From positions 502,815 through 566,814 of the forward strand of contig CAVYRS010000001.1 in NCBI GenBank assembly GCA_963770995.1: 64,000 nucleotides of DNA, in the 5' to 3' direction. Shown one piece after another: positions 1 through 64,000 of this stretch. A model generated the notes under the pieces. That model was not told the DNA's origin. It did no database searches and saw nothing but the letters and a program-made list of their open reading frames with translations. The DNA is from an uncultured Acidobacteriota bacterium. Lineage in GTDB: Bacteria; Acidobacteriota; Vicinamibacteria; Vicinamibacterales; CAVVIG01. The stretch's first letter is position 1. Each line of letters starts with the position of its first letter. The position numbers and the translations under genes were made by a program.

Positions 1-991
1 AAATGCCGCGAGCGCCGAGCAGGCGGACGGTTTCTCCGGCGCGGAGGATTCGCGATGTGGGTGCGCCGCTGTCGATCGCGGACTCCACCCACGCCTCTCG
101 ACGCATTTCGATCTCCAGCGACAACGGATTGGATGTCCCCGGCACCAGCGCAATGAGGCTGGCCGACAGCGTTGGCATCCGGTCGTCCGCCCACGACGGC
201 GTGACGCGCGGTACCTGCGGAACGGCGGCGAGCGGCGGAGCAAGGTTCTCCGCGGCCTCGAGGTAGCTGGAGAGCCACCAACCGCCTCCCCCGACGATCG
301 ACACGGCAATGACGGCAAGCACCGCCACGACGCCGGCCTTGCCAAGCCGTGGCGTCTCACGATCGGGAACCGCACGCATCGGTGCGGGCGCTGGCGCGGG
401 AGCGGTAACGGGAGCCCGAGCCGGTGTGAACACGGGAACGGGAACAGCGACCGTGCTCTCGACCGCAAGCGAATCCTCACGTTCGAAGAGCGGCGCGATC
501 GCGGCAAGCGCCGCTTCGTGTTCGACCTCGTCGACGACCGGCACCTCGGGCACTGCGACAACCGGTTCGACGACCGGCGCCGGGGGTGGCGGCTGCTCGG
601 CGAACTGCTGAACCTGCACGGCGATCTCGTCGAGTTCCGGGCGCATGTCAGCAAGCAATCGCTGGAGATCGCGCCGCGCCTGCTCCACGCTGTCCGACGC
701 GTCATCGTCCTGCTCGCCGTGCTCGGTCTGTTCGTTGATTGCCTGAAGCTGCGCCGTCAGAACCAGCAGCGCACGGCGCGCATCGACGACGATGCGGTGG
801 ATATCGGATCGCGCGGCCGCCAGAATGGCGGACGCTTCCCGTCCTGCCGCCGTACGCGCATCAGCCCGGAGCCGCGCCAGGTTTTCGCCCTGTCGCCGCC
901 AGGCGTCATGGCGGGCCTGGAAGTCGGCGATCAGATCGGTCGCGCGCGACGGAGACGACGACGGGGGATCTTGGAGGTCGAGGTCGGTCAT
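1..991 (-). CDS. partial CDS (C-terminus lies beyond window start): coiled-coil, single-TM envelope protein; C-terminal part tentatively RodZ-C (DUF4115)-like
   Basis: Not in the supplied track because no stop lies inside the window. I read every + strand triplet starting at pos 2 and found no TTA/CTA/TCA up to the CAT at 989-991, so the reverse frame is open for 330 codons. Translation MTDLDLQDPPSSSPSRATDLIADFQARHDAWRRQGENLARL... has one clear TM segment (AGVVAVLAVIAVSIVGGGGWWL) and G/C-rich third positions. The overlapping + ORFs (309..611, 518..1030) look like Arg/Gly-rich shadow frames. The domain call is from memory only. Confidence 0.55.
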   Translation of the reverse strand, partial: MTDLDLQDPPSSSPSRATDLIADFQARHDAWRRQGENLARLRADARTAAGREASAILAAARSDIHRIVVDARRALLVLTAQLQAINEQTEHGEQDDDASDSVEQARRDLQRLLADMRPELDEIAVQVQQFAEQPPPPAPVVEPVVAVPEVPVVDEVEHEAALAAIAPLFEREDSLAVESTVAVPVPVFTPARAPVTAPAPAPAPMRAVPDRETPRLGKAGVVAVLAVIAVSIVGGGGWWLSSYLEAAENLAPPLAAVPQVPRVTPSWADDRMPTLSASLIALVPGTSNPLSLEIEMRREAWVESAIDSGAPTSRILRAGETVRLLGARGI

Positions 992-1107
992 GACGTTTCT
1001 TGTATCGGTGGAAACGAAAGGACAGATTAGGGTTTGGCCGGCGGATCCTGTGGCTGAGCTGGCAGATAGTTTATATATAAAGTATACTGGCTGCCAGGAG
1101 AACGCCG

Positions 1108-2010
1108 ATGTCCGTCCGCCCTGTCAAACGGCTGCTCAGCACCAAGCCGACTCTCGAAGGCGCTGGCGTCAAGCTCCAGCGCGCCTTTGGCTTCGGCAAC
1201 ACGACCGAGTTCGATCCGTTCCTGCTGTTCGACGACTTCCGCAACGACAACCCGAAGGACTTCCTGGCGGGGTTTCCCTGGCATCCCCATCGGGGGATTG
1301 AAACGATTACGTACGTCCTGGCCGGCACTGTCGAGCACGGCGACAGCCTCGGCAACCGCGGCAGCCTCGGCTCGGGCGACGTGCAGTGGATGACGGCGGG
1401 CAGCGGCATCCTGCACCAGGAAATGCCGAAGGGCGACCCGAACGGGCGCATGCACGGCTTCCAGCTGTGGGCCAACCTCCCCGCTTCACTCAAGATGACC
1501 GCGCCGCGCTACCAGGACGTCACGGCGAACGACATCCCGGAGATCGTGGACGACGACGGCACGCGCGTGCGGATCATCTGCGGGGACTTCTGGGGCAAGA
1601 AGGGTCCGATCGAAGGCGTCGCTGCCGAACCGCGCTATCTGGATGTCTCGGTTCCGCCCGGCAAGCAGAAGCGGCTGGCCGTGGACCGCTCGAACCATGC
1701 GTTCGCGTACGTGTTCGCCGGGTCGGGGCGGTTCCGCGACGCGTCAGAGCCGCGCGCCGTACGCAACGAGCTGGCGGAATCGCCCAGCCTCGTGGCGGTG
1801 GACCGCGAAGCCGGCAACCGATCGCTCGTGCTCTTCGACGCCGGCGACGAAATCGTCGTGCAGGCGGGCGACGAAGGGATCCGGTTTCTGCTCGTCTCAG
1901 GAAAACCGATCGAGGAACCCGTCGCGTGGTACGGGCCGATCGTGATGAACACCGACCAGCAACTGCAGGAAGCGTACGCGGAACTGCGTAACGGGACGTT
2001 TATCAAGTAA
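1108..2010 (+). CDS. pirin family protein (bicupin)
   Basis: 300 aa. Typical pirin N-terminus and metal motif (FPWHPHRGIETITYVLAGTVEHGDSLGNRG, then MHGFQLWANLP). AGGAG lies about 8 nt upstream of the ATG. An AT-rich stretch (TTATATATAAAGTATACT, ~1067-1085) lies in the divergent gap. Confidence 0.95.
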   Translation: MSVRPVKRLLSTKPTLEGAGVKLQRAFGFGNTTEFDPFLLFDDFRNDNPKDFLAGFPWHPHRGIETITYVLAGTVEHGDSLGNRGSLGSGDVQWMTAGSGILHQEMPKGDPNGRMHGFQLWANLPASLKMTAPRYQDVTANDIPEIVDDDGTRVRIICGDFWGKKGPIEGVAAEPRYLDVSVPPGKQKRLAVDRSNHAFAYVFAGSGRFRDASEPRAVRNELAESPSLVAVDREAGNRSLVLFDAGDEIVVQAGDEGIRFLLVSGKPIEEPVAWYGPIVMNTDQQLQEAYAELRNGTFIK

Positions 2011-2017
2011 CGTACAA

Positions 2018-2088
2018 GTCAGAAGTCAGAAGTCAGAAGTCAGAAGTCAGAACGGTTCCGACTTCTGACTTCGTACTTCTGACTTTTT
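2018..2088 (+). terminator. heptamer-array hairpin followed by a T-run (candidate intrinsic terminator of the pirin gene; sits between convergent genes)
   Basis: GTCAGAA x5 in tandem (2018-2052), loop CGGTTCCG, then ACTTCTG/ACTTCGT/ACTTCTG (2061-2081), then ACTTTTT (2082-2088). It starts 8 nt after the pirin TAA. Confidence 0.6.
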
Positions 2089-2103
2089 CCGCGCCAGTCT
2101 GAA

Positions 2104-3024
2104 CTACTGCTGGCGAACGGTATCCTTCGCCGCCGCCTTGCCGGTGAAGCTGATGATCGCGAACTTGGGCTGCACTTCAGCGACCGCGCCGTCGCCGGTG
2201 CGCTTCTCGTCGGCGCCCAGCTTCGCGCCGGTGGCCGGGTCGACCAGCGCTTCGCCGATGTTGAAGACGGCGAACTTGTCGCCCACCTTGATCCCGCCTT
2301 CGGAGCCGAGGTTGATCCACGCACGGTTCCCTTCGACCTTGATGATCAGGCCTTCGAGCTTGCCGGACGGGTTGTTGGCCGTGCCGAGGCGCGCGAGGTA
2401 CTCGCCGGTCGTGAATTTCGCGACGAGATCCTTGGCCGTCTTCTGAATCGTCTCGCTGGCGATGCCCCACTCGGAGTCGCGGCTCAGGCTGGCGCCCTTC
2501 ATGAAGCCGCCGCCCTTCTTGACCTCGCCGTCGGCCGACAGCGACAGCACGCGCTCGGCGGTCGTCGAGTCGATCAGCCGCATGTTGATCGTCGCCTTCG
2601 ACTGGACCATGGCGCCGCCGATGCCGCGGAAGCCGCCGCCGGTCTTGTCGATGTTGAACTTGTCGATCCCGCCGAGCAGGATGTATTTGACGCCGAGGAT
2701 CTTGCCGACCTTGGCTGCTGAAGCCGGGTCCACCGCGCCCGATGCGCCGAGTCCCTGCTCCTTCAGCACGAGCGCGAGCTTGTCACGCTCGACGACGGAG
2801 AACTTGTCCGAGAGCATCTTGTTCTCGGAAAACTCGGTATCGATGGTGTTCCGCGCCGCCGGCCCCATCTCGTTGTGGAACCACCACGTGGTCGCAGCGT
2901 GGTTCTCGAACTCCCAGATTGCGATCTTGATCTTGGCCTGCGCGAACCCGGACACCGGCAGCGCGAGGACCAGGGCCACGCTGGCCGCCAGACATCGGAG
3001 CGTCTTTCTCATGATGCACCTCAT
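2104..3024 (-). CDS. CsgG-like periplasmic/outer-membrane assembly protein (curli-secretion CsgG family)
   Basis: 306 aa with a signal peptide (LAASVALVLALPVSGFAQA). CsgG-like core: AIWEFENH..., LGASGAVDPASAAKVGKILGVKYILLGGIDKFN. Its ATG (3024-3022) overlaps the TGA (3023-3021) of the upstream PP2C gene. Confidence 0.8.
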   Translation of the reverse strand: MRCIMRKTLRCLAASVALVLALPVSGFAQAKIKIAIWEFENHAATTWWFHNEMGPAARNTIDTEFSENKMLSDKFSVVERDKLALVLKEQGLGASGAVDPASAAKVGKILGVKYILLGGIDKFNIDKTGGGFRGIGGAMVQSKATINMRLIDSTTAERVLSLSADGEVKKGGGFMKGASLSRDSEWGIASETIQKTAKDLVAKFTTGEYLARLGTANNPSGKLEGLIIKVEGNRAWINLGSEGGIKVGDKFAVFNIGEALVDPATGAKLGADEKRTGDGAVAEVQPKFAIISFTGKAAAKDTVRQQ

Positions 3025-3782
3025 CGAGCGTTGGTATAACGAGCTAAAAGGACCGTGACGTTGTCGCGCCCGTTCAGATCGAGCGCCGATTGAATCAACC
3101 GATCGGCGGCCTTTCCGAGATCAGGCTCTTCCTGCAGCGTTTTCTGTATCACGTCGTCGCCAATCACCCCGTGCAGGCCGTCCGTGCACATCATCAGGGT
3201 CTGGCCGTCCTCGAGGTCGAGCTCGTGTACGGTGACGTCGAGCTCGAAGCGAGCGCCGACCACGTTGGTGAGGACGTGGTGCATGGGATGCTTCTTCAGC
3301 GTCGCGGCGTCCACGCCGGTTTCCTCACTCAGCATGGTCACCCACGAATCGTCGCGTGTGAGTTGTCGGATGCTCGAACCGACGAGCGAATAGAGCCGGC
3401 TGTCGCCGACGCTCGCGAAGGTCAGACGACAGCCTTCGACCAGCGCCATGACGACCGTCGTGCCCATGCCATTGTACTCAGCGCGTTCCTGGCCGGCGCT
3501 GAAGATCTGCCGGTTGGCGACCTTGACCGCGTTGAGCAGCCGGTTCTCCGTCATCGAGAGCGCGGCATTCAGACCGTAGGCAAAGGTCACGTCCGGAGAC
3601 TGCGCGCTCTTCCGCAAGAACTCCTGGGCGGCGTCGATCGCCACGCGGGAGGCCACTTCGCCCGCGTTGTGGCCGCCCATGCCGTCGGCAATCGCCAGCA
3701 GCGACAGGTCGGGATCCCAGAGGACCGAGTCTTCGTTTGTCGCGCGCGGTCCCGGGTTGGTCCGCGTTTCCACTGTGAGCAT
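3021..3782 (-). CDS. PP2C-family Ser/Thr protein phosphatase
   Basis: MLTVETRTNPGPRATNEDSVLWDPDLSLLAIADGMGGHNAGEVAS...MMCTDGLHG...GRDNVTVLLARY. I chose the internal ATG at 3782 by domain boundary; the track ORF extends to 3857. Confidence 0.9.
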   Translation of the reverse strand: MLTVETRTNPGPRATNEDSVLWDPDLSLLAIADGMGGHNAGEVASRVAIDAAQEFLRKSAQSPDVTFAYGLNAALSMTENRLLNAVKVANRQIFSAGQERAEYNGMGTTVVMALVEGCRLTFASVGDSRLYSLVGSSIRQLTRDDSWVTMLSEETGVDAATLKKHPMHHVLTNVVGARFELDVTVHELDLEDGQTLMMCTDGLHGVIGDDVIQKTLQEEPDLGKAADRLIQSALDLNGRDNVTVLLARYTNAR

Positions 3783-3930
3783 CGAGGGAGTCCTGTCGCC
3801 TGCGAGCGGCGCGGCGAGCGACAGTATCATACCGCCGGTGCGCAAATAGACGACCAATCCATGTCGGCACTCCCCCTCGCATCCTGTATCGGATCGGCCG
3901 ATAAACCCCTTCAGAAAGGCCTGCGAGCGA

Positions 3931-3974
3931 CCCCGAATTCCGGGGGGTTTCCCCGAATTGCTGACCCCGGAATT
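3931..3974. promoter_or_regulatory. three direct CCCCG(G)AATT repeats in the divergent PP2C/PP2C control region (candidate operator)
   Basis: CCCCGAATT at 3931-3939 and 3951-3959; CCCCGGAATT at 3965-3974. The first copy is part of the near-palindrome CCCCGAATTCCGGGG. They lie between gene starts at 3782 (-) and ~4067 (+). Confidence 0.3.
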
Positions 3975-4066
3975 GCCACTAAAGTGGTATTGTTTTGGGT
4001 CTCCAGACTCTTAGTCGCTCCTATGATCCACTCGAGCCGTCTGTCGAAGCGTACGCGAGGTCTCTT

Positions 4067-4834
4067 GTGATACGAGCCTGTGGCATATCCGATACAGGGA
4101 GGGTTCGTAAATCGAACGAAGACAAGTTCGTCTCGGACCCGGAATTCCGCCTGTTTGCCGTCGCCGACGGCATGGGCGGACATAGCGCGGGCGAGGTCGC
4201 GTCGGGCCTGGCGATCGAAACGCTCCAGGGTTTCATCCATCGCTCGTCGAACGACACCGATTTCTCCTGGCCGTACGGCCTCGACAAGACTCTGTCGTTC
4301 GACGGCAATCGCCTGCGGACGGCGGTGCACCTCGCCAATCGCCGCGTGTTCCGGGCGGCCGAGAGCAGCGACGACTACGGCGGCATGGGCACCACCATCG
4401 TCGGCATGCTCATCGCCGAAGAACGGATCTCGGTCGCGCATGTCGGCGACAGCCGCGTCTATCTGCTCTCCAACGATCATCTCGCGCAGTTGACGTTCGA
4501 CGACACCTGGGCGGCGACGATCCTGGCGCAGGATCCGAGCCTGGATCCCGCGGAAATCGCGCGCCACCCGATGCGCAACGTGCTCACCAACGTGCTCGGC
4601 GCTCGCGACCATGTCGACGTGCATCTGACGGAGTGTCCGGTCAGCGACGGCGACATCCTGCTGCTGTGCACCGACGGCCTGCACGGCGTGCTCGATGCCG
4701 ATTCGCTCAAGGCCCTGCTGGAGAAAAGCTCGGACGTCGAAGCCACGGCGCGCAGCCTGATCGACGCCGCGCTCGACGGCGGCGGCCGCGACAACGTCAC
4801 GGCCCTCGTCGTGCGCTACGAGGGTGCCTCGTGA
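4067..4834 (+). CDS. PP2C-family Ser/Thr protein phosphatase (start uncertain: TTG 3995, TTG 4064 or GTG 4067)
   Basis: VIRACGISDTGRVRKSNEDKFV...FAVADGMGGHSAGEVAS...LLLCTDGLHG...GGRDNVTALVVRYEG. The TGA at 4832-4834 overlaps the GTG of the next gene. Confidence 0.9.
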   Translation: MIRACGISDTGRVRKSNEDKFVSDPEFRLFAVADGMGGHSAGEVASGLAIETLQGFIHRSSNDTDFSWPYGLDKTLSFDGNRLRTAVHLANRRVFRAAESSDDYGGMGTTIVGMLIAEERISVAHVGDSRVYLLSNDHLAQLTFDDTWAATILAQDPSLDPAEIARHPMRNVLTNVLGARDHVDVHLTECPVSDGDILLLCTDGLHGVLDADSLKALLEKSSDVEATARSLIDAALDGGGRDNVTALVVRYEGAS

Positions 4835-6120
4835 GCACGACCGCGGGCACCGGCACCCCCGCCGACAAGCTGCCGCCGACCATCGGCCGCTACCGCGTCG
4901 TCGAACGGATCGGCACCGGTGCGATGGGCATGGTGTACGCGGCCGACGACGACACGCTAGGACGGCGGGTGGCGGTGAAAGTGATGATGGGCGACCTCGA
5001 GGACGAGCCCGAAATGCGTGGGCGATTCTTCCGCGAGGCGAAGATCACGGGGCAACTCGCCCACCGCAACATCGTCACCGTGTTCGATCTCGGCGAGGAG
5101 AATCACCATCCGTACATCGTGATGGAGCTGCTCTCGGGTCTGGCGCTTCCGGAGTTTCTCGCCGCGTCCGCCAAGGTGTCGCTGGACGTCAAGATCGACT
5201 TGATGATGCAGGTCTGCGAGGGGCTCCAGGCCGCGCACAGCAAGGGCGTCGTGCATCGCGACGTGAAGCCGAGCAACCTGTTCGTGCAGCACGACGGCAG
5301 CGTGAAGATCCTCGACTTCGGCGTCGCGCGGCTGGCCTCATCGAATTTGACGAAGCACGGATTTCTGGTCGGCACGCCGGAGTTCATGTCGCCCGAGCAG
5401 GCGCGGGGCGCGGCGGTCGACGCGCGCTCGGACGTGTTCTCGGCGGCCGGCGTGTTCTATTTCATGCTCTCGGGCAATGGACCGTTCTCGTCGCCCGATC
5501 TGCCGAAGATGCTGCGCGCGGTGATTCAGGACAACCCGCCGCCGCTCACCGAGGCCCAGGCGCCTGAACCGCTCCGGCGCGTGCTGATGAAGGGACTCTC
5601 GAAGGCGCCGGCCGATCGCTATCAGCAATGCATCGACATGCAGGCCGATCTCGCCAAGGTCCGTCGCTCGGAGGGCGGTGTCGCGCACCGCTACGCCCAG
5701 GCTGCGCTGGATCGCTACCGGCAGGTCGTGGCAACCATCGAGGAGCGCCGGGCACTCGGCCAGTCGCTGGGCCGGACCGACATCGATCGTGCCGCCGCAA
5801 CCGCTCTCGCCCGGCTGGCGGCGCGGTTTCCGGAGTTCGCGAAGCACACCGATCCGCATGCGCTGATGGAGCCGTTGGATTCCGCCGTCGCTCAGGAAGC
5901 GTTGTCGTCGCTGCAGACGCGTCACAACGCCGAGCTCGCATCGCTGGAAGCATTGAAAATGGAGGCCGGCGCCGCGCGCGCGCGCGGGGCGGCAGCCGAG
6001 CAGATCGATTTGACGCTGCACCGCGGGGGCATCAACGTCGAACCGTCGGCCGATCCTGAAGCGCCCTCGTCGCTCAAGAACCGCGCCGCCGCGCTGTGGC
6101 GCAAGCTCGGGGGAACGTGA
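4831..6120 (+). CDS. Ser/Thr protein kinase (Hanks type), cytoplasmic, with helical C-terminal region
   Basis: GTG 4831 in a GTGA overlap. Motifs: GRYRVVERIGTGAMGMVYAA, VAVKVM, HRDVKPSNLF, ILDFGVAR, GTPEFMSPEQ. The first 66 codons of the track ORF 4633.. overlap the PP2C gene and are Arg-rich junk. Confidence 0.9.
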   Translation: MSTTAGTGTPADKLPPTIGRYRVVERIGTGAMGMVYAADDDTLGRRVAVKVMMGDLEDEPEMRGRFFREAKITGQLAHRNIVTVFDLGEENHHPYIVMELLSGLALPEFLAASAKVSLDVKIDLMMQVCEGLQAAHSKGVVHRDVKPSNLFVQHDGSVKILDFGVARLASSNLTKHGFLVGTPEFMSPEQARGAAVDARSDVFSAAGVFYFMLSGNGPFSSPDLPKMLRAVIQDNPPPLTEAQAPEPLRRVLMKGLSKAPADRYQQCIDMQADLAKVRRSEGGVAHRYAQAALDRYRQVVATIEERRALGQSLGRTDIDRAAATALARLAARFPEFAKHTDPHALMEPLDSAVAQEALSSLQTRHNAELASLEALKMEAGAARARGAAAEQIDLTLHRGGINVEPSADPEAPSSLKNRAAALWRKLGGT

Positions 6121-7349
6121 GTCGAAAGCTGATCGTTTCCGACGGCCGCCGGCAACGCGAGTTGCTGATCGTCAGCAAGATCGTGGTCGGTCGTGATCCG
6201 ACGTGCGATCTGAGCGAAGCGGATCCCCTGCTGTCCCGCCGACACGCCGAATTTGCGATTTCCGGCGACGATGTCGTCGTGCGCGATCTCGGCAGCCGGA
6301 ACGGCATCTACATCAACGGCGCCCGGACGGCGGAAGGCACGCTCCAATCGGGTGACGTCGTCCGCATCGGCCGCCTGCACATGCGCTACATCGAAGACAG
6401 CGCGCCGCTGGTTGCGGTGCCCGAGCTCGTCGACGACGCGACGGGGCTGGTGATTCCCGGACCCCGACCGGGAACGCCCCAGCCACCGCCGGCCGCAGCA
6501 CCCATGTCTGCCGGCGCATTCGGTGCGAGGCCGCAGCCCGCGGCTCCGTTCGCGTCGAAATCGAACCCGATGCCGTCACCGCCTCCATCCACTGAGGCTG
6601 ACGTCGATTTGACGTCGTACGTGTCGCCGTCTGCCTTCCGGAAACCGCCGTCAGGCGTCTCGGGATCGTCCATCAAGAAATCACAGCCGGCAGCAGCCGC
6701 GGCGCCGCCCGCGGGCGACGAAGTCGAATCGACCCGTGTCGTTCCGGCGCCTGGACGCAGCGGTCTGCGTCCGCCGCTCGCTCCGCTGGCGAAGTCCGGT
6801 GTGAAGCCGCCGGCGGCGCCGCCCATCGGCACGTCGGTGCTGCCGCCGCCCGTGCCGCTGAGGGAAGACGAGCTCACGTCGTACGTGACGCCGCGTCCGC
6901 GAACGTCGGTGCAAGCCCCGCCCGCACCGGATCGCACGCTGGCGGTGCCACCGCCGACGCCTCTGGTCGAGCACACGGCCGTGCACGCGCCGCCGGCGCC
7001 GCCCGCGATGCACACCGCCGTGCAGCCGCCTCCCATGCCAGCGGTCGTTCACACGGCTGTGCAGCCGCCGCCATCGCCGGCGGTTGAAGACATGGACGAG
7101 CCGACGTCGGTCATCTTGATGCCGCGTCCCAAGACACAGGTAGGATCTGACTCCCGGGCTCACGCACTGGCGACGACGGTTGCAGCGGTCGTCACGTTTC
7201 TTGGACGCTTACCGAATGGCGAGCGTGCGGCGGAGGCGGTCAGACTGCTGGAGCGCGATCTCGTGGCAGCGGCACCTCCGGCTGATCTCGTAGACACGTT
7301 GAACGGACTGGCGGCGCGCGTGAGCGCGGCCGCGAACGAGCTCACATGA
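6117..7349 (+). CDS. FHA-domain protein with long Pro-rich region
   Basis: GTG 6117 in a GTGA overlap with the kinase stop. FHA signature: IVVGRDPTCDLSEADPLLSRRHAEFAISGDDVVVRDLGSRNGIYINGARTAEGTLQSGDVVRIG. Confidence 0.85.
   Translation: MSRKLIVSDGRRQRELLIVSKIVVGRDPTCDLSEADPLLSRRHAEFAISGDDVVVRDLGSRNGIYINGARTAEGTLQSGDVVRIGRLHMRYIEDSAPLVAVPELVDDATGLVIPGPRPGTPQPPPAAAPMSAGAFGARPQPAAPFASKSNPMPSPPPSTEADVDLTSYVSPSAFRKPPSGVSGSSIKKSQPAAAAAPPAGDEVESTRVVPAPGRSGLRPPLAPLAKSGVKPPAAPPIGTSVLPPPVPLREDELTSYVTPRPRTSVQAPPAPDRTLAVPPPTPLVEHTAVHAPPAPPAMHTAVQPPPMPAVVHTAVQPPPSPAVEDMDEPTSVILMPRPKTQVGSDSRAHALATTVAAVVTFLGRLPNGERAAEAVRLLERDLVAAAPPADLVDTLNGLAARVSAAANELT
6969..7085 (+). repeat. 3 x 39-nt in-frame tandem repeat inside the FHA gene
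   Basis: Units 6969-7007, 7008-7046 and 7047-7085 encode EHTAVHAPPAPPA / MHTAVQPPPMPAV / VHTAVQPPPSPAV. The units differ partly at synonymous sites (acg/acc, gcc/gct). Confidence 0.85.
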
Positions 7350-8836
7350 CACCTCTTCTGGTGATTCGCGATGCGGACGGCTCGGAGCGCACGGTCGAAC
7401 TGCGCGACGGCGTCATGCGGATCGGCCGGGCGGCGGGCAACGAGATCGTGATTGGCGACGCGAGCAAAGGTGTCTCGCGCACGCATGCCGAGCTGCACGT
7501 CGAGAACGGCCGGTGCACGATCGTCGACTTGCACAGCCAGAACGGCACCTGGGTCAACGCGCTGCGCGTGCAGCGCGCGGAAGTGCGACCCGACGCGGAG
7601 ATTGCCATCGGCGTGTTCCGGCTTCGCGTCAGCGGAGGGACGACGAATATTTCGGCGACGGGTCATCCGGCGCCACGGCCACAGCCGGCGACGATCGTCG
7701 CGCCGCGGCCGCCATCGGTCGCGGAGCCAGTCCCGCCGCCGATGCCCTCACCCCGCGGGACCGTCAGCGATCTTCCGTTGATGGCGGCGCACGGCGTGAC
7801 CAGCCCGGTGCCGATACCGACGATCCCGCAACCGGCGCCGCAGGCTGTTGTCGCTCCGGCGGCGAAGCCGAAACGCTCATCGCTGCCGTTCATCTACGTC
7901 GGCATCGGGGCCGTCGCGATGATCGCGCTGGCCGTCGCGTTGTTCAGCCTTCCGCAGAAACCATTGGGCAGGCCTCAGGCGCCCGCGCAGGCCCCGTCAG
8001 CCCAGGTTCCCGCAGCGCCACCCGCATCCGCGCCGCAGCCTCCACCCGCCGCGCCAAGTCCCGCCGCGGCCCCGACGCCAGCCGCCGCTCCACCGCCCGC
8101 GCCCCCGACCGACGGGCCGGGACGCGCCCGACCTGCGACGCGGCAGCCGACGCCACGACGCGCCGCCGCGCCAACGCCACGACCGGCCAGTCCGGCGCCG
8201 AGCGCGCCCGCGGGCAGCCGAAACGCGCCGCCGGCGCCGTCCGGTAGCGCACGAGGGCGAGTTGGTGCGGTCACACCAGGTTCCGCGGTGCGCACGGCCG
8301 CCGAGAATCTTCCCGTTCCGCGGAAGCCTGGCGAGTCGCTGCAGGATTGGCAGGCGCGCAGCTCGGCGCTGCAGGCGCGCTACTCGTTCGCGAAGGTCGC
8401 ACTCGAGCGCGGCGACTTCGCCGCAGCGTCCGGCGGATTTGCCGCGATCCTGCTCGAGGAGCCCGGGTTCCTCGATGCGCCGCAGTTGCTGGTCAGAGCG
8501 CGCGAGGGCCTGCGCGCAGCCGCCGTGGAGACGATTGAGGCGGGCAACAAGCTCGACGCAGCGGGCGATTCGATTGGCGCGCTCAAGAAGTACGACCAGG
8601 CGCGCGAGATCGATCGCGGAGCGCCGGGGCTGGACGAGGCGGTCAGGCGCGTGCGCGACAAGATGCGCGTGGCCGGTACCGCTGCCCTCAGACGCGCGCG
8701 CCAGTTCGACGCGCTGGGCCGTTTCGCCGATGCGCTGGCCGAGTACGAGAAGGCGGCGCAGTGGCTCTCCCCCGAGGATCCGAACCAGCAGATCGCGCGC
8801 GGCCGGGCCGATCAGCTGAAGGCGAGGCAGCGATGA
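7346..8836 (+). CDS. FHA-domain protein with one TM helix, Pro/Ala-rich spacer and helical (TPR-like) C-terminal domain
   Basis: ATGA overlap at 7346-7349. FHA: MRIGRAAGNEIVIGDASKGVSRTHAELHVENGRCTIVDLHSQNGTWVN. TM: FIYVGIGAVAMIALAVALFSL. The C-terminus is helical and repeat-like. Confidence 0.85.
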   Translation: MTPLLVIRDADGSERTVELRDGVMRIGRAAGNEIVIGDASKGVSRTHAELHVENGRCTIVDLHSQNGTWVNALRVQRAEVRPDAEIAIGVFRLRVSGGTTNISATGHPAPRPQPATIVAPRPPSVAEPVPPPMPSPRGTVSDLPLMAAHGVTSPVPIPTIPQPAPQAVVAPAAKPKRSSLPFIYVGIGAVAMIALAVALFSLPQKPLGRPQAPAQAPSAQVPAAPPASAPQPPPAAPSPAAAPTPAAAPPPAPPTDGPGRARPATRQPTPRRAAAPTPRPASPAPSAPAGSRNAPPAPSGSARGRVGAVTPGSAVRTAAENLPVPRKPGESLQDWQARSSALQARYSFAKVALERGDFAAASGGFAAILLEEPGFLDAPQLLVRAREGLRAAAVETIEAGNKLDAAGDSIGALKKYDQAREIDRGAPGLDEAVRRVRDKMRVAGTAALRRARQFDALGRFADALAEYEKAAQWLSPEDPNQQIARGRADQLKARQR

Positions 8837-9450
8837 CTCGCCTTCGCGCCTGGGTCGTCGCAGCACTCGCGATCGGCGCGACGGCGGCCGCGGCGTCGCC
8901 CCTGTCGGCGCAGGAGCCGGTGCCGCCGGCGGCGGGTGAGTACGGCCGCGCGGCAAAGCTCGAGAGCGTGGTCTTCGAAAGCGCGAACAAACAGATCCGG
9001 TTCGAGTACCCGAAGCGGGACTGGGAAATCGTGCCGCGGGCCGGCGCCGCGATGATTCCCGGCGCCACCTCCCCCATCGTGTCGCTGGTCCAGCGCAAGC
9101 GCGAGGCGGCGGTGGTCGTCGAGCAGACGAAGCTGCATCAGCCGCTCGCGCTCGACGACATCACCGATCTCCTCAGCCAGCTCGAGATGGATTCGCTGCG
9201 CGAGCGCCAGCCGCAGGCGAGCGACGTGAAGGCCAAGCTGGTGGAGGCCGGCGGCCGGCGGTTCGTCATCCTGACCTACGCCCGCCAGGGCGTCGGTGGT
9301 CCCGAGCGCGTTCGCCAGTATTCGTTTGCCGCCGGCGCCGATCTGTTTCGCCTGACGTGCGTCGCGGCGGCCTCGCAGTTCGCCCGGTACGAACCGGTTT
9401 TCGCCCACGTCGCGGCCTCGTTCACCGTGACCGCCGGCGGCACTCAGTGA
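8833..9450 (+). CDS. exported hypothetical protein (possibly PsbP/DcrB-like fold)
   Basis: Internal ATG at 8833 forms an ATGA overlap with the preceding stop. Signal peptide MTRLRAWVVAALAIGATAAAASPLSAQE. The fold suggestion is weak. Confidence 0.65.
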   Translation: MTRLRAWVVAALAIGATAAAASPLSAQEPVPPAAGEYGRAAKLESVVFESANKQIRFEYPKRDWEIVPRAGAAMIPGATSPIVSLVQRKREAAVVVEQTKLHQPLALDDITDLLSQLEMDSLRERQPQASDVKAKLVEAGGRRFVILTYARQGVGGPERVRQYSFAAGADLFRLTCVAAASQFARYEPVFAHVAASFTVTAGGTQ

Positions 9451-9457
9451 GGGATTC

Positions 9458-11232
9458 GTGAACACGAGGAACGACCCGTCCCAGATCGGACGGTATCAGG
9501 TCATCGAGCGCGTCGGCAAAGGCGGGATGGGTGTGCTCTTCCGCGGCATGGATCCGGTGCTCGATCGCGAGGTGGCGATCAAGCTGATGCTGGTCGACTT
9601 CTCCGAGGACGAGGAGCAGCTGCGCCCGCGTTTCTACGTCGAGGCCCGCGCCGCCGCCAAGCTCCAGCATCGCAACATCGTCACGGTGTTCGAGTTCGCG
9701 GAAGAAGGCAACACGCCGTACATCGTGATGGAGTTCCTGCGCGGCACGAGCCTGGCCGCGCGCATCGTGTCGCCGCTGCCGCTGTCGCTCGACGCCAAGC
9801 TCGACATCATCGCGCAGTTGTGCGACGCGCTCCATTACGCGCACGAACAGGGCGTCGTGCACCGCGACGTGAAGCCGGCGAACGTGTTCCTCCTCACCGA
9901 CGGGACGGTCAAGCTGCTCGACTTCGGCATCGCGAAGATGACCTCGTCCGGCGCTGACCCGTCAGGGCGACGTCCTCGGCAGCGCGTCGTACATGTCGCC
10001 CGAGCAGGTGCGCGGCAGCGACATGGTGGACGGCCGGGCCGACATCTTCTCGGTCGGCGTCGTCATGTACGAGCTGCTCGCCGGCCGCAAGCCGTTCGAG
10101 GCCGATCAGCCGACGGCGACGATCGTGAAGATCCTCAACGATCCGCCGCCGGCCATCGAGACGCTCGCGCCGGATCTGCCCGCACAGCTCGTCGCCGCCG
10201 TCAACCGTGCGTTGGCGAAGGATCCCGCCGAGCGCTACGCGACGGCCGGCGAGCTGAGCAAAGAGCTGCAGTGGATCCGGCGAGCGCTTGGCGCCGCCGG
10301 CGAAGGCGCGCCGCTCGAGGAAACGCGGTTCGCGTCGCCGACCGAGATCCGTTCGTTCCAGGCCGAGCTGGACAAACACGACAGGAAGTCCGCCACCGGA
10401 TCGCGCGCGGCCGCCGGCGTGGCGCCGCCGGCGACCGCGACGCCCAAGTGGGTGATCCCGGCAGCCGCAGCGGCAGTGGTCGTCGTCGGCGGGCTCGCCG
10501 CGATGCTGATGCTCGGACGCGGTTCGGACACGACCGCGGCCTCGGCGACGCCCACGGCAGCGGCCACTCCGGCCGCCGGCGCCGAAATCACCCGCCCCGG
10601 CAAATGCCGGTGTGGACGGCGCGACCCTCAAGGTCTCGTCGGAACCGACCGGAGCGTCCATCATTCTCGACGGGCGCGACACGAAGCAGGCGACGCCCGC
10701 GTCGATCACGCTCCAGGGCGCTGGTCCGCACCGGCTGCAGCTGACGAAGCGCGGATTCGTCAGCAAGACCGTCAACCTCGAAGCGCAGGACGTGAGCAGC
10801 GGCGCGGTCAACTACACGCTCGAAGAAGCGAAGGTCGTGATCGTCCCCATCGCCATCTCCAGCGCCTACCCGGTGGAGGTCTTCGAGGGCGGGAAATCGA
10901 TCTCGAAACCGAGCGACAGCCATCAGCTGAAGCTTCAAGCGGGCACGACGATCCGCGTGAGGAACCCGGAGTACCTGCTGGACGCCTCCGTCCGGGTCGA
11001 CGGCAAGACCGACTATCAGGCGCCGGCGCTCGGCTACCTGAGCGTGCTCACCCGATACGAGACGTGCAACGTCAAGATTGGCGCGAAGGATCTGGGCTAT
11101 CCGCCGATCACCAAGATGCCGCTCGTCGTCGGGCAGTACAAGGTCGATATCGTGTGCCCCGCCGGACAGAGTCCCAACGGGCAGTTCGTCACCATCGCGC
11201 CGAACAGCACCGCAGTCGCGAGGATCCAATGA
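9458..11232 (+). pseudogene. Ser/Thr kinase - TM - PEGA domain gene interrupted by two frameshifts
   Basis: The N-lobe and catalytic loop lie in the frame of 9458 (GKGGMGVLF, VAIKLM, HRDVKPANVF, LDFGIAK) and turn to junk after ...AKMTSSG. The activation segment, C-lobe and TM lie in the frame of 9993, which opens after TGA 9939-9941 (LTRQGDVLGSASYMSPEQ..., WVIPAAAAAVVVVGGLAAMLML). The PEGA domain lies in the frame of 10612, which opens after TGA 10507-10509 (ATLKVSSEPTGASIILDG...LQLTKRGFVSK), and ends at TGA 11230-11232. Confidence 0.8.
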
Positions 11233-12713
11233 AGCTGCAGTTCATGGTTGTTGCATCGCTCCTGCTGGCCGCCTCGCTAGGCGCCCAGTCGCCGCGCGAA
11301 GAAGAACTGGCGCGCAGTCAGTACCAGAGCGGCCTCGACTTTCTCCAGAGCCGGCGATACGCGGAAGCGATCAAGGATTTCCAGGCCGTCGTCGACTCCT
11401 TCCCGAAGAGCTCGGTGGCCGACGCCGCGCTGGTCCAGATCGGGATGTACCAGCTCGACGTCGCCCGCAACCCGGAGGCGGCGCAGGCTGCGACTGACAA
11501 GTTGCTGAAGGAATATCCGAGCGGTGCCGCCGCGCCAATGGCCTACGTCATGGCCGGGCGGCTGGCGATCACCAAAGGCCGCGCCGCAGCGGATGTCGAG
11601 GCGGCGATGGCCAGCTTCGAGCGCGTGTCGCGCCTCTTCCCGGGCTCGGAGGCGGTCGCGGCCGCGAATCACTACGCCGGCATCGCGCTGTGGCTGGTCC
11701 GCCGCAATGAGGAAGCGCTCGACCGGTTCCGGCGCGTGACGATGGAGTATCCGCGATCGATCTGGTCGGCGCGCGCGACCCTGGCCGCGGCCGTGGTGCT
11801 GGTGCAGACGGATCGCGCCATGCGCGCCCTCGAGGAACTGCAGCGCGTCCGCCTGCAGTTCGCGGGCACGCCGGAAGCGGCGACCGCGCTCAACTTCAAC
11901 ACGATCATCTACCGCCTCTACGTGCGTCCGCCGCAGCCCTCATACGCGTTCAGCGGCAAGTACATCGGGGCCGAAACCGCGAAGTTCCGCGATGTCGTCG
12001 GCGTCACCGTCAACGATGCCGGCCAGATCATCCTGGGTCATAAAACCGGCATCTCCGTCTTCGATGCCAAGGCGGCGCTCGTGAAGACGGTCACCGCCGA
12101 GGAGCCGTCGGCGTTTTTCACGGACGAGAAAGGTCGGCTCGTTACTGTCCGGCGCGACACGCTGGTGGCCGAGGGCGGCGACTACGCCGCGATCAGCATC
12201 CCGCAGAAGGACGGCAAACTGCGGCCGGCCGACGAAATCCCGTCGGTGCTCCCGCTGTCGAACGGCGACCGCCTCATCTCGGATCGCAAAGGCAAAGCCG
12301 TGATCCGCGTGGCGATCAACGGCAAGTACCTCAAGAACTTCGCAACGCTCAACGCCGAGCGCATGGTCATGAACCAGCTCGAAGACGTTGCGATACTGGA
12401 CAAGGACACCAAGTCGGTGGTGGTCGTCGATCGCGAAGGCAAGCAGCTGATCAAGATTCTGCCGAAGGGCACCGGCTACGAGCTCGACAACCCGGTGGAT
12501 GTGGCGTTCGATCCGTTCGGCAACATCTACGTCCTCGAGCGCGGCAAGCCGGCCCTGCATGTCTTCAATCCGAAGAACAAGCTGCTGGCGAGCTTCAGCA
12601 TGCCGGAGAAGGACCCGGGGTCGTTCCCCCGCCCGCAGGCGTTCGGGCTCGACGGCGCCGGCCGCGTGTACTTGTTCGATGATCGGTCGCAGCGCATCCA
12701 GGTGTATCAGTAA
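11229..12713 (+). CDS. exported protein: N-terminal YbgF/BamD-like TPR region plus C-terminal NHL-type beta-propeller repeats
   Basis: ATG 11229 in an ATGA overlap with the PEGA stop. Signal peptide MKLQFMVVASLLLAASLGAQS. TPR-like YQSGLDFLQSRRYAEAIKDFQAVVDSFPKS. NHL-like VDVAFDPFGNIYVLERG...LDGAGRVYLFDDRSQRIQVY. This is the last third of the chimeric track ORF 9993..12713. Confidence 0.8.
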   Translation: MKLQFMVVASLLLAASLGAQSPREEELARSQYQSGLDFLQSRRYAEAIKDFQAVVDSFPKSSVADAALVQIGMYQLDVARNPEAAQAATDKLLKEYPSGAAAPMAYVMAGRLAITKGRAAADVEAAMASFERVSRLFPGSEAVAAANHYAGIALWLVRRNEEALDRFRRVTMEYPRSIWSARATLAAAVVLVQTDRAMRALEELQRVRLQFAGTPEAATALNFNTIIYRLYVRPPQPSYAFSGKYIGAETAKFRDVVGVTVNDAGQIILGHKTGISVFDAKAALVKTVTAEEPSAFFTDEKGRLVTVRRDTLVAEGGDYAAISIPQKDGKLRPADEIPSVLPLSNGDRLISDRKGKAVIRVAINGKYLKNFATLNAERMVMNQLEDVAILDKDTKSVVVVDREGKQLIKILPKGTGYELDNPVDVAFDPFGNIYVLERGKPALHVFNPKNKLLASFSMPEKDPGSFPRPQAFGLDGAGRVYLFDDRSQRIQVYQ

Positions 12714-14857
12714 TGCTCAGACGAAAGTTCGTCCTTGTACTCGTCCTGCTGGCGGCCTTTGCGCCGGTCTGTCCTGCACACGCGCAGGCGGTGGATCCCC
12801 AGTTCTCCGAAGCCAAGCGGCTGTTCGATTCGTTGGACTACGATGCCGCGCTGCGCGCGCTGGACCTGGCGATCTCGGGCCTCGAAGCGAAACCGTTGCA
12901 GGATCCCGCCAGGCGCGAGCTGCTGCCGGGCGCGTACGAGATGCGGGCGCGCTCGAAGTTCGGCCTCGGCGATCAGGACGGCGCGCGCGCCGATTTCATC
13001 GCGCTCCTGAAGATCAACGCCGGCCACGCCTTGACGGGTCAGGTGTCGCCGCGCGTGGTGGCGCTGTTCGAGGAGGCCGTCAAGAACTCGGTCACCAGCG
13101 TGAACCTCTCAGTCACGCCGCCGAGCGCGAAGATCGCGATCGACGGCACCCCCGTGCCCGCCAGCGCCACGCTGCCGGTCACCATCGGCGAGCATACGAT
13201 CACCGCCGAGCAGCCCGGTTACCGCAAGGTGCAGCAGGCGTTCACCGCCGAAGCGGGCGCGCCCGCGACCGTGACCCTGACCCTCGAGCGCGTGTCGTCG
13301 GTATTGAACATCTTGACGACGCCGTCGGACGTCGACGTCTCGATCAACGGCGTGAAGCGCGGAAAGACCGCGGCCGGTCCGCCGCCCCCGGCGTTTGCGG
13401 AGGCAATCGCCCGCGCGAAGGTGACGCCGGCGCAGGTGTCGGCGGTGATGGTGGTCCCCGACATGCCGGCCGGCACGCACGTGATCGAATTCACGCGCGA
13501 CTGCTACGTCAAGGCCGAGAGGCGTCTGCCGATCGACAAGCCGGACGACTACACGGTGGGACCGATTCCACTCGAGCATGCGGTCGCCAGCTTGAACGTG
13601 CGCGCGAACGATCCCCGCGCGCAAGTGGTGGTCGATGGACAGAATCGCGGCTCCGCGCCGTTCAGCACGACCGATCTGTGCGAAGGCGAGCACACGGTGG
13701 AGCTGCGATCGCAATCGGGCCGCTTCTTCAAGCGCGTGCAGGCCCGGACCGGCGACAAGCTGACGGTCGACGGCGTCCTGAAGCCGGCGTTCGCCCTGCT
13801 CTCGGCGTTCGGCGGGCAGCCTGGCGGCTCGGATTTGCGGCTGGCCGTCGAGCGCCTGTTCGATCCGGCCGTCTCGGTGACGCTGTTCGCCCCGCCTGGA
13901 GACCAGGTTGATCAAGCGCTTCGCGCGAACCAGCTGCAACCCGGGTGGCTGGCGTTCGATGCCAACAAGCGGCCGATGGGCAACTCCACCGATCTGGTGC
14001 AGTCGATGCGCCGCGACCTCGGGCTCAAGCTCGCGTCGACGTTCGGGTCGCAGGGCGTTGCCGCAATCACGGTGATCGATCGAAACCGCGTGGTGCTGTC
14101 GATTCTGGCCGCCGGCAGCAACGACCCCGACGTGCTCGAGGTGAGCCTCGACAACGCCGATTCCGTGAGGCGCGCCATCGGCCAGCTCGATCGGTTGCCG
14201 GCCTTCTTCCGGCCCTCGATTGGGATGGTCTCTGTCGATGTGGCCGACGTGACCGGTGTCGTGGTCGGCGGCGTGGATGCGAACGGGCCGGCCGCGAAAG
14301 CCGGCATCAAGGTCGGCGACCTGGTGGTGAAAGCGAACAACCAGCCGATCGCGGACGCGGCGGCGCTCGCCGGCGCGCTGGCGTCCCGCAAGGCGAACGA
14401 CGACCTGAACATGGAAATCAAGGATCGCACCGGCGCCGTGAAGCAGGTCGCGGTGAAAGTGTCGATGACGCCGCGGCTGATCGGCATCTCGGATCAGAGC
14501 CTGCTGGTCAATGCGATCCTGGTGGCGCTGCGATCGCGGCTGCTCACGCCGTCGGAGCCATCCGAGGAAGCGGTGATACGCCTCAACCTGGCGGCTGCGC
14601 TCGCGCGCGTCGAGGCCTGGAGCGAGGCGCGCACGGAGCTGCAGAACGTCAAGTTGCCGGATGGCGCGGGCGTCGCCAACGGCACCGTGCAGTACCTGCT
14701 TGGCCTGTGCGCCGACCGCCTGGGGAATCGGGCCGACGCCGAAACCGCCTATCGAGCCGCGGCCGCGTCCGAGAGCCTGCTCACCGAAGACGGCCCGCCG
14801 GTGAGGGAGCTCGCGCAGGCGAAGCTCATGGAGCTGCAGCGGCGCTCGGGACTGTAG
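12713..14857 (+). CDS. exported multi-domain protein: TPR, 3 PEGA-like domains, PDZ, C-terminal TPR
   Basis: Its ATG overlaps the previous TAA (TAATG). Signal peptide LVLVLLAAFAPVCPAHAQA. PEGA-like segments: NLSVTPPSAKIAIDG...AEQPGY; LNILTTPSDVDVSINGV; LNVRANDPRAQVVVDGQNRG. PDZ: VVGGVDANGPAAKAGIKVGDLVVKANNQPI. Confidence 0.8.
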   Translation: MLRRKFVLVLVLLAAFAPVCPAHAQAVDPQFSEAKRLFDSLDYDAALRALDLAISGLEAKPLQDPARRELLPGAYEMRARSKFGLGDQDGARADFIALLKINAGHALTGQVSPRVVALFEEAVKNSVTSVNLSVTPPSAKIAIDGTPVPASATLPVTIGEHTITAEQPGYRKVQQAFTAEAGAPATVTLTLERVSSVLNILTTPSDVDVSINGVKRGKTAAGPPPPAFAEAIARAKVTPAQVSAVMVVPDMPAGTHVIEFTRDCYVKAERRLPIDKPDDYTVGPIPLEHAVASLNVRANDPRAQVVVDGQNRGSAPFSTTDLCEGEHTVELRSQSGRFFKRVQARTGDKLTVDGVLKPAFALLSAFGGQPGGSDLRLAVERLFDPAVSVTLFAPPGDQVDQALRANQLQPGWLAFDANKRPMGNSTDLVQSMRRDLGLKLASTFGSQGVAAITVIDRNRVVLSILAAGSNDPDVLEVSLDNADSVRRAIGQLDRLPAFFRPSIGMVSVDVADVTGVVVGGVDANGPAAKAGIKVGDLVVKANNQPIADAAALAGALASRKANDDLNMEIKDRTGAVKQVAVKVSMTPRLIGISDQSLLVNAILVALRSRLLTPSEPSEEAVIRLNLAAALARVEAWSEARTELQNVKLPDGAGVANGTVQYLLGLCADRLGNRADAETAYRAAAASESLLTEDGPPVRELAQAKLMELQRRSGL

Positions 14858-14861
14858 TCTC

Positions 14862-15128
14862 GTGTCGGACACCTGCGCGCATATCGACGCGATCACGAGC
14901 GTCAAACATCCCGTGCGCCGCGAGTGCGCGGAGTGCGTGAAGACGGGCGCGCGCTGGATGCACTTGCGCACGTGTCAGACCTGCGGCACGACGCTCTGCT
15001 GCGACTCGTCCCCCAACCGCCACGCCAGCAAGCACGCGCGCGCAAGCGACCATCCGGTGGTCGCGTCGGCCGAACCGGGCGAACAGTGGCTCTACTGCTT
15101 CGCCGATGACGCGTTCGCCGAGTACTGA
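14862..15128 (+). CDS. UBP-type zinc-finger (Znf-UBP) domain protein
   Basis: 88 aa, GTG start 4 nt after the previous stop. Cys/His pattern CAHID...CAECVKTGARWMHLRTCQTCGTTLCCDSSPNRHASKHA...HP. Confidence 0.8.
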   Translation: MSDTCAHIDAITSVKHPVRRECAECVKTGARWMHLRTCQTCGTTLCCDSSPNRHASKHARASDHPVVASAEPGEQWLYCFADDAFAEY

Positions 15129-15130
15129 TT

Positions 15131-16972
15131 TCAGTCGACGCCGAAAGCCAGCAGGACGTTGCCCGGCCGCAGGCCGAAGGCGCCGTAGCCGGAGCTCACA
15201 TAAACGCGCCCGCCGGCGACAACGGGCGCCGGCCCGTACATCGATCCGCCCCTGGCCTTCACGCGGTTGACGGTCGTGAACTCCCGGTTGCTGTCGAACG
15301 ACCACACCACCGCTCCGTCCGCCGTCGAGTGGGCGCGCGCGACGCCGTCGTTCGATGGGGAAAAGACGACGCCGCGAATCACTGTCACGGCGGAGAACAA
15401 CGCGCTGCTGCACGCGCGGCTCGGTTTGCCGCAGGCCGGCGCGGCGGGAGCCGCGAGCCACGCGCGATGGCCGGTTGCCAGATCGAGCGCGTGCAGCCCA
15501 CCGGGTTCCGGCGCGTAGATGTCGGCAATCGGAACGTACGCGTGCTGCCCGTCCGCGGCGACACCCCACTGCGTTCCGCCCAGTCCCGTTCCGACGCCGG
15601 CTCGATGGCGCCAGACGAGAGCGCCTTTCCGATCCGGATCGAGCGCGTAGGCCACGCCGGATTTCTGCCCGACAACGATCAGGTCGCGGCGCGGCGAGAC
15701 GGCAACGAGCGCCGGCGCGGCCCCGATGTCGAAGTCGGGTCCAGGCCGCTCGGCACAGTTGACGTCGCCGGGCACGCAGCCGAAGAGATCGTTCGGCGTC
15801 AGTTGATGCGTCCATCGCATGGCCCCGGTTTTCAGATCGAACGCGACGATCGCATCCGTCGTCGGCTGCGGCGGTCCGCTGTAGGAGTTGCCGACGCCGA
15901 CGTACAGCGCGCCGCGCTTGGCATCGATCGTCGGCGCCGACCAGATCGCGCCGCCAGACGGTCCCCACAACTCGGTGCCGTTCGCGTAGACACGCAGCAG
16001 TGTCGGCGGATCGGCAATGGTGTGGGTCTTCCACACTTCCTCTCCGGTGACGGCGTCGAGCGCGACGACGCTTCCCCGAAACGTGCAGCAGGGGTAGCCG
16101 GGCGCTCTGCCGCCTTCTTCGTAGGACGAAGTGGGCACGTACAGCCGGCCTTCATGCAGGGTTGGCGATCCTGTGAGTCTGACGAGCAGATGGTCGTCAA
16201 CCTTACGGCTCCATAAGAGCCGGCCATCGGATGCGTCAGCCGCGTAAACGTAGCCTTGTAGATCTGCGAAGTACGCCGCGTAACGGCGGGCGCTCCGGGC
16301 GACGCCGGGCGGACTCACCATACCAACCGAAATCGACGCGCGCACACCGGCGTGCGCTTCGAACGTCCATGCGATGCAGCCCGTTCGGGCGTCGAGCGAG
16401 TAGACGATGCCGTTCTGACCGCCGACGAACAGACGGCCGCCCGCAACCGTCGGCTGGGCCCATGCGGATGTCGTGTCCGGAAAGCCGAAGGCCCATTTCA
16501 AACGGAGGCGCGGCACCTGATCGGCGGTGAGGCCCGCCTGCGCGGCCGGTTGAAAGTGTGTGTTGCCGGGACCGGGCCCCCAGCCATTCCAGTGCGGGCC
16601 TGTCGCGGGATCCGTCATCGGCGGGATGCGCGGGCAGCGGCCGAGGGTGGCGCCGCTGACCGTTCCGCGCAGCGTTCGGCCCGTGATGAATTCGGCCACG
16701 GCGCGGCGTTCTGGTCCACTCAGCGCGAGTCCCTGGTAGCGCATGGAGCCGGACGTGAGCGCGTCCACGATCGCCTGCGGAGAACGGCCGCTCATCGCGT
16801 CCTGCGTCGGCGCGCGCGGATCGTCGCCGTCGTGACACGACTGGCAGGCCCGCTCGAAAATCGCCTGGCCGTCCACGGGCGCCGGTGCCGGTGCCGGTAT
16901 CTGCGCCAGCGCGGCGGCAAGGCACACGGCGGGCACGACCAGAAAGGGGATGACCAGACGGCTAGGGACCAC
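15131..16972 (-). CDS. cytochrome c domain fused to a PQQ-repeat (BamB-like) beta-propeller dehydrogenase-like protein
   Basis: 613 aa with a signal peptide and one CxxCH (ERACQSCHDG) at the N-terminus. Repeated propeller segments follow (GGRLFVGGQNGIVYSLDARTGCIAWTF, YVYAADASDGRLLW, VVALDAVTGEEVWK, LHALDLATGHRAW). Confidence 0.8.
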   Translation of the reverse strand: MVPSRLVIPFLVVPAVCLAAALAQIPAPAPAPVDGQAIFERACQSCHDGDDPRAPTQDAMSGRSPQAIVDALTSGSMRYQGLALSGPERRAVAEFITGRTLRGTVSGATLGRCPRIPPMTDPATGPHWNGWGPGPGNTHFQPAAQAGLTADQVPRLRLKWAFGFPDTTSAWAQPTVAGGRLFVGGQNGIVYSLDARTGCIAWTFEAHAGVRASISVGMVSPPGVARSARRYAAYFADLQGYVYAADASDGRLLWSRKVDDHLLVRLTGSPTLHEGRLYVPTSSYEEGGRAPGYPCCTFRGSVVALDAVTGEEVWKTHTIADPPTLLRVYANGTELWGPSGGAIWSAPTIDAKRGALYVGVGNSYSGPPQPTTDAIVAFDLKTGAMRWTHQLTPNDLFGCVPGDVNCAERPGPDFDIGAAPALVAVSPRRDLIVVGQKSGVAYALDPDRKGALVWRHRAGVGTGLGGTQWGVAADGQHAYVPIADIYAPEPGGLHALDLATGHRAWLAAPAAPACGKPSRACSSALFSAVTVIRGVVFSPSNDGVARAHSTADGAVVWSFDSNREFTTVNRVKARGGSMYGPAPVVAGGRVYVSSGYGAFGLRPGNVLLAFGVD

Positions 16973-17019
16973 GGAATCGAAAAACGATCATAACCGTGCA
17001 CGTGTAGAATCAGAGCGAA

Positions 17020-17598
17020 ATGCAACCACGAAGCCACGAAACCACGAAGAAGAACCGGTCTTTTTCGTGTCTTCGTGTTTTCGTGGTTGCGGTTGGGTTG
17101 GTGTCAGGTGGTGTAGGTACGGCGCAGACGCATCGGCTCCCGCAACCGGGCGTGCGCTACGTCCCGTCTCCACAGAGCGTCGTCGATGCGATGCTCGAGT
17201 TGGCGCACGTCACCTCAGCCGACGTCGTCTACGACCTGGGCTCTGGAGACGGCCGGATTCCGATCACTGCGGCGCAGCGCTACGGCGCGCGGGGTGTCGG
17301 CGTCGAGATCGAACGGCGGCTGGTGGCCGAGGCCGCGAGCAACGCGGCGAAGGCGCACGTGGCCGGCCTCGTCTCGTTCGTTCATGGAGACTTGTTCGAA
17401 GCCGACATCCGGCCGGCGACGGTGATCGCGATGTTCCTGCTGCCGCGGATGATCGACGAGCTCTTGCCGAAGTTCAAGCGCGATCTCCGGCCCGGAGCCC
17501 GCATCGTCTCGCACGGATACGACCTGGGTCCGAGTTGGCCGCCCGAACAGACGCGAGACGTCAGCGGCCTCACCATCCATCTCTGGACGATTCGATAG
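17020..17598 (+). CDS. class I SAM-dependent methyltransferase (start uncertain: ATG 17020 lies inside the repeat; TTG 17098 / GTG 17101 are alternatives)
   Basis: YVPSPQSVVDAMLELAHVTSADVVYDLGSGDGRIPITAAQRYGARGVGVEIERRL...FVHGDLF. The first ~24 codons (MQPRSHETTKKNRSFSCLRVFVV) are the translated hairpin element. Confidence 0.8.
   Translation: MQPRSHETTKKNRSFSCLRVFVVAVGLVSGGVGTAQTHRLPQPGVRYVPSPQSVVDAMLELAHVTSADVVYDLGSGDGRIPITAAQRYGARGVGVEIERRLVAEAASNAAKAHVAGLVSFVHGDLFEADIRPATVIAMFLLPRMIDELLPKFKRDLRPGARIVSHGYDLGPSWPPEQTRDVSGLTIHLWTIR
17022..17090. repeat. octamer-array hairpin element (CACGAAG class)
   Basis: GCAACCACGAAG-CCACGAAA-CCACGAAG, loop AAGAACCGGTC, then the inverse TTTTTCGTG-TCTTCGTG-TTTTCGTGGTTGC. 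It lies in a divergent 5' region. Confidence 0.9.
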
Positions 17599-17613
17599 GG
17601 ACGGAGGCGCCCG

Positions 17614-18375
17614 ATGATGATCGCCGGATTGCTCTTGGCTCTGCTCACCGCTCAAGGTCCAGCGGAGGTCGAACAGGGCAAGCAGCTGTTCAACGGCATG
17701 TGCGCACGGTGCCACGGCATCGACGGGACCGGCGACGAAGGTCCGAGCCTGAACCGGCCGGTGCTGGCTCGCGCCACCAGCGACGATGCCTTGCGCGAGG
17801 TGATACGGGACGGCATTCCCGATCGCGGCATGCCTCGCGTGCGCCGGATGACGGACAACGAGCTGGATCAGCTCGTCGCTTATGTCCGGTCGCTCGGACG
17901 GACGGCATCAGTGGCAACCACCGGCAATGTGGACAAAGGCCGCGCGACGTACGAGAAGCTGGGCTGCGCCGCCTGCCACATCGTGAAAGGACAGGGCGGC
18001 AGCTTCGGTCCGGATCTCACGCACATCGGGATCAATCGGGGAGCGGCATACCTGCGGCAGTCGTTTCTGGGACCCTCGGAGACGCTGCCCCGTGGAACGT
18101 CTCCGGTGCCAGGTCGCGGATTCACCGAATACCTCCCCGTTCGCGTCATCACCAACGACGGACGCGAAGTGCGCGGCGTCCGCATCAACGAGGATCCGTT
18201 CACGATTCAGATGCGCGACTCGGCCAACCGTTTTCACTCGTTTCGAAAGAGCGACACGAAGGAAGTCGAGAAAGAGTTCGGCAAGAGCCTGATGCCCAGC
18301 TACCGCGGCCGCCTGACCGACGCCGAAACCGAAGATCTGGTGGCCTTTCTTGCGAGTCTGCGAGGTGCCCAGTGA
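17614..18375 (+). CDS. di-haem c-type cytochrome
   Basis: Signal peptide MMIAGLLLALLTAQG. Two CxxCH motifs (GMCARCHG, LGCAACHIV). GGAGG upstream. Its stop overlaps the next start (GTGA at 18372-18375). Confidence 0.85.
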   Translation: MMIAGLLLALLTAQGPAEVEQGKQLFNGMCARCHGIDGTGDEGPSLNRPVLARATSDDALREVIRDGIPDRGMPRVRRMTDNELDQLVAYVRSLGRTASVATTGNVDKGRATYEKLGCAACHIVKGQGGSFGPDLTHIGINRGAAYLRQSFLGPSETLPRGTSPVPGRGFTEYLPVRVITNDGREVRGVRINEDPFTIQMRDSANRFHSFRKSDTKEVEKEFGKSLMPSYRGRLTDAETEDLVAFLASLRGAQ

Positions 18376-19958
18376 GGCGAATCCTCATCGTCCTGCTTTT
18401 GCTCTGTCCGTTCGCTGTCTCGGCGCAGGTTCCGTATCCGCGTATCGCGGCAGGCGACCGCACGCCGGCCGACTGGCTCACCTATTCGGGCAACTACCAG
18501 GCGCATCGCTTCTCGTCGCTGACACAAATCAACCGCCAGAACGTCTCGCAATTGAGACCGGCGTGGATCTACCAGGTGCGCCGCACGGGGATCGTCGAGA
18601 CGAGCCCGATTGTGGTCGACGGCGTCATGTACATCACGGAACCGCCGAGCACGGTGACGGCGCTCGACGTGCGGACGGGCCGTCCGCTCTGGACCTACAC
18701 GCCCGAGATTCCGACCGACGTCATCGTGATCGGATCGCCGCCGGTCAACCGCGGCGTCGCCATCCTGGACGATTCCGTGTTCGTGGGAACGGTGCATGGA
18801 CATCTGATCGCTCTCGATACCAAGTCCGGAGCGGTGCGATGGGACACTCAGGTCGACGACAACAAGTTCGGCTACTACGTGACCTCGGCGCCGCTGGCGG
18901 TCGACGGGCGGATCCTCATCGGCGTATCCGGCGCTGAGGCCGGGATTCGCGGATTCCTCGACGCCTACGACCCGAAAACCGGGAAGCGGGTCTGGCGCAC
19001 GCATACGATTCCGGCCCCGGGTGAGCCGGGCTCCGAGACCTGGAGCGGCGACGCGTGGAAGACCGGGGGCGGTTCCATGTGGCTGACCGGTTCGTACGAT
19101 CCCGAGCTGAACTTGATCTATTGGGGAACCGGAAATCCTGGACCCGATTGGAACGGAGATGTGCGGCCGGGCGACAACCTGTTCACCTGCTCGCTGCTCG
19201 CCATCAACGCCACGGACGGAAAGATCAAGTGGCACTTCCAGTTCACGCCACATGACATCCACGACTGGGACTCGAATGAGATTCCGGTGCTGTTCGAGGC
19301 TCCTGTCGAAGGTCGGCCGCGCAAGCTGGTGGCGATGGCCAACCGAAACGCGTTCTATTACGTGCTCGATCGCGAGACAGGCGAATTCCTCTCAGCCTTG
19401 CCGTACGCGAAGCAGACGTGGGCCGAGCGAATCGATGCGAAAGGCCGACCCGTTCGCCGGCCCGGCACGGCGCCCTCGGTGGAAGGCACGCTCGTGTTCC
19501 CGAACATCGTTGGCGCGTCGAACTGGCCGAGCCCGTCCTACAGCCCACAGACGCGCTTGTTCTACCAGGCTGCGCGCGAAATGGGGACCTACTTCTACAA
19601 AGGCGAGTCGGTCTACAAGCCCGGCGAAGCGTTCGTCGCGGGGGGCGGCCGCGCCGTGAACGGCGACGATGCGTGGGGCGCCGTGCGGGCGCTGGAGTCG
19701 ACCACCGGCAAACTGAAATGGGAATTCAAGCTCGTGACGCCGCCGCTGGCCGGTGTGCTGTCCACGGCCGGCGGTCTGGTCTTCAGCGGCACTGACGAAG
19801 GCAACTTCTTCGCGCTCGACGCGGACACCGGCAAGCCGCTGTGGGACACGCAGCTCGGCGGCGCGGTCCGGGCCAATCCGATGTCGTTTTCCGTCGACGG
19901 CAAACAGTATGTTGCGATTGCCGCCGGCTATGCGCTGTTCGTGTTCGGACTGCCGTAA
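18372..19958 (+). CDS. PQQ-dependent alcohol dehydrogenase family quinoprotein (8-bladed propeller), possible lanthanide-type
   Basis: GTG 18372. Signal peptide VRRILIVLLLLCPFAVSAQ. Motifs: WLTYSGNYQAHRFS, ETSPIVVDGVMY, ALDVRTGRPLW, GGGSMWLTGSYDPELNLIYWGTGNPGPDWNGDVRPGDNLFTCS, FTPHDIHDWDSNE. The first 474 codons of track ORF 16950..19958 are a shadow frame. Confidence 0.9.
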   Translation: MRRILIVLLLLCPFAVSAQVPYPRIAAGDRTPADWLTYSGNYQAHRFSSLTQINRQNVSQLRPAWIYQVRRTGIVETSPIVVDGVMYITEPPSTVTALDVRTGRPLWTYTPEIPTDVIVIGSPPVNRGVAILDDSVFVGTVHGHLIALDTKSGAVRWDTQVDDNKFGYYVTSAPLAVDGRILIGVSGAEAGIRGFLDAYDPKTGKRVWRTHTIPAPGEPGSETWSGDAWKTGGGSMWLTGSYDPELNLIYWGTGNPGPDWNGDVRPGDNLFTCSLLAINATDGKIKWHFQFTPHDIHDWDSNEIPVLFEAPVEGRPRKLVAMANRNAFYYVLDRETGEFLSALPYAKQTWAERIDAKGRPVRRPGTAPSVEGTLVFPNIVGASNWPSPSYSPQTRLFYQAAREMGTYFYKGESVYKPGEAFVAGGGRAVNGDDAWGAVRALESTTGKLKWEFKLVTPPLAGVLSTAGGLVFSGTDEGNFFALDADTGKPLWDTQLGGAVRANPMSFSVDGKQYVAIAAGYALFVFGLP

Positions 19959-19970
19959 AATAAGGCTCTC

Positions 19971-20024
19971 GTAGCGCGGGCCTTTCAGGCCCGCGTCGGC
20001 GGCCCTGAGAGGGCCGCCCTACGA
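19971..20024. repeat. double GC-rich hairpin element flanked by GTAG...CTAC (palindrome family variant); possible terminator
   Basis: CGCGGGCC-TTTCA-GGCCCGCG (19975-19995) and GGCGGCCC-TGAGA-GGGCCGCC (19998-20018). Outer TCGTAG/CTACGA flanks. There is no T-run. Confidence 0.7.
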
Positions 20025-20039
20025 CTAAGGAGCGGGCCG

Positions 20040-20999
20040 ATGCATCATCGCTCTTTCCACCTCGCCTGGCTCGTCGCCGCCCTCGTCGCCATCGGCACGG
20101 CTACGCCGACGAGCCAATCGAAGAAACCGATCCCACGCACCACCGACGGCCGTCCGGATCTCCAGGGCACCTGGGACTTCGCGCAGCTGACCCCGTTGGA
20201 ACGGCCCTCCGAGTTCAAGGACAAGGATTCGATCACCGAAGAAGAGGCGGAAGAATTCGCGCAGCGGCGCATCGAGACCAGCAATAAGGATCGCCGCGAC
20301 GGTGGCGCCGCAGCCGACGTCGAACGCGCCTACAACGACTTCTGGTGGGACTTCGGGACACGCATCGCCAAGCAGCGATCGCTCGTCGTGGATCCCCCGG
20401 ACGGCCGCATCCCGCCGCTCACCGACGATGCGCGCGAGCGCAACGCGCAGCGCCGCGTGCTCTACGAGAACCCCGAAGAGCGGCCGCTGCCCGAACGCTG
20501 CATCCTCGGTTTCAACTCCGGACCGCCGATGGTGCCGAGCGCGTACAACAACAACATGCAGCTCGTCCAAACGCCGCGGCACGTGATGATTCTCAACGAG
20601 ATGATCCACAGCGCCCGCGTCGTGGACATGAGCGGCCGCCCGCACATGCCCAAGTCGATGCGCTTTCTGACCGGCGACTCGATCGGACGGTGGGAAGGCG
20701 ACACGCTGGTGGTAGACACGACGAACTTCTCGAAGGAGCGGGCCTTCCGCGGTGCGAGCGCCAACATGCACCTCGTTGAGAAGTTCACGCGCGTCGATCG
20801 CGACACGCTCCGTTACGAGTTCACCGTGGACGATCCGTCGGTCTGGACGAAGAGCTGGACGGTGTCGATGCCGATGGCGCTCTCGAACGAACTGATGTTC
20901 GAGTACGCCTGCCACGAAGGCAATTACGCACTCGAAGGGGTCCTGAAAGGCGCGCGGTATCAGGAGAAGCAGCCCAAGTCCCAGGAAAAAGAAAAATAG
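20040..20999 (+). CDS. exported hypothetical protein
   Basis: 319 aa. AAGGAG lies 8 nt upstream. Signal peptide LAWLVAALVAIGTATP. Good GC3. I recognise no family. Confidence 0.7.
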   Translation: MHHRSFHLAWLVAALVAIGTATPTSQSKKPIPRTTDGRPDLQGTWDFAQLTPLERPSEFKDKDSITEEEAEEFAQRRIETSNKDRRDGGAAADVERAYNDFWWDFGTRIAKQRSLVVDPPDGRIPPLTDDARERNAQRRVLYENPEERPLPERCILGFNSGPPMVPSAYNNNMQLVQTPRHVMILNEMIHSARVVDMSGRPHMPKSMRFLTGDSIGRWEGDTLVVDTTNFSKERAFRGASANMHLVEKFTRVDRDTLRYEFTVDDPSVWTKSWTVSMPMALSNELMFEYACHEGNYALEGVLKGARYQEKQPKSQEKEK

Positions 21000-21024
21000 C
21001 TCGTCGCATTGACGGGGCGTGAGT

Positions 21025-21189
21025 ATGGACGACCTCGAGGCGGGTGTCCGCGTCGGGTCGTATGAGGTCGGCGCCCCCCTCGGTCGTGGCGGCATGGGCG
21101 ACGTCTATCGAGCCCTCGACACACGGCTGAATCGACCGGTCGCGATCGAATACGAACCGGTCCGACTGCGCTCCCCTGGTTTAGAGTGA
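21025..21189 (+). pseudogene. 5' remnant of a Ser/Thr kinase gene (first ~40 codons of the kinase domain only)
   Basis: Translation by hand: MDDLEAGVRVGSYEVGAPLGRGGMGDVYRALDTRLNRPVAIEYEPVRLRSPGLE*. The Gly-loop is present and the VAIK lysine is replaced (VAIE). The rest of the kinase is missing. It ends 7 nt before sixA. Confidence 0.5.
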
Positions 21190-21195
21190 CTCCGG

Positions 21196-21684
21196 ATGAA
21201 GACTTTGCTCGTGCTGCGACACGCCAAGTCCAGCTGGAGCGAGCCGGGTCTCGACGACCACGAGCGCCCGCTGAACACCCGCGGCCGTCGCGACGCCCCG
21301 CGGATGGGTGGGCTGGTGCGCCGGCAGCGAATCACCCCTGACATCATCATCAGCTCCGATGCGGTCAGGGCCTGCCTGACGGCGGAGGCCGTGGCTAAAG
21401 CTGCCCGCTACAAGGGAGACATCGTGCTGGACCGGCGTCTCTATCTCGCCGGCCCGTCCGCCATCGTCGCGGTTCTCCAGGGGACGCGCGACGAGAACGA
21501 GACGGTGTTGATCGTCGGGCACAATCCCGGGTTCGAACAGCTGGTTGCGGAGTTGACGGGCGAGTCGGAGGACCTCCCGACAGCAGCGCTGGCGCAGATT
21601 GTCCTGCCGATCGACCGGTGGCGCGCTCTCAACGTCTCGACGCGCGGGACGCTCGCGGGCATCTGGCGCCCGAAAGAGCTGTAG
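21196..21684 (+). CDS. sixA: phosphohistidine phosphatase SixA (histidine phosphatase superfamily)
   Basis: MKTLLVLRHAKSSW...RPLNTRGRRDAP...VLIVGHNPGFEQLV. Confidence 0.9.
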   Translation: MKTLLVLRHAKSSWSEPGLDDHERPLNTRGRRDAPRMGGLVRRQRITPDIIISSDAVRACLTAEAVAKAARYKGDIVLDRRLYLAGPSAIVAVLQGTRDENETVLIVGHNPGFEQLVAELTGESEDLPTAALAQIVLPIDRWRALNVSTRGTLAGIWRPKEL

Positions 21685-21699
21685 TGCCTCCGACACTAG

Positions 21700-21891
21700 G
21701 AGCAGATCGACCAGTACCTGGCGACCGGCGTCCGGCAGTTAAGGTTCGTGGAACCGTCCAAGCGGTGCGTCACTGTCTACCGGCCAAACGCAGCGCCACA
21801 GCTCCTCGTCGAAACTGACACGCTGGACGGCGGCGACGTTCTGCCCGGGTTCCACTATCCGCTCGCGCGCCTGTTTACGTTCGACACCTAG
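21700..21891 (+). pseudogene. 3' remnant of a Uma2-family (DUF820) endonuclease gene
   Basis: A 63-codon open frame with no start: EQIDQYLATGVRQLRFVEPSKRCVTVYRPNAAPQLLVETDTLDGGDVLPGFHYPLARLFTFDT*. It matches the usual Uma2 C-terminus pattern (..VYR.....L...D.L....LPGF...L..LF). The N-terminal two thirds are absent. Confidence 0.45.
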
Positions 21892-21903
21892 GGCGTCGAG
21901 GCA

Positions 21904-23595
21904 TCACCAGTCGCGGGCGAGGTTGGGATCGTGCGCGTCGATGAATCGCGAGTCCCATCTCACGTACAGCCCTGGGCGAACGCGCGCGTAGCCGTACGAT
22001 TCGACCTCCGGCTCGTCGAGCCCAATGAGCACGACGTCGGGCCGGAGCGTCCCGATCGAGTATCCGTAGTCGACCTTGTTGTGCCCGGGGCGAAACGCGC
22101 GTGTCGGCGTGATGCGGGCAATGTGTTTGTCCGTCTTGCCGAACAGATCGATCGCGGGGAGGCCGCTGTAGTACGCGGGCCCTCCCAGCCAGCCGGCGGC
22201 CAGCACCGCGCTGGCTGGAACGCGATCCCGCAGTGCCAGGCCGAAGTGCGCCACGCCCCGATCGTTCGGCACGTAATGCCCATTGTCGGCGGCCCATCGG
22301 ATCCACGCATGCGCGGAGGGGATGAGCACCGTCGCCGCCAGCGCGCCCGCCGCGCAGAGCTCCCGCCGCCGCGACCGCGACCCACCTCCGGCAGCGACCC
22401 CTGTCAGGGCGATGGCGGCGCCGACGATCCAGCCCGCGAGCATCGTGCGCTTCGACGGAGGATCGAGGGCGGGGAAGATCCAGAGCGTCTGGAGAAACGC
22501 GACATTGAGCAGCATGAACGTCATCGCCGTTCGCGGGCGATTGAAAAACTGCAGGCAACTCGGCGCCGCAGCGATCACTCCGGTCATCAGCACGGGCACG
22601 ACCAATGACGTAAACCGGTTCGAGTGATCGAACACCCACGCGTCGCCGCCAACCCAGACCAGATACATCGACTGGACGGCCACGAGCGCCAGGCCAATCG
22701 CGATCAGCTTCCGCACCGGCCGCGGCGTTTCGGCGGACAACGCGCCGCCGCCGGCTATCGCTGTGAGCCAGACCAGCGGCGGCAGGGTCTCCACGAACGC
22801 ATCAAGGCCCCTCGCCAGCCGCTCGCCGACTCCGACGCCGGTCAGCTTCAGCACGTACGTGTTCGGCACGAGCTCACCGTAGTAGGCGTAGCGGAACGCG
22901 AACTGCGCCAGGATGCACAGCGCCAGCGGCGCGGCCGCGGCGAGCGCGTGCTGCCGAATCCCGCGATGCTGAATCACGGACGCCCCCACGAGCGCGAACA
23001 GGATGATGGAGTCGTTGCGGGTCAGGAACGCGACGCCGGCAATTGTCGACAGCATCACCAGCTCGCGCCGAGCGCGCGTTGAGTCCTCCGGGGCCGGCCG
23101 AAGCGCGATCGCGACAGCCCATAACAGGAGGCAGGCGACCAGACCGACCTCCATCCCCCGCAGCGTCCAGAACACGAGCGGGTAGTACGTGAGCACGATC
23201 GCGACGCCAGCGATTTGAATCGCCGCGGGCGATCCAAGCCCGCGCAGGATACTGTGCACGGCGAGCCCGCACGCGAGCAGCGTCGCCGCGCCGATCGCGC
23301 TCACGACGATTGGCGCGATGGTCTTCGGGAACACGAGCAGCACCGCGCTCATGACGAGCGTCCAGGCGAGGTTCGTGTACCCCTCAATCGGCGGATTCTC
23401 GCCGGGATTCCACACGAGCCCGTACCCGCTCGCCAGGTTGTGCGCGTACCGGAGCGAAATCAGCGCATCGTCGAACAGCGTCCCGACCAGTTGGCCCTTG
23501 TAGGTGAAGACGGTGCGCGCGATGAAGGCGGCATACAACCCGGCGATGCCGACAAGGACAAGAACCCATGGAATCGTGCGCCGGTCAGAGGCCAC
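21904..23595 (-). CDS. polytopic membrane protein, GT-C-type glycosyltransferase-like
   Basis: 563 aa, GTG start, about 12 hydrophobic segments. N-terminal [39 protein letters not shown] loop and a C-terminal soluble part. The family call is tentative. Confidence 0.65.
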
Positions 23596-23645
23596 GGTCG
23601 CAACAATGATAGGGCGTATAGTCCCGTTTCGAAAGGCAGGGTTCC

Positions 23646-24215
23646 ATGAAGCGTGCCGCCTGCTTCGCGCAGGTCATCCTCGCTCTGGCCACCGCAGTCC
23701 CCCGCGCCGCCGGACCTGCCCTGAGCGCAGTCGAAGGACCGACGTTCACGCCCGGTGAAGTCGCGCCGATGTCGCTCGTCTCGTACGAGGATGTGCGGCC
23801 GTGGGCGAAGTCGATCCGCCTCAAGGTCGCCAACCGGGAGATGCCGCCGTGGGGCGCGGATCCGCGATTCGGCACCTTCAAGGACGACCGGAGCCTCACC
23901 GCGGAACAGATCGACACGATCGCGAAGTGGGTCGATGGCGGCGCACCGAAAGGCAGCGACGCGGACCTTCCGCCGGTGCCGACATTCGCCACCGGCTGGT
24001 CGCGCGGCGAGCCGGATGTCGTGATCGAGATGCCGATCGACTTCGACATTCCAGCCGAGGGCCTCGTCCCGGTGATCGACTTCTTCGCGAAGTCGCCGTT
24101 CACCGAGGACGTCTACGTGAAGGCGCTCGAAGTGCGGCCCGGAACGCCCGGCGTCGTGCATCACGCGGGCCTGTATGTCATCGAGCGGCTGCCCGACGGC
24201 GCGCAATTGGTGTAA
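23646..24215 (+). pseudogene. truncated paralogue of the haem-c/PHM-like family (lacks CxxCH and everything after the HH motif)
   Basis: 189 aa, colinear with residues ~55-215 of the 25808..27256 protein (SYEDVRPWAK, EMPPWGADP, DRSLTAEQIDTIAKWVDGGAPKG, VVHHAGLY). Where the paralogue has NNCATCHRAGEVAPM this copy reads GPTFTPGEVAPM. It stops at TAA, directly abutting a hairpin element. Confidence 0.5.
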
Positions 24216-24283
24216 GAACTTAGAAGGGCTGCGACGCCGGCCTCGTTGTCCGTCTAACTTCTGAATTCTAACTTCTAACTTCC
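24214..24283. repeat. heptamer-array hairpin element (TAACTTC / GAAGTTA class) between convergent genes
   Basis: The right arm is TAACTTC-TGAATTC-TAACTTC-TAACTTC (24255-24282). The left arm AAGAACTTAGAAGG is shorter. The loop is GC-rich. Confidence 0.7.
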
Positions 24284-25620
24284 TACAGGAAGATCGCGCC
24301 GGCGACGACTCCCACGATCATCACGGCGACGGATAACAGCGCGACCATCCGGAATCGCTGTAGCGATCCGCCGAGCAGCATCATGCACGGCAGGCTGACC
24401 GCCGGCAGCACGACCAGCAGCGCCGCGGCCGGACCGTTGATGCCAGCCTGAATCAGCTCCAACGCCATCGGGATCTCAGACCAGGTGGAGATCATGAACA
24501 ACGTGCCGGCGATGGCCGACACCAGCACGCTGGGCAGGTTGTTGCCGAATGCCGATGGCAGCGTCTGAAACACCGCGGACGCAAGCACGCTCCACACCCA
24601 CAACGTCGGCACCAGGACCAGAGCGATGCGGCCGCTCGCGTACAGCCAGGATCCAATCAGCTGCGACGCCGTCTCGACCTTGCGGCCCGCCACGATCCGG
24701 TCAAAGTCCAGCAGCCCCAGGTAGAAGCGGCTGAAGGTCCGCCTAATGGTGGACCCCACGTACGGAGCTCGATTCACCTCGTACGTGGAGTCCGCAGCCT
24801 CCATAGCGTACGTGGGGTCCGGCTTTAGCCGGACCTTCACCCCCGCGTCCCATCGGTCGGCCACTCGAGAAATGAGATACGTGACCAGCACCGTGACGAC
24901 CACGCCGGCGACGACGCGCGTCACCGCGAACGGCACCGGCAGGAGCGCGAACGCCAGGACCAGCGTCGTGACGTTCAGCATGGGGGCGCCGACGACGAAC
25001 GAGAGCAGGAAGTTCGTGGAGGCACCGCGGCGGGCGAACGAGGGCGCCATCACCGACGAGCAGCAGGAGCAGAACGGCTGCGGCAGCGCAAACAGCGCGC
25101 CGAACAGCGAACCGGTGAAGCCGTCGCGGACGAAGTACGGCTTGAAGTACACGGGCAGGATTGTCAGCGCCAGCCCGGAAATCAGAATACCCAGCATCGT
25201 CGCGTGCCAGACGTTGAACAGGTAGCTGGTCGCCTGCGCGAACGGCCGCCACCATGCGGTCACGCCGAACGCGTGCAACCAGTCCATGTTGATGCGGCCG
25301 GACGCCATCGAGCGCGCCGCCGGCACGCCGCGATACGCGAACAGATCGATCACCAGCAGCGCCAGGATCGCAAACGTCAGCGGCTTGAGGTATCGCGCCG
25401 TGGGGGCGTCCTGCGCCTCGCGCATCCGCAGGCCGCGAAAGGACACGAGCATGCCGACGACGCCCGCCGCGAACAGTGGCACCTGCCACGGGTTGAACAC
25501 GTAGAACAGCGTGCGGACGGGATATGCGGCGAAGAGGAACCCGCGACGAAAATCGACGAGCGCCAGCAGGGCAACGCCCAGGCACACGACGAAGGCCATC
25601 GCCAACCGGCGGGCTGTCAC
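24283..25620 (-). CDS. permease of the UPF0718/DUF318 (ArsP-like) family, carrying an in-frame palindromic-element insertion
   Basis: 445 aa, polytopic. Signature: ALPQPFCSCCSSVMAPSFARRGAS. The central loop contains VRLKPDPTYAMEAADSTYEV, encoded by the repeat at 24782-24840. Confidence 0.85.
   Translation of the reverse strand: MTARRLAMAFVVCLGVALLALVDFRRGFLFAAYPVRTLFYVFNPWQVPLFAAGVVGMLVSFRGLRMREAQDAPTARYLKPLTFAILALLVIDLFAYRGVPAARSMASGRINMDWLHAFGVTAWWRPFAQATSYLFNVWHATMLGILISGLALTILPVYFKPYFVRDGFTGSLFGALFALPQPFCSCCSSVMAPSFARRGASTNFLLSFVVGAPMLNVTTLVLAFALLPVPFAVTRVVAGVVVTVLVTYLISRVADRWDAGVKVRLKPDPTYAMEAADSTYEVNRAPYVGSTIRRTFSRFYLGLLDFDRIVAGRKVETASQLIGSWLYASGRIALVLVPTLWVWSVLASAVFQTLPSAFGNNLPSVLVSAIAGTLFMISTWSEIPMALELIQAGINGPAAALLVVLPAVSLPCMMLLGGSLQRFRMVALLSVAVMIVGVVAGAIFL
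24782..24840. repeat. palindromic element (one intact copy plus one degenerate copy) in frame inside the permease ORF
   Basis: ACGTGGGGTCCGGCTTTAGCCGGACCTTCAC (24810-24840), preceded by the degenerate TACGTGGAGTCCGCAGCCTCCATAGCGT. Confidence 0.85.
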
Positions 25621-25807
25621 CGGCTCTGCCCCGCTCTGTACCTCGTGACTCGCTGCGCGCGTTCCAGCGTGTCTCGTTGACCGGCGGCGACGTAGGGAAG
25701 ATCGTCGAAGGTGAACGCCATCGTGCGCGCGACCGGCTGGCCGGGCGTGAGCGCGGCCCAGCCGATCGTGATGGCGAATGCGAAGAGCGACCGGATAAGC
25801 AGAGCCG

Positions 25808-27256
25808 CTACTGTTTTTGCGACGGCTTGGTGACCGTCAACTCGGTGACCACCTGGCTGTCCACGGAGTACTCGGTGAAGGGCTGGTACATCTCGTCCCA
25901 GCTCTGCTCCGACCAGAACACTTCGAGATTCGGCGACGGGTTCCAGCGGTTCTTCGGCGAGTTGTCGTAGGCGCCGATGCCGAGAATCTTGCTGCCGGCC
26001 GGAATCTTCAGCGGCTCGGCGAGCTCGTACTGAATCTGCCAGTTGAAGTCGAACTTCGGCACGTCGAGAATCGTCTGCTCGCGGCCGTCGGGATAGACGA
26101 TCACCCACTTCAGGCTCTTGCCGCGCACATGCATGTGCGGGGACATCGCGTAGAGCGTGATGTCTTCCGTCACCGGCGTGATGCCCGTGAGCTTCCAGTT
26201 CTCGGCGTACGCCGGAATGTTGGGCGTCTTGCTGCGCCGGCGCGTGCTGCCCTCTTCGGCGGTGTACTCGACTTCCTTCCCTTCGGCGCGATACAGCGAG
26301 AGGCCGCCCTTGGTCGTCGCCAGCGGATCGCCGGCCTGGCGAATCAGCACTTCGTGCGTCACCGGCACCTTGTTGAACCAGATCCCCAGGCGCGTGCGGT
26401 CGGTGGCTTCCTTGCCGATCGGGTTGTAGTGCACCTGCCAGTTGATGTACTTGCCGGCGGGAATGCGCTTGCCGATGTCCGCGCGATGGGCATCCACGCC
26501 ACGGCCCGGAACCCAGGACAACAGCTTGTTCGCGCCCGGCAACGCCGTCGTGTCAGCACGGCCCGCGAGGCCTTCGCCGCGATCGGTCGCCGGCTTGCCG
26601 TCGGGTGCGATCAACCTGCCCTGCGCGTCGATGGTCGCCCCTTCAGGAATGTCCACGACGAAGACGCCCGCGTGATGGACGAGCGATCGGTTGCCGGGCC
26701 GGATTTCCAGCACCTCCGCGAAGCGATCCTCCTTGAACGGCACCTTCGAGTAGAACATCTGCACGCCGAGCTCGCCCTCGGCCGGAATCGTGAACTCGAT
26801 CGGCATCTCGAGGATGTAGTCCGGCTCGCGGCCGTAGGTCCAGCCGTCCGCGAACTTCGGCAGCGCCGGCAGATCCGCGTCGTTGCCTTTCGGCGCCCCG
26901 CCGTCCACCCACGCGACGATCGTGTCGATCTGCTGCTTGGAGAGGCTGCGGTCGTTCCGCATCTTCAGCGAGTGGTCGGGGTCGGCGCCCCACGGCGGCA
27001 TCTCGCGCGCCTGAACCTTCGTCTTGATCACCTTCGCCCACGGCCGGACATCCTCGTACGAGAGGAAGGTCATCGGCGCCACTTCGCCGGCGCGGTGACA
27101 GGTCGCGCAGTTGTTGAAGATGATCGGCGCGACGTCTTTGGTGAACGTCGGCACGGCCGCGGGTGCCCCTTCGCTCAGGGCGGGCAGGCCAGCCGCGTGC
27201 ATCGTCGTCGCCGCGACTGCGAGGGTTCCAAGGAGCACTACAGCGGCACGCTTCAT
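25808..27256 (-). CDS. exported c-type haem motif + PHM/DBH-like copper monooxygenase-fold protein (uncharacterised family)
   Basis: 482 aa with a signal peptide. CxxCH: NNCATCHRAGE. The ligand-like motifs then occur in PHM order: LVHHAG ... WQVHYNP ... SPHMHVRG ... FDFNWQ ... SWDEMY. Confidence 0.75.
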   Translation of the reverse strand: MKRAAVVLLGTLAVAATTMHAAGLPALSEGAPAAVPTFTKDVAPIIFNNCATCHRAGEVAPMTFLSYEDVRPWAKVIKTKVQAREMPPWGADPDHSLKMRNDRSLSKQQIDTIVAWVDGGAPKGNDADLPALPKFADGWTYGREPDYILEMPIEFTIPAEGELGVQMFYSKVPFKEDRFAEVLEIRPGNRSLVHHAGVFVVDIPEGATIDAQGRLIAPDGKPATDRGEGLAGRADTTALPGANKLLSWVPGRGVDAHRADIGKRIPAGKYINWQVHYNPIGKEATDRTRLGIWFNKVPVTHEVLIRQAGDPLATTKGGLSLYRAEGKEVEYTAEEGSTRRRSKTPNIPAYAENWKLTGITPVTEDITLYAMSPHMHVRGKSLKWVIVYPDGREQTILDVPKFDFNWQIQYELAEPLKIPAGSKILGIGAYDNSPKNRWNPSPNLEVFWSEQSWDEMYQPFTEYSVDSQVVTELTVTKPSQKQ

Positions 27257-27291
27257 GACCCCTCCAAGGTGAAGATCCGGCGTAGTTTAGC

Positions 27292-27660
27292 CTATTTACT
27301 GGCTCCCGGAGCGCACGACGTCGTCGCGGTCGTGACCGAGGTCACGTTGACACGGCTCACCGGCGTTGCCTTGATGAAGAGGCCTTTAATCACGACGGTG
27401 TGGTCCTTGTGGGCGGGCATGTTGAACTCGAAGACGCCGATGAGCCGAAACTCGTTCTTCCCTGCCGGCGGCGTCGTAGGGACATCCTTCGGCGCCGGCG
27501 TGTTCGCGCTGCTCGGCACCGGGTCGGTGGCGCTGACGAGGGTCCACGTGTTCGGCGCGGACTCGCGGAGGCAGCCGGTGACGCTCACGATCTCGACCTT
27601 CGGCGCCGGCGCGGCCTGAGCCGCCAGCGCAGCAGCCGCCAGCACAGCTATCGCGGTCAT
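27292..27660 (-). CDS. small exported hypothetical protein
   Basis: ATG at 27660 (MTAIAVLAAAALAAQAAPAP...). It ends 35 nt upstream of the haem-c/PHM-like gene. The upstream part of the track ORF runs through a repeat. Confidence 0.6.
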   Translation of the reverse strand: MTAIAVLAAAALAAQAAPAPKVEIVSVTGCLRESAPNTWTLVSATDPVPSSANTPAPKDVPTTPPAGKNEFRLIGVFEFNMPAHKDHTVVIKGLFIKATPVSRVNVTSVTTATTSCAPGASK

Positions 27661-27692
27661 GGCGCGTATGATACCGCCAGTGACATACGGAT

Positions 27693-27756
27693 CAACGCAG
27701 AACACGCGGAACACGCAGAGCCGTTTTTCTCTGCGCGTTCTGCGAATTCTGCGTGC
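27693..27756. repeat. nonamer-array hairpin element (ACGCAGAAC class) in a divergent 5' region
   Basis: ACGCAGAAC-ACGCGGAAC-ACGCAGAG, loop CCGTTTTT, then CTCTGCGCG-TTCTGCGAA-TTCTGCGTG. Confidence 0.85.
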
Positions 27757-27763
27757 TACGTTC

Positions 27764-28285
27764 GTGACGGTCGCAATCGGGCTAGTCGCCTCGCAAGCAG
27801 GGGCGCACGACGTGGAGCGCACGCAGGTGCTGCTGGCGTTCGAGCGCGACGGATCGTTCACGCTCGACGTGTCCAACGATCCCAATTGGCTGAAGCTGCG
27901 TCTGGAACGGTTCAACGGAAACTTCATCGATCGCGTCGTACTGTTCGTGGACGGCCACGAGATCCGGCCCACGTCGATCGAATACATCGCCGGCGAAGCG
28001 ATGGCCACACAGCGCATGCGCGGCCGCTTCCCCACCGACGCGCGCACGCTGCGCTGGTACTACGGCATGGTTGTGGATCCGTATCCGCTCGCGATTCGGC
28101 GGGCCGATGGTCGTGTCGTGGTTGAAGAAATTGCGGGCGATGCGTGGAGCGGCGCCATTGACGTGAGCGGTCAGTTCAAGGCGCCGCTGCTCTCCGAGCG
28201 GAGCGTCGTCGTGCTCGTGATTGGCTTGTTCTGCGCGCCGCTATTGCTGCGTCGAGCCCGTCGCGGCCGGCACGAACTTCTGTAG
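27764..28285 (+). CDS. hypothetical protein with C-terminal TM anchor (start uncertain; GTG 27764 chosen)
   Basis: Good GC3 throughout. C-terminal VVVLVIGLFCAPLLLRRARRGR. The track ORF N-terminus (27659..) is the translated repeat. The 3' end overlaps the convergent NHL gene by 45 nt. Confidence 0.55.
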   Translation: MTVAIGLVASQAGAHDVERTQVLLAFERDGSFTLDVSNDPNWLKLRLERFNGNFIDRVVLFVDGHEIRPTSIEYIAGEAMATQRMRGRFPTDARTLRWYYGMVVDPYPLAIRRADGRVVVEEIAGDAWSGAIDVSGQFKAPLLSERSVVVLVIGLFCAPLLLRRARRGRHELL

Positions 28286-29386
28286 CCGCTGGCCGTAGGT
28301 GTCGGCCGCGTACACCGCACCCTTCGAGTCGACGACGATGCCGTGGACCCAGTCGAACTCGCCAGGTCCCCAACCCTGCTTGCCCCAGATCGCGAGAATC
28401 TTGCCGTCCTTCAACGAGAACTTCACCACGCGCTCGTCTTTGTGATCGGCGATGAATCCAACGCCGTCGGTGCCTTTCCGCGAGATGTTCACGTCCCACG
28501 GATTCCAGTCATTTCGAATCTCGCGAACGTAGTTCAAATTCTTGTCGAACACCTCGATCCGGTGACCCTCGCGATCGATGATGTAGAGGTTCTCGTCGGC
28601 GTCCACCGCGAGCTTGTGCGGGAGATTCCATTCACCGGGCCCCGTCCCCTTGTCGCCGGGACCACCCGCGCCCTTCGCCACCTGTTTGATGAACTTGCCG
28701 TTCTTGTCGAAGAGGATCACACGGTTGTTGCCGTACCCGTCGGTGACGATCATGTTGCCGTTGCGGAGAATCGCGATGCCTGACGGCAGGTCCAGGTGCG
28801 TCGGATCGTTCCCCTTCTCGTTCGTCGTCCCGAGCTGGAGCAGGAACTTGTCCAGTTTTGGACCAAGTTTGACGATGCGGTGGGCGTCGCGCTCGATGAC
28901 GTAGACGTTGCCTTCCCAGTCCACGCCGCCCGAGTGCTGCCAGGACGGGTTGATCGTCTTGCCGTTGATCTCCTGATCGCCGCCGGCGAGGATCAGGTTG
29001 CCGTCGCGGTCGAACACCATGACCGGCTTCGCGCCGCGGTTGAACACGTAGATGTGATCCTGCGCGTCGATGGCGAGGCCGGAAATCCCCGGCTGGTTCG
29101 TCGGGCCGCCGGACATCTGATTGCCGCCCTGCCCTGAGCCTGTCGAAGGGGCACCGGTACCACCCGCCCGTGGTGAGCTTGTCGAACCACGTGCGCGCCG
29201 TGCCGCGGCCAGCGCCTCACGCTCGGCCGGAGGCGGCGGTGGCTCCTTCAATCCGAAGAACATCCCCTGCGGCAGCTTCGGCCAGTTCGGCACGCGCCTG
29301 TAGCCGCCGTCGCCTTGGGCCTGCATCGCGGTAGATACCAGCAACAACGCTGCAACCGCCAAGAGCGCGAACACAACTCGTCGCAT
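28241..29386 (-). CDS. exported NHL-repeat six-bladed beta-propeller protein (PAL-like)
   Basis: ATG 29386 with GGAGG 5 nt upstream. Signal peptide MRRVVFALLAVAALLLVSTAMQAQ. Repeated NHL blades: GLAIDAQDHIYVFNRG, VDWEGNVYVIERDAHRIVKL, IAILRNGNMIVTDGYGNNRVILFD, LAVDADENLYIIDREGHRIEVFD, IVVDSKGAVYAADTYGQRLQKF. Confidence 0.85.
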   Translation of the reverse strand: MRRVVFALLAVAALLLVSTAMQAQGDGGYRRVPNWPKLPQGMFFGLKEPPPPPAEREALAAARRARGSTSSPRAGGTGAPSTGSGQGGNQMSGGPTNQPGISGLAIDAQDHIYVFNRGAKPVMVFDRDGNLILAGGDQEINGKTINPSWQHSGGVDWEGNVYVIERDAHRIVKLGPKLDKFLLQLGTTNEKGNDPTHLDLPSGIAILRNGNMIVTDGYGNNRVILFDKNGKFIKQVAKGAGGPGDKGTGPGEWNLPHKLAVDADENLYIIDREGHRIEVFDKNLNYVREIRNDWNPWDVNISRKGTDGVGFIADHKDERVVKFSLKDGKILAIWGKQGWGPGEFDWVHGIVVDSKGAVYAADTYGQRLQKFVPAATGSTQQ

Positions 29387-29405
29387 AGAACCTCCAGATC
29401 GATCA

Positions 29406-29475
29406 GCCACGAAAGCACGAAATCACGAAAATCATCCTGTACACATCACGTTTCGTGTTTTCGTGTTCTCGTGGC
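29406..29475. repeat. octamer-array hairpin element (CACGAAA class)
   Basis: GCCACGAAA-GCACGAAA-TCACGAAA ... GTTTCGTG-TTTTCGTG-TTCTCGTGGC. It lies between the MFS stop (29481) and the NHL start (29386) on the - strand. Confidence 0.9.
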
Positions 29476-29480
29476 AGATC

Positions 29481-30712
29481 CTAAACTCTCGCGGGCACTG
29501 CCGCACGCGCGGGCTCCGCATGCGGGTTCTTCGCCATGAACAGCGTCGCGAGCGCAACAATCGACACGCCGGCGGCAATGAAGAACGCCCACCGGTATTC
29601 GCCGGTGGCGACGTACACGCGCCCGCCGAGATACGGACCGAGGATCCCGGCGACGCCCCACGCCGTGAGCAGCAATCCGTAGTTGAAGCCGACGTTTTTC
29701 GTTCCGTAGAAGTCCGCGCTCGTGGACGCGTACACCGACAACTGCGTGCCGTAGCAGTAGTAGACGAGCGCGAGCAGCAGGTAGAAGAGGACGACATTCT
29801 CGCGCAGCAGGAAGAGCAGCGGCATCGTGGCGGTCGACACGAAGAGCAGAAGGCGGATCGTATTCAAGCGGCCCACGCGATCCGACATCCACCCCGACAG
29901 CACGCGGCCGACACGCTGCCGATGGCGCCGACGGTGATTGCATAGGCGGCAGCCGTCGCACCGTGCCCCGCAGCGCGCGCGAACGGCACGAGCTGGCTGA
30001 TCACCATCGTGCCCGCCGTCGTGCCCAGACAGTAGGCGACCCACAGCGCCCAGAACGTCTGCGTGCGCACCATATCCGACGCCATCATGTCCGCGCCGCC
30101 GCGAGCGGCCGCGCGAGCCATCGCCGGATCCCAGCCCTCCGGCCGGTATCCCGGTGGAGGGTTCTGCAGCAAGTACGTCGCGATCAGCGTCATCGCGAAG
30201 AACAGCAGCGCAAAAATCTGGAACGTGCTCCGCCAGCCGACCTGTTCGATCAACGACGAGGCGATCGGACCGAAAATCCCGGACCCCGCGCCATAGCCGC
30301 CGACCATCATCCCCACCACCAGGCCGCGCTTGTCCGGAAACCATTTCGCGCCGACCGAGGTCGGCACGACGTAGCCGAAGCCGCCGCCGATGCCCGAGAT
30401 GAACCCGGCGGTCACGAAGAACCAGGTCAGGGACTGGGTGTAGCTCGCGAGGAAGAAGCCGAGGCTGAACAGCGTGCCGCCGATCGCCGCCACGATGCGC
30501 GGGCCGCGCAGATCGTGAATGCGCCCGGCGAACACGTACCAACCGGCGACCATCGCAATGCCAATCGTCGTCACCCACGACGTCTGCGCGCGCGTCGAGC
30601 CGAACTCTTTTTCGAGCGGCAGCATGAACGCGCTCATCGCATAGAGCGTACCCAGGGTGATGTTCAGCATCACGCCGCCGACAACGGGGAGCGAGCGATT
30701 CGGCGTGTTCAT
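29481..30712 (-). pseudogene. MFS transporter (oxalate/formate antiporter-like) with one frameshift
   Basis: The N-terminal 270 aa lie in the frame of track ORF 29864..30745 (MNTPNRSLPVVGGVMLNITLGTLYAMSAF...AITVGAIGSV). The C-terminal 140 aa lie in the frame of ORF 29481..30779 (GRVLSGWMSDRVGRLNTIRLLLF...). The junction is consistent with a 1-nt deletion near 29909-29912. Confidence 0.8.
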
Positions 30713-31314
30713 CGGCTCGTCGGGGCCGCAACGTCCTTGCGCCACCAGGGGTTGCCGTAATTGCGATACGGCCCGCCATCCACCGACAGCGTCGTCGCCA
30801 CCTTGTAGTTGAGCGGCGACAGCAGGCGCAGCGCGTGCTTGATGCGAAGCGTCTTGCCGGCGTGGTTGAACGGCGAGCTCTCGAAGTAGATGTTGTAGTA
30901 GCCGCCCAGATCGCCGCCGATCGTGCCGATCTGCAAGTAGGTGAAGCCGCGGCTGTCGGTCGCCTGCCGCGCGAGCGCTTTCTGCTCCTTGTGGTACGCG
31001 ATCAGCTCACGAAGCTTGAAGGCGCCGCCGGGCCCGACGGCGTCCGTGTTCGCCTCGTAGAATCGCCCGTCGACCGGCTTGTAGACCGTTGTGCCGGTGA
31101 TGCGGCCCGCCGGACCGAGCGGCCCCTCGGGCACGTCCCACTCGAACGTCCACTTGCCGGGAAAGTACTCGTCGAAGTTGAACGGCGGCAGCGCGTCCTC
31201 GGATTTCGTCGGCCGGCCAAGATCGGGCATCTGGCCCTTCGGGAGCGGAGTCTGCGCAGCGAGCGCCCCAGCCGCCAGAACTACTCCCAGTGCCGGCAAC
31301 AATAGATCTGCCAC
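30709..31314 (-). CDS. exported hypothetical protein
   Basis: GTG 31314 gives M-ADLLLPALGVVLAAGALAAQTP (signal peptide). Its TGA overlaps the ATG of the MFS gene (ATGA at 30709-30712). The start codon lies within the terminal GCCACGAAG of a hairpin element. Confidence 0.65.
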   Translation of the reverse strand: MADLLLPALGVVLAAGALAAQTPLPKGQMPDLGRPTKSEDALPPFNFDEYFPGKWTFEWDVPEGPLGPAGRITGTTVYKPVDGRFYEANTDAVGPGGAFKLRELIAYHKEQKALARQATDSRGFTYLQIGTIGGDLGGYYNIYFESSPFNHAGKTLRIKHALRLLSPLNYKVATTLSVDGGPYRNYGNPWWRKDVAAPTSR

Positions 31315-31374
31315 GAAGACACGAAAACACGAAGAAGACTTCCTTGGGTTTCGTGCTTTCGTGATTTCGTGTCT
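31310..31374. repeat. octamer-array hairpin element (CACGAAG class)
   Basis: GCCACGAAG-ACACGAAA-ACACGAAG ... TTTCGTG-CTTTCGTG-ATTTCGTGTC. Confidence 0.9.
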
Positions 31375-31418
31375 GCTTCGAACGCCTCGGCTCATTGCGT
31401 GCTCCACGCCCCGGAAGT

Positions 31419-31913
31419 CTATCGCACGTCCACGCCGTTCGACCATTTCTCCATCGTAAACAGCGGCGTACCGAAGAGCTCGTAGGGTGGCGCGCTCGTG
31501 CGGACGAAACCGGCGCGCTCGTAGAGCTGAATCGCGGAGGCCAGGAACGGTGTTGTGCTCAAATAGAAATGGTGACGGTTCTGCGCGGCGGCGAACTCCT
31601 CCACCTGATGCAGCAGGTTCCGCGCGATTCCGCAGCCGCGCGCCGCGGGCCCAACCGCCATGCTGCGAACGTACACGCCATCCGGTCGGACCACGGCGGA
31701 CACAGTTCCGGCGATCCCGCCGTCGTGTTCGGCGACCCAGATCGGGCCGTCGGCGAATCGCCGCTCGATTTCGTCCCGGCTCAGCGTGGTGGCACGATAC
31801 CCGTCGGGCGTGTAGAGACGCTCGAATTCGACGAAGGCGTCGGCGAGCAGCGATGCAATCGCTTCGGCGTCGGTCGGCGCCGCCACCCGGACGGCAACAG
31901 TGTCGACAATCAT
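31419..31913 (-). CDS. GNAT family N-acetyltransferase
   Basis: ATG 31913 (MIVDTVAVRVAAPTDAEAIASLL...). Acetyl-CoA motif VGPAARGCGIARNLL. Confidence 0.85.
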   Translation of the reverse strand: MIVDTVAVRVAAPTDAEAIASLLADAFVEFERLYTPDGYRATTLSRDEIERRFADGPIWVAEHDGGIAGTVSAVVRPDGVYVRSMAVGPAARGCGIARNLLHQVEEFAAAQNRHHFYLSTTPFLASAIQLYERAGFVRTSAPPYELFGTPLFTMEKWSNGVDVR

Positions 31914-31930
31914 GGCGGACGGAGTGTAGC

Positions 31931-33178
31931 TCAGGTCTCGAGCTCTCGGAGCCGGCGCTCGAGAAATCGCCGCTGCGGCTCCTGACGCGTCAGCTCCAGC
32001 GCACGCTGATACGACGCGCGCGCGTCCTCGGTCTTCCCCAGGCGGCGGCACAGATCGGCGCGGGCCGAGTGCGCCAGCTGGTAATCGGCGAGATCACCTC
32101 GGGCGAGGATCGCGTCGATCAGCGCGAGACCGGCTTGCGGACCATCGCGCATCGCGACGGCGGCGGCGCGGTTGAGATCGACCACCGGCGACGGATCGGC
32201 GCGCGCCAGGACGTCGTACAAGCCGACGATCTGCGCCCAGTCCGTCCGCTCCGCGCTCGGCGCTTCGGCGTGCAGCGCCGCAATCGCCGCCTGCAAGGTG
32301 TAGGGGCCGATCCGGCGCGACGCCAGCGCGCGCCCGACCAACGTGCTTCCCTCGGCAATCTGATCGTGGTTCCAGAGCGATCGGTCCTGTTCGTCCATCA
32401 GGATCAACTCGCCATCTACCGTCGTGCGGGCCGCGCGTCGCGACTCATGGAGGAGCATCAACGCGAGCAGCCCCACCGCTTCCGGCTCAGGAAGCAGCTC
32501 GACGAGCAGCCGTCCGAGACGAATCGCCTCCGCCGACATGTCGTGGCGTGTCAGAGACGCGCCGGAAGAGGCCGAGTACCCTTCGTTGAACACGAGATAA
32601 ACGACGCGGAGTACCGTGTCGAGGCGATCGGGGAGATCCGCGCGCGACGGCAGCTGATACGGAATGCGCGCGTCGCGGATCTTGGCCTTCGCCCGCACGA
32701 TGCGCTGCGCCACCGTGGGGGCGCCGGTCAAGAAGGCATGGGCGATCTCTTCCGTCGTGAGACCGCAGACTTCGCGAAGCGTGAGCGCCACCTGCGCGTC
32801 CGCCGGCAGCGCCGGATGGCAGCACGTGAAGATCAGCCGCAGCCGATCATCGTCCACACCGTCCTCGTCCGGATCGGGCGAGCCGGCGGCCGCCGCTTCG
32901 ATGCGTTCCGCCAACTCACCGAGCGACGCGTCGAACCGCGCGCGGCGGCGCATGCCGTCGATCGCTTTGAAGCGGCCGGTCGAGACGAGCCAGGCGCGTG
33001 GATTGGCGGGGACGCCGTCCGCGGCCCACTGGACCAGGGCGGCCATGAAGGCGTCGTGCAGCGCCTCCTCGGCGAGATCGAAATCGCCGAGAAGCCGGAT
33101 CAACGTGGCGAGGACGCGCCGCGATTCGGATCGGTAGACGGCATCCACCCGTTCGCGAACGCTGGCGTCCTCGGCCAT
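31931..33178 (-). CDS. ECF-type RNA polymerase sigma factor with extended C-terminal (TPR-like) domain, of the type paired with YciI-like proteins
   Basis: 415 aa. Region 2: LLGDFDLAEEALHDAFMAALVQW. Region 4: LTLREVCGLTTEEIAHAFLTGAPTVAQRIVRAK. It lies 20 nt downstream of a YciI-family gene. Confidence 0.85.
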   Translation of the reverse strand: MAEDASVRERVDAVYRSESRRVLATLIRLLGDFDLAEEALHDAFMAALVQWAADGVPANPRAWLVSTGRFKAIDGMRRRARFDASLGELAERIEAAAAGSPDPDEDGVDDDRLRLIFTCCHPALPADAQVALTLREVCGLTTEEIAHAFLTGAPTVAQRIVRAKAKIRDARIPYQLPSRADLPDRLDTVLRVVYLVFNEGYSASSGASLTRHDMSAEAIRLGRLLVELLPEPEAVGLLALMLLHESRRAARTTVDGELILMDEQDRSLWNHDQIAEGSTLVGRALASRRIGPYTLQAAIAALHAEAPSAERTDWAQIVGLYDVLARADPSPVVDLNRAAAVAMRDGPQAGLALIDAILARGDLADYQLAHSARADLCRRLGKTEDARASYQRALELTRQEPQRRFLERRLRELET

Positions 33179-33197
33179 CAGTGTTCCGCGGCTGTTG

Positions 33198-33557
33198 CTA
33201 CGTCGGCTGCTCGAAGACGACCACCGGGCGCACTTCGACGCTGCCCAGCCTCGCCGACGGAATCTTCGACGCCACCTGGATGGCGTCGTTCAGGTCCCGA
33301 GCCTCGATCATGTAGAAGCCGCCCAGCTGCTCCTTCGTCTCGGCGAACGGACCGTCGGTCGTCGAGACCTTGCCGCTGCGCACCCGCACAGTGGTGGCCG
33401 TCTGAACGGGCTGGAGCGCTTCGCCGGCGACATAGTGCCCGCTCTTGCGAATCCCCTCCGTAAAGGCGAAGTACTCGCCCATGAACGCGTCCGATTCAGT
33501 CTTGGACATCCCGCCGAGCTTCTTCTCTTCGTCGTAAATCAGGCACAGGTACTTCAT
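33198..33557 (-). CDS. YciI family protein
   Basis: MKYLCLIYDEE...DGPFAETKEQLGGFYMIEARDLNDAIQVASKIP. Confidence 0.9.
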   Translation of the reverse strand: MKYLCLIYDEEKKLGGMSKTESDAFMGEYFAFTEGIRKSGHYVAGEALQPVQTATTVRVRSGKVSTTDGPFAETKEQLGGFYMIEARDLNDAIQVASKIPSARLGSVEVRPVVVFEQPT

Positions 33558-33659
33558 GACTTCCTCCAAATCGTGTGTGAACTGCTTCGAACACGAGATA
33601 GTCGTTCGCAGGCGTTCGAATTCGACAATCTGCCGACCGTGGTATCGTTCGATTCACTC

Positions 33660-35291
33660 ATGAGTGCTCTGGCCAGCGGCAGAGCTGCCTTCCATCGAGG
33701 CACATGGGCCACCGCGTACGCGCGGCTGTCCGCGGCCGATGCGCAGACTCCACTCGACCCCGAGGATCTGGAGCGGCTGGCGACGGCTGCCGAGTTGATT
33801 GGCAAGGACTCCGAGAGCATCGCCGCGCGGACGCGCGCCCACGCGGGCTGTCTGGAGCGAGGCGACCGTCTCGGCGCCGCCGCCAGCGCCCTCCGGCTCG
33901 CGTTCGGCATGATCGCCGATCCGAACTCGCACGCACAAGCCATGGGATGGTTCGCGCGGGCGCACCGGCTGATCGACGAAGTCAATGTGCCGTGCGTCCA
34001 TCAGGGTTGGCTGGCCTGCGCCTCCGGTCTGCAGCAGGTGTTTGCTGGCGAGCTCGACGCGGCTCGAGCCATGTTCGAGGAAGCGGCTGCAGCCGGCTCC
34101 CGCTTCAACGATCGCGATCTGATCGCGTATGCGCGGCACGGAGAGGGGCGCGCGCTCGTCGGCATGAACCGCAAGTCCGAGGGACTCGCCCTGCTCGACG
34201 AGGTGATGATCGCCGTCACCGGCGGCGAAGTCGGCCCGGTGATTGCCGGCGTCGTCTACTGCAGCGTGATCAGCGCCTGTCACGACCTGTTCGATCTCCG
34301 CCGGGCGCACGAGTGGACCGCGGCCTTGCATCGGTGGTGTGCGGAGCATCCGGACATGGTGCCGTTTCGCGGCCCCTGCCTCGTGCGCCGATCGGAGGTC
34401 ATGCAGCTGCGCGGCGCGTGGCGCGATGCCATGGAGGAGGCTCGGCGCGCATGTGAGCACCTCAACGCTGAGGCCCGCCCGGTCGAACCCGGGGCGGCCC
34501 ACTACCAGCTCGCCGAGCTGCATCGCCTGCAAGGCGACTTCGAAGAGGCCGAGGACGCCTATCGGCTGGCGAGTCAGGCAGGACGCAAACCGCAACCCGG
34601 TCTGGCGCTGCTGCGGCTCGCACAGGGACAAATAGACGCCGCCGATGCGGCGATCCGCCTCGCGCTTCGCGAGACGCGCGCTCCCCGCGCGCGCGTGCAC
34701 GTGTTGGCGGCCGCCGTGGAGATCATGCTGGCGAAAGGTGACCGTGCCGCCGCACGCGCCGCGGCCGACGAGCTCTCGCAGAGTGCTGAACATCTGGAGG
34801 CTCCGTTCCCGCGTGCGGTCGCATCGCAGGCCGCCGGCGCGGTGGAAGTCTGCGACGAACACGCCGAGGCTGCGCTCGCCGCGCTCGACACTGCTCGCAC
34901 CATCTGGCAGGAGCTTGACGTGCCGTACGAGCTGGCGCGAGTCCGCATGCTGATCGGTCTCGCCTATCGGCACCTCGGCGACGAGGATGGCGCGCAACTC
35001 GAGTTCGATGCCGCGCTCGAAGCCTTCGAGCGGCTCGGCGCCGGACCGGATGTGAGGCGCGCCTCCGCGATCGCCGCGACGGCTGAGCCGCCTTCGGCGG
35101 CGGGCCTGACCGGCCGCGAGATCGAAGTGCTGCGGCTGATCGCCACCGGCGCCACCAACCGCGCAATCGCCGCACGCCTCGGCATCAGCGAAAAGACCGT
35201 CGCCCGGCATTTGAGCAACATCTTCACGAAGCTGGATTTGCCGTCGCGCTCGGCAGCCACCGCTTACGCCTACGAGCACAAGCTCGTGTAG
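33660..35291 (+). CDS. LuxR-family transcriptional regulator with large N-terminal helical/TPR sensor region
   Basis: ATG 33660. C-terminal HTH: LTGREIEVLRLIATGATNRAIAARLGISEKTVARHLSNIFTKLDL. The first 155 codons of the track ORF overlap the YciI gene on the opposite strand and are discarded. Confidence 0.85.
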   Translation: MSALASGRAAFHRGTWATAYARLSAADAQTPLDPEDLERLATAAELIGKDSESIAARTRAHAGCLERGDRLGAAASALRLAFGMIADPNSHAQAMGWFARAHRLIDEVNVPCVHQGWLACASGLQQVFAGELDAARAMFEEAAAAGSRFNDRDLIAYARHGEGRALVGMNRKSEGLALLDEVMIAVTGGEVGPVIAGVVYCSVISACHDLFDLRRAHEWTAALHRWCAEHPDMVPFRGPCLVRRSEVMQLRGAWRDAMEEARRACEHLNAEARPVEPGAAHYQLAELHRLQGDFEEAEDAYRLASQAGRKPQPGLALLRLAQGQIDAADAAIRLALRETRAPRARVHVLAAAVEIMLAKGDRAAARAAADELSQSAEHLEAPFPRAVASQAAGAVEVCDEHAEAALAALDTARTIWQELDVPYELARVRMLIGLAYRHLGDEDGAQLEFDAALEAFERLGAGPDVRRASAIAATAEPPSAAGLTGREIEVLRLIATGATNRAIAARLGISEKTVARHLSNIFTKLDLPSRSAATAYAYEHKLV

Positions 35292-35400
35292 CCGGCCTGC
35301 GAAGAATTACCCATTCGGATTTCCAGCACGTCTGCGCAATCCGCCCGATGCGGCGCGGCCGCGTTCTCCCTATTCTTCGAACAAGCACGGAGGAGAGAAC

Positions 35401-36519
35401 ATGGCCGGAACGAATACGACAGAACGCGTGAACACGCTCGTCATCGGCGGCGGTCAAGCCGGCCTGTCGGTCGGCTACCACCTCGCCCGACACGGCGTGC
35501 CGTTCTTGATTCTGGACGGCAGCGAGCGCGTCGGCGACGCATGGCGGCAGCGGTGGGATTCGCTCCACCTCTTCACGCCGGCCAAGCTCGCCGGCCTGGA
35601 CGGCATGCGTTTTCCTGCCCCACCAGACTCATTTCCGACGAAGGACGCGATGGCCGACTATCTCGAGTCGTACGCCCAGACGTTCGCGCTGCCGGTGCGC
35701 TCGGGCGTTCGCGTCGACCGGCTCTCGCGGCTCGGTGACGGTTTCGTGGCCGTGTCGGGCACGAGGCGCTACGAGGCCGATCAGGTGATCGTCGCGATGG
35801 CGAACTATCAGCGGCCGCGCGTGCCCGCGTTCGCCCGCGATCTCGACGCGGGTATCGTGCAGCTCCATTCCTTCGAGTACCGGCGCCCGTCGCAGTTGCA
35901 GACGGGTGACGCGCTCGTGGCCGGCGCGGGCAATTCGGGCGCCGAGATCGCCATCGAGCTCGTGCGCAGCCATGCGACGTGGCTGGCCGGCCCCGATACC
36001 GGCCATATCCCGTATCGCATCGACGGCCTCGCGGCGCGACTGGTGTTTACGCGGCTCGTGCTCCGGGTGGTGTTTCACCGCGTGCTGACGATCGGCACGC
36101 CGCTCGGGCGGAGGGTGCGGCCAACGGTGCTGCACGGCGCCGCACCGCTCATCCGGCTGAAGCCGAGAGACCTCGCTGCCGCGGGCGTCGCTCGCGTGCC
36201 TCGCGTCGCCGGGGTCAGGAACGGCTTGCCGCTGCTCGAGGATGGCCGCGTACTCGAGGTGTCCAATGTCATCTGGTGCACCGGCTACGATCCGGGATTC
36301 TCGTGGATCGATCTGCCGGTGTTCGATGCCGACGGCGATCCGCGGCATGTGGCCGGCGTCGTCGAGAGCGAACCGGGCCTGTACTTCGTCGGCCTCCACT
36401 TCCTGTACGCGTTCTCGTCGGAAATGATTCACGGCGTCGGGCGTGATGCCGCGCGGATCGCAGGTGTCGTCGCGTCTCGAGGCGCCGCCGCGAGGACGGC
36501 ACAGCGCAGCGCGGCGTAA
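35401..36519 (+). CDS. FAD/NAD(P)-binding flavin monooxygenase-like oxidoreductase
   Basis: GGAGGAG upstream. Two dinucleotide motifs: VIGGGQAGLSVG and VAGAGNSGAEIA. Confidence 0.85.
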   Translation: MAGTNTTERVNTLVIGGGQAGLSVGYHLARHGVPFLILDGSERVGDAWRQRWDSLHLFTPAKLAGLDGMRFPAPPDSFPTKDAMADYLESYAQTFALPVRSGVRVDRLSRLGDGFVAVSGTRRYEADQVIVAMANYQRPRVPAFARDLDAGIVQLHSFEYRRPSQLQTGDALVAGAGNSGAEIAIELVRSHATWLAGPDTGHIPYRIDGLAARLVFTRLVLRVVFHRVLTIGTPLGRRVRPTVLHGAAPLIRLKPRDLAAAGVARVPRVAGVRNGLPLLEDGRVLEVSNVIWCTGYDPGFSWIDLPVFDADGDPRHVAGVVESEPGLYFVGLHFLYAFSSEMIHGVGRDAARIAGVVASRGAAARTAQRSAA

Positions 36520-36545
36520 CGGAGCATCGGGATCGGAGGGCGGTC

Positions 36546-36995
36546 ATGCGCACACTATTTGATGATGCCTGCCGCATGGACGTTCTCGCTCGCCTCAGAC
36601 ACGTCCGACAGGATGTGCGACCGTTATGGGGTCGGATGACCGCGCCGGAAATGGTAGTGCACCTCGCAGACCAGATGCGGATGACGCTTGGCAATGCGCG
36701 CTGGACACGGATGCCACCTGCCCATTTGAGATGGCCGGGGATGAAACAGGCTGCCCTCTACTGGCTTCCATGGCCCAAAGGCGGCATCCAGGGTCCGCCC
36801 GAAGCGTTCGTGACGACGCCGACAGACTGGGATGCCGATATCGCGAGGCTGGAGGCGCTGGTCGTGCGCTTCGCCGAGCGTGGGCCGGGCGGCGTCTGGC
36901 CGCAGCATTCCCATTTCGGCCGGCTGAACGGCCGGCAGTGGGGCGTGTTTTGCTATCGTCATTTCGACCACCACCTGCGCCAGTTCGGAGCCTGA
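36546..36995 (+). CDS. DinB-superfamily / DUF1569-like protein
   Basis: 149 aa. C-terminal HSHFGRLNGRQWGVFCYRHFDHHLRQFG is typical of DUF1569. Confidence 0.75.
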   Translation: MRTLFDDACRMDVLARLRHVRQDVRPLWGRMTAPEMVVHLADQMRMTLGNARWTRMPPAHLRWPGMKQAALYWLPWPKGGIQGPPEAFVTTPTDWDADIARLEALVVRFAERGPGGVWPQHSHFGRLNGRQWGVFCYRHFDHHLRQFGA

Positions 36996-37076
36996 GTACC
37001 AAGCGCCGTGCCGCACAGTGTGCCGGTCATGATGAAGCGATCGCCTCCGTGGTCGCGGGTGCGATCGCACGGGCGT

Positions 37077-40037
37077 CTAGCGTCCGAACGACCACCGGAC
37101 GCCAATCTGGCCGACGCGCTGCTCGGGCTGCTGAAAATCCCCGGCATATGACGTGGGTTGCATGAAACTCGGATTCGGATTGCCAAGTCCGAGCAGCCGC
37201 TGCCTGTTGAACGCCCCAGGATTGTCGGCGTTCAACAGGTTGAACATCTCCGCGATCAGTTCGAGCCGCGATCCCCGTGGCAGCGCAAAGCGCTTCGAGG
37301 CGCGCAAGTTGAGCTGGCTGAACGATGCGCCGCGGCCGCAGTTGACGGTCGCGCACGCGCCGATCTCCCTGGCGGGACTGCCGACGCCGTCGAATGCATA
37401 CGCACGGGCGGGAAGATCGTTGTTGTTCAGATCGTTGTTCCGATCAACGCCCTCAATCGTGTTGACCGGCGGCGCCGAGCGGAAATAGAAAATCGGCGCC
37501 AGCTGCACGCCCCAGCGGATCGGCGCGATGACGCTAATCGACACACGGTGGCGCGCATCGGTGACGCCCGGACCGTACTCAGCCGCCGCAAATGGATCGG
37601 CGGCATCGAGGACGCTGTGGTTCCGGCCGCCGGTGATGGCGGTCTCATCGGCCGCCAATCCCAGGTAGCCTTTCGCGTTCGACAGCGTGTAGCTGGCGGC
37701 AACGTCGAGGCCCGCCGTTGTCCGACGCCGAATGCTGAACAGCAGCGCGTCGTACCGGCTCCATGCGGCACTCGTTGCGATGCGGAACAACGGGGCGGTG
37801 ATGCGAAGATCGGCGAATCGACGCGGGCCGCGGTTGGGCGCCGAATTCAGCGGCAGGCGCGTGCTGAGATCGCGTCCGTCGGCATGAATGAAGTCCGCCG
37901 CGAGCGCGGTAGACGGATCCAGCTGATGCGACCACCCCACTGACAGCTGGCGCGTGAAGGGCTGTTCGAGGAGCGGCGACAGCACCTCGTTGTTGAGTCC
38001 GAGCCCCGATGCCTGATTGAGCGAGGCGATCGCAGCGATCGGATCGCCGACGCGAAAGAACGTGCCGTCGGGTTTCCGCAGCCCGTTCGGATCGATCGCG
38101 TTGAAGCCTCCGGTATCGACTGGCCCTCTGGCATCGCCGGCCGCAATCAGGATATTGGCGTTCGTGAAGGCGGCGTCGGTGAACACGCCCCAGCCGCCGC
38201 GGACAACGTCGCGGCCGTCTCCGCGAACATCGAGCGCAAATCCGAGGCGAGGCTGGAGGTTGTCGATGTCCTCGCGCGGCGCCGCACCGAAATCCTCGAA
38301 CCCGATCACGCCGCGCAAGCGGCCCGACTGCGCAGCCTGCTGCAAGATGACGAAATTGGGATTGCGCGACTGGTCGATCTGGTAGCCAAGGGCGACGTCG
38401 TATCGCAGGCCGAGGTTGACGGTCAGGCGATCGGTCACGCGCCAGTCATCCTGAACGTACCCGCCGACATGGGTCAGCGGTGTATTCAACTCGGGGAATT
38501 CGCGTGGCGCCGTGGCGAGACTGGCCACGACCTGCGTGAGCGGGCCGGTGCGATCGTTCGTCAGATGAAAGTACGTGGTGAACCCTGACGCCTCTGTCAC
38601 CGCAGGGACACCGAGAACAGGCACATAGCCGAAACTTCCCCCAAACTTCAGGCCGTGCGCGACGCCGAATCTGCCGCCGCGATGCCAGGTGAGATCGTCG
38701 CGGATCTGGAGCTGACGCTGTCGCGTGAACTGCGGTGCGAACGGAGAACGCCCGACGGTCACGCCGTTGGGGAATATCTCGAGGGGCTGGTCGTTGGTCG
38801 TGATCGCGTTCTCGAACGTCGCAAACTGCACGACGAGCTCGTTGAACGCCGACGCCGCCATCACGCGGCTGTGGTTGACGTTGATCGAATGAAAGCGGTT
38901 GCGGCTATCGCCCCAGGCCTCCGCCGTTCGAGTCGGCGCCGCGCCTTCGGGCTGCCGGTTCGCGTCCCATCCGTAGCGGATGGCGAAACGATCGCGCAGG
39001 CCGAGGTTCACCGTGAGTTTGCCGGTCGCCAGGGTGTCGCGGTAGCGGACCGGAGAGACGCCGTCCCTCGCCGGAAACAACCCTTGCGTGTTGACGGCCT
39101 GGAATGTGTTCTGATGGACGCGTTCGGCGGCGCCGAAGAAATGCGCTCTGTTTTCGATGACGGGACCGCCCAGCGATCCGCCGAACTGCGACCGCCGGTA
39201 ATCCGGCTTCTCCACGTCGAGGATCGTCTCTGTCGCCGTCCGGCTATTGAGCGATTCGTGGCGGATCAGATCGAATGCGCTCCCCGCTACTTGGTTCGCA
39301 CCGCTCTTCGTGACGACGCTCAGCACGCCGCCGCTGGCCCGGCCGTGCTCGGCCCCGTAGCTCGCATTCGAGAAACGGAATTCTTCGATGGCGTCGAGCG
39401 GAAATTGCTGCAGCGGCCCGCCGACCGTATCGTCAACGTTGTCGGCGCCGTCGACGACGTACATCACGTTGCGGCCGTTGCCGCCGTTGACCTGCGGCAT
39501 GTACTGCGTGCTTTTCGTCGGGTCGCGATGAAATCCGAGGCCGACGCCCGGCAGCGTCGCGGCCAGATTCGCGAACTGCCGCCCGTTGAGCGGCAGCTCC
39601 GCGATCCGGCGCTGGTCGACGACGCCGCCGACTTCCGGCGAAGCCGGCTGCATGAGCGGACTGGACGCGGCGACGGCCACCGTCTCGGCCACCGCGGCAA
39701 CACGCAGCTGGAAATCGACGCGCACGATGGCCGCGACTTCGATCGCCATTCCGCGCTGCTCGACAGTCGCAAACCCGTTGAGCGCCGCTTGAATGTCGTA
39801 CATGCCAGGTGGTAGACCGGCAATTCGGTATGCGCCCTGACCGTCGCTGATGCCCTGCCGCGCGAAGCCGGTCGCCGGGTTCGCCACGGTGACGACGACA
39901 CCTGGGACGGCTAGCGCCTGTTGATCCACGGCCCGGCCTTCAATCGCCGCGCTCTGGGCGGACGCCGCACGGATGCCAGGGAGTAGCACGCCGACACAAA
40001 CGATCGCAGCGGCTCGAATGCGCACGCGGTAGTTCAT
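37077..40037 (-). CDS. TonB-dependent receptor-like outer-membrane barrel with N-terminal CarboxypepD_reg domain
   Basis: 986 aa with a signal peptide. IEGRAVDQQALAVPGVVVTVANPATGFARQGISDGQGAYRIAGLPPGMYDI, then a long beta-rich region. Its ATG overlaps the kinase stop (ATGA 40034-40037). Confidence 0.9.
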   Translation of the reverse strand: MNYRVRIRAAAIVCVGVLLPGIRAASAQSAAIEGRAVDQQALAVPGVVVTVANPATGFARQGISDGQGAYRIAGLPPGMYDIQAALNGFATVEQRGMAIEVAAIVRVDFQLRVAAVAETVAVAASSPLMQPASPEVGGVVDQRRIAELPLNGRQFANLAATLPGVGLGFHRDPTKSTQYMPQVNGGNGRNVMYVVDGADNVDDTVGGPLQQFPLDAIEEFRFSNASYGAEHGRASGGVLSVVTKSGANQVAGSAFDLIRHESLNSRTATETILDVEKPDYRRSQFGGSLGGPVIENRAHFFGAAERVHQNTFQAVNTQGLFPARDGVSPVRYRDTLATGKLTVNLGLRDRFAIRYGWDANRQPEGAAPTRTAEAWGDSRNRFHSINVNHSRVMAASAFNELVVQFATFENAITTNDQPLEIFPNGVTVGRSPFAPQFTRQRQLQIRDDLTWHRGGRFGVAHGLKFGGSFGYVPVLGVPAVTEASGFTTYFHLTNDRTGPLTQVVASLATAPREFPELNTPLTHVGGYVQDDWRVTDRLTVNLGLRYDVALGYQIDQSRNPNFVILQQAAQSGRLRGVIGFEDFGAAPREDIDNLQPRLGFALDVRGDGRDVVRGGWGVFTDAAFTNANILIAAGDARGPVDTGGFNAIDPNGLRKPDGTFFRVGDPIAAIASLNQASGLGLNNEVLSPLLEQPFTRQLSVGWSHQLDPSTALAADFIHADGRDLSTRLPLNSAPNRGPRRFADLRITAPLFRIATSAAWSRYDALLFSIRRRTTAGLDVAASYTLSNAKGYLGLAADETAITGGRNHSVLDAADPFAAAEYGPGVTDARHRVSISVIAPIRWGVQLAPIFYFRSAPPVNTIEGVDRNNDLNNNDLPARAYAFDGVGSPAREIGACATVNCGRGASFSQLNLRASKRFALPRGSRLELIAEMFNLLNADNPGAFNRQRLLGLGNPNPSFMQPTSYAGDFQQPEQRVGQIGVRWSFGR

Positions 40038-42760
40038 CTCAGGCCGTCAATCATATACAGGCTCGCGAGTCCTCTCGCGAACCCGTACACGTAGCTCTGG
40101 CCGTCAGCGGATATCAACACGCGGTTCGGAACGAGGCCCGCGGGATCCGCGAAGGCGATCTCGCGCCACACCGTGCGTGTCCGCGTCGCGAGATCGAACC
40201 GCAGGATTTGGATCGGTGTGCTCCGACTGTTTGAAAGCCATAAGGCTTTCCCGTCCACGCTCCAGCGCAGCGGGTTATCGCCTCGTGCGAGACCCTCGAG
40301 TGGATCCGGCTGCTCGCGGTCTGGATGGTACAGGAAGAATTGTCCAGCCGAATCGGTCGTCACGACTCTGGAATCCGGCGACACGACCACCGGAACCGTC
40401 AGCCGCACGCCCTCCGGCGTGATCGGGCGTGGGGATCCGGTGGTTGTCGACTGCACGTAGACCCGCGGCGGACGACCAGGCTCGGCCGCATTGAACACAA
40501 TCCGGGCATTGTCCGGCAGCCAGGCCGCGAACGTGTTGGTCAACTGCAGTCGGCCGAGATCGAGCGCCCGTGATTGACCGGGTCCGGTCGGCATGATGGT
40601 CGGAAAACTCTCATCCTGTTTGCGAACGAGCACCCATTGCCCGTCCGGCGAGAGCGCCATGCTCACGCCCTCCGTCAGGCGGATGGCGGGCGACCCATCG
40701 GTCTTCCGCAGAAACACGACTGGCGTTGGACCTGCGCCGACACCGCTCTCCTGGAACAACAGCGTCTTGCCGTCGCTCGACAAGTCCTTCGACGTTGACC
40801 AGTCCAGCCACGAGAGATCGCGCTCGCGACTCGAGCCGTCGGCCACACCAATCATCTGTGCTCGGGCGACCTCCGAGGCCGCCAACACGCGACCGTCGGG
40901 CGCGACATCCGCAATCCACAGCGATTCCGGGCTCCGCTGGACGACGCGCTCACGGCCGTCCCGGGTTACGGCGCGCAGCGAATAATCGAGGCCGACTTCC
41001 GAGGCACTGAACCAGACCTCATTGCCGCTCCAGGCCGCGCACCCACAGGCTGACGAATACTGCTGGGACAACCGCGTAACGGCGCCCGATCGATCCACGA
41101 CGGTCAGCCGACCACCGCCCGGCGGGTCGCGGTCGATGAACGCCACGAGACTGCCGTCGGGTGATAGGCGAACGCCGTCAACCGGCGCGCTCGTCGTGTA
41201 CAGCGTTTTCCCGATCGGATACTCAATCGTACGTTCTCGACCCTTTGCACGCAGCACGGCGAGGGAGGTGCCATCGGGCGCCCAGTCGGCCGCTACGACG
41301 TTGTCGACCAGTTCGCGTGGGGCTTCGCCGCCGAGCGGTACCTGCGCGAGCGTGCCCGATTTGGTCAGGATCGCCAGTTCCCCCGAACGCGAAACCGCCA
41401 ACAGCCTCGCGTCCGGCACGGGGATGGGAACGGACTGCCCTGTATCCAGCCGCATCGAGAAGGTCTGAGCCGGCTTGCCCTCCCACTGCGCCGTGTAAAG
41501 GATCGTCTGACCGTCAGGCGAGAACCTGGCGTTGTCGATGGTTCCGCGACGGAACGTGAGCTTCTTGAGCGTCGGAGACACGGTCGGTGCGAATCGGCGG
41601 CCCGCCATGTAGGTTCCTGTCATGCCAAGCGCCGCGAGAACACCGAGCAACGCCAGCCACGCCCCTGCGGGTCGCGTGCGACTGTGCGACTGCCCCTCCG
41701 ACGGCCTCAACACCCCGTCGCGAATCCAGCGCAACTGCAGCGCGGCGTCGTGCGCCGATTGCAGCCGCGCGTCGGGATCCTTCGCGAGACACGTGCGGAC
41801 GAGCACATCGAGCGCCGGCGGCGTGACCGGCTGAATCGTGGACAGCGGTGGCGGCTCGTCGCGCAGAATCGACGCGATCAGATTCGAGCGGCTGTCGCCC
41901 GTAAACGCTCTTCGGCCGGTGATCATCTCGTAGACGATGGCGCCGAATGCGAAGAGATCCGTGCGGGCGTCCGCATCCTTGCCTTCGAGCTGCTCGGGCG
42001 CCATGTACTGAAACGTGCCGACGATGGTTCCTTCGCCCGTGAGCGTGTGCGGCGTTGTCGGCAGAGCCGTGGCCGAGGCAAACGTACCGGTGCGAGCGCC
42101 GAACTTCGCCAGGCCGAAATCCAGCAGCTTCGCGCCGTCCTTCGTCAGCATGACGTTGCCGGGTTTCAAGTCGCGATGCGTGATGCTGGCACGATGCGCG
42201 CTGTGCAGCGCCTCGGCGATCTCGATGGCGTACTGCAGCGCCCGGTCGAGCGGCAGCGGGCCCTTTTTCAACCGCTGCTCCAGGGTCTCGCCTTCGAGGT
42301 GCTCCATGACCAGGAACTCGACGCCCTGATCGTGGCCGATGTCGTACAGCACGCAGATGTGCGGATGCCTGAGCGCCGCGATCGCCTGCGCCTCGCGCTC
42401 GAAGCGCTGCCGCAGTTCGGGCTCGTTCGCGAATGCGGAGGGCAGCACTTTGATCGCGACGGACCGATTCAATCGCGTATCGCGCGCCTTGTACACCTCA
42501 CCCATGCCGCCGGCGCCGAGCGCCGCTTCGATCCGATAGGGGCCGAGCGCCGTGCCGGGCGCGACGCTTGGCGCAGGCCGCGCGAACGGATCGCCGCCTT
42601 CGCGCGCGCGTGCGTCGCCCGACAGCAGCGTCTCCACTTCGCCGCGCAGCGCGGCGTCGTCGCTGCACACATCTGCGAGAAACGCCGCGCGTGCGCCCGA
42701 CTCGCGCGCCAGCGCCGCGTGGAAGATCTCGGTGATCTTCTTCCAGCGTTCAGGATCCAT
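40034..42760 (-). CDS. Ser/Thr protein kinase with one TM helix and a periplasmic PD40/TolB-like beta-propeller
   Basis: ATG 42760 (MDPERWKKITEIFHAAL). Kinase motifs: GAGGMGEVYKARD, VAIKVL, HRDLKPGNVM, LLDFGLAK, GTFQYMAPEQ. TM: WLALLGVLAALGMTGTYMA. More than 8 xSPDG/xAPDG repeats. It overlaps the sigma gene by 11 nt. Confidence 0.9.
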   Translation of the reverse strand: MDPERWKKITEIFHAALARESGARAAFLADVCSDDAALRGEVETLLSGDARAREGGDPFARPAPSVAPGTALGPYRIEAALGAGGMGEVYKARDTRLNRSVAIKVLPSAFANEPELRQRFEREAQAIAALRHPHICVLYDIGHDQGVEFLVMEHLEGETLEQRLKKGPLPLDRALQYAIEIAEALHSAHRASITHRDLKPGNVMLTKDGAKLLDFGLAKFGARTGTFASATALPTTPHTLTGEGTIVGTFQYMAPEQLEGKDADARTDLFAFGAIVYEMITGRRAFTGDSRSNLIASILRDEPPPLSTIQPVTPPALDVLVRTCLAKDPDARLQSAHDAALQLRWIRDGVLRPSEGQSHSRTRPAGAWLALLGVLAALGMTGTYMAGRRFAPTVSPTLKKLTFRRGTIDNARFSPDGQTILYTAQWEGKPAQTFSMRLDTGQSVPIPVPDARLLAVSRSGELAILTKSGTLAQVPLGGEAPRELVDNVVAADWAPDGTSLAVLRAKGRERTIEYPIGKTLYTTSAPVDGVRLSPDGSLVAFIDRDPPGGGRLTVVDRSGAVTRLSQQYSSACGCAAWSGNEVWFSASEVGLDYSLRAVTRDGRERVVQRSPESLWIADVAPDGRVLAASEVARAQMIGVADGSSRERDLSWLDWSTSKDLSSDGKTLLFQESGVGAGPTPVVFLRKTDGSPAIRLTEGVSMALSPDGQWVLVRKQDESFPTIMPTGPGQSRALDLGRLQLTNTFAAWLPDNARIVFNAAEPGRPPRVYVQSTTTGSPRPITPEGVRLTVPVVVSPDSRVVTTDSAGQFFLYHPDREQPDPLEGLARGDNPLRWSVDGKALWLSNSRSTPIQILRFDLATRTRTVWREIAFADPAGLVPNRVLISADGQSYVYGFARGLASLYMIDGLR

Positions 42761-43322
42761 GGGTGAGCTGCGCGTGCAGCCAGGCCCGGGCCGCCCGCCA
42801 CTCGCGATCGATGGTTGCCGGCGAGACCTCGAGGAAGCGGGCTGTCTCTTCGAGCGAGAGCCCGCCGAAGTATCGCAATTCGACGACGCGGCTCTTGCGT
42901 GCATCGAACGCCGCCAGCCGATCGAGCAGCGTGTCGAGCATCAAGACGTCGAATCCGGGATCGGGCGCAGCGGCGCCGAGATCGGTCAGGGACACGCGCA
43001 CCCACCGTCCCGAGCGTTTGTCCATCTTCCGCCGGCGGGCGTGATCGACGAGGATGCGCCGCATCATCTGCGACGCCACGCCGTAGAACTGCGCGCGGTT
43101 CTGCCAGCTGGCGTGCTTCTGACCGGCCAGCCGAAGGTAGGCCTCGTGAACGACTGCGGTCGCCTGCAGCGTGTGATTCGGCCGTTCCTGTCGCAGGTAC
43201 GCCGCAGCGCGCCGCCGCAGCTGCTTGTAGACCAGGGGCACGAGACGGTCTCCAGCCTCCCGATCCCCCCGGCCCCACGCACGGAGCAGCCCGGTGACGT
43301 CAGGGCTCGATTCGCTGTTCAA
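42750..43322 (-). CDS. ECF sigma factor of the TIGR02999 (kinase-associated, ECF43-like) type
   Basis: TTG start. VTGLLRAWGRGDREAGDRLVPLVYKQLRRRAAAYLRQERPNHTLQATAVVHEAYLRL; region 4 VVELRYFGGLSLEETARFLEVSPATIDREW. Confidence 0.85.
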   Translation of the reverse strand: MNSESSPDVTGLLRAWGRGDREAGDRLVPLVYKQLRRRAAAYLRQERPNHTLQATAVVHEAYLRLAGQKHASWQNRAQFYGVASQMMRRILVDHARRRKMDKRSGRWVRVSLTDLGAAAPDPGFDVLMLDTLLDRLAAFDARKSRVVELRYFGGLSLEETARFLEVSPATIDREWRAARAWLHAQLTHGS

Positions 43323-43433
43323 GGTATTGCATCAGATCCTCTGGCCTGGCCCGTTCAAAGTCAACAGCCCGAGTGAGTTCCGGGGCATGACGAGGTTTCG
43401 CCGAGGTTCTCGCGTCACGGTCCGGAGGCCGAT

Positions 43434-43979
43434 ATGGCTACGGAGCGCGACGGCCACAATCGAGCGACATCCCGCGCAGCCGCGGCGCTGTGCCTCATCG
43501 GACTCATGCTGGCCCCGGCTCGGGCAGCTGCCGCAGGCTTCGACCACGTTCGCTCGGAGGACGCGTACGTGCGCGCGCTGCTGGACAGCGGCTACGCGCG
43601 CTCCGCGACCTTCAAGGCGCTCGTCGACGAACTCGACTCGCGCCCGGGCATCGTCTACATCGTCCAGGCCGTCGCGCTCTCGCGTGGCATGGATGGTGCG
43701 CTGCTCCACGCCGTCGCGGGCTCGCCGGAGATCCCGATGTTCCGCGTGTTGCTCAAAACGAACCTGGGGCGGGATTACGCCGTTGCGGTTCTCGCGCACG
43801 AACTGCAGCACGTCCTCGAGGTGCTGCGCGCCGGACGGCCAATGGACAGCGCCGCGATGGCAGAGTTCTTCGCGGCGCTCGACGATCAGGCGGCGGATTC
43901 GAAATTCGAAACCGAGGATGCACGCGCCATCACGTCCCGCGTGCTGGACGAGCTGCGGGTGGGCCGCCGGCGGCGATGA
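43434..43979 (+). CDS. exported hypothetical protein with HExxH motif (possible small zinc metallopeptidase)
   Basis: 181 aa with a signal peptide (ALCLIGLMLAPARAAAA). AVLAHELQHVLE is the only recognisable motif. Confidence 0.55.
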   Translation: MATERDGHNRATSRAAAALCLIGLMLAPARAAAAGFDHVRSEDAYVRALLDSGYARSATFKALVDELDSRPGIVYIVQAVALSRGMDGALLHAVAGSPEIPMFRVLLKTNLGRDYAVAVLAHELQHVLEVLRAGRPMDSAAMAEFFAALDDQAADSKFETEDARAITSRVLDELRVGRRRR

Positions 43980-44196
43980 CGCTCTGGTCGAACTCTTTCA
44001 CCTCGGGAAATTCATGCGTTGGAGCAGCGCCTGAAAGCGCGGATCCGATCGCGCAAAGTCCTGGGGTGGACCCTGTTTCATGTGCACCAATCCGGCGCGG
44101 GGCGATCGTGGCAGGAGGCGCATTTCGTGCGGTAGAGCGTCTCCCCGTCAGGGTACCCCCTGAGTAGCCGGGAATCCCGCAGCGACCATCAGAACA

Positions 44197-44274
44197 AATG
44201 CAACCACGAAGACACGAAGGCACGAAAAAGACATGTTGTTCTTCTTCGTGGTTTCGTGACTTCGTGGTTGCATT
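44197..44274. repeat. octamer-array hairpin element with AATGCAACCACGAAG termini
   Basis: AATGCAACCACGAAG-ACACGAAG-GCACGAAA ... CTTCTTCGTG-GTTTCGTG-ACTTCGTGGTTGCATT. Its last 2 nt overlap the TAA of the hydrolase gene. It spawns the spurious ORF 44198.. (MQPRRHEGTKKT). Confidence 0.9.
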
Positions 44275-45274
44275 AGAGATACTTCTGGAACCAGGCCACT
44301 GCTGCCTCGACTGCGGCGTCGAAAGCCTGCGGCGACGTGAGACCATGCGTCGCGCCGGGGATTGTGGTCACGCCATTCGGTCCCTTCAACAGCTTCGAGG
44401 CAGCGACCGCGTTCGTGGCGTTGTTCACCTTCGCATCCTTCTCCGCGACGACGAACAGGATGGCAGTTGTCTGCGGAATCTGATCGACGTACCAGAACGG
44501 ATGGTACTCGGCCAGGGCGAGCTTCGCTTCCTCGTCGTTCATCACCGCGCCTGCGGCCGCGGTTGCGGGCGCCTGTCCGCTTCGCGCCAGCCGCACCATC
44601 GCCGCCTGCTGCGCCGACGTCGGCTTCATCGCCTTGCGCGGCGTGTCCTGGCCGTCGATGATCGGCGTCTGCGCAACCGCCGCCTTGACACGAAAGTCGA
44701 CTCCGGCGGTCACCACAACATGACCGCCGGCGAGGCCGGCGCCCCAGACACCGATCCGCGCGCGATCCACGCCCGGTTCGCCCTGCAGGTACGAGATTGC
44801 GTTGCGGATATCGAGGATCTGCGCGTCAGGGATCGATCGCCCGCGGCGGACTCGCATTTTCGCCGTGTGCTGTGAGAAACGCAGCCGGTCGTCCCACCGA
44901 AGCGGTTCGGCCAGATAGAGAAAGCCGCCGCTCTTGCCCCAGCCGCGATAGTCGATGGCCATCGCGACCATGCCGCGCGCGGCCAGCTGCGCCGCGTACT
45001 TGTCGATCGACGCGGCCGTCTCGCCCGCTGCCGGCGCGAGGACGACAGCGGGGGCCTTGCTGTCGGCGGTGAATCCCTTCGGCGTATAGATCTTCGCGTA
45101 GCACTGCACGGCTTCGCTGAAGAACTTCACCTCTTTCGAGCTGACGCCGTCGGGTGGGCTTCCGGCTTTCGCGGGTTGTGCAATCGCCGTACTCGAGATA
45201 AGCCACGAAGACACAAAGACACGAAGAACCTGTAGCCTTCGTGCCTTCGTGCCTTGGTGGCACATCGAAGTCAT
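44273..45274 (-). CDS. alpha/beta-hydrolase fold protein (dienelactone-hydrolase-like), nucleophile position Gly
   Basis: ATG 45274 forms an ATGA overlap with the stop of the upstream paralogue. Signal peptide MTSMCHQGTKARRLQVLRVFVSSWLISSTAIAQPA. VAMAIDYRGWGKSGG. The elbow reads GVWGAGLAGG instead of G-x-S-x-G. Asp (VAEKDAKV) and His (GATHGL) are present. Confidence 0.8.
   Translation of the reverse strand: MTSMCHQGTKARRLQVLRVFVSSWLISSTAIAQPAKAGSPPDGVSSKEVKFFSEAVQCYAKIYTPKGFTADSKAPAVVLAPAAGETAASIDKYAAQLAARGMVAMAIDYRGWGKSGGFLYLAEPLRWDDRLRFSQHTAKMRVRRGRSIPDAQILDIRNAISYLQGEPGVDRARIGVWGAGLAGGHVVVTAGVDFRVKAAVAQTPIIDGQDTPRKAMKPTSAQQAAMVRLARSGQAPATAAAGAVMNDEEAKLALAEYHPFWYVDQIPQTTAILFVVAEKDAKVNNATNAVAASKLLKGPNGVTTIPGATHGLTSPQAFDAAVEAAVAWFQKYL
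45202..45261. repeat. octamer-array hairpin element lying entirely inside the signal-peptide codons of the hydrolase gene
   Basis: GCCACGAAG-ACACAAAG-ACACGAAG-AACC TGTAG CCTTCGTG-CCTTCGTG-CCTTGGTGGC. It is translated on the - strand as HQGTKARRLQVLRVFVSSW. Confidence 0.9.
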
Positions 45275-46457
45275 CGCCGCACCTGCTCGGTCGATGTTTT
45301 TGTCGGCGTCGAGGAGCCCAGGTATTTCAAGAACCACTCAGCCGCGAGATTGGACCCGACCTCGAACCCCGTGTTCGAGTACGCCTGAAAATGCGTGAGC
45401 TCGGGATAGACAATGGTTTGCGCGGTGATGCCGTGCTCGTTCAGATACTTCGTGGCTTCGATCGCGCCGCCGGGGCCGTTGGTGAGCTCGTCCTTCTCCG
45501 CCGGCAGGAACAGCACCCTGGTCGACTCGGCGATTTGATCGAGCGTCGCGCCCGGCCGCACGTCGCGGTTCCGGAAGTTGCCGAACAGATCGATCTTGCT
45601 GCGGAAGGAAAACCCGCCGTCCACCTCGGCGCCCTGCCCCGTCCTCGCGCGCTTGATCGCATCGTCCACCATCGCCGCCTGCGGACCGGCCGGCGCCGGC
45701 GCGGGACCGCGCGGCACCGGACGCGGGCCGGCGACTTGTGCCACGACCGCCTTCGCTCGCGTGTCGAGTGCGGCGACCGCGATGACGACGCTGCCGGCGT
45801 TGCTCGATCCCCAGATGCCGATGCGATCCGGATCGACGCCCGCCTCGCCCTGCAGATACGACATTGCCGCGCGATAGTCGTCCACTTCGTGCGCGTTGTT
45901 CAGATTTGTACGCTTGACGACGACACGCAGACGTCTGTCGGTAACTGTAGGTCCGGCTTTAGCCGGACCTACACGCGGCGGTCGCTCGTGGGATCCGGTT
46001 CGAGCAGCCGCAGATCGTCGGAGCCGCTGCCGCTGAACCCGTAGCTCTGGTAGTCGATGGCCATCGCGACGAGCCCGCGTTCAGCGAACCGCGCGGCGTA
46101 CTTCTCGATACCGATCGACAGCGCGTTGATCCCGTGGCCGACGACAACGCCCGGCCGGCGATCGGTGGCCTTGAATCCCTTCGGGAAAAACAGCTTCCCG
46201 TAGAGCGGCGTGCCGCCGTCCACGTAGAACGTGATCTGTTTCGTCGTGACGCCGTCCGGGAGCGTGTAGTCCCAGTCTCGCGGCTGCGTGCCGCCCTCAC
46301 GCTTCATGTCGGCGTCGGTCGCCTGCTTGTGGAACTCGGCGCGATTCTTCTCGACGAGATCGGTGCCGATTTGCGCGACGACGGACGAGGGCGCCAACCC
46401 GAGCGCCGCCATCGTGCCAAGGCCAATGACGAACGCCGGATGCCGGCACACAGCCAT
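45271..46457 (-). pseudogene. alpha/beta-hydrolase paralogue interrupted by a palindromic element (in-frame TAG plus frame change)
   Basis: The N-terminal part is track ORF 45969..46457 (...VAMAIDYQSYGFSGSGSDDLRLLEPDPTSDRRV*). The C-terminal part is ORF 45271..45885, and its frame extended upstream reads VGPAKAGPTVTDRRLRVVVKRTNLNNAHEVDDYRAAMSYLQGEAGVDPDRIGIWGSSNAGS. The two frames meet at the palindrome at 45946-45973. Confidence 0.7.
45946..45973. repeat. palindromic element TGTAGGTCCGGCTTTAGCCGGACCTACA
   Basis: Perfect 12-bp stem with a 4-nt loop. It supplies the TAG that ends the upstream hydrolase ORF. Confidence 0.9.
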
Positions 46458-46524
46458 GGCAATCTCCTGTGAGAAACGACGGGCCGTATCCTATCATCGA
46501 GCTGAAAACAAGGAGGCGCACGTG

Positions 46525-46962
46525 ATGCGGCTGATGATCGTCGGGCTCGCGGCCCTGGCGCTGGGCGCCGGCGGACAAACCGGCGCGAAGAACGTCGAGC
46601 GCGACATTCATGCGATGGAGCATCAATGGAATGAGGCGCGGGCAAAAGCCGACGTGGCCACGCTCGAGCGCATCCTGGTGGACGACTGGACCGTGACGCA
46701 CGGCGACGGCACGACGGACACGAAGGTGCGTTACCTGACGGATCTGAAGTCCGGCGCTCGGAAATTTTCTGGCGGGGTCACCGAATCCGATGTGACGATC
46801 CGCGTCTACGGAGACACCGCGGTCGCCGCCGGCTCCAGCAATTCGACCGTCACCCTGAACGGCCAGGCGCAGGGCGGCGCGCTGCATTTCACGCGCGTCT
46901 ACATAAAACGCGACGGCGCGTGGAAGATGATCGTGTCGCACGCAACCCGCCGACAGCCCTGA
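46525..46962 (+). CDS. SnoaL-like / DUF4440 (NTF2-fold) exported protein
   Basis: AAGGAGG lies 9 nt upstream of ATG 46525. MRLMIVGLAALALGAGG. HAMEHQWNEARAKADVATLERILVDDWTVTHGDG...FTRVYIKRDGAWKMIVSHAT. Confidence 0.8.
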   Translation: MRLMIVGLAALALGAGGQTGAKNVERDIHAMEHQWNEARAKADVATLERILVDDWTVTHGDGTTDTKVRYLTDLKSGARKFSGGVTESDVTIRVYGDTAVAAGSSNSTVTLNGQAQGGALHFTRVYIKRDGAWKMIVSHATRRQP

Positions 46963-46965
46963 AAA

Positions 46966-47041
46966 AAAGCAACCATGAAGTCACGAAGTCACGAAGAAAA
47001 CCTATTGAGGCTTCGTGTTTTCGTGTCTTCGTGGTTGCATT
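46966..47041. repeat. octamer-array hairpin element with GCAACC...GGTTGCATT termini between convergent genes
   Basis: AAAGCAACCATGAAG-TCACGAAG-TCACGAAG ... GCTTCGTG-TTTTCGTG-TCTTCGTGGTTGCATT. Confidence 0.9.
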
Positions 47042-47046
47042 CGGAA

Positions 47047-48216
47047 CTACTGGCTCTTTTTTCCCGCCGCCAGGTAGGCCTTCGACTGCGACTTCACGAC
47101 GTCGAGCAGGTTGCCCATCGCCAGGTTGACGTCGATCAAGTGCAGGCCCCAGCTCGCGTTGGGCTGGCCGTTCTGCATGACGTCGCCGGTGATCTCGTCG
47201 GTGCGCGGATCCGCCGGGTTGCCGTGCACGGTCACCTCGAGATACGAGCCCTTCTCGTTCGACACACATTGCGCGGTCAGCAGACCCGGGACACTCACAA
47301 ACGGCGTGTCGATCGTCTTGGCGGGAGTCACCCACGGCTTCGGCTGGGCGGCCGACCCCGTAATGCTGCTGCCACCGGTCGAGAGGTACGCGTGGAGCGC
47401 GCCGCTGCCGCCGCCCAGCGCCGCTGGATTGGAGCACGCCGCCTGCATCGAGTTGTCCCCGGCGATCCGGCCAAACAGCGAGTTCCCAGGCGGCGGGATC
47501 GTGGAGCGGAACGAGGCGTACGCGATCGCGCAGCCGGTGTCGGTCGCTGAATGGCACAGCGGGATCTTCTGAAACGCGCCGCCGACGTCCTTGCCTTTCG
47601 GCACCGACAGGCTGGTCCCAAGGAGCAGCGCGGAGATCAGCCGCGCCTGCACCGGCTTGCCGTCGATCTCGCTGCGGATGAGCTGCGTCAGGACGCCGGA
47701 TCCCTGGGAGTGCCCGATCAGCACGACGCCGCGGCCGTTGTTGTCGTGCTGCAGGTAGTAATTCCACGCGTCGAGGACGTCGTTGTAGGCGAGCTCGCGG
47801 TCGCGAGTCATCGGAGTCCCGCCGGAGAGGCGGGCGCGCAGCGCGGCGAGGGTGACCTGCCGGTACATCGGCGCGAACAACCGGCACGCCGCGCCGAACC
47901 GGGCGAACTGCGACCGCACGACGCCTCGCTCGGCGGGATCGATGTTCATGTCGCTGTTCGCCGACGGGTCGGACGACACCGTCGGGTAGACGTAGAAGCA
48001 GTCGATCGGTGGATTCGCCAGCGGCTTGAACTCCTCGCGCATCAGCGCGCCGTCCGCAGCCACGATCGTCGTGTTCAGGTCGATCGTGCAGGCATCGGTC
48101 CGTCCCGGTCGACAGAGCCATGCCCGACCGTCGCTGTAGTCGTTCTTCTCGGCCGCGATCACCCCCGTCGAGCAGAAGCCCGCCACGATCCCGATCATCA
48201 GTAGTCGACGATGCAT
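47047..48216 (-). CDS. DUF3089-like alpha/beta-hydrolase fold lipoprotein/exported protein
   Basis: ATG 48216 with AAAGAGGAG upstream. MHRRLLMIGIVAGFCSTGVIA. VVLIGHSQGSGVLTQLI. Confidence 0.8.
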   Translation of the reverse strand: MHRRLLMIGIVAGFCSTGVIAAEKNDYSDGRAWLCRPGRTDACTIDLNTTIVAADGALMREEFKPLANPPIDCFYVYPTVSSDPSANSDMNIDPAERGVVRSQFARFGAACRLFAPMYRQVTLAALRARLSGGTPMTRDRELAYNDVLDAWNYYLQHDNNGRGVVLIGHSQGSGVLTQLIRSEIDGKPVQARLISALLLGTSLSVPKGKDVGGAFQKIPLCHSATDTGCAIAYASFRSTIPPPGNSLFGRIAGDNSMQAACSNPAALGGGSGALHAYLSTGGSSITGSAAQPKPWVTPAKTIDTPFVSVPGLLTAQCVSNEKGSYLEVTVHGNPADPRTDEITGDVMQNGQPNASWGLHLIDVNLAMGNLLDVVKSQSKAYLAAGKKSQ

Positions 48217-48232
48217 ACGCTCCTCTTTTGCT

Positions 48233-49506
48233 TCACGCGATCGCTCGCGCTTTTTCAACCAGCCGGACACCCTTCGTTTCCGGCAGCGCCCAGACAGCCA
48301 TGCCCGCCAGCAGCGCGAACGGCGCGGCAAGCGCAATGCCCGCTCCGAATGTGGAACGCGCGGCCACCCACGCGATGATGACTGGCGCCAGGAACTGCAC
48401 GCCGCTCGACACGTTGTAGATGATACCCAGCGCGGCCGCGCGCACCGAGGTCGGGAACAGTTCGTTCAACAGCGGCCCGATGCAGCCCCAGTTGCCCTCG
48501 CCGAAACCGACCATGAACATGAACGCGAAGATCGCCAGCGAGTAGCCGCCGCCGAGCGTCCACCCGAGCGTGACCATGAGCAGCCCGATCGCCTTGATGA
48601 ATGGAAAACGCCGTGAAGCTCGGGCGCCGGCCGAAGCGATCGCTCGAGAAACCGAAGGCGATGTAGCCGATGAGCGATCCGATCTGATCCATGAGGAGCA
48701 GCCAGGCCGAGTCGCCGAGCGAGAGTCCGCGGATCTGCGTGAAAGTAGGTCGGCAGCCAGATCGTCTTGAACCAGTAGGCCGCCATGTTGAGCGTCGTCA
48801 CGGTCATGGCGAGCGCGGTCGTCCTCCGCAGCGCCGGGCCGATCATCTCCGACGACACGCGCCCGTAGTGGTGACCCGCGGCCGACGCCCGCTTGCTCTT
48901 CTCGAGCAGCCAGACGTCGGACTCGGGCATCTGCCGACGGATGAGGACGACGATGCAGCGCCGGCAGCGGCCGACACCATGAAGGCCGCGCGCCAGCCGA
49001 TCCACGGCGCCAGCAGGTTGCCCATCATCGTCGCGAAGAACCGCGCGAACGCGGATCCGCTCTGCAGGTACGAACCGTAGCGGCCGCGCACGTGCGGCGG
49101 CACCGTTTCGCCGACCATCGCGTGCGCCACGGCCCACTCGCCGCCGACGCCAATGCCGGTGATGGCGCGCGCGATGAGCAGCGTCCAAATCCCCGTCGCC
49201 ATGCCGGACAGCAGCGTGCCGATGCTGTAGATGAGGATCGTGATCATCAGCAGCGGCTTGCGGCCGTACCGATCCGCCAGCGCGCCGCCGAGAAGACCGC
49301 CCACTGCCGTGAAGGCCAGCGCCGTCCCCAGCAGCACCGCCACGTCGTCTGCGCGACAGCGCGAGATCCTTCGTCAGCGACGTCGATGCGACGAGGAAAC
49401 TGAGGAGCAGCAGGTCGTAGAAGTCGAAGATCCAGCCGATGAACGAAAACGCCAGGATCTTGCGGTGGATCGGCAGGACGGTCGGGCTCTCGCTGAGGAG
49501 GGGCAT
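48233..49506 (-). pseudogene. MFS transporter gene broken by at least four frameshifts
   Basis: The sensible peptide alternates between frames. MPLLSESPTVLPIHRKILAFSFIGWIFDFYDLLLLSFLVASTSLTKDLALS (ORF 48466..49506), then ADDVAVLLGTALAFTAVGGLLGGALADRYGRKPLL...WIGWRAAFMVSA (ORF 48843..49343), then IVVLIRRQMPESDVWLLEKSK...AAYWFKTIWLPTYF (ORF 48466.. again), then QIRGLSLGDSAWLLLMDQIGSLIGYIAFGFSSDRFGRRPSFTAFS (ORF 48255..48692), then FIKAIGLLMVTLGWTLGGGYSLAIF...ALPETKG (ORF 48233..48577). Confidence 0.8.
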
Positions 49507-49529
49507 CTTGGAGCGCTGATTATAGCGTT

Positions 49530-49692
49530 ACGAGAACACGGAGGTTTTCGGAGGGCACGGTTTTAGACGGAGGCACGAAGGCACGGAGGAAAACGGACAG
49601 AGACAGCGATGGGCAGTTCGACGGGTCGAACTTCTGTCTTCTTCGTGCGTCTTCGTGTCTCCGTTCCTCCGTGTGAGATCCGTGCGCTCCGC
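49530..49692. repeat. ~160-bp composite hairpin (CACGGAGG/CACGAAGG arms) with a central perfect palindrome
   Basis: The left arm at 49530-49606 contains CACGGAGG, GACGGAGG, CACGAAGG, CACGGAGG, ACAGAGACAG. The centre is AGTTCGAC-GG-GTCGAACT. The right arm at 49634-49690 reads TCTGTCTTCTTCGTGCGTCTTCGTGTCTCCGTTCCTCCGTG... Confidence 0.8.
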
Positions 49693-51477
49693 TACCTTCG
49701 TTGGCTCAGATACAGGGTGCGTTGTCGCCGCAGCTCGCTCGCGAGCGGGTCGGCGGGCGCCAGGAGAAGCGCGGCGTCAATCGCCTCGATCGCGCGCTCG
49801 AATTGACCGTCGGCCGCGTACGCGGATGCGAGGTTCGCGAACCCGTTGGCCACGGCCGGCTGCAGCCGCACGACCTCTCGATACTCTCGAACCGCGTCAC
49901 CGAACTTGCGCTGCTGCATGAGCACGCTGCCGAGGTTGTTGTGCGCGTTGGCGTATTGCGGGTCGATCTCCAGGGCGCGCCGATACTCGGTCGCGGCTTC
50001 ATCCAGCCGGCGGGCGACGGTCAGCGCGGTGCCCAGGTTGTAGTGTGCGGCGGCGGACCCGGGTTTCAGAGCGAGCGATGCGCTGAAGTGCTTCACTGCG
50101 TCATTGGCGCGCCCCAGTTCGAGATTCAGCAGGGCGGCATCGTCGTGCAAGCCGGCGTCGCTGGGATGCTTCTCGATCTCCACGCTCGTAGCCGATCACG
50201 TCTTCGGCGAGGACCTTCGGCCGAAAATCACTGATCAGCCGATCGAGCTCGCTCGCGTCCTTCGTCAACACCTGGATCCAGAGATCGCCCATCTCGTCCG
50301 ATGAACGCTGTCCCCACCTCGCCCGTTTCGGCGGCTGATCCGGATTGCGCGGGTTCTCCGCGGAGTTGTCGTAGGTGTAGCGCATCGACAGCCGCGTTCC
50401 TTTCGGAAAATGCAGCGGCGTGGCGAACCGGTAGACGTGCTGCCACCGGAAATCCCAGTCCTTGATCCCGATCAGCGGCCGGACGGTGCCATCCGGCAGC
50501 ACCGCCTCGCCCCGCACGTCGCGCGCGCGGTAGTGCGCGTGCGGCTGCACGGCCTGCACGTCCACGTCCACCGGCACCACGTACGAGTCGGTAATCGTGT
50601 ACTCCTTCTGACCCGCGGGAATGTCGATGCTCTGCCGCCCGAGACGCAGCATCGCCGGCGTCCGCGTCGGCGCCGCGTCGCTGAAATACAAGCCGACCGA
50701 CGGCGCCACCGATTCCGGCTTGCCGCTCGGCCGCATGTGCAGCTCGACGACGAGATCGGAGTGCACGTCGAGACGCCAGGACAGATCCTTCGGCAGCAGC
50801 GGCGCAACCTGGCCGGGCGTCCAGCCGAGAAAATGGCCGGCGGGGTACTGCGCCGAATGCGCGATCAACCCGTCGTATCCCGGACCAGGCTGCGCCTCGT
50901 CGAGGCCGCGCGATGCGGGCGTCTTGTCGATGCGGATGTTGGCGTGATGCACCACCCTGGGATTTCCCGGACGGAATTCGAGCGCCCGCACGAATCGAAT
51001 GGCCGATGTCGGAATCGGGATCACGAAGATTCGAAACGCATCGGTGCCGTCCGGCGGCAGCGTGTACGCCTGCGGGAGCGTGATGATGACGTCCGGCTGA
51101 CCAAGCTGCCAGCCTTCGTTCCACGTCCGCGCCGGCGGGCGCGGCGACGGGTTGCCTTCGGCGCTGCCCTCATCCACCCAGCGGCGGATCAATCGGATTT
51201 CCTCATCCGAGAGCGGACGCTGATCGACGAACGGACCGTTTGACGGATCGGCCTTCCACGGCGGCATGTAGCGTCGTTCGGTGACCGCCGCGACGAGCGC
51301 CGCACGGCGCTTCACGTCGTCGTAGGTAAGCAGATTGAACGGCCCCGATCCGCCGGGGTGATGGCACATCGCACAGCGATCGGCGACGAGCGGCGCGATG
51401 TCTTTCGAGTAGGTGACCGGCTGTGCAAAAACCTCGACATGAGTTAGCACAAACGCGACCGCAAGCAGACGTTTCAA
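49692..51477 (-). pseudogene. haem-c/PHM-like monooxygenase-fold + TPR protein, split by one frameshift (or two overlapping ORFs)
   Basis: TTG 51477 gives MKRLLAVAFVLTHVEVFAQP. CxxCH: ADRCAMCHHPGG. Then VVHHANIR, VVELHMRP, QPHAHYRA, WDFRWQ, SSDEMGDLWIQV...LAEDVIGYE. The TPR part (VEIEKHPSDAGLHDDAALLNLELGRANDAVKHF...) continues in another frame (track ORF 49692..50183). The intact paralogue 55532.. has both parts fused. Confidence 0.7.
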
Positions 51478-51482
51478 AATCG

Positions 51483-51609
51483 ACGTGGGGTCCGCCTTCA
51501 CGTGGACCAAGGTCCGGCTAAAGCCGGACCCCACGTACAGCCAGGTCCGGCTAAAGCCAGACCCCACCAAAATACGTCTTCCTCGTGTTTTCGTGTTTTC
51601 GTGGTTGCC
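51483..51609. repeat. cluster: three palindromic-element copies next to a solo arm of a CACGAA-type hairpin
   Basis: ACGTGGGGTCCGCC..., AAGGTCCGGCTAAAGCCGGACCCCACGTA (51509-51537), CAGGTCCGGCTAAAGCCAGACCCCACC (51541-51568), then CTTCCTCGTG-TTTTCGTG-TTTTCGTGGTTGCC (51577-51609). No partner arm is present. Confidence 0.8.
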
Positions 51610-51617
51610 TTTGGTCG

Positions 51618-52187
51618 TCATCGCGCGAAATCGGCGATGAAACAGCCCACGGCCTGTGTGGTGGGTCGCGGAATCGGCTTGCCGGCCAGCACCGCCGTCA
51701 GCGCGTCGGCCAGATCGTGCGTCGTCGGCGCCGGCCTCTCGAGACCGAGATCCACGTAGCGATCGTCGATGCGGCCGAGGTACGCGACGCGACCGCCCGC
51801 AACAACGGCGGCTTCAGGTGTGACGGTCGCCTTGACGTACTTGACGAGTGCGAGCGCCGGATCGCGCAGCGCCTCGAACGAGCCGTCGTAGCCGAACGCC
51901 GCCATGTGCTCGCGAATCGCCGCGGCCTGCTCCGACGGATTGGGATAGACGAGGCGAAACACCACGCCTTGTCGCGCGAACGTGGACACGATGCGGCGCA
52001 CTTCCGGCGCGTAGCGGTTCGAGATGGGGCAATCGGTGCTCGTGAACAGGAACACGATCGCCTTGGTCCCGGCCGGCGCGGCGAGCGCGTCGACGGCTGC
52101 CCCGTCGATCGTCAGCACGCGCACCTCGGAGGCTCCGTGGACGGTTGCCGACAGCAGCAGGCAGACCAGCGTACATCTGAGAATCAC
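51618..52187 (-). CDS. thioredoxin-fold (redoxin/AhpC-TSA-like) exported protein, single-Cys active-site variant (start uncertain)
   Basis: IVFLFTSTDCPISNRYAPEV...; C-terminal TTQAVGCFI. GTG 52187 chosen; the track ORF extends to 52256. Confidence 0.7.
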   Translation of the reverse strand: MILRCTLVCLLLSATVHGASEVRVLTIDGAAVDALAAPAGTKAIVFLFTSTDCPISNRYAPEVRRIVSTFARQGVVFRLVYPNPSEQAAAIREHMAAFGYDGSFEALRDPALALVKYVKATVTPEAAVVAGGRVAYLGRIDDRYVDLGLERPAPTTHDLADALTAVLAGKPIPRPTTQAVGCFIADFAR

Positions 52188-52294
52188 GGTCGAAGCCAAG
52201 ATAGCACGAACAAAAAAGGGCTGAGGCGTTTCCACCCCAGCCCTTCGACGAACCACGAACGACGAACGAAGGTCGAAGACCTACGAACGTCGCC

Positions 52295-55200
52295 TTACCA
52301 GTTGACGACCGCCGCCAAACGAAGCAGACGGCCCTGGATGATGCTGCCCGGCAGCAGGTAGCTGCCGCTCGACCCGTTGACCGCCGTCGGCGTCGCGCCG
52401 ACCCCCGTCAACGTGTAGGTAGTCGACCGAGCGGTGAAGAAGTCGCTCGAGTTCAACGCGTTGAACACGTCGACCTTCGGGTCGATCCGGAAGCGGCCGA
52501 CGGTAATGCGCTTCGAGACCGACAGGTCGAGCTGATTCAGCCGCGGCGTGAGCAACGTATTCGGCGCGTCCAGCGGGACGGTCAGCGTGGACAGCGCACC
52601 CGGTGCGATGAGCGCGCCGACGACGCAGCCCTGCGACGCCGAATTGCCCGGGCACGCCGTGTACCGCGTCGCCGCCGTCACGGTCAGCTGGCTGGCGAGC
52701 CCGCTGATGTTCGCGAAGTTCGGCGCGCCGGCGCCGCCCGCGGTCAGCGCGCTGGTCCCGAGGACGTAACCCGGCAGCCCCTGATACGCGCCGGCGAAGA
52801 CCAGCCCGTACCAGGGCAGCGGAACCATCCCGACGAGCTTGATGCCCGTCCGCCATGGAATCCCGCTGTTCTCCTGATCGCAGTAATTGGCGCCGCCGAT
52901 TCTGATCAGGAAGTTCGGATTCGAGGCGGCCGCCGTGCAGGTGTAGGCGATCGTCCGCTCGGTCCCGAATCCGCCCGAGAGGCGCGCGCCGCGCGGCAGC
53001 CGCGCGTTGAAGCCCATCTCGAACGAGTTGTACGTCTGCTTCAGTCCCGGATCGTTGGTGTCGATGTTCTTCGCCGCGAGGGTGCCGACCGCCGCGCTGG
53101 CGACGTCGAACACCGTGATCGGCGTTCCGTCGATGGGGCTGAACACCGTGACCGGTCGATAGCTGGCGTTGGTCACGGTCCCGTCGGCGTTGAGGGTGCC
53201 GGGCCGGTTGACGTTGTTCCGCTCCATGAAACCCTTGCTCACGTTGTGGAACCAGTCGAACGACACTGAGACGCCTTGGAACAGCTCGCGCGTGATGCCG
53301 GTGTTGCCCTGCAGCACGTACGGGCGCGTCAAGCCGGGATCGGGCTCCGCCAGCGAGACCGTCCCGAAGTTCGACGGGAGGCTGGCGAAGTTGATCTCGC
53401 AGGTCGGGTCGGTCGCGAAGGCGCAGCCCCGCGCGCCCTGCGCGACGTCGTCGAGGTTCTTGTCGGTCCACGGAAGCGTCGCATTGATGATGTTGCCGGC
53501 GCCCGGATCGTAGAGCTCGGCCAACGTCGTCGTGGCCGCCGCCATGAACTTGTTGAAGCCGAACTTCAGCGCGGTCTTGCCGTTGCCCTGCAGGTCGTAG
53601 ACCACTCCGGTGCGCGGCGAGAAGCTCTTCCAGATCGGCATCTGCTTGTCGCCGTAGGCCGGAATGTTGGCGAAGCGCCCCGACTGCGCGGGCTGTCCGT
53701 CAACTTGTTCGTTGACATATTCCCACCGGCCGCCGTACGTCAACGTCAGGCGATTGAGCGTCCAGATGTCCTGCGCGAAGATGCCGAGGCTGGCGTTCAG
53801 GCGATCCCGCCACCGGGCCGGCGTCGCGAACACGGTCACGGTTTGCGGGGTCTCGACGCCGTTGACCTGCACGTAGTTCTGATACAGATCCCCGTTCGCG
53901 TAGGACGCTCGGTTGAACGGACCCCACGAATCCTGGAATCCGACTTTGACGCTGTGGGTGCCGGTGACGTAGGTTGCCGACGCCTGCGCGTTGTAGCGAT
54001 CGGGATAGACGTTGTTCTGGAGGGCCGACGCCTTCCAGGTGAGGCCCGCGCCGGCGTCGACGTGGCGCGCGTTCGAGAACCATTCCGGCGAGCCATACGG
54101 CTTCTCGATGCCCGGTTGATAGAGGTTGTTGTAGCGCTCGATGTTGCCGGAATACCCGCCCTCGATGAGCAGCCGGCTGCTGACGGTCGACGTCCACTTG
54201 ACGCTGTTCGTCGTATACAACGGCGAATTCCAGAGAACCGACGACGTCGTCTGATCGTCGCCGGGCGCCATCGCCGCGCCGCGATCTTTGAGGACGCGGT
54301 CGTAGTACCCCGACAGCTTGTTCCGCGGCGAGATCTGCCACGTGAGGCGGCCGAGGTAGCTGTACTGGTGCTGCGGGTCGACGCCCTGCGGACAGAGCGC
54401 GCCGCCGCGGCCGGCCAGAGCCGCCTGGCACCGCTGAATGCCGGCCGGCGTGCCGTCGGAAACGAGCGTGTTCGCGATTGGCTTGTTCACCGTGAAGAGC
54501 CGGAACGACGCGAAGAACCACATCTTGTCTTTCTTCAGCGGTCCGCCCTGCGTGAAGTTGGTGTCGTTGTAGGTTCCGATCTTGTCGACCGTCCGGACCC
54601 CTAGCGACTCCAGCTTGGGTGTCAGGTTGTTGCTCTGCATCTTGCTGCTCTCGTAGCCCTCGAACAGCGATCCGCTGAACCGGTTGCCGCCTTCCTTCGG
54701 CACCAGGTTGATCTTGACGCCCCCGGTCGGCGAATCGACCGTGCCGCCACCCGTCTGGTAGACCATTTCCTGGTTCGCGCCTTCGTTCAGATAGCTCTGG
54801 ATGGCGCCGTCGCCCTGCAGCCCGTTCATGATCATGCCGTCGATCGTCACGGTCGTCTGCGCGGCGCCGAGGCCGTGCACCGTGAAGTAGGTCTGCTGCA
54901 TCGCCTGCGATCCGCCGACGTCGGGCGCGGTCAACGACACGCCCACGACGAGCTGGCCGACCGATTGAATCGTGTGCGCCGACGGGACCGCGTCGAGCAC
55001 GTCGCGCGACAGGACCTGTGCCTTGATGTTGGTCTGCACGTCGACCACCGGAGATTCGCCGGACACCGTCACGGTTTCCTCGACCGTGCCGACCTTCAAA
55101 TCGCCGTTGATCGTGGACGTGAAGTTCGACGGCAATTCGATCGCGTCTTTCTTCACACTGGAGAATCCGGGGAGCGAGAAGGTAAGGGAGTAAATGCCGG

Positions 55201-55417
55201 GCCGGAGGTTTTCAATCCTGTACGCCCCGTTCGAGTCGGTGGTGACCGACCGCACCCTTTCGATGAGCGCGTCGCTAGCGGCTTCCACGGTCACGCCCGG
55301 AAGCACGGCGCCGGTGGTGTCCTTGACCACGCCGGCGAACGCGCTCTGTGCGCGGGCGGTCGTCGGCCACGCCAGCAGACACGCTAGCGCAAATACCGAC
55401 AGCAGTAGTCTTCTCAT
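52295..55417 (-). CDS. TonB-dependent receptor-like outer-membrane barrel with CarboxypepD_reg domain
   Basis: 1040 aa. Signal peptide, then GVVKDTTGAVLPGVTVEAASDALIERVRSVTTDSNGAYRIENLRPGIYSLTF. C-terminal ...LRLAAVVNW. GGAGGA upstream. Confidence 0.9.
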   Translation of the reverse strand: MRRLLLSVFALACLLAWPTTARAQSAFAGVVKDTTGAVLPGVTVEAASDALIERVRSVTTDSNGAYRIENLRPGIYSLTFSLPGFSSVKKDAIELPSNFTSTINGDLKVGTVEETVTVSGESPVVDVQTNIKAQVLSRDVLDAVPSAHTIQSVGQLVVGVSLTAPDVGGSQAMQQTYFTVHGLGAAQTTVTIDGMIMNGLQGDGAIQSYLNEGANQEMVYQTGGGTVDSPTGGVKINLVPKEGGNRFSGSLFEGYESSKMQSNNLTPKLESLGVRTVDKIGTYNDTNFTQGGPLKKDKMWFFASFRLFTVNKPIANTLVSDGTPAGIQRCQAALAGRGGALCPQGVDPQHQYSYLGRLTWQISPRNKLSGYYDRVLKDRGAAMAPGDDQTTSSVLWNSPLYTTNSVKWTSTVSSRLLIEGGYSGNIERYNNLYQPGIEKPYGSPEWFSNARHVDAGAGLTWKASALQNNVYPDRYNAQASATYVTGTHSVKVGFQDSWGPFNRASYANGDLYQNYVQVNGVETPQTVTVFATPARWRDRLNASLGIFAQDIWTLNRLTLTYGGRWEYVNEQVDGQPAQSGRFANIPAYGDKQMPIWKSFSPRTGVVYDLQGNGKTALKFGFNKFMAAATTTLAELYDPGAGNIINATLPWTDKNLDDVAQGARGCAFATDPTCEINFASLPSNFGTVSLAEPDPGLTRPYVLQGNTGITRELFQGVSVSFDWFHNVSKGFMERNNVNRPGTLNADGTVTNASYRPVTVFSPIDGTPITVFDVASAAVGTLAAKNIDTNDPGLKQTYNSFEMGFNARLPRGARLSGGFGTERTIAYTCTAAASNPNFLIRIGGANYCDQENSGIPWRTGIKLVGMVPLPWYGLVFAGAYQGLPGYVLGTSALTAGGAGAPNFANISGLASQLTVTAATRYTACPGNSASQGCVVGALIAPGALSTLTVPLDAPNTLLTPRLNQLDLSVSKRITVGRFRIDPKVDVFNALNSSDFFTARSTTYTLTGVGATPTAVNGSSGSYLLPGSIIQGRLLRLAAVVNW

Positions 55418-55531
55418 GCTGTTTCCTCCTCGGAGTCCACGAGAACCAAAGTTTGGTCCGAGGAAAAACCTACACCGAAGGGTGGCGAGAATCTACGGGG
55501 AATTTGACAAACGGAGACGTCTGGCCCGCCG

Positions 55532-57574
55532 TTACGGAAACTTGGATCCGGGCATGCGGTAGGGTCGCCCCTCTTCATACATCTGCAATCGCTCCCGGAA
55601 GCGGGCCGCCACCTCGTGCGCCCCCGCCGCCGCCGCCGTGTCTACCCCAGCCCTGGCGGTTTTCACGGCTTCGGTGAAGCGTCCGGCAGCGGCATACGCC
55701 GCCGCCAGCGCGTCGAGCGATGCGACATCGCGTCCCTCGGTGACACTCACCGCCCGTTCTCCCAGCGAGATCGCTTCGGCGGCGTTGCGAAGGGCGGGAT
55801 CGGCAGCGGTCGCCCGGATCCAGGCCAGCCCGGCCAGCGCCGGCGCGAAATCGGGTGTCAGCGTCAGCGCGCTCCTGAGCACACCCATGGCCTCGGCCGT
55901 TCGTCCCTGCGCCGACAACAGAAGGCCGAGATTCGCGCGCGCCTGGACGTTGTCCGGACGCAAGGCGATGGCTCGGCGATAGTGCTCCAGAGCCGGCTCC
56001 GTGCGTCCGAGCATGTGAAGCACGGCCCCCAGATTGTTGTGCGCCTGCGCGTAGTCGGGGTCGATGCCGAGCGCGGCGTCGAATGCCAACACGGCTTGTT
56101 CGCGCAACCCGCGCACCGACAACGCGATTCCGAGGTTGTAGTGCGTCTGCGCGGAGCGCGGATCGAGCCTGAGCGACTCGCTGTATTCGGCAATCGCCTC
56201 GTCGTACTGCCCGCCCTCGAGGTACAGATTCGCGACCGCGTCGTGGCGCAGCGGATCGTCGGGCGCATTGCGCAGGAGTTTGGAGTACGCGGCGAGATCG
56301 TCGGCACGCGCCTTACTGCGAACGTCCGTAGCCAGGCGCTGATGATCTGCGCCGGTCCGCGCTGCCACCTGCAGCCACAGATCGCCCATTTCGTCGGTCG
56401 TGTTCTGCCCCCACACGACGCGCACCGGCGGCTGATGCGGATTGCGCACGTTCTCGGCGGAGTTGTCGTAGGTGTAGCGCATTGCAACCGTGGTCCCCTT
56501 GGGCAAGGCGATCGGCGACGCGAAGCGGTAGACGTCCTGCCACCGGAAATCCCAGTCGTCGATGGCGATGAGCGGCCGCGTGGACCCGTCGGGCAGGGTC
56601 GCGTTCGCCTCCATGCGGCGCGCCAGGTTGTGCGCGTGCGGCTGCACGGCCAGCACGTCGACGTCGACGGGCAGCGCGTACCGATCGGTGATGACGTGCG
56701 CGCGATCGCCGGCGGGAACGTCGATTGTCTCGCTGCCGAGACGAAGGCCGACCGGCGTGCGTGTAGGCGGCGCGTCCGTCAAGAACAGCCCGATAGTGGG
56801 CTGGACCGGCTCGGGCTTCCCGGTCGGTTGCAGGTGCAGCTGGACGACGAGGTCGCTTCCCGGATCGAGCCGCCATTGCATGCCGTCAGGCGACGCGTGC
56901 GGCGCCTGACCCGGGGTCCAGCCGAGGAGTTGCCCTTCCGGATAGCGCGCCTCGACCACCATGCTTCCCGTGTATCCCGGCTCGGCGTCGCGGCGATCGA
57001 GCTGGCGCGACGACTGTGTTCGATCGATCCCAAGGTTCGCGTGGTGCACGACCCGGGCGTTGCCCGGCTGGAACTCAATCGCGCGCACGTAGCGGGGCGA
57101 GGTGAGTGGAATCGGAATCACGAACGTGCGGAACACATCGGGTCCATCCGCGCGCACGGTATACGCCTCGGCCATGCGGACGACGAGGTCGGGCGTGCCG
57201 AGCTGCCAGCCATCGGCGAATCTCGGGGGCGGCGAGAGGTCGGAGTGATCGCCTTCGACGGCGCCGGCGGCAATCCAGCGCTGCAATGTGTCGAGCTCGG
57301 CATCTGAGAGTCGCCGTTCGTTTTGAAAGTTACCCTTTCCCGCCACGGGCTTCCACGGCGGCATCACACGCCGCGCGGTCACCGCCGCAATCTGCGTCAG
57401 CCGCCTCTTCACATCGTCATACGTGAGCAGGCTGAAGGGACCGATCTCGCCGGGGCGATGGCAGTTCGCGCAGCGGGACCAGATGATCGGTGCGATGTTT
57501 TTGGTGAACGTGAGGCGCGGTTGAGCCGACACAGAGGGGACGGAGAACACGGAGACAAACAGCCACAGAGACAC
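55532..57574 (-). CDS. haem-c/PHM-like copper monooxygenase-fold + C-terminal TPR protein (intact paralogue; start uncertain, GTG 57574 proposed)
   Basis: WSRCANCHRPGE (CxxCH), VVHHANLG, VVQLHLQP, QPHAHNLA, WDFRWQ, NTTDEMGDLWLQV, then about 7 TPR units. The hydrophobic signal segment SLWLFVSVFSVPSVSAQP is encoded by a repeat arm. The track ORF 5' extension to 57994 crosses repeats. Confidence 0.75.
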   Translation of the reverse strand: MSLWLFVSVFSVPSVSAQPRLTFTKNIAPIIWSRCANCHRPGEIGPFSLLTYDDVKRRLTQIAAVTARRVMPPWKPVAGKGNFQNERRLSDAELDTLQRWIAAGAVEGDHSDLSPPPRFADGWQLGTPDLVVRMAEAYTVRADGPDVFRTFVIPIPLTSPRYVRAIEFQPGNARVVHHANLGIDRTQSSRQLDRRDAEPGYTGSMVVEARYPEGQLLGWTPGQAPHASPDGMQWRLDPGSDLVVQLHLQPTGKPEPVQPTIGLFLTDAPPTRTPVGLRLGSETIDVPAGDRAHVITDRYALPVDVDVLAVQPHAHNLARRMEANATLPDGSTRPLIAIDDWDFRWQDVYRFASPIALPKGTTVAMRYTYDNSAENVRNPHQPPVRVVWGQNTTDEMGDLWLQVAARTGADHQRLATDVRSKARADDLAAYSKLLRNAPDDPLRHDAVANLYLEGGQYDEAIAEYSESLRLDPRSAQTHYNLGIALSVRGLREQAVLAFDAALGIDPDYAQAHNNLGAVLHMLGRTEPALEHYRRAIALRPDNVQARANLGLLLSAQGRTAEAMGVLRSALTLTPDFAPALAGLAWIRATAADPALRNAAEAISLGERAVSVTEGRDVASLDALAAAYAAAGRFTEAVKTARAGVDTAAAAGAHEVAARFRERLQMYEEGRPYRMPGSKFP

Positions 57575-57859
57575 GGAGACACAGAGGGGCGCGCCGCAGG
57601 AGATTCGGCGGGAGCGCCGCGATGCGGCGCACTGTGGCCGAACCGATCGGAAACGTGAACCTGGAACATCCGAGAGGTTCACGTTTCCGGTCGGTTCGAC
57701 CACAGCGCCCGGCCTGCTCCGCAGGCCGTCCCGCCGAACTGCGAGCGCGCCTCGCGTTCCGCGCCACCCGAACTCTCTTGTTTCCACGCTGTCTTCTCTG
57801 TGTCTCTGTGTCTCCGTGGCTGAATCACTCCGTGAGCTCTGCTTCCTCCGTGTCCTCCG
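57528..57859. repeat. nested composite inverted repeat in a divergent 5' region
   Basis: The outer arms are built of ACACAGAG/ACACGGAG units (57528-57589) and their inverse CTCTGTGT/CTCCGTG units (57775-57859). The inner 25-bp inverted repeat is CCGAACCGATCGGAAACGTGAACCT / AGGTTCACGTTTCCGGTCGGTTCGA (~57638-57700), with 1 mismatch. Confidence 0.8.
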
Positions 57860-57937
57860 CGCTGGTTTAGCATAGCGCTGTTGCCGCCCAAGAAAGTCGT
57901 TCGACCGCTCGCGCTGGAAACCCGCGTCGATCGCCCG

Positions 57938-60187
57938 ATGCTGCTGCCGGCGGTCGCGATCTTCGCGATCGCGTTCGGCATCCGGCTCGTGCACGTGTTG
58001 CAGATTCGATCCGCGCCGTTCTTCTCCGTCCTGATGGGCGACTCCCGCGGGTACGACGAGTGGGCACAGCGGATCGCGGCCGGCGACTGGTGGGGGACGG
58101 AGGTCTTCTATCAGGCGCCGCTGTATCCGTACTTCCTCGGCGTTCTGTACTCGGTCGCGGGCCGGTCGCTGCTGCTCGTGCGGCTCGTCCAGGCGGCGAT
58201 CGGGTCGGCGTCGTGCGTGCTGGTCGCCCTCGCCGCCGCGCGATTGATCTCGCGCCGCGCGGGCATTGCAGCCGGACTGATCCTGGCGTTGTACGCGCCC
58301 GCGATTTTCTTCGACGGTCTGCTGCAGAAGTCGGTGCTCGACGTGTTCTTCGTCAGCCTCGCGCTGTTATTGATCGCCCGGATCGAGACGGTCCGCCTAA
58401 AGGCGGACCCCACGTACGAGAAAAGGCCGGTAGGTGGGGTCCGGCTTCAGCCGGACCTACATTGGCTCTTGCTCGGCCTCGCGATCGGCGGGCTGAGCCT
58501 GACGCGCGAAAACGCGCTCGTCTTCGTCGTCGTTCTGCTCGCGTGGGCGCTGATGCGTTCATGGCCTTTGCGGTCTCCGCGGTCTTTGCGTTCACCTGCT
58601 GCGCTCCTCCTGGGCCTCGCGCTGGTTCTCGTTCCAGTCGCGACGCGCAACACGCTCGTCGGCGGCGGCTTCTTCATCACGACGTCGCAGTTCGGCCCCA
58701 ACTTCTACATCGGCAACAACTCGAAAGCAGACGGGACGTACGCCTCGCTGCGCTTCGGGCGAGGCGCGCCGGAATACGAACGGCAGGACGCCACCGAGCT
58801 CGCCGAGCTCTCGTTGGGGCACCGGCTCCCGCCTGGAGAGGTGTCGAGCTACTGGACCGATCGCGCGCTGCAGTACATCACCTCACAACCGGGCGCGTGG
58901 GCACGGCTGATGGCGAGGAAGGCCGCGCTGCTGGTAAACCGGGCGGAAATGGTGGACACCGAAGATCAGGCGACCCACGCCGAGTGGTCGCTGCCGCTCC
59001 GCCTGCTCGGGCCCGTGGCGCATTTCGGCGTGCTCGTTCCACTCGCGATGCTCGGCATCGTCGCGACGTGGCCCCAGCGATCGCGGCTCGGTGTCCTGCT
59101 CGCCCTGCTGGTCGTCTACGCCGCGAGCGTGGTGATGTTCTACGTCTTCGCGCGGTATCGATATCCGCTGGTGCCGATGCTGATCGTGTTTGCGGCCGTC
59201 GCGCTCGTCGAATCACCGCGATTCGCGCGATCGCTCACGAAGGGCTCTACCACGGAGGACACGGCCACAAACGGAGGACACAGAAAACCAAAGGATTCCG
59301 TGCCCGCCGTTCGCCACAGTGCCCTCCGTGGTGAAGCCGTGTGGACGGTCGTGGCGATTGTCGGGACCGCGGTCCTGACCAATTGGCCGCTGCTGTCGAC
59401 GAACAACATGCGCGCGGTCACCGAGAACAATCTCGCCGCCGCGTTGCAGGCCACCGGCCGCCTCGACGAGGCCGAAGCACACTATCGCCGCGCCGTCGAT
59501 TTTCGTCCCGACTACGCGCCCGCCTACAGCAACCTCGGAACCGTGCAGCGCGCGCGCGGGCGGCGCGCTGACTCCATCGCCTCGTACGAGCAGGCGCTGC
59601 GCCTGCAGCCTGATTATCCAGACGCGCACTACAACCTCGCCAACGCGCTCACGGACGACGGGCGATCCGCGGAGGCGATCCAGCACTTTCAGATCGCGTT
59701 GCGGTCCGTGCCCGGATCAGCCGAGGTGCACAACAACCTTGGCATCGCGCTCGCGTCGAGCGGGAAACGCGACGAGGCGATCGCGGAATTCGAAGCTGCC
59801 CTACGCGCCGATCCGGCGGCGGCGAAGGCGCATCGCAACCTCGGCGACGCGCTGCTGGCAGCCGGGCGCGGACCGGAAGCGCTGACCCACTTCAAACGCG
59901 CCACCGAACTGGCGCCAGACGAGGGCTCGTTCCACTACGACTACGGGAGCGTGCTGCTCGAGGCGGGACGTCCGCAGGACGCCGCGGCCGAATTCCGCGC
60001 CGCGCTGAAGTCGATGCCCCGCGCACCCGAGGTGCACAACAACCTGGGCATCGCGCTCGGATCGCTGGGGAAGCTGGACGAGGCGATCGAGCAGTTTCAG
60101 GAGGCGCTGAGCATCAAGCCGGACTTCGCTGATGCGCGCAGGAATTTGACAATGGCTGGCGAGGCACGAAAACGCAAAACACCCTAG
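57938..60187 (+). CDS. GT39/ArnT-like membrane glycosyltransferase fused to C-terminal TPR domain, with several repeat-derived in-frame segments
   Basis: ATG 57938. N-terminal polytopic part: FFSVLMGDSRGYDEWAQRIAAGDWWGTEVFYQAPLYPYFLGVLY. The C-terminus has about 7 TPR units (AHYRRAVDFRPDYAPAYSNLG...). In-frame repeat segments lie at 58389-58461, 58567-58593 and 59250-59331. Confidence 0.85.
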   Translation: MLLPAVAIFAIAFGIRLVHVLQIRSAPFFSVLMGDSRGYDEWAQRIAAGDWWGTEVFYQAPLYPYFLGVLYSVAGRSLLLVRLVQAAIGSASCVLVALAAARLISRRAGIAAGLILALYAPAIFFDGLLQKSVLDVFFVSLALLLIARIETVRLKADPTYEKRPVGGVRLQPDLHWLLLGLAIGGLSLTRENALVFVVVLLAWALMRSWPLRSPRSLRSPAALLLGLALVLVPVATRNTLVGGGFFITTSQFGPNFYIGNNSKADGTYASLRFGRGAPEYERQDATELAELSLGHRLPPGEVSSYWTDRALQYITSQPGAWARLMARKAALLVNRAEMVDTEDQATHAEWSLPLRLLGPVAHFGVLVPLAMLGIVATWPQRSRLGVLLALLVVYAASVVMFYVFARYRYPLVPMLIVFAAVALVESPRFARSLTKGSTTEDTATNGGHRKPKDSVPAVRHSALRGEAVWTVVAIVGTAVLTNWPLLSTNNMRAVTENNLAAALQATGRLDEAEAHYRRAVDFRPDYAPAYSNLGTVQRARGRRADSIASYEQALRLQPDYPDAHYNLANALTDDGRSAEAIQHFQIALRSVPGSAEVHNNLGIALASSGKRDEAIAEFEAALRADPAAAKAHRNLGDALLAAGRGPEALTHFKRATELAPDEGSFHYDYGSVLLEAGRPQDAAAEFRAALKSMPRAPEVHNNLGIALGSLGKLDEAIEQFQEALSIKPDFADARRNLTMAGEARKRKTP
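58389..58461. repeat. two palindromic-element copies in frame inside the glycosyltransferase ORF
   Basis: ACGGTCCGCCTAAAGGCGGACCCCACGTA (58389-58417) and TAGGTGGGGTCCGGCTTCAGCCGGACCTACA (58431-58461), translated TVRLKADPTYEKRPVGGVRLQPDLH. Confidence 0.9.
59250..59331. repeat. degenerate CACGGAGG-type hairpin element in frame in the linker between the GT39 and TPR domains
   Basis: CCACGGAGGACACGGCCACAAACGGAGGACACAG, loop, CCGTGCCCGCCGTTCGCCACAGTGCCCTCCGTGG. About 24 of 34 arm positions are complementary. Translated STTEDTATNGGHRKPKDSVPAVRHSALRGE. Confidence 0.75.
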
Positions 60188-60247
60188 AGTGCTTCACGAA
60201 CAAAGCACCCTAAGGTGCTGTTCGAGAAGAGCACTCTAGAGTGCTGG
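60184..60247. repeat. multi-hairpin element of alternating GTGCT / AGCAC blocks between convergent genes (candidate bidirectional terminator)
   Basis: CTAGAGTGCTTCACGAACAAAGCACCCTAAGGTGCTGTTCGAGAAGAGCACTCTAGAGTGCTGG. It contains the perfect palindrome AGCACTCTAGAGTGCT and two further GTGCT...AGCAC stems. Confidence 0.75.
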
Positions 60248-60255
60248 TCCAAGTC

Positions 60256-63207
60256 CTACCAGCGAACCCCCGTCCCGATCCCGATGATGCGCCCCTGCAC
60301 GATGCTGTTGGGGCGCAGGTAAGTCGCCGCCAGGACGTTGGTCGACACGTAGCTCACGACCGCATCCGAGTTGTTCAGGTTGAAGATCTCGAGCGTCGGG
60401 AGAATCGTCACGCGACCCGCTTTAAACGTCTTCGAGATCTTCAGGTCGAGCTGATTGATCCGCTCCGTGTACGTCGTGTCCTGATCGACGAGTTGCACGG
60501 TCAGCGTCGCCGGCTGGAACGTCGCCGGCAGGATGAACGCGCCGGCCGGGCAGGGCGCCGGGCAGTTGGCCGGATACCGCGTCGAGTTCCGCGTGATCGC
60601 CATGTTCATGCTGCTCGTGCTGCCCTGGACGTTCTGGAACGAGGCGCTGATGGTTACGCCGTAGGGCAGCGGATACGACCCCGCCAGCTTGAACTGCCTC
60701 CGGAATGGAAGCCCGTTCTCGCGGTCATCACAGAAACGCAGGGTGTTGGGATTGTCGGGCGCCGTGCAGGTGACGTCCTGCTGCCGCTCGAAGGTGAACC
60801 CGCCGAACAGATTCGAGCCGCGCCCCGGCCGCGCGCGGAACTCCATCGAGTACGCGTTGTAGATCCGCTTGCGGTCCGGATCGAATGTGTCGAGGTTCAA
60901 CGTGGGAGCCGCGGCCGCCGCAGCCGTCCGGCCGTACACCGTAATCGGCTCGCCGGTCAGCGGGTTGAACACGGCAAAGGGAGTGTAGTTCGGGTTCTGG
61001 ACCGGATCGCCGGTGGTCACCCAGCTCCGGTTGATGGTCGTCGTCAGGTTGTGGAAGCCGCCGTGGAACCAGCTGCCTGTTACGGAAAGCTGCGGCATCA
61101 CTTCATGCTGGAGCTCGAGGCCCTGCTCCACGTTCCAGGTCCGCGGATAGCCGCCGTACGTGTTCAGTGCCACGAACCCGAAATTCGACGGCAGCGCGCT
61201 GAAGTTGATCTCGCATCCAGGCAGGCCGTTCGTTCCGAAATTGCAGCCGCGGGTACCCTGCGCGATGTCGTCGCCGTTCACGTCGCGCCAGGCCAGAGCC
61301 GGCGACGTGGCCGTCGTGGCCCCGAGCGACCGGAGCCCGTTGTAATCCTCTGCGATACCGGTCGTCCGGGCGAGGTTGTATTTGTTGAGCGAGTACTTGA
61401 GCGCGGTCTTCGCGTTGCCGAACAGATCGTAGACAAGGCTCGAGCGAGGCGCCCAGTTCCGCCAGTTCGGCAGGTTTTCGATCCCCTCGAACCGCCGCTC
61501 GGGGACGAAACGGCCGGCCGCCGCGACGGCGGGGTCCACCTGCGCGTTGAGCGCCTCGTACCGGATCCCGGCGTTGATCGTCATCCGGTTCATCCGCCAC
61601 GAGTCCTGCGCGTAGATGCCGAGATCGTAGTTCAGACGTTCACCGTACGTGGAGAGCGGCGTGTTGCGTATGTAGACCGTATCAGGGACGGTGAAGGCCT
61701 TCCCCGTGCTGTTGCTTCGATACTGCTGCGTGAGATCGGCGTTCACGTCAACGGTGTGGTAGAACGTGCCCCACGTCCGCTGTACGCCTACCTTGAAGCT
61801 GTGCGATCCCGTGATGTAGGAGACCGACGCATTGACGGCGTACCGTATCGGACTTTGCGTGGTCTGCGTCGGCGCCGCGCCCTTGCGGCCGCCCAGGTCG
61901 AGCTCGACCCTCGGAGCGCCAGCGAACCACTCCGGCGTACCCCGCAAATGTCCGATCCCGGGCAGGTAGCTGTTCGTGTAGTTCTCGGTGTTGTTCGACC
62001 AGCCGGCTTCGAGCAGCAGGCGATTCGTGACTGGCGACTGCCACTTGGCCGACGCCGTGTGGTACGCCGGCGAGTACCAGACGGTTGCGGCCGTCTCGGG
62101 ATCGTACAGGGCCTGCATGTCGTGGCCGCGGAACTTGTCGACCTCGTCGAAGTAGGCCGAAAACTTGTTGCGGGGGCTGACCTGCCACGTCAGGCGGCCG
62201 TTGATGCTTTTGATGAACTGATCGTCGATGCCCTTGCTCCCGTCGTCGAAGAACGTGTCGGGAATGAAGTTGTTCACCGAGATGTAGCGGGCCGAGGTGA
62301 AGAACCACAACTTGTCCTTCTTGATAGGTCCGCCCTGCGCAAAGGTGTAGTCGACAATGCGATCCGTCGCGTTCCCGGTCGCCAGCCCCTTGTCCTTGTG
62401 CCGCTGCGTCAGGTTGTTGCCCTGCCACGTGCCGGGGCGATACGCCTGCTTGAAATCGCCGCTGAAGCGGTTGCCGCCTTCGCGGGGAATCATGTTCAGG
62501 CGCACGCCGCCTGCCTGGGTGTCCGCTCCGATACCGGAAGTCTGGTAGCTGACTTCCTGATTCATCGCGTCGTTGTAGTAGCTCTGGACCGCGCCGTCAG
62601 ACTGCAGACCGTTCACCATCATCCCGTCCACCAGGACCGTGGTGTTCGACGTCGTCATGCCGTGCGTCGACATGTAGGTCTGCTGCATCGCGCGCGCGCC
62701 GCCCGTATCGGGAAGGCTCAGACTGACTCCCACGATCAGCTGCCCGATCCCCTGGATGGTGCGCCCGGTCGGAATTGAATCGATCTGCTCGCGATTGAGC
62801 ACCTGCGTGTGGACAGCGGTCGTCACATCGACGATGGGCGATTGAGCGGAGACCGTCACCGACTCCTCGATCGCACCGACTTTCATGTCCGCGTTGATCG
62901 TGGCGGTGAATTCAGACGGCAGTACGACGTTCTCACGCCTGAAACTTTGGAACCCGACCAGCGTGAACGTCACCACGTAGGTGCCGGGCCGCAGGTCCAC
63001 GATCCGGTAAGCGCCCTGCCCATCGGTGATCACTTCGCGGCTCTTCTCGATGAGCACGTCGCTGGACGCTTCGACGCTCACGCCAGGCAGCACTGCTCCC
63101 GAGGTGTCCTTGGCGACGCCGACGATGGCGCTTTGGGCGTGCACGACGCCGGGCAACACCGCGAGCAGCAGCACCGCGAAGGGACATGCGAGTAGTCGTC
63201 TGCTCAT
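60256..63207 (-). CDS. TonB-dependent receptor-like outer-membrane barrel with CarboxypepD_reg domain (paralogue of 52295..55417)
   Basis: 983 aa. GVAKDTSGAVLPGVSVEASSDVLIEKSREVITDGQGAYRIVDLRPGTYVVTF. C-terminal ...GIGTGVRW. AGGAGGA upstream. Confidence 0.9.
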   Translation of the reverse strand: MSRRLLACPFAVLLLAVLPGVVHAQSAIVGVAKDTSGAVLPGVSVEASSDVLIEKSREVITDGQGAYRIVDLRPGTYVVTFTLVGFQSFRRENVVLPSEFTATINADMKVGAIEESVTVSAQSPIVDVTTAVHTQVLNREQIDSIPTGRTIQGIGQLIVGVSLSLPDTGGARAMQQTYMSTHGMTTSNTTVLVDGMMVNGLQSDGAVQSYYNDAMNQEVSYQTSGIGADTQAGGVRLNMIPREGGNRFSGDFKQAYRPGTWQGNNLTQRHKDKGLATGNATDRIVDYTFAQGGPIKKDKLWFFTSARYISVNNFIPDTFFDDGSKGIDDQFIKSINGRLTWQVSPRNKFSAYFDEVDKFRGHDMQALYDPETAATVWYSPAYHTASAKWQSPVTNRLLLEAGWSNNTENYTNSYLPGIGHLRGTPEWFAGAPRVELDLGGRKGAAPTQTTQSPIRYAVNASVSYITGSHSFKVGVQRTWGTFYHTVDVNADLTQQYRSNSTGKAFTVPDTVYIRNTPLSTYGERLNYDLGIYAQDSWRMNRMTINAGIRYEALNAQVDPAVAAAGRFVPERRFEGIENLPNWRNWAPRSSLVYDLFGNAKTALKYSLNKYNLARTTGIAEDYNGLRSLGATTATSPALAWRDVNGDDIAQGTRGCNFGTNGLPGCEINFSALPSNFGFVALNTYGGYPRTWNVEQGLELQHEVMPQLSVTGSWFHGGFHNLTTTINRSWVTTGDPVQNPNYTPFAVFNPLTGEPITVYGRTAAAAAAPTLNLDTFDPDRKRIYNAYSMEFRARPGRGSNLFGGFTFERQQDVTCTAPDNPNTLRFCDDRENGLPFRRQFKLAGSYPLPYGVTISASFQNVQGSTSSMNMAITRNSTRYPANCPAPCPAGAFILPATFQPATLTVQLVDQDTTYTERINQLDLKISKTFKAGRVTILPTLEIFNLNNSDAVVSYVSTNVLAATYLRPNSIVQGRIIGIGTGVRW

Positions 63208-63385
63208 TACCGCGTCCTCCTTGGAGTCACGAATGATGGAATTGCAAGCTACTCGATGACATCAAGCGACGAATGAAGACGAAGGCTTACGAAATGTGAC
63301 AAACACTACGCTTACGGTTTCCTACGGTCAAGGGAATTTGCCCGCGACGGACACACGGCTTGTCACCGACCGGAAATTTGGATTC

Positions 63386-63473
63386 CGTAGGTCCGCCTAA
63401 AGGCGGACCCCACGTATTGCGTTTCTGCGCGTTCGCGAAACGTACGTGGGGTCCGGCTTTAGCCGGACCTTCA
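63386..63473. repeat. pair of palindromic elements flanking a small CGTTTC...GAAACG hairpin; overlaps the stop codon of the PTE-like gene
   Basis: CGTAGGTCCGCCTAAAGGCGGACCCCACGTA (63386-63416), TTGCGTTTCTGCGCGTTCGCGAAACG, TACGTGGGGTCCGGCTTTAGCCGGACCTTCA (63443-63473). The TGA at 63473-63471 lies within the last copy. Confidence 0.85.
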
Positions 63474-64000
63474 GCCCCGTGGGACGAACGCGAGGAAGCG
63501 GCGGGAGTTGTCGACCAGGATGTGGCGGAGTGTGGCTTCGCTCACGCCCGCCTTGATCAGCATCGGACCAAAGACGGTGGCTGTCTGAGCAATGCCGGGG
63601 CCGCCGTTCTTTTTCAATGCACGGCCGGTGGCGAAGTCCGACGACAGCAAGAGGTGATCGACGTGGCCGGCTTCGAGAAACGCCAGAATCGTCGTCACTT
63701 TCTGCGCGTCCGGAACGATCGGGAGCGTCACTCGATCGAAACCGACGAAGACCCCGCGCCTGGCGAGCTGCTTGGGAATTTCGGCCTTCACATCGTCGAG
63801 GCAGCACACGTGGCCGATCGCGAGATGGCGCGGATCCGCGCCGGCCGATTCGAGCACGTCGAGTTGCTTGAGCGCGGTGTCCATGGGGATCGGCGTCGTA
63901 GCAGGACGAGTCCCGGTGTACGCGTTGTGCGTGAAAATCGGGATCCCCGTGCGCGCCTGCGCTTTGGCCACCGCCATGAACACCTTGCGCTCGTCGTCGG
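63471..64000 (-). CDS. partial CDS (N-terminus beyond window end): phosphotriesterase-family (PTE/PHP, amidohydrolase superfamily) protein
   Basis: ...GIPIFTHNAYTG...LAIGHVCCLDD...VFVGFDRV...GHVDHLLLSSDF... pattern. The frame is open to the window end. Confidence 0.7.
   Translation of the reverse strand, partial: DDERKVFMAVAKAQARTGIPIFTHNAYTGTRPATTPIPMDTALKQLDVLESAGADPRHLAIGHVCCLDDVKAEIPKQLARRGVFVGFDRVTLPIVPDAQKVTTILAFLEAGHVDHLLLSSDFATGRALKKNGGPGIAQTATVFGPMLIKAGVSEATLRHILVDNSRRFLAFVPRG

Follow-up and report, generated by a model that had tools for sequence, protein, structure and literature searches.

A single conserved open reading frame in the genome of an uncultured acidobacterium (9.3 Mb, 84% complete) carries three segments that are in-frame, stop-free copies of dispersed repeat families. 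The gene lies at 57938-60187 on the plus strand of the window, which is the whole 64,000-nt stretch of DNA that was analysed. The sequence-only reading of this DNA had proposed that three different repeat-derived segments are read in frame in this one ORF and that none of them introduces a stop or a frameshift. Both proposals were upheld, as each segment matched a genome family of its own with no matches in the controls, and the ORF is intact over 749 amino acids. The best explanation is that the segments are selfish insertions on which selection has acted as a filter, as with the Rickettsia RPEs and intragenic GTAG REPs, and this reading is given a probability of about 85%.

The host gene and its protein

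The host ORF extends from an ATG at 57938 to a TAG stop at 60187 and encodes a predicted membrane glycosyltransferase with a PMT_2-like N-terminal domain and a C-terminal domain of seven TPR repeats. Pfam analysis gave a marginal match to PMT_2 (28.6 bits against a cut-off of 26.1) and matches to TPR families, and PMT (PF02366) was not among the Pfam matches of the protein. The NCBIfam search returned only weak matches to STT3 and Agl23, far under their cut-offs, and a phmmer search of the N-domain against PDB sequences gave no meaningful match. When predicted structures were compared with the PDB, the full-length model retrieved TPR proteins only, and the N-domain model retrieved GT-C enzymes only (TM-scores 0.36-0.48), with matches spanning the GT-C superfamily (AglB, STT3, PglB, Pmt1/2/4, AftA, ALG12 and DPY19). 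The structure models thus assign the N-domain to the GT-C fold. The earlier description of the product as a GT39-TPR protein holds for the fold and for the TPR domain, but the GT39 label itself is backed by no test run here, given the marginal PMT_2 match, the weak NCBIfam matches and fold matches across the superfamily.

The last codons of the host gene and its TAG stop come from the first unit of a tandem array of 26-nt palindromes of the AGCACCCTAGAGTGCT type, located at 60175-60246 (Tandem Repeats Finder period 26, 2.8 copies). This family occupies approximately 10 loci in the genome, with 20-25 units, and had no matches in the control.

Segment 1 is a GTAG-type REP doublet

Genome-wide copies of each repeat family were counted by mismatch scans in which the reversed genome served as the control. 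The two palindromic elements that had been noticed at 58389-58461, in a loop between transmembrane helices, were confirmed as a REP doublet at 58390-58461 belonging to a family designated A. The left unit (GGTCCGCCTAAAGGCGGACCCCACGTAC, 58390-58417, plus strand) is read as V-R-L-K-A-D-P-T-Y and lacks the GTAG head, having AGAC in its place. It is followed by a spacer of 12 nt (58418-58429, plus strand), which is read as E-K-R-P and differs in length and sequence among orthologues. The right unit (GTAGGTGGGGTCCGGCTTCAGCCGGACCTACA, 58430-58461, plus strand) is read as G-G-V-R-L-Q-P-D-L-H and keeps its GTAG head on the minus strand at 58457-58460. The doublet is an inverted pair with arms of 28 nt that are 86% complementary, and together with a few flanking bases (58386-58464) it is predicted to form a single hairpin (-45.7 kcal/mol, z -5.4).

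In the window, where 0.01 occurrences would be expected, the family core GGTCCGSC-NNNN-GSCGGACC is present 12 times, and the strict core has 357-378 copies in the whole genome. A 24-nt unit pattern allowing up to four mismatches identified 474 units in the genome and none in the reversed genome. The 32-nt consensus is GTACGTGGGGTCCGGCTTTAGCCGGACCTACA, whose opposite strand opens with TGTAGGTCCGGC, and the stem varies in a compensatory manner between GGC/GCC and GCC/GGC. Among units with a neighbour closer than 150 nt, 161 pairs are inverted and 11 direct, and doublets of the same layout are found elsewhere in the window at 63390-63469 (intergenic) and at 24736-24835 (within another gene). Segment 1 is therefore a REPIN-like, GTAG-type REP doublet by its palindromic structure, copy number, GTAG end and inverted pairing. 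A search of Rfam gave no match within 57400-60400.

Segment 2 is one arm of a hairpin-array element

The second segment (58566-58594, plus strand) consists of three 9-nt units, CTTTGCGGT-CTCCGCGGT-CTTTGCGTT at 58566-58592, plus TC/A, and is read from 58568 as L-R-S-P-R-S-L-R-S. Tandem Repeats Finder did not score it, so its significance comes only from its match to family B, a hairpin-array element of approximately 71 nt with the layout AAGAACGCAAAG..CGCAAAG..loop..CTTTGCGGTCTTCGCGGTCTTTGCGTTC. The genome contains 91 arms and 28 complete hairpins of this family, with none in the control. Because the segment matches the consensus of the family-B 3' arm with a single mismatch, it is a half-element, of which only the 3' arm is present, and not a free-standing tandem repeat. 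By itself it has no hairpin potential (z -1.0). A full family-B hairpin, ENAKAAKHAK..LRSSRSLRS, is read in frame at the same site in four orthologues (P0005, P0006, P0013 and P0014).

The segment had been described earlier as a 3 x 9-nt tandem repeat at 58567-58593 flanked by direct repeats. Its LRSPRSLRS reading and the direct repeats were retained, while its phase was corrected by one base and its nature revised to that of a half-element. The upstream copy of the direct repeat TGCGTTCA lies at 58554-58561 on the plus strand, and the family-B arm ends in the other copy (58587-58594). In an orthologue without an insert at this site, ACGCGATCA stands at the position of the upstream copy. The direct repeat could be a target duplication, a microhomology or a part of the arm.

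Segment 3 is a degenerate hairpin ahead of the last membrane helix

The third segment is a complete but degenerate hairpin of the CACGGAGG type (family C) at 59240-59338 on the plus strand. Its 99 nt, or 33 codons, are read as K-G-S-T-T-E-D-T-A-T-N-G-G-H-R-K-P-K-D-S-V-P-A-V-R-H-S-A-L-R-G-E-A. Family C is a hairpin of approximately 100 nt (GGCWCTACCACGGAGGACACGGACACAAACGGAGGACACGG..loop..inverse) with about 50 arms in the genome and none in the control. The arms of the host copy are 43 nt long and 74% complementary, and the 102 nt at 59240-59341 have a predicted folding energy of -50.1 kcal/mol (z -5.4). Inserts of this type, read in the same frame, are present at this site in seven orthologues (P0009, P0012, P0015, P0028, P0037, P0058 and P0089). 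Genomic copies of families B and C both have long inverted arms, and no consistent target-site duplication was defined for either family.

The degenerate, in-frame hairpin that had been seen at 59250-59331 was thus found to extend further on both sides, but it is not at the junction of the membrane and TPR domains, where it had been placed. It occupies the loop between the last two predicted membrane helices (residues 411-434 and 467-481), one helix before the junction, and the first TPR helix begins approximately 20 residues after the site. Its nearness to the boundary would fit one of the explanations offered at the outset, that the segment marks the seam at which the two domains were fused, and the repeat might then have provided or brought about the junction. 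This suggestion is contradicted by the conserved transmembrane helix 467-481 and an invariant NWP motif, which separate the insert from the first TPR helix, by the presence of the fused GT-C and TPR architecture in more than 4000 homologues, and by the 38 of 85 homologues that have no insert at this site and a baseline of 46-56 residues, with unrelated repeats at the same place in others. A seam is, accordingly, hardly credible.

Location of the segments in the protein

The AlphaFold model of the host protein has a pLDDT of 85.6. In this model, inserts 1 and 3 form low-confidence loops (pLDDT approximately 55-60) flanked by confident helices, and insert 2 covers the loop at residues 208-213 and the start of the helix at 214-240. 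The model therefore agrees with the loop locations that had been suggested, with segment 2 reaching into the start of a helix, and it places all three inserts at loop positions compatible with the fold.

The internal regions rich in insertions and deletions in this protein family are residues 104-108, 151-174, 210-215, 377 and 431-466, and each of these regions corresponds to one of five predicted cytoplasmic loops. Helix counting, the positive-inside rule and analogy with PMT-type GT-C enzymes suggest that the insert loops face the cytoplasm, and the conserved motifs and the TPR domain would then be on the periplasmic side. The peptides encoded by the inserts are rich in Arg and Lys. Predicted peptides of the insert regions include LKADPTYEK, SPRSLR and GSTTEDTATNGGHR.

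Reading frame, stop content and other host genes

The elements are poor in stop codons. A random insertion would be both in frame and open with a probability of approximately 0.10 if it is a REP doublet and 0.23 if it is a family-B hairpin, and 88-96% of the frames through single arms are open. In the genome as a whole, 53 of the 474 family-A units (approximately 11%) are located within ORFs that show a coding signal to either side of the unit. They belong to about 35 genes, as delimited by a crude codon-usage caller, and are read in frame there. These genes and the stop content together support the filtering of insertions by frame, which had been one of the explanations offered at the outset.

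Ten of the genes hosting REPs were scanned with Pfam, and where domains were recognised the REPs were located in linkers or central loops. The hosts included an E1 dehydrogenase (REP at amino acids 478-516), a CDC48-like AAA ATPase (amino acids 411-430), an MFS transporter (central loop), an ArsP permease (24283-25617 of the window, minus strand) and two further PMT_2 proteins.

Were every gene as likely a host as any other, the expected number of genes carrying all three families would be 5e-6, which indicates that the host gene family is far more permissive, or more targeted, than the average. That selection alone accounts for its exceptional hosting is assumed here.

Turnover of inserts among orthologues

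Sites were classified and placed on a tree for 85 homologues, and inserts were surveyed more widely in about 120. In the 85 proteins, the same three loops contain at least six types of repeat-derived peptide, or nothing, and the tree requires a minimum of 15 state changes at site 1, 21 at site 2 and 19 at site 3. The sites are empty in 8, 25 and 38 of the 85 homologues, and site 1 has a type A or type D insert in 73. The reading frame was preserved in all inserts observed in the wider survey, whose homologues came from predicted-protein databases, in which frameshifted copies are under-represented.

The comparison with orthologues that had been proposed as a check showed that the segments are not conserved and that empty sites, with conserved flanking residues, exist at all three positions. 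Site 2 is empty in P0003 and site 3 in P0005, and in P0098 sites 1 and 3 are empty and site 2 has its baseline length. Conservation of all three segments in distant orthologues from genomes lacking the repeats, which would have spoken against a repeat origin, was not observed. An orthologue from the same genus (L002) lacks all three inserts, and its genome lacks family-A REPs, so that the distribution of the family parallels that of the inserts. A second genome of the genus (G002, 55% complete) contains families A and C, and no orthologue of the host gene was detected in it. The host gene as the source of the repeats was ruled out, since hundreds of copies lie between genes and the segments are missing from orthologues.

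A chance resemblance, or an artefact of a misassembled or decaying ORF, might be considered since segment 2 alone is too short for Tandem Repeats Finder and the assembly is 84% complete. Such an origin is exceedingly improbable in view of the empty reversed-genome controls for all three family patterns, the preservation in the host ORF of every residue that is invariant in an 83-sequence alignment, and the presence of the same element types, in frame, in independent metagenome orthologues.

Of the three inserts, the family-C copy is probably the oldest, in view of its degeneracy and its partial presence in P0002 and in the clade of P0009 and P0012. The places of the other two in the order of events would follow from their distribution: the family-B half-element is common to the host and P0002 and is full-length in sister orthologues, and the REP doublet is common to the host and the nearest sister clade, P0002 having a different element at that site.

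The rapid gain, loss and replacement of inserts at the same sites suggest tolerance rather than need. A domesticated function, in which the inserts serve as basic cytoplasmic linkers that reinforce the topology or as strong mRNA hairpins that pause ribosomes behind a pair of transmembrane helices or modulate expression in another way, would be in keeping with the very stable predicted hairpins of segments 1 and 3, with Arg/Lys-rich peptides that fit cytoplasmic loops, and with the occurrence of some insert at site 1 in most homologues. Such a function is nevertheless improbable, because the sites are empty in many homologues, turnover is fast and the families occupying the sites are unrelated in sequence. 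Moreover, no hairpin is formed by segment 2, the arms of segment 3 have diverged to 74% complementarity, and the same elements are found in about 35 unrelated genes.

Another explanation for the re-use of the same sites is that a resident DNA hairpin attracts or templates the next element, which enters it or takes its place through Y1-type transposition or repair. Different families are indeed found at the same few codons in orthologues. In two of these (P0008 and P0090) the inserts are composite, with another repeat within both REP loops. P0105 and P0084, which are 95.7% identical in DNA, differ by an in-frame replacement at site 1, where another repeat stands in P0105 in place of the centre of a hairpin-array element. 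The very small expectation for one gene carrying all three families also favours targeting. On the other hand, of 469 non-coding marks of the other hairpin families, 2 are found at 120 nt or less from a family-A REP, while the null mean is 10.2, so that a general mutual attraction of repeat families is unsupported in the non-coding DNA of this genome. The three families in the host ORF are in separate loops and are not nested, and tolerance alone predicts both the restriction of variable sites to predicted cytoplasmic loops and the location of REPs in linkers and central loops of the other hosts. Targeted turnover is therefore considered unlikely. Also quite unlikely is the more far-reaching idea that the five loops are recurrent landing pads at which hairpins replace one another through hairpin-directed insertion or repair, and that the resulting strong mRNA hairpins and basic peptides, located directly behind pairs of transmembrane helices, are exploited, for example to pause translation while the protein enters the membrane or to reinforce the topology.

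Proposed origin of the inserts

According to the preferred reading of selfish insertions filtered by selection, the host gene encodes a widespread acidobacterial enzyme with a predicted 11-helix GT-C domain, whose short cytoplasmic loops would act as connectors only. The genome is rich in non-autonomous hairpin repeats, comprising GTAG-type REPs, mostly as inverted doublets, and hairpin-array elements with arms of tandem 7-10-nt units. Copies landing in genes would normally be lost. Survival would need a length that is a multiple of three, a frame free of stops, as is often present in these GC-rich and stop-poor elements, and a site where added residues, mostly basic or polar, are harmless. 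The three survivors are located in predicted cytoplasmic loops and would be read as 25, 9 and approximately 30 added residues. The inserts would be translated, kept in the mature protein and neutral. Skipping of the inserts would not require a preserved frame, and the preserved frame is thus indirect support for translation.

The elements were probably mobilised by Y1/RAYT-type transposases. Two matches to PF01797 (Y1_Tnp) were found in the genome. One of these genes has GGGGTCTGACCCC palindromes on its flanks. The other (C1:3321661-3322008), bordered by GGGGACGGAGGT units in inverted arrays, would seem to be an autonomous relative of elements like those of families B and C. Neither a RAYT or Y1 gene flanked by family-A REPs nor a transposase linked to family B or C was found in this 84% complete genome.

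Significance and comparison with known systems

In-frame inserts of REPs and palindromic elements have been described in Rickettsia and a small number of other bacteria, and these results add Acidobacteria to the hosts and hairpin-array families to the repeats. The thousands of sequenced orthologues, in which the same five loops gain, lose and swap repeats, constitute a natural experiment that may be used to map permissive sites in a GT-C membrane enzyme, to estimate rates of intragenic repeat turnover, and to test whether repeats create new protein sequence. For annotation, peptides such as VRLKPDPTY, YVGSGFSRT, TTEDTxxNGGH and LRSLRSLRS in acidobacterial proteins should be regarded as repeat-derived and not as family signatures.

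The host protein resembles glycosyltransferases of the PMT/TMTC type that carry TPR domains in its predicted GT-C fold, in the conserved YDEW motif of the first loop (D40 is invariant) and, according to the predicted topology, in its eleven helices, internal N-terminus and C-terminal TPR domain across the membrane. The difference is that the host has only a marginal Pfam match to PMT_2.

Acidobacterial families of the GTAG REP type were uncatalogued in the survey of Di Nocera, De Gregorio and Rocco 2013, in which TIRYT genes of Koribacter versatilis are the only acidobacterial ones named (PMC3733652). Families B and C are similar to TIRYTs and MITEs as hairpins of 70-100 nt with long inverted arms but differ in that their arms are made of tandem 7-10-nt units and not of unique TIRs, and no description of hairpin-array repeat families was found in the literature searched. 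Family A is like the GTAG REPs of REPIN-RAYT systems (Bertels and Rainey 2011, PMC3116915) in its 32-nt, GC-rich, imperfect palindrome, its GTAG start, its hundreds of copies and its inverted doublets, and unlike them in that no cognate RAYT flanked by its units was found here. Intragenic GTAG/CGTC REPs are mostly dimers that encode 20-30 amino acids, sometimes with two inserts per ORF (PMC3733652).

The Rickettsia RPEs (RPE-1 and others, Ogata et al. 2000), as far as they are outlined in PMC3733652, are short, mobile palindromic repeats that lie in frame and without stops in conserved genes. Like the inserts described here, they are missing from orthologues, and the presumption is that they are translated and tolerated. 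In comparison with the RPEs so outlined, the acidobacterial inserts belong to different, GC-rich families and reside in the large genome of a free-living soil bacterium rather than in a reduced intracellular one, three unrelated families are found in one ORF, and the same loops have been re-used by many families across hundreds of orthologues.

Repeat families within the gene

Three segments of the host ORF (ATG at 57938 to TAG at 60187, plus strand, 749 residues) were assigned to hairpin repeat families of this 9.3-Mb, 66% GC assembly, of which the window covers C1:502815-566814. Segment i (58390-58461) is an inverted REP doublet of family A, with the 32-nt consensus GTACGTGGGGTCCGGCTTTAGCCGGACCTACA, whose opposite strand begins GTAG. 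Family A has 474 units in the genome at ≤4 mismatches, against 0 in the reversed-genome control; its stem variants are compensatory, and of the pairs of neighbours spaced by under 150 nt, 161 are inverted and 11 direct. Segment ii (58566-58594) differs by a single mismatch from the 3' arm of the ~71-nt hairpin of family B, whose arms are three 9-nt units (AAGAACGCAAAG-NCCGCAAAG-..loop..-CTTTGCGGT-CTTCGCGGT-CTTTGCGTTC); the genome holds 91 such arms and 28 complete hairpins, and the ORF the 3' arm only. Segment iii (59240-59338; 99 nt, exactly 33 codons) is a degenerate yet complete copy of family C, a ~100-nt hairpin with CCACGGAGGACACGGACACAAACGGAGGACACGG arms. Predicted RNA folding energies for segments i, ii and iii were -45.7, -14.5 and -50.1 kcal/mol (z-scores -5.4, -1.0 and -5.4), and an Rfam search of the ORF region gave no match.

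A fourth repeat family touches the ORF, since its last codons and TAG stop belong to the first unit of an array of tandem 26-nt palindromes (AGCACCCTAGAGTGCT; 60175-60246), a type found at ~10 loci in the genome (20-25 units; control 0). On the promoter side, 57780-57860 holds degenerate, family C-related units of the CACGGAG/CTCCGTG type, such as CGGAGGACACGG and its inverse at 57848-57859; hairpin repeats therefore both border and interrupt the gene.

Variation among orthologues

In homologue alignments, three hypervariable loops that coincide exactly with segments i-iii stand between flanks that are highly conserved and rich in invariant residues. Between its anchors, site 1 has a baseline of 26 residues (P0098); some homologues carry family A peptides there (TVRLKPD...GVRLQPD; one, two or up to six units), the majority a sister element of family B (TAEHAEHAEK...SLRSLRSLR), and some composites with a further repeat nested within. 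Site 2 (baseline 31 residues) contains a complete family B hairpin (ENAKAAKHAK..LRSSRSLRS) in P0005, P0006, P0013 and P0014, half a hairpin in P0001, P0002 and P0010, sequences of the ERRTPNVERL, GLGARGWGL or PNPKSQIPNP types in other homologues, and is empty in the close relatives P0003, P0004, P0007 and P0017. Site 3 (baseline 46-56 residues) is occupied, depending on the homologue, by family C (TTEDTxxNGGH...LRG), VARGFSPAIAGLKACAT, RPEPVEGR, GRVLSDPA..TRP or family A, or is empty. On a FastTree phylogeny of 85 homologues, built with the variable sites left out, the minimum numbers of state changes at sites 1, 2 and 3 were 15, 21 and 19, with motif classes assigned by regex and homologue sets skewed to intact ORFs.

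Codon alignments showed that the family A doublet of P0001 is also present in P0003, where its spacer differs and its stem carries a compensatory variant, and that P0013 has one REP unit at site 1. Two metagenome orthologues with 95.7% DNA identity (P0105 and P0084) differ at the centre of a hairpin-array element at site 1, where 50 nt have given way, in frame, to 77 nt of a different widespread repeat (FDKRTMSARPEPVEGR). Apart from this genome, a single other member of the genus has families A and C in abundance. An orthologue from a same-genus genome (L002) is without all three inserts, and strict family A REPs number 0 in that genome versus 357 in this one. The segments are thus not conserved in a repeat-free genome, and the repeat origin proposed by the sequence-only reading stands; artefact or chance is a negligible prospect.

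Frame integrity and genome-wide distribution

The lengths of 35 of 82 REP doublets are divisible by three, and doublets are stop-free in ~28% of orientation/phase combinations, so that a random insertion would be both in-frame and open with a frequency of ~0.10 (0.23 for family B hairpins); single arms are stop-free in 96% (family B) and 88% (family C) of frames. These fractions make the frame integrity of the segments unsurprising.

By a crude, home-made codon-usage caller (6677 genes), with coding signal demanded on both flanks, 53 of the 474 family A units (11%) lie inside ~35 genes, using five of the six reading frames. Peptides recurring in the hosts are VRLKPDPTY, YVGSGFSRT, GVRLQPDL and GPAKAGPH. 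Hosts confirmed by Pfam include an E1 dehydrogenase, a CDC48-like ATPase, a PD40-amidohydrolase, an S9 peptidase, an MFS transporter, two further PMT_2 proteins and an ArsP_1-type permease (24283-25617, minus strand), whose in-frame doublet (24736-24835; KVRLKPDPTY...YVGSTIRRT, residues 261-294) falls within the Pfam-profile span. In Pfam-annotated hosts, the REPs lie between domains or in central loops, such as those of transporters; example positions are residues 478-516, 411-430 and 247-271 of L027, L028 and L030.

Host protein and membrane topology

In Pfam, PMT_2 matched residues 59-149 marginally (28.6 bits; cut-off 26.1), and TPR families matched strongly in seven stretches from residue ~490 onward. 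The full-length AlphaFold model, built on 83 homologues, had a mean pLDDT of 85.6 and a pTM of 0.82, and the PDB fold matches of residues 1-485, modelled separately, were GT-C glycosyltransferases only (AglB, STT3, PglB, Pmt1/2/4, AftA, ALG12 and DPY19; probability 1.0, TM-scores 0.36-0.48). Together with the TPR stretches, these matches indicate that the host, as modelled, is a GT-C fold enzyme carrying a C-terminal TPR domain. The GT39 of its earlier label, GT39-TPR, is a tentative assignment: the PMT_2 match is marginal and the fold matches run across GT-C enzymes. A membrane-domain search matched more than 4000 proteins, nearly all of GT-C+TPR architecture. A relative's genome (G022, contig C39:17495-36503) has at least three tandem paralogues within 20 kb, and this genome one full-length copy.

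In the model, helices 131-152 and 171-189 flank segment i (residues 151-175), segment ii (residues 211-219) is placed at loop 208-213 and the start of helix 214-240, and helices 411-434 and 467-481 flank segment iii (residues 437-466). As the first TPR helix begins at residue 488, one transmembrane helix separates segment iii from the TPR domain, and the segment does not lie exactly at the junction as the sequence-only reading had it; this intervening helix makes a fusion seam at segment iii exceedingly improbable. Helix counting and the positive-inside rule, with the first loop (containing the invariant YDEW) and the 120-residue loop 241-362 set outside as in PMT-type GT-C enzymes, suggest 11 transmembrane helices, an inside N-terminus, an outside TPR domain and five cytoplasmic loops (residues 103-108, 151-175, 205-217, 376-384 and 435-466). 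Across the alignment of 83 sequences, all internal indel-rich regions fall within these five predicted loops, and none in the first loop, the putative periplasmic domain or the TPR repeats.

Origin and persistence of the inserts

These results are most readily explained by selfish hairpin repeats surviving where cytoplasmic loops are permissive, a reading to which we assign a probability of about 0.85. Inserted copies would persist where the frame is kept and the encoded residues, chiefly basic or polar, are harmless; the inserts are presumably translated as part of the protein. Their domestication, as a linker or an mRNA pause, is improbable.

Under independence, 5e-6 genes would be expected to host all three families, and the one observed is unusual. 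Hairpin-directed targeting of insertions, which is compatible with the selfish-repeat reading, is unlikely as its cause: inserts nested and replaced in orthologues leave room for a targeting component, but the families show no mutual attraction in non-coding DNA, where a REP lay within 120 nt of 2 of 469 marks (null mean 10.2). Five dispensable loops in one protein and long exposure to repeats therefore account better for the excess.

The genome encodes two Y1_Tnp (IS200/RAYT-like) proteins. One gene (L022, C1:3321661-3322008) has inverted GGGGACGGAGGT arrays on its two sides (4-5 GGGGACGGAGGTTCG units each; 161 units genome-wide) and the other (L021, C1:4570253-4570591) has GGGGTCTGACCCC palindromes (107 copies). 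Families A, B and C are absent from the flanks of both genes, which could be autonomous partners of other families of hairpin repeats.

Comparison with known systems

In-frame palindromic repeats within genes have been described as Rickettsia RPEs and as GTAG/CGTC REPs of several bacteria, with dimers coding for 20-30 residues and two inserts in one ORF among the features reported (PMC3733652), and REPINs are mobile REP doublets (PMC3116915). The segments of this ORF are of the same kind as the RPEs and intragenic REPs; what is new is the taxon of the host, the hairpin-array families, the presence of three families in one ORF, and densely recorded turnover that returns to the same five loops throughout a very large set of orthologues.
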